Shown: in pieces, positions 1 to 11,898 of the stretch
Layout: the number at the start of each line of letters is the position of its first letter
Position numbering within the stretch: the stretch's first letter is position 1
DNA from: an uncultured Aquificales bacterium
Lineage (GTDB): Bacteria; Thermosulfidibacterota; Thermosulfidibacteria; Thermosulfidibacterales; Thermosulfidibacteraceae
Assembly: GCA_964453345.1 (NCBI GenBank)
Contig: CAYVOC010000043.1
Coordinates: forward strand, 1 to 11,898
Length of the DNA: 11,898 nt
Reading direction: 5' to 3'
Translations under genes and position numbers: made by a program
Notes under the pieces: model-generated
Told to the model about the DNA's origin: nothing
Database searches by the model: none
What the model saw: only the letters and a program-made list of their open reading frames with translations

Positions 1-903
1 AAAGGGACACAGGCGTCCCTGATAGGTGTCAAGCTCCTCCATCCTCTGCTCTATCCTTCTGAGAACATCCCGCTTCCTCAGGCACCAGGAGGGGGCCACG
101 AGCCTCTCAGCGGGGGCTTCCCCAACAAGCCTGTGTATCACAATATCGCTCTTCAGATGCTCCAAAAATTTCACGCACACATCCACATACTCATCAAGCT
201 CAAAGAGCCTCACCTCACCCCTTACATACATCTCCTCAAGGGGCGTATCCTTGAGAACGTGCAGATGATGTATCTTCACCCCATCAACCCCGACGGCTGA
301 TAGAAAGCAGGCCGTCTCCATCATATCCTCAAGATCCTCCGTGGGCAGCCCCAGTATCACATGGGCGCACACCCTTATACCCCTTTTTTTAGACCTCAAA
401 AGGGCATCGAGAAAGTGGGAAACACCGTGCCTTCTGTTCATCCACCTGAGGCTCTTGTAGTGGGAGGACTGAAGACCAAGCTCCAGCCACACCTCATAAT
501 CCCTGCTGAACTTCTCAAGCAGATCCAGCACATCCTCCGGAACGAGATCGGGCCTTGTGCCCACGATGATCCCCACAATTGAATCGCTTATAAGCGCTCT
601 TTTATAGAGCCTTTCAAGCTGGTCAACGGGGGCGTAGGTCGAGGAGTAGGCCTGAAAGTAAACCATAAAAAGCTCCGCCTTGTAGCGCCTCTTCGCGAAC
701 TCCATCCATCTTTTTACCTGCTCCTCTATAGGCAGGGTGTGGGGCATAACACCGGAGGCAAACCTATCACAAAAGATGCACCCTCCATCACCGAGCCTGT
801 TCTCCCTGTGGGGACAGCCCAAACCAAGGTTTACGGGAATCCTGTGGACCCTTACACCGTATCTGCTTCTGAGATACCTGTTGAAGGAATAATACCTATC
901 CAT
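1..903 (-). CDS. TIGR01212/YhcC-family radical SAM protein (3' end runs off the window; not in the ORF track)
   Basis: Manual translation from ATG at 903: [51 protein letters not shown]... It carries the CX11CX2C cluster motif, then [45 protein letters not shown] and ends ...[10 protein letters not shown] at base 1. The frame is open for 301 codons. The start overlaps the speB stop (ATGGATAG). Confidence 0.9.
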
Positions 904-1720
904 GCAGCAGTATGGCCAGCTCCCTCACCAAGGATGCCCCGACCACCGCCGAGTTCCCCGTGGGATCAACAATGGGACAGAGCTCCACCAGATCACCACC
1001 CACAAGCCTCAGCCCCCTCAACCCCACGAGAAAGTCCACAAGCTCCCTGTAAGAAACGCCTCCGGGCTCAGGCGTTCCAAGGCCAGGACAGTATGCAGGA
1101 TCAAGAACGTCTATATCGAGGGTGAGATACACTGGCCTGTCTCCCAAAAGCCGCTTGAGATCACCCGGATCGGGAAGGGCAAAGGGATGAAAGAAGAGAA
1201 AGTTTTCTTTGGAATACTCAAACTCCTGCCTGAGGCCCGATCTGACTCCCAGCTGACACACATCCAGTCCAAGCTCGGCAACCCTCCTCATCACCGTGGC
1301 ATGGGATAGCCTTTCCCCGAGGTATGTATCCCTCGTGTCCGTGTGGGCATCTATGTGGACGACGGCAAGATCCCTTCCGTAAAATTCAGCATGGGCCTCA
1401 ACCAGAGGCAGGGTAGCAAGGTGCTCCCCCCCGATGGCCAAAAGCCTCATTCCCTTACTTATCACCTCAGCAGCCCTCTCCCTTATCAGCCTCAGGGATC
1501 CCGCAAGATTGCCCAAGGGAAGCTCCACATCCCCCAGATCCGCCACGGACAGCTCCTCAAGATCGGCGTCCATATAGGGGCTGTAGGTTTCTATGCCGTC
1601 CGAGGCCTTTCTTATTTCAATAGGCGCAAACCTGGTTCCCGGCCTGAAGCTCACCGTGGCCTCAAGGGGAACCCCCAGTATCGCCACTTTCCCCTGATCC
1701 TTCGTCCCCAGAAACCTCAT
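896..1720 (-). CDS. speB: Agmatinase (ureohydrolase family)
   Basis: Ureohydrolase motifs [28 protein letters not shown] and TPEPGG; 274 aa. Confidence 0.9.
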
Positions 1721-2939
1721 CTCTCTCCACCCTTATCCTTCTTATTCTCCTTTTCACCGTATCCACCACCGTAAAGCGCCACCCCTTGTATTCCACACTC
1801 TCCCCGCACTTGGGGACCCTCCCGAACAGATGCAGAACAAATCCCCCTGCCGTCTCAACGCCTATATCATCCGGGCACTCCACATTCAAAAGGGAACAAA
1901 GCTCCTCCACCGGACAGAGGGCGTCAACTATGTATCCATCGCCGTCCCTCTGTATGAGCACCCTTTCCCGATCATACTCGTCCCATATCTCCCCAACCAG
2001 CTCCTCAAGTATATCCTCGAGGGTGACAAGCCCCTCAAGGGCGCCGTATTCGTTTATCACCATGGCCATATCGATGCCCTTCGTCTGAAACTCCCTCAAC
2101 AACTCCTGAACGGGCTTGGTCTCCGGGACAAAATAGCAGGGTCTTATAAGACTCTTAAGATCCGCCCGCTTCAGCCCCTTAAAAACGGGAAGCAGATCCG
2201 TTATCTTTATGTAGCCTATCACGTTATCCCTTTCCTTCTCATAAACCGGCACCTTTGAGAATCTCTCCTGCAGGATTCTTCTTTTAAGCTCCTCCCACGA
2301 AGTGTTGATCTCAACCATGAAAACATCCGGCTCCGGAACCATGATCTCCTTCACCTGAAGCTCAGTGAACCTGAAGACCCTGTATATCATCCTCCTCTCC
2401 CTCTCCTCCAGAAGCCCCCGGCTCTTCGCCTCATCCACCAGAACCTTGAAGTCCGCCTCCTTTATGCACGCCTCTTCACTCCCCACGATTCTTGTAACCG
2501 CATTTGCCACCGACTCCAGCAGAATCCTCAGAGGGGCAAGGAGGAAGGAGAAGAGCATTATAAAGGGGGCGCTGAGCCTCGCCCAGATCACGTTGTTCTT
2601 GACCGCCACAACCTTTGGAACAAACTCCCCGTAGATGAGCAGAAACAGCGTGGTCACAAAGACAGAGGCTCCAACCCAGCGCTCACCAAAAACATCCATA
2701 AAAATTGAGGCGGATATGGAGGATATGGCCACATTGACCACCTCATTACCCAGAAGAACCGTGCTGAGTATCCTCTCCTTCCTCTCCAGAAGCTTGGCCA
2801 CAACACCAGAGAATAACCCGCCCTCCCTTGCAATTCTCCTTGCGGTAACATCGTCTATGGAGAAGAAGGCGGTTTCGGATCCCGAAAAAAAGGCGGAAAG
2901 GTTGAACAGGATAAAGAGCAAAACAAACCTACCCAACAA
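1662..2939 (-). CDS. Hemolysin-like/CNNM family protein (DUF21 membrane domain + CBS pair + CorC/HlyC domain), probable Mg2+/Co2+ transport
   Basis: [32 protein letters not shown]...[51 protein letters not shown] start with GGAGGG upstream. Confidence 0.92.
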
Positions 2940-4263
2940 TGATCTCGCCCTCCGGGTATCTTATCCTCTCCCTCTCGGAATCGGTGGCCATGGCGACCAC
3001 CGCCGTCAGGGGTCCCACCCTCCCCACAAGCATTATAAAGGAAATAAGCAACTTGGATACGGTGTGAAGCGTTGGGGTGATCCCCGTGCTCAGCCCAACC
3101 GTTCCGAAGGCGGACACAACCTCAAAGGCGACCTTTATAATGGGTTTATTCTCCACTATGGCCACCACAAAGGTGCCCCACAGGACAAACAGCAGGGCCA
3201 GAAAACCTATGGCAACGGATTTTTTCACCACATCCTCTGAAAACCTCTTTTTGAATATCACCGCGTCTCTTTTGTTTCTTGCGGTTGCAAACACGCTTAA
3301 AGTCACAACCAGAAAGGTTGTGGTCTTTATACCGCCTCCCGTTCCGCCCGGGGACGCCCCTATGAACATGAGAACTATCAAGAGGAACCAGGTTACCTCG
3401 TGCATCTTCGATATATCAACGGTATTGAACCCGGCCGTTCTCGGCGTCACGGACTGAAACAGAGAGGCCAGAATCTTTCCCTTAAGCCCTAAGTGAGAGA
3501 GGGCGTTATTCCACTCAAGAAGCCCGATCCAAAAGGCGCCGGCCACTATCAGTATAACCGTCATCAAGAAAACCACCTTGGTATGGAAGGAAAGGGCGGC
3601 CCTCTCCCCCCTCCTTCTGGCAATAAAATACCTGTATAAATCATAAAGGACGGGAAAGCCTATGCCGCCGGTTACTATGAGAAAGCAGACGGTGAGATTG
3701 ACCACCACCGATGAAGCAAAGCCGCTCAAGCTATCCCTGTATAGGGAAAAGCCCGCATTGCAGAAGGCCGATATGGAGTGAAAAAGGGCCGAATATACAG
3801 CCTTGGACGGGGGAATACCTGCGCCGACAAACCCCCAGAAGAGGAAAAGGGCGCCGAGAAGCTCTATAACAAAGGTGAAAAGAAAGATGTGGACGATGAG
3901 GGAACGCAGGTTCTCCATGTTGTAAAAGTTCAAGGCATCCTGAAGGATGAGTCTGCCCCTCAAGGACATCCGCAATCCGAAGGCCACGGCAAAAAAGGCG
4001 GACATGGTCATTATGCCGAGACCGCCTGCCTGAATCAGGGCAAGCACAACCATCTGCCCGAAGCGTGTCAAAAAGCTGCCGGTGTCAACAACGATGAGTC
4101 CCGTAACGCACGTTGCAGACGTTGCGGTAAAGAGCGCATCAACGAAGGGCAATCCCCTTCCGTCCACCGTGGCCGCCGGAAGCATCAAAAGAAATGTTCC
4201 CACAAGAATAGCGGCGACGAAACTTCCGACGATTATCCGGGCAGGAGATAGTTTACCTTCCAT
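2929..4263 (-). CDS. ktrB: KtrB/TrkH-family potassium uptake membrane subunit
   Basis: Four pore-loop Gly motifs (TCVTGL, FCNAGF, PRTAGF, FGTVGLS), plus [23 protein letters not shown] and the C-terminal YPEGEIIVG. Confidence 0.9.
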
Positions 4264-4711
4264 CCTTCACAAGCTTTTTCAGCTCCTCCCAAAAATCGGA
4301 AATATCCTTGAACTGCCTGTATACGGAGGCGAACCGCACGTATGCCACTTCATCCACCTGCTTTATAAGCTCCATCACCTTCTCACCTATGATTCTGGAG
4401 GGGACCTCCTTCTCCCCGAGATTCAACAGGTATCTTTCCACCTCATCAGCGATCTCCTCCTGCTTCTCCACGCTAACCGGCCTCTTCTCAAAGGCCTTCC
4501 TGATTCCGGTCAAAAGCTTCTCCCTGCTGTAGGGTTCCCTTCTTCCGTCCTTCTTGACCACCATGGGCATGGTCTCATCTATCCTTTCAAAGGTGGTGAA
4601 GCGCCTGCCGCACACCACACATTCACGCCTGCGCCTTATGGAGAAACCGTCCTTTCCTGATCTCGTCTCCACAACCCTCGTCTCCCCGGACAGGCAAAAG
4701 GGGCACCTCAT
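4253..4711 (-). CDS. nrdR: Transcriptional repressor NrdR
   Basis: MRCPFC...[18 protein letters not shown] zinc ribbon, ATP cone VVKKDGRRE, and [15 protein letters not shown]. Confidence 0.97.
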
Positions 4712-5178
4712 CCTCTCTTCACCTGTATCAGCTCTATGCCCGCCTCCTTCAGCATATCCGCGGAAAGCTCGTCGGGATAGCCCTCAAGATAGTATATTCT
4801 CTCAATCCCGGCATTTATGAGCATCTTGGTGCAGATTATGCAGGGAAAGGTGGTTGAGTAGAGCCACGCCCCCTTGACGCTCACCCCGTGAAGGGCCGCC
4901 TGTATTATGGCGTTCTGCTCCGCATGAAGCCCCCTGCACAGCTCGTGCCTCTCCCCCGATGGAACCCCAAGTTTCTCCCTCAAACAGCCCACCTGGGCGC
5001 AATGGGCTATGCCGCTGGGAGCGCCGTTGTATCCCGTGGCAAGTATCCTCCTGTCCTTAACAATAACAGCGCCCACCCTGCGCCTGAGGCAGGTGGACCT
5101 TGTGGCAACAAGGCGGGCTATCTCTATGAAATACTCATCCCAAGAGGGTCTGCCCTCACTCACATCAGGCCTCGCCAA
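4708..5178 (-). CDS. dCMP deaminase / ComEB-like cytidine deaminase family protein
   Basis: [30 protein letters not shown] and PCIIC zinc motifs. Start uncertain: TTG 5178 or GTG 5163. Confidence 0.92.
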
Positions 5179-6436
5179 GCGCCTCCCTGTATTCCCTCAA
5201 AAGATCCGGATAGAGGGGATAGCGCTCACAGAGATCCCTCACCTTGGAGTAGACCTCCTTTCTAACCTCCGGCTTATCAACATTCTTCAGCACATAGGCT
5301 ATGAGATCCCCTATCTCCTCCATCTCGGCTTCCTTCATCCCCCTGGTGGTAAGAGCCGGAGTCCCTATGCGGATACCGCTGGTGACCGTGGGCTTCTCCG
5401 GATCAAAGGGGATCATGTTCTTATTCACGGTTATCCCGGCCTCCTCAAGGGCCTTCTCTGCAACATCCCCGGTTATCCCTATGGGCCTGAGATCCACCAG
5501 CATGAGGTGGTTGTCCGTGCCCCCGGAAACAATCCTCAAACCATGCTTGGCGAGTCTCTCAGCCAGCGTCTTGGCGTTTTTAACTATCTGCCTCTGATAC
5601 TCCTTAAACTCCTCCGAAAGCGCCTCCTTAAAGGCGACCGCCTTGGCGGCAATCACATGCATGAGGGGACCGCCCTGTATGCCCGGAAAGACCGTCTTAT
5701 CTATAACCTTCGCAAACTCGCTTCTGCACATGATCATACCACCCCTGGGTCCCCTGAGGGTCTTGTGGGTGGTGGTGGTCACAAACTCGCAGTGGGGAAC
5801 GGGAGAGGGATGAACCCCTGCAGCAACAAGCCCGGCTATGTGCGCAATATCGGCCATAACATAGGCGCCCACCCTATCCGCTATCCGCCTGAACCTCTCA
5901 AAGTCTATCACCCTGGGGTAAGCGCTTGCACCGACCACTATCAGCTTGGGCCTGTGCTCTACAGCAAGCTTCTCCACCTGATCGTAGTCTATGGTCTCGG
6001 TGTCCCTTCTGACGCCGTAAAAGACCACATTGTAAAGCTTGCCCGAAAAGTTGACCCTTGCACCGTGGGAAAGGTGCCCCCCGTGGGCAAGGTCCATGGC
6101 TAAGATGGTGTCTCCCGGGTTCAGCACCGCCATATAGACCGCCATGTTCGCCTGGGTTCCAGAGTGGGGCTGAACATTCACATGCTCCGCCCCGAAAAGC
6201 CTCTTCGCCCTCTCTATCGCAAGGTTCTCAGCCATATCAACGAACTGGCATCCCCCGTAGTAGCGCTTACCGGGATAGCCCTCGGCATACTTGTTGGTCA
6301 TAACGCAGCCCTGGGCCTCCATAACCGCAGGGCTTGCGAAGTTCTCGCTGGCTATCATCTCAAGCTTATAGGCCTGCCTTTCAATCTCACCGAGTATGGC
6401 CCTCGCTATCTCAGGATCCACATCCCATAGCCTCAT
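5165..6436 (-). CDS. glyA: Serine hydroxymethyltransferase
   Basis: [38 protein letters not shown]-lysine motif [28 protein letters not shown]. Confidence 0.98.
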
Positions 6437-6891
6437 CTTCCCCCTCCAAGAATCTCCTTTTCTATCTCCTCAAGCTTACCCAGCCTTCTCTCGTGCCTTC
6501 CCCCCTCAAAGGGGGTCTCAAGCCACACCCTAACTATCTCGGCGGCCACACCCTCCCCAAGCACCCTGCCCCCAAGGGCAAGCACATTGGCGTCGTTGTG
6601 CAGCCTGCTCATTCTCGCCGTGTATTCATCATGGCACAGGGCGGCCCTCACCCCGGGAAACCTGTTGGCCACAATGCTCATACCTATCCCGGTGCCGCAG
6701 CACAGAATTCCCCTGTCCACCTCTCCAGAGGCAACCGCCCTTGCAACCTTGGCGGCGTAAAAGGGGTAGTCCACCGACTCTTCGGAATCGGTCCCAAAGT
6801 CCAGAACCTCAACCTCCATCTCCTCAAGCAAACGCCTCACAAACTCCTTGAGGCGATACCCACCGTGATCCGAAGCTATGGCGACCCTCAC
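6433..6891 (-). CDS. rpiB: Ribose 5-phosphate isomerase B
   Basis: [46 protein letters not shown] start overlaps the upstream TGA. Confidence 0.96.
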
Positions 6892-7208
6892 AGCGCCTCC
6901 TCCCCTCTATCACCGGTCCTTATTCTAACCACATCAACCACATCAACAACATAGACATACTCGGTTGTGGCCCCCTCCTTCAGAACATCAACAAAAAGAT
7001 CCAGCACATCCTCCGCCATATCGTCCGTCACCACCACCTCAACCTTAAGCCTCGGGATAAAGCCGCCGGAAAAGCCAAGCTCTCTCAGAGGCCCATCCTC
7101 GTCAAACTTGACCTCTCCCACAGTTATGCCGCTCAGACCCATCTCCGAAAGCCTGTCCTTAAGCTCGTCAAGCTTAAAGGGCCTTATTATGGAAACCACC
7201 TTCTTCAC
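6888..7208 (-). CDS. Degenerate P-II (GlnB/GlnK-like) protein, 106 aa
   Basis: From GTG 7208: [34 protein letters not shown]...[11 protein letters not shown]...[13 protein letters not shown] aligns end to end with the 112-aa P-II, but the T-loop and B-loop motifs are replaced. The track's extension to 7262 has no P-II similarity. Confidence 0.85.
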
Positions 7209-7216
7209 GCTGGCAA

Positions 7217-7245
7217 GATTTAACAGAAAGCCGCCCAAAATGCAA
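7217..7245 (-). promoter_or_regulatory. Possible sigma70-type promoter for the P-II-like...radical SAM operon
   Basis: Minus strand reads TTGCAT-17 bp-TAAATC with a TGn extension, ending 8 nt before the GTG at 7208. The -10 match is weak. Confidence 0.25.
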
Positions 7246-7286
7246 AGAGTTGCACAGCGCAAGCTTTTAGGATTAAAAGGTATCCT

Positions 7287-7805
7287 GTGAAAGAACGCAT
7301 CCTTCTCATAGGCGGAAACGGAAGCGGCAAAACCAAGGCCGCCCTAAAAATGGGAAGCCATCTTCATCCGAGGCTGTATGTGGCAACCGGCACCGCCCTT
7401 GATGCAGAGATGAGAAGAAAAATAGATGTCCACAAAAGGGAGCGGCGCGGATGGGACACTCTTCAAAGCCCAACCTTAGACCCCAAACAGATAGAGTTCG
7501 CCCTCGCCAGCAAGAGCTACAGATGCGCCGTTGTGGACTGCGTATCCTTTCTCATCCACAACTGCATGGCAAAGGGCATGGACCCCCAGCTGCGGCTCCG
7601 TGAGGCCTTAGAAGCGATGGAACAGGTGGAGAGGCTCATCATCGTATCCAACGAGGTGGGATTATCCCTTGTGCCCACAAACAGCCTGGCAAGAAGATTC
7701 ACAAAGACCCTTTCCGAGATCAACCGGTATCTAACCGAAACTTGCAACAGAAGCTACTTGGTGGTTGCAGGAAAACTCATCAGCCTCAGTCAGGATCCGG
7801 AATAA
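7287..7805 (+). CDS. cobU: Bifunctional adenosylcobinamide kinase / adenosylcobinamide-phosphate guanylyltransferase (CobU/CobP), divergent
   Basis: P-loop [51 protein letters not shown]; 172 aa is the typical size. Confidence 0.88.
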
Positions 7806-8712
7806 CGTAGGGAAACTCCCTTACCACCCTGCGCCTCAATCCCAAGGCCCTCTTAAGCCTGAAAGCAGCCATGGCCCTTTTTATTCTCGGCCACGCCCTT
7901 TTGGCTGCAACATATCCTGCCTCAAAAAGCTCGTCCTTCGCCTCAAACTGGTTCCACAGATAGGATCCCACCTCCGGCTCAATGAGCACATCACACTCCT
8001 CGCGCCTCATCCAGCCGAGATAATACCGGGCTATATCGTCCGAACGGTAAACCACATCAAAGGCGTTACCCAGCCTTTCACAAAGCTCAAGGCTCTTGCT
8101 CACCCAGACCCCTATAACAAAATCCGCCCCCAGAACCCTTGCCGCAAAGGCGGGAACCACATCCACCCAGCCGCCGTCGGTAAGAAGCATATCGCCCCAC
8201 CTGATGGGCGGAAATATCCCGGGTATAGAGGCGCTTGCGGCAACCGCCTTAATTATGGAACCCCTCGCAAGGATCACCTCCCTGCCCGACAGCAGATCCG
8301 CGGCAACCGCAGCGAAGGTGATCCTCGTCTCCTCTATCAAGGTGTCATGGGGAATAAACTCCCCAAGGGCAGTAAAAAAGGCCCTTTCGGAAACAAGGGA
8401 TGTGGTCGCCATGGCCTTGGACAGGGCTATGCCCTTGCTGATCAGGCGCATGAACTCCTGAAAGGGGTTGCTTTCCCTTTCGGAAAACTCCGAACTCGCC
8501 CTTTTAAAGGACTCGCTCTCAAGGGACCTGTGCAGATCCTCCCACAGCACCTTCCACGAGGGGACCTGGGCGTATCTGGCGCCCACAATGGCGCCTATGG
8601 AGGTGCCGCAGATGATACTGGGCCTGAACCCCACCTCCTCAAAGAACTTCAGCACACCGATGTGGGCTATGCCCCTTGCCCCTCCCCCACCAAGAGCAAG
8701 GGCAACCCTCAT
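7786..8712 (-). CDS. Patatin-like phospholipase (RssA/NTE-like)
   Basis: LALGGGGARGIAHIGVL oxyanion motif, GTSIG nucleophile, ASASIPGIFPP and LTDGG catalytic Asp are all intact. Confidence 0.93.
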   Translation of the reverse strand: MRVALALGGGGARGIAHIGVLKFFEEVGFRPSIICGTSIGAIVGARYAQVPSWKVLWEDLHRSLESESFKRASSEFSERESNPFQEFMRLISKGIALSKAMATTSLVSERAFFTALGEFIPHDTLIEETRITFAAVAADLLSGREVILARGSIIKAVAASASIPGIFPPIRWGDMLLTDGGWVDVVPAFAARVLGADFVIGVWVSKSLELCERLGNAFDVVYRSDDIARYYLGWMRREECDVLIEPEVGSYLWNQFEAKDELFEAGYVAAKRAWPRIKRAMAAFRLKRALGLRRRVVREFPYVIPDPD

Positions 8713-8975
8713 CTTCCTCCCCAGAGCAGATCCCTGAACCTATCCCTAACCCTCTCCTCGGGGTAGGCCCTCTTCACCTCATCCTCGGTAAATCTGAAGG
8801 GATAATTCTCCATAAAATCGATCAGGGTCCTATAGGCAAGAGAGATCTCATCAATGCGATCCCTGTTCTCCTTAACCCTCTTGCGATACAGATCCTTAAG
8901 GCGCCTTATGCTAACAGGGGGCGTTATCCCCAGAACCTCAAGGGCCCTTTCAATCTCCTCCCGCAAGCCTCGCAA
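8709..8975 (-). CDS. Small J-domain-like protein lacking the HPD motif
   Basis: ALEVLGI..PVSIRRLKDLYRKRVKE...IDEISLAYRTL matches the J-domain helix I-II-III pattern, followed by ENYPFRFTEDEV. No HPD. TTG start; stop forms an ATGA overlap with patatin. Confidence 0.65.
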   Translation of the reverse strand: MRGLREEIERALEVLGITPPVSIRRLKDLYRKRVKENRDRIDEISLAYRTLIDFMENYPFRFTEDEVKRAYPEERVRDRFRDLLWGGR

Positions 8976-9525
8976 CCCTCCTGAGCCTCAGCTCCTTCTC
9001 CCGGAAGAAAAAGTCTAAAGACTCGTAAACAGCAGACGTGAGCCTCACGGACCCCTGGGCCTCGCAGAGCCTTCCCACCATACCCCTTATGCGGGAAAGC
9101 ATATCCCGGGGCCAGTCGGCGCACTCCGCAACCTCAACATCAATAGTGGGCCTGCCAAAGTGCCTGTTCAAATTGTCAAAACCCGCCTTCAGCTCAGAGA
9201 ATCTGGCATCACAGCTCACAAGAAGATCGGCTCCCCCGCAAGCCGCAAGGATATAGTGGATGCCCAAGGAAAGCTCTCCATAACCTATGACCTTGTTATA
9301 GACATATTTCTTTGCAAACTCTACCAGATCATTCTCAATCCTCAGACAGACGGGATTCAACTCCTTCAAAAGCTGGGCGCTCCAGGTCCTCCAGGGTTCA
9401 TCAAGATTGTGAATCTCTGCAATCACGAGATCAGACACCACAAACCCCTCTTTAAGCCTTCCCTCGGCGGCCTCATCCTTGCAGGCTGCAAGGACAAAAG
9501 AAGTCTCCGCATAAAACATACTCAC
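8950..9525 (-). CDS. PIN-domain-like (VapC-like) protein with degenerate active site and ~55-aa C-terminal extension
   Basis: FYAETS (cf. YxDTS), VVSDLVIAEI, FAKKY, LGIHYILA (cf. DAxHxAxA), LLVSCD, N...G.P.I follow PIN motif order and spacing. ATGA overlap with the upstream gene. Confidence 0.6.
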   Translation of the reverse strand: MSMFYAETSFVLAACKDEAAEGRLKEGFVVSDLVIAEIHNLDEPWRTWSAQLLKELNPVCLRIENDLVEFAKKYVYNKVIGYGELSLGIHYILAACGGADLLVSCDARFSELKAGFDNLNRHFGRPTIDVEVAECADWPRDMLSRIRGMVGRLCEAQGSVRLTSAVYESLDFFFREKELRLRRVARLAGGD

Positions 9526-10067
9526 TTCCTCCTTGAAAAACCGTAGGATCCAACAACCCTAAAATCCGCCACATACTCGCCCGTAACCGGAATATAGGCC
9601 AAGGGATTAAGAGAAGAGACGCTCTCCTCAACCCCCTCGCTCACATAGACAGCCACAACCTCGCCCACAAAAAGGGTGTGGACGCCGAGCGCAAGCCTAT
9701 TAACCACCTTACACTCTATGTTCACAGGACACTCCCTGATCAGCGGAACCCCCGTGATCTCCCCCTTAAAGGGGGTAAATCCGCACATCTCAAACTTATC
9801 CACCTCCCTGCCGCTGACAGTGCCACACATATCAACCTTTTCCGCCATATCGGCGCTTGGCACATTCACCCCGAAAACGCCGTCCTTCTCTATAAGCTCA
9901 TAGGAAAACCTCTTTGGCCTTATAGAAACGCCAATCTGAGGGGGAGAGGAGCATAGAACGCCGCACCAGGCAACGGTGATAATATTGGGCCTATCAAGCC
10001 CGCAGCTGACAAGCACACAAGGGGTTGGATAAAGATAAGACTCCTGAGGGCCAAGTCTTCTCTTCAT
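9522..10067 (-). CDS. Flavin reductase family protein (flavoredoxin-like, FMN-binding split barrel)
   Basis: LYPTPCVLVSC, NIITVAW, SPP, RFSYELI, CGTVSGREVDKF, PLIRECPVNIECKV, GVHTLFVGEVV. GGAGG 6 nt before ATG. Confidence 0.9.
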   Translation of the reverse strand: MKRRLGPQESYLYPTPCVLVSCGLDRPNIITVAWCGVLCSSPPQIGVSIRPKRFSYELIEKDGVFGVNVPSADMAEKVDMCGTVSGREVDKFEMCGFTPFKGEITGVPLIRECPVNIECKVVNRLALGVHTLFVGEVVAVYVSEGVEESVSSLNPLAYIPVTGEYVADFRVVGSYGFSRRK

Positions 10068-10107
10068 CCCTTGCCTCCAAACAGATCTTCAGATATTCCT
10101 TACCTTC

Positions 10108-10114
10108 AGGAGGT
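10108..10114 (+). promoter_or_regulatory. Shine-Dalgarno sequence of the M20 gene
   Basis: AGGAGGT 5 nt upstream of ATG 10120. Confidence 0.8.
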
Positions 10115-10119
10115 AGAGT

Positions 10120-11190
10120 ATGGAAAGATACCTGATAAATCAACTGCTGAACCTCATATCAATTCCCAGCGTGACCGGACAGGAGGGCGAGATCCTCTTC
10201 TACCTTGAGGAAGCCCTCACCTCGGAAGAGGTGGAATTCGAAAGGCAAAGAATCGAGGGAAGCTGGTATAACCTGCTCGTGGGCGAAACGGAAAATCCAA
10301 AATACGTGATAGCGGCCCACGTTGACACGGTTCCCCCTGTTGACGGAAGCCCTCCCAAACCTGTGGTTGACGGAGACTACATAAAGGGGCTGGGATCGGC
10401 AGACGACAAAGCGGGCGTGGCGGTCATGTATACCCTGGCGACAGAATTCTCCGAAACCCTAAAGGAAAAGGGGGTGCTCCTCGCCTTTTTAGTGGACGAA
10501 GAAAAAACAGGCTTGGGATCCTGGACCTTGGTCCAGAACCTGAAAGCCGAAGGGGCCATAATCTTAGAGCCCACAAACCTGAAGATCTGCTCCTTTGAAG
10601 CGGGATCTGTGGAGCTTGTCATAGAGGTTGAAGGGCGTGCAGCCCACGGATCCTGCGTGGAAGAAGGAGAAAACAGCATCCACAAGGCGCTTGAAATAAT
10701 AGATGGATTCAAAAATCTATCCTTCCTCAACAGGCCCTACCCCGGCATAGGCAAAAGCACCTACAGCATAATGTCCATAAACAGCGGGGATTTTGAACTG
10801 AGAATACCCCAAAAGTGCAGCTTCATGGTGGATTTCAGGCTGAACCCCGATCAGAACACAGAAAAAGTGGTTGCAGAACTCACAGACTACTTAGAAAAAC
10901 ACAAGGCCAAATACAGATTCATAGACATATCCCCGGGCTTCATTATCGAAGAAAACTGCCGCATCCTGAAGCTTCTAAAAGAGGCCTTCCAGCAGGCCCT
11001 TGCCCAGCCCCCGATGGTGGGCGGCATGAAGAGCTGGACCGACGCAGAGCACTTCGTAAGAAAGGGGATCCCCGCCGTCATCTTCGGCCCCGGAGAACTA
11101 TGGATCTGCCACACCCCCGAGGAAAAGGTTCCCATTCAGCAGGTCATAGACTGCTACCGTGTCCTCAAAAGATTCATTGAGCTAATCTAA
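10120..11190 (+). CDS. M20 family metallo-amidohydrolase (ArgE/DapE-like)
   Basis: IPSVTGQE, AHVDTV, GSADDKAG, DEE, LEPT, GRAAHGS, WTDA, FGPG and CHTPEE: all metal ligands present. The substrate cannot be assigned from sequence. Confidence 0.9.
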   Translation: MERYLINQLLNLISIPSVTGQEGEILFYLEEALTSEEVEFERQRIEGSWYNLLVGETENPKYVIAAHVDTVPPVDGSPPKPVVDGDYIKGLGSADDKAGVAVMYTLATEFSETLKEKGVLLAFLVDEEKTGLGSWTLVQNLKAEGAIILEPTNLKICSFEAGSVELVIEVEGRAAHGSCVEEGENSIHKALEIIDGFKNLSFLNRPYPGIGKSTYSIMSINSGDFELRIPQKCSFMVDFRLNPDQNTEKVVAELTDYLEKHKAKYRFIDISPGFIIEENCRILKLLKEAFQQALAQPPMVGGMKSWTDAEHFVRKGIPAVIFGPGELWICHTPEEKVPIQQVIDCYRVLKRFIELI

Positions 11191-11201
11191 CTTCAACCCG
11201 A

Positions 11202-11219
11202 TCCACTTTACTAAGTGGA
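11202..11219. terminator. Short hairpin between the convergent M20 and relE genes (possible terminator)
   Basis: TCCACTT-tact-AAGTGGA, a perfect 7-bp stem 11 nt after the M20 stop. No U-tract on either strand. Confidence 0.3.
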
Positions 11220-11295
11220 AAGCGCAAACATCTGTAGAGGGCACCAAACAACAGCGATGTTTGGGACACCATCCTATCTCTATTTCCCAACATTC

Positions 11296-11553
11296 CTACT
11301 CCTTATAGGCATCTTTTCTCCACAGGATATGGTGAATCAGCAATATTTTCTTCTCATCATCTATGGTGGTGAGTATTCTTAACTTGCCAAGCCTGTATCT
11401 CCACATCCCTTTAAGTCCACCCTTCAAAGCTCCACCTTTAGATCTCGGGGATTCAGCTACTTTTTCAAGAAAAGAGACAACTCTCTCAGCAAGCTTCAGA
11501 TCAAGAGCATCCAATTCTTTAGCAGCCGTTCTGGTAAAAATTATTTCATACAA
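11296..11553 (-). CDS. Type II toxin, RelE/StbE (RelE/ParE superfamily)
   Basis: YEIIFTRTAAKELDALD...RV..FL...PRSKGGALKGGLKGMWRYRLGKLRIL...RKDAY; 85 aa, basic. TTG start overlaps the antitoxin stop by 13 bp. Confidence 0.9.
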   Translation of the reverse strand: MYEIIFTRTAAKELDALDLKLAERVVSFLEKVAESPRSKGGALKGGLKGMWRYRLGKLRILTTIDDEKKILLIHHILWRKDAYKE

Positions 11554-11792
11554 CCCTTCTTTCTCTCCTCAAGACGTTTCTTAATTTCCTCAAAAGGCAC
11601 AAGCTCCTCCTCTCCCAAAGCCACTCTTTCCATGCTTCTCTGTAGTAAAAAAACTTCCTCTAAGTCATCAAGATACTTCCTTAGAGCCTCTTTAACAAAA
11701 AAAGCTTTAGATCTCTTAGTTTGACGAGCCAACCTATCCAATCTTTCGTAATCCTTCTCATCAAGGTTTATCGTAAACACCCTGTATCCCAT
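11541..11792 (-). CDS. Ribbon-helix-helix (CopG/RelB-like) antitoxin, 83 aa
   Basis: MGYRVFTINLDEKDYERLDRLARQTKRSKAFFVKEALRKYLDDLEE...VPFEEIKKRL. ATG 11792 follows GAGGAGG. The track's longer start (11855) runs through the promoter. Confidence 0.88.
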   Translation of the reverse strand: MGYRVFTINLDEKDYERLDRLARQTKRSKAFFVKEALRKYLDDLEEVFLLQRSMERVALGEEELVPFEEIKKRLEERKKGCMK

Positions 11793-11802
11793 TGCTTCCT
11801 CC

Positions 11803-11849
11803 TCAACTGCTTTGCCAATATAATATATTACATCAACGTGCTTTGTCAA
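11803..11849. repeat. Imperfect direct repeat flanking a palindrome (candidate TA operator)
   Basis: TCAAC-TGCTTTGCCAA (11803-11818) and TCAACGTGCTTTGTCAA (11833-11849) flank the perfect palindrome TAATATATTA (11821-11830). Confidence 0.6.
11820..11849 (-). promoter_or_regulatory. Sigma70-type promoter of the TA operon
   Basis: Perfect TTGACA (11849-11844) with TATATT at 16-bp spacing or TATTAT at 18-bp spacing, about 30 nt upstream of the antitoxin ATG. Confidence 0.75.
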
Positions 11850-11898
11850 ATTCAAAAGAGAAGCTGTTCGAAAAATCTTGAGAGGGGGTTGAGCCGGA

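Follow-up and report, generated by a model that had tools for sequence, protein, structure and literature searches.

A P-II protein with both effector-binding loops rewritten at the head of an order-wide rpiB operon in the Thermosulfidibacterales

The stretch of DNA analyzed here (the window; 11,898 nucleotides) encodes a P-II protein in which the T-loop and the B-loop have both been rewritten and in which the scaffold and the C-loop are kept under purifying selection. The gene is best explained as an effector-blind "pseudo-P-II" that is maintained for a role independent of these loops, a reading to which we assign a probability of roughly 55%. Few metabolic sensors are as widespread as the P-II proteins, in which conservation is normally highest in the effector loops. 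The features of the gene and its borders are as follows:

6888..7208, minus strand: degenerate P-II gene, 106 amino acids, no internal stop, PF00543 match of 58.6 bits
7062..7106, minus strand: T-loop remnant, residues 35-49, 15 unrelated acidic residues in place of the 20 canonical residues 35-54, net charge -3
7050..7052, minus strand: canonical position 58 (residue 53), arginine replacing the 2-oxoglutarate-binding lysine
6957..6977, minus strand: B-loop remnant, residues 78-84, EGATTEY (7 amino acids) in place of TGKIGDGK (positions 83-90)
6912..6926, minus strand: C-loop RIRTG, residues 95-99, canonical R101 and R103 retained
6888..6891, minus strand: GTGA overlap of the P-II stop and the rpiB GTG start, 4 bases, read from the sequence
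7217..7245, minus strand: promoter-like TTGCAT-17 nt-TAAATC with TGT before TAAATC, recognized by eye, ending 8 nt upstream of the GTG

The reading frame runs from a GTG start at 7208-7206 to a TGA stop at 6890-6888. A longer frame of 124 amino acids with a TTG start at 7262 was rejected since every homologue starts at MKK; public gene calls for the variant disagree, with 106 amino acids in two and 116 in four of six cluster members. By our own reading of the variant calls, a population variant at 7234 exchanges G for D inside the TTG extension. An assembly artefact could be ruled out, as a metagenome contig of independent origin matches with 99.2% identity and zero indels across 2061 bases, and four metagenome runs are likewise free of indels. 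A degenerate pattern of the new T-loop, searched against metagenome contigs, matched a single contig, which is near-identical to the window.

Affiliation of the window protein to the P-II family is supported by the PF00543 match (E 8.8e-16, bit score cut-off 25, residues 1-99) and by the fact that the same family was matched in all six variant sequences scanned, at best with an E-value of 6e-19. Its best solved relative is the P-II protein 2eg1 (E 1.3e-19). An AF2 monomer model (pLDDT 88.2, pTM 0.78) predicts the beta-alpha-beta-beta-alpha-beta order (E2-8, H10-22, E28-36, E50-60, H62-76, E85-89), and Foldseek aligned this model to solved P-II structures with TM scores of 0.84-0.89, the highest being that of 3mhy_B; together, model and alignment place the subunit in the ferredoxin-like fold. 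Model confidence is lowest at the T-loop remnant, with pLDDT block means of 78 and 62. Scores against the GlnB equivalog NF008111 (68.2, cut-off 202) and the GlnK equivalog NF007946 (61.1, cut-off 181) were far too low for either assignment. The window protein gave no Pfam match at E<=10 to PstA/DarA, CutA, HisG_C or DUF2007, and among the six variants the only non-P-II matches at this threshold were HisG_C (0.031), DUF2007 (0.071) and DUF5633 (0.29), each in one sequence.

For the comparison of the loops, the 112-residue canonical P-II encoded in the same genome served as reference, the numbering of which is the same as that of solved 112-residue chains. The alignment comprised seven variants (from five genomes plus two metagenome proteins) and 20 other rows, namely 17 canonical and three transitional forms of the genera g4 and g2. 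It bears out what the earlier note had read from the window, namely an intact open reading frame on a P-II scaffold with an acidic T-loop replacement, K58R and a changed B-loop. Q39 of the T-loop base GFGRQKG and K90 are kept in none of the seven variants, and the T-loop tip YRGAEY with the tyrosine-51 site is absent from all of them. Position 58 is R in five and K in two variants, as compared to K in 20/20 other rows, and position 9 is R in 6/7. V64, R101 and R103 are kept in all seven. Passages of PMC8395244 describe Q39 as Mg ligand, G87 and K90 as ATP contacts in the B-loop, and R101, R103 and V64 as contacting ATP from the adjacent subunit; Tyr51 is named as the T-loop modification site in a passage of PMC4285133. 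A role of K58 in 2-oxoglutarate binding is stated in parts of PMC6908673 and PMC3198391, and the former describes K58N and K58M, exchanges to residues other than arginine, as abolishing this binding. These residue losses, together with the equivalog scores, agree with the earlier view that the protein is not a canonical nitrogen sensor.

What has replaced the canonical loops is itself poorly conserved. The rewritten T-loops comprise 11-20 and the B-loops 5-8 residues, and pairwise identity in the T-loop amounts to 23% among the seven variants versus 95% among canonical orthologs, and in the B-loop to 15% versus 100% among eight canonical rpiB-linked orthologs. Conservation among the variants peaks in the C-terminal segment (79%, versus 88% in canonical orthologs), and a stretch L-x-E-L-G-[FI]-S is partly conserved in four of the five sequences of genus g1. 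Against an effector-blind reading, this stretch and the retained R101 and R103 could point to a surviving ligand or partner site. Common to the new loops is their acidity: the T-loop remnant carries a charge of -1 to -5 in all seven variants and the B-loop of 0 to -2. Whole-protein charges are -8 to -11 for the variants; the 17 canonical rows range from 0 to -4, and the three transitional g4/g2 forms carry -7, -7 and 0.

The gene heads a run of nine co-directional, overlapping or abutting genes, in accordance with the earlier description of a P-II gene coupled to rpiB by GTGA and leading a housekeeping/ion-transport operon. Downstream of the P-II gene these are:

6433..6891, minus strand: rpiB (ribose-5-phosphate isomerase B), PF02502, E 3.4e-61
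5165..6436, minus strand: glyA (serine hydroxymethyltransferase), PF00464, E 6.4e-177
4708..5178, minus strand: dCMP/cytidine deaminase, PF00383, E 1.1e-25
4253..4711, minus strand: nrdR, ATP-cone and Zn_ribbon_NrdR
2929..4263, minus strand: trkH-type cation transporter, PF02386, E 1.2e-69
1662..2939, minus strand: CNNM/CorC-type transporter with CBS domains, PF01595, PF00571, PF03471
896..1720, minus strand: agmatinase/arginase family gene (speB-like), PF00491, E 4.2e-76
1..903, minus strand: MnmL/YtqA radical SAM tRNA-modification gene, TIGR01212, 361.5 bits (cut-off 180), extending past the window edge

The ribosome-binding site of rpiB, GGGGAGGAGG, lies within the final P-II codons. Part of the conservation seen in the final five residues may be due to this encoded site. 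The promoter-like layout upstream of the P-II gene is shared with the genomes G003, G005 and G004; a promoter scan of window positions 6300-7900 returned no promoter-like site. A Shine-Dalgarno sequence before the P-II gene was not found in any of the six genomes of the genera g1, g2 and g3 examined, that of the window included; one precedes the gene in all eight examined genomes of g4 and of the families f2 and f3. The eight sequencing runs listed as containing this sequence come from five studies and are all DNA runs. As the earlier note had observed, no ammonium-transporter or glutamine-synthetase gene is adjacent, and neither family was found among the 14 other open reading frames scanned in the window. 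The genome also encodes GlnD and a second P-II, which is fully canonical (120.7 bits). A connection of the loop loss with a loss of AmtB or GlnD was rejected, as these are present in 16/18 and 17/18 genomes of the order, respectively, and so was a connection with the rpiB start/stop overlap, which is also found in ligand-competent copies (genus g4 and genome G010).

A P-II gene lies immediately upstream of rpiB in 16 of the 18 genomes of the order, where it heads an eight-gene cluster (P-II, rpiB, glyA, dCMP deaminase, nrdR, trkH, CNNM, speB). Of six further genomes checked to this depth, which span all three families, five have the cluster conserved; G004 is without trkH. Outside the order, rpiB or glyA was near P-II in none of 80 loci of other phyla, taken from the best 80 of 587 relatives, and a search of genome contigs with the variant alignment likewise revealed no variant P-II among these best 80. 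A literature search, limited in reach and judged by the titles listed, did not return a glnB-rpiB/glyA operon. The order-wide P-II-headed cluster, the canonical copies in sister families and the graded loss of the loops are newly described here.

This gradation can be followed at one and the same gene position. In the families f2 and f3 the rpiB-linked P-II is fully canonical; in genus g4 the T-loop is two residues shorter and changed at its tip, with the ligand residues kept; in genus g2 the T-loop is rewritten and the B-loop is kept as TGKPGDGK; and in the genera g1 and g3 both loops are rewritten. Among 1.84 billion representative proteins, only five were matched at E<=1e-30, four of which are variants and one a tandem artefact; the last stage was seen in two genera and four representative clusters. 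The closest canonical relative by score is the rpiB-linked P-II of G016 (54% identity), as compared to 42-44% identity of the variant to its own genome's canonical paralog. A single clade of the 18 rpiB-linked P-II proteins was not rejected (delta lnL 0.20, p-AU 0.483); since deep branches of the P-II tree, built on 112 columns, are unresolved, orthology rests mainly on gene order. The variant descends from a canonical GlnB-type P-II that was already in front of rpiB, which makes the linkage to rpiB an ancestral trait, independent of the new loops. The conservation among orthologs that the earlier note had raised accordingly holds for the rpiB linkage and does not extend to the new loop sequences. 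A new P-II subfamily with conserved new loops, one of its proposals, receives no support, as the loops differ in sequence and length, the clade is tiny and the linkage predates it.

The variants form a clade with a support of 100/99 and a stem length of 1.01 in the P-II tree, and their tip lengths of 0.15-0.94 (six of seven at 0.44-0.94) contrast with a median of 0.085. Within the same genomes dN amounts to 0.27-0.52 for the variants versus 0.02-0.04 for the canonical paralog, so that the variant evolves 10-15 times faster. dN/dS is 0.16-0.39 in nine of ten variant pairs, those with a defined dS, values which are rough because dS is near saturation (0.87-2.88, one pair undefined). Of five polymorphic sites in populations, a small number of counts, four are synonymous; the sole non-synonymous variant, D38E, is conservative and lies within the T-loop remnant, and no indels occur. 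These ratios, together with a frame that is intact in five genomes and two metagenome proteins, rule out a pseudogene and uphold the earlier argument against simple decay. The graded series, the unconserved loops and the purifying selection in combination mean that the gene is not a pseudogene, and that it does not represent an old subfamily with a switched ligand either.

With canonical GlnB/GlnK proteins (2eg1, 3mhy, 1gnk, 1pil/2pii) the variant shares the Pfam family and the fold, as well as the N-terminal MKK...PFKLDE and the C-terminal RIRTG.RGEEAL, and outside the loops identity is about 40-50%; unlike them, it is without the T-loop base and tip and TGKIGDGK, has R for K58 and is strongly acidic. 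The rpiB-linked P-II proteins of the sister families (G009-G017) occupy the same place at the head of the same eight-gene cluster but keep every effector and T-loop residue, and a strong Shine-Dalgarno sequence is found in the ten leaders examined. When an engineered T-loop deletion of GlnZ (5ovo, DraG-GlnZ-delta42-54) is aligned to the variant, the T-loop shows only a short gap, and according to the title of the entry this shortened-T-loop body still forms a target complex; 5ovo, however, was made in the laboratory and retains B-loop and nucleotide site, both of which the natural variant lacks. PstA/DarA, SbtB, CutA and PotN also use the P-II fold without canonical ATP/2-oxoglutarate sensing. 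Each of these families is old and widespread and has conserved ligand sites of its own, whereas the variant clade is a recent two-genus offshoot nested among GlnB-type proteins, with unconserved loops and PF00543 as its only match above noise.

These observations can be combined into a scheme in which the anatomy, the orthology by position, the stepwise series, the faster rate and the selection are observed, whereas the trimer state, the inability to bind ligands, the placement of the loops and any present function are what we infer. The starting point was a normal GlnB-type P-II at the head of the order-wide rpiB operon. Within the family of the window, the target-contacting tip of the T-loop was altered in a first step. 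In a second step, the shared ancestry of two genera lost the T-loop base and the B-loop, which make up one side of the cleft for ATP/ADP/2-oxoglutarate. The protein would thereby no longer bind these effectors from its own half of the cleft, would not be uridylylatable because the tyrosine-51 motif is gone, and would have no canonical T-loop for reaching targets. Retained under purifying selection are the ferredoxin-like body, the C-loop and the basic cleft residues 9, 58, 101 and 103, now nearly all arginine. The replacement loops, free in sequence and always acidic, may, judging from their composition, occupy or cover the emptied cleft, thereby neutralizing these arginines. The outcome would be a signal-independent, "locked" P-II body, with any remaining activity exerted through loop-independent surfaces.

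Other explanations have to be weighed against this pseudo-P-II. P-II paralogs of E. coli form mixed trimers, and since a canonical paralog is encoded in the same genome, the variant might mix with it, lending its C-loop side (R101, R103, V64) to the T-/B-loop side of a neighbor without contributing a T-loop or an effector half-site of its own, so that each trimer would have fewer sensing sites and output loops. Loss of the own half of the site and retention of the adjacent-subunit half, as divided in the passages of PMC8395244, would fit such a modulator; yet the low identity of the two paralogs speaks against it, and the C-loop may also be conserved for structural reasons or because it forms salt bridges with the acidic replacement loops, which makes this reading an unlikely one. 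The acidic loops might, alternatively, constitute a new site for a cationic ligand or partner (K+, Mg2+, a polyamine or a basic protein), which would suit a conserved operon encoding TrkH, a CNNM/CorC transporter and an agmatinase, the acidity of all seven variants, the partly conserved g1 stretch and the purifying selection. Such a sensor is rather improbable, given that the loops vary in length and sequence from genus to genus and to some extent even within the genus, that the operon, cation genes included, occurs just as much with a canonical P-II, and that gene neighborhood and composition form its basis, with no cation-binding motif identified.

The rapid evolution and unconstrained loops, the rpiB ribosome-binding site and overlap inside the gene, the lack of a Shine-Dalgarno sequence and the GTG start in the window genome would all be expected of a functionless relic, whose frame persists in cis as first cistron of the operon and must only stay translatable and non-toxic. 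Small genomes usually delete dispensable DNA, however, and those in question measure 1.5 Mb; moreover, dN/dS is well below 1, conservation follows structural elements, population variants are mostly synonymous, and neither a stop nor a frameshift has appeared despite saturated synonymous sites, so that we consider a relic to have little likelihood. Similarly doubtful is a purpose-built signal-independent subunit, the acidic loops of which would mimic ATP/2-oxoglutarate, pair with the cleft arginines and lock the body, which would then constitutively regulate one of the proteins encoded in its own operon (TrkH, CNNM, SpeB, NrdR, RpiB or SHMT) or dominate mixed trimers formed with canonical GlnB. 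If true, the order-wide operon would point to an unrecognized P-II target in nucleotide-precursor or cation homeostasis.

The rpiB-linked P-II genes of this order represent a natural experiment, in which one gene at one operon position is seen at successive stages, with its body under selection throughout. They reveal the sequence in which a signal transducer is dismantled, the output going before the input. As a P-II that would be ligand-blind by nature, the variant may be used to probe what a loop-less body can do, and the order-wide linkage suggests that a P-II target may exist in nucleotide-precursor or cation metabolism.

The gene examined here is the following one.

7208 to 6888, minus strand: degenerate P-II gene, GTG start, 106 residues, stop-free frame.

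Residues 1-99 of its product matched the Pfam P-II family (PF00543) with E 8.8e-16 and 58.6 bits, where the cut-off is 25, and 40 P-II chains among the solved structures matched the product as well, with 2eg1 at the top (E 1.3e-19). An AlphaFold2 monomer calculated from an input alignment of 44 rows showed the P-II order of elements (mean pLDDT 88.2, pTM 0.78), was least confident in residues 31-50 (pLDDT block means of 78 and 62) and reached TM values of 0.84-0.89 against solved P-II structures in Foldseek. By profile and by fold, the protein belongs to the P-II superfamily. Alignment to the canonical P-II of the same genome (112 aa, whose numbering is used in the following) confirmed the loop changes reported in the earlier note: canonical positions 35-54 (20 residues) are replaced by 15 other residues, position 58 is Arg, and EGATTEY stands in place of TGKIGDGK. 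With scores of 68.2 for the GlnB equivalog (cut-off 202) and 61.1 for GlnK (cut-off 181), and with all defining features of these sensors failing except the C-loop, the view that this is not a canonical nitrogen sensor is upheld. An assembly error is ruled out by an independent metagenome contig that matched gap-free (99.2% identity over 2061 bases) and by contigs from four further runs, which contained zero insertions or deletions. The stretch is present in hydrothermal-vent metagenome runs.

The P-II stop codon overlaps the rpiB start as GTGA, as previously described. Same-strand genes then follow, overlapping or abutting, in the order rpiB, glyA, dCMP deaminase, nrdR, trkH, a CNNM/CorC transporter, agmatinase (speB) and a MnmL/YtqA radical SAM protein, while cobU lies upstream of the P-II gene in divergent orientation. 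Also in agreement with the earlier note, a scan of 14 further ORFs of the window revealed neither an ammonium-transporter nor a glutamine-synthetase family. In the order, a P-II gene lies immediately 5′ of rpiB in 16 of 18 genomes; the remaining two (82% and 92% complete, one of them read with 8 kb left out) gave no match to an rpiB query. Where the contig is long enough, the full series from P-II to speB is kept in the family of the source genome (f1; genus g1, genomes G001 and G002) and in its sister families f3 (G014, G016) and f2 (G011); in G004 (genus g2 of f1) trkH alone is missing. In 80 P-II loci from other phyla, the best of 587 relatives, neither rpiB nor glyA was found near P-II (0/80 loci, flanks of up to 6 kb per side). 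The P-II/rpiB start/stop overlap occurs in all eight f1 genomes shown. Since one f3 genome whose P-II is canonical has it too, the overlap does not track loop loss and was ruled out as its correlate.

Only the P-II-to-speB section of this neighbourhood is fixed: in G005, G001 and G003 (loci L021, L006 and L007) a rex-like redox repressor gene, not divergent cobU, lies 5′ of the degenerate P-II, and in G005 it comes after genes identified from reading translations as ATP synthase a and c subunits. If the agmatinase ORF is counted from the first ATG, it shares 59 bases with the end of the CNNM gene (1662-1720; other junctions 4-14 bases), and the true agmatinase start may lie further downstream. 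Elsewhere in the window, on the minus strand, positions 11296-11855 hold a type II toxin-antitoxin-like pair, an RHH/CopG-family protein of 104 aa (PF01402, E 9.3e-10) whose gene overlaps that of an 85-aa ParE-family toxin (PF05016, E 6.3e-11), and positions 8709-9525 hold two overlapping ORFs of 88 and 191 aa, between a patatin-like gene and a flavin reductase, with no Pfam or NCBIfam match.

Loop loss is graded across the order. The operon-leading P-II is wholly canonical in f2 and f3. In genus g4 of f1 the T-loop is 2 residues shorter and altered at its tip, with R38, Q39, G41, K58, G87 and K90 intact; in g2 it is rewritten save for its base residues and the B-loop TGKPGDGK is retained; in g1 and g3 both loops are rewritten. 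Intact orthologs of the last type, with the same rpiB linkage, were found in four g1 genomes and one g3 genome, and together with two metagenome proteins they make up the seven variants considered below. A profile of six variants scored 147-161 bits in these five genomes and at most 118 bits elsewhere in the 18-genome set of this order. When 1.84 billion representatives were searched with this profile, 8639 proteins came up at E<=0.001 and only five at E<=1e-30, namely four variants (P0003, P0127, P0128, P0129) and one 182-aa tandem partial duplication of canonical P-II. Among 5.8 billion proteins, a word-indexed search returned 1063 matches to the degenerate P-II at E<=1e-5, only two of them above 50% identity (98%, same species; 56%, P0003). 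Two 182-aa metagenome proteins, P0004 and P0130, consist of a partial N-terminal P-II copy joined to a complete canonical one; either tandem duplication or faulty assembly may account for them.

In a maximum-likelihood tree (65 rows), the seven variants form one clade (support 100/99) with a stem of 1.01 and tips of 0.15-0.94 (six of seven at 0.44-0.94), compared with a median tip of 0.085; tips of the canonical paralog in the same genomes measure 0.006-0.046. The backbone is unresolved because there are only 112 columns. A topology constrained to unite the 18 rpiB-linked proteins is worse by just 0.20 log-likelihood units (p-AU 0.483), so that a single origin is not rejected.

Relative to canonical orthologs, the pattern of constraint is inverted in the variants.

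Mean pairwise identity by segment (seven variants; eight canonical rpiB-linked orthologs)
Beta1-alpha1: variants 66%; canonical orthologs 77%
Beta2: variants 77%; canonical orthologs 91%
T-loop: variants 23%; canonical orthologs 95%
Beta3-alpha2: variants 44%; canonical orthologs 73%
B-loop: variants 15%; canonical orthologs 100%
Beta4: variants 59%; canonical orthologs 78%
C-terminal segment: variants 79%; canonical orthologs 88%

Conservation of the new loops among orthologs, which the earlier note had proposed to check, was thus not found (T-loop 23%, B-loop 15%). The loops vary in length (T-loop 11-20 residues, B-loop 5-8) and share a common composition and no common sequence; L-x-E-L-G-[FI]-S is common to four of five g1 sequences. 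The T-loop remnant has a net charge of -1 to -5 in all seven variants and the B-loop of 0 to -2. Whole-protein net charge is -8 to -11 in the variants, 0 to -4 in 17 canonical proteins, and -7, -7 and 0 in three transitional g4/g2 forms.

According to an extract of PMC8395244, ATP in P-II is contacted by Thr29′, Ile38, Gln39, Gly87, Lys90, Val64′, Arg101′ and Arg103′ (primes denote the adjacent subunit), with Phe92 against the adenine, and 2-oxoglutarate by the Gln39 and Gly41 backbone, Arg9 and Lys58; K58N and K58M abolish 2-oxoglutarate binding (extract of PMC6908673). The own-subunit side of this site is lost in the variants (Q39 0/7, K90 0/7) and the adjacent-subunit side is retained (V64, R101 and R103, each 7/7). 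Position 29 is T in three and V in four, position 9 is Arg in six of seven, and position 58 is Arg in five and Lys in two. The tyrosine-51 motif is missing.

Selection was assessed by Nei-Gojobori dN/dS between the five g1/g3 genomes, with ratios that are rough because synonymous sites are near saturation.

Pairwise substitution rates
Variant P-II: dN 0.27-0.52; dN/dS 0.16-0.39; dS defined in 9/10 pairs
Canonical paralog: dN 0.02-0.04; dN/dS 0.02-0.03; dS defined in 5/10 pairs
rpiB: dN 0.18-0.28; dN/dS 0.04-0.18; dS defined in 9/10 pairs

Even as rough values, the variant ratios are clearly below 1, and being far from about 1 they support the earlier argument against simple decay. Across the near-identical contig and the four runs, the degenerate P-II contains five variable sites, four synonymous plus D38E in the T-loop remnant (synonymous to non-synonymous, rpiB 7 to 1 and cobU 5 to 3). 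With about a quarter of sites synonymous, the chance of at least four out of five is approximately 0.01 by our own arithmetic on small counts. Selection continues to act on the fold, the C-loop and the cleft arginines, and the composition of the loops is kept acidic.

The source genome (1.5 Mb, 64 contigs, 99.92% complete) encodes GlnD and three P-II proteins: one canonical (120.7 bits), one paralog of 114 aa beside LUD-domain genes (83.2 bits) and the degenerate one (55 bits). AmtB (PF00909) was not found in this 99.92% complete genome; across the order, 16 of the 18 genomes carry one to four copies of this family. The third paralog (contig C23, 20615-20953, locus L002; 113-114 aa, beginning MKMIVAYVNPEKLWELKK) has orthologs in all three families, a non-canonical T-loop (GIGKPM...KHGAIPKFFPK) and a retained GDGK B-loop; in the source genome it adjoins a pair of LUD-domain genes, of which one also carries a 4Fe-4S domain. 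In the tree, the 15 rows of this paralog fall into a single clade (support 100/100, branch length 1.97), and the paralog may represent a separate P-II subfamily tied to lactate-utilisation-type genes.

Upstream regions were compared for window positions 7209-7286 and loci L005-L008, L011-L014, L021, L033, L035, L157 and L160. In the ten g4, f2 and f3 genomes examined, a TTTACA-type promoter-like site, which a promoter scan supports in two loci only (L008, L013), lies 5′ of P-II, followed by a leader, about 27-31 nt long, that carries a strong Shine-Dalgarno sequence. None of the six g1/g2/g3 genomes examined has a Shine-Dalgarno sequence before the P-II start. By eye, a -10-like element ends 8 nt 5′ of the start codon in G000 (the source genome), G003, G005 and G004, and in G001 the start overlaps the rex stop; the scan of the window gave zero promoter-like sites. 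If the by-eye element is real, the degenerate copies may be translated leaderless, a mode that is normally inefficient from GTG, the start codon in G000.

The reading we favour, at a probability of roughly 0.55, is that of an effector-blind, signal-independent P-II body, in which the acidic loops would neutralise the basic charge of the emptied cleft and any residual role would go through loop-independent surfaces. A canonical ancestral P-II headed the rpiB operon; in f1 its output surface was altered first and the effector-binding half-site was lost next in the stock of g1 and g3, leaving nitrogen signalling to GlnD and another P-II, canonical and extremely conserved. The degenerate gene itself was retained. 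The closest analogue is an engineered T-loop deletion of GlnZ, which, by the titles of the structure entries, still complexes with DraG.

That the protein serves nothing and its frame is preserved for the expression of rpiB, whose ribosome-binding site GGGGAGGAGG falls inside the final P-II codons, appears unlikely, and to the same degree it is improbable that the subunit joins canonical P-II in mixed assemblies and so thins out the sensing sites of the latter. Slightly less credible still would be a gained cation- or partner-binding function, which would fit the TrkH/CNNM/agmatinase context. A new subfamily sensing another ligand, as the earlier note had suggested, is not supported. The protein does not belong to the known ligand-switched P-II-like families either: in six of six variants Pfam identifies PF00543 alone. 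The loops lack the conservation seen in those families.

As an effector-blind body, the degenerate P-II would represent a natural pseudo-sensor inside the P-II family, with intermediate stages surviving in sister lineages. Among the titles listed by one literature search there was no mention of canonical P-II linked with rpiB-glyA and cation genes, and this linkage may be a more useful lead than the degenerate protein itself.
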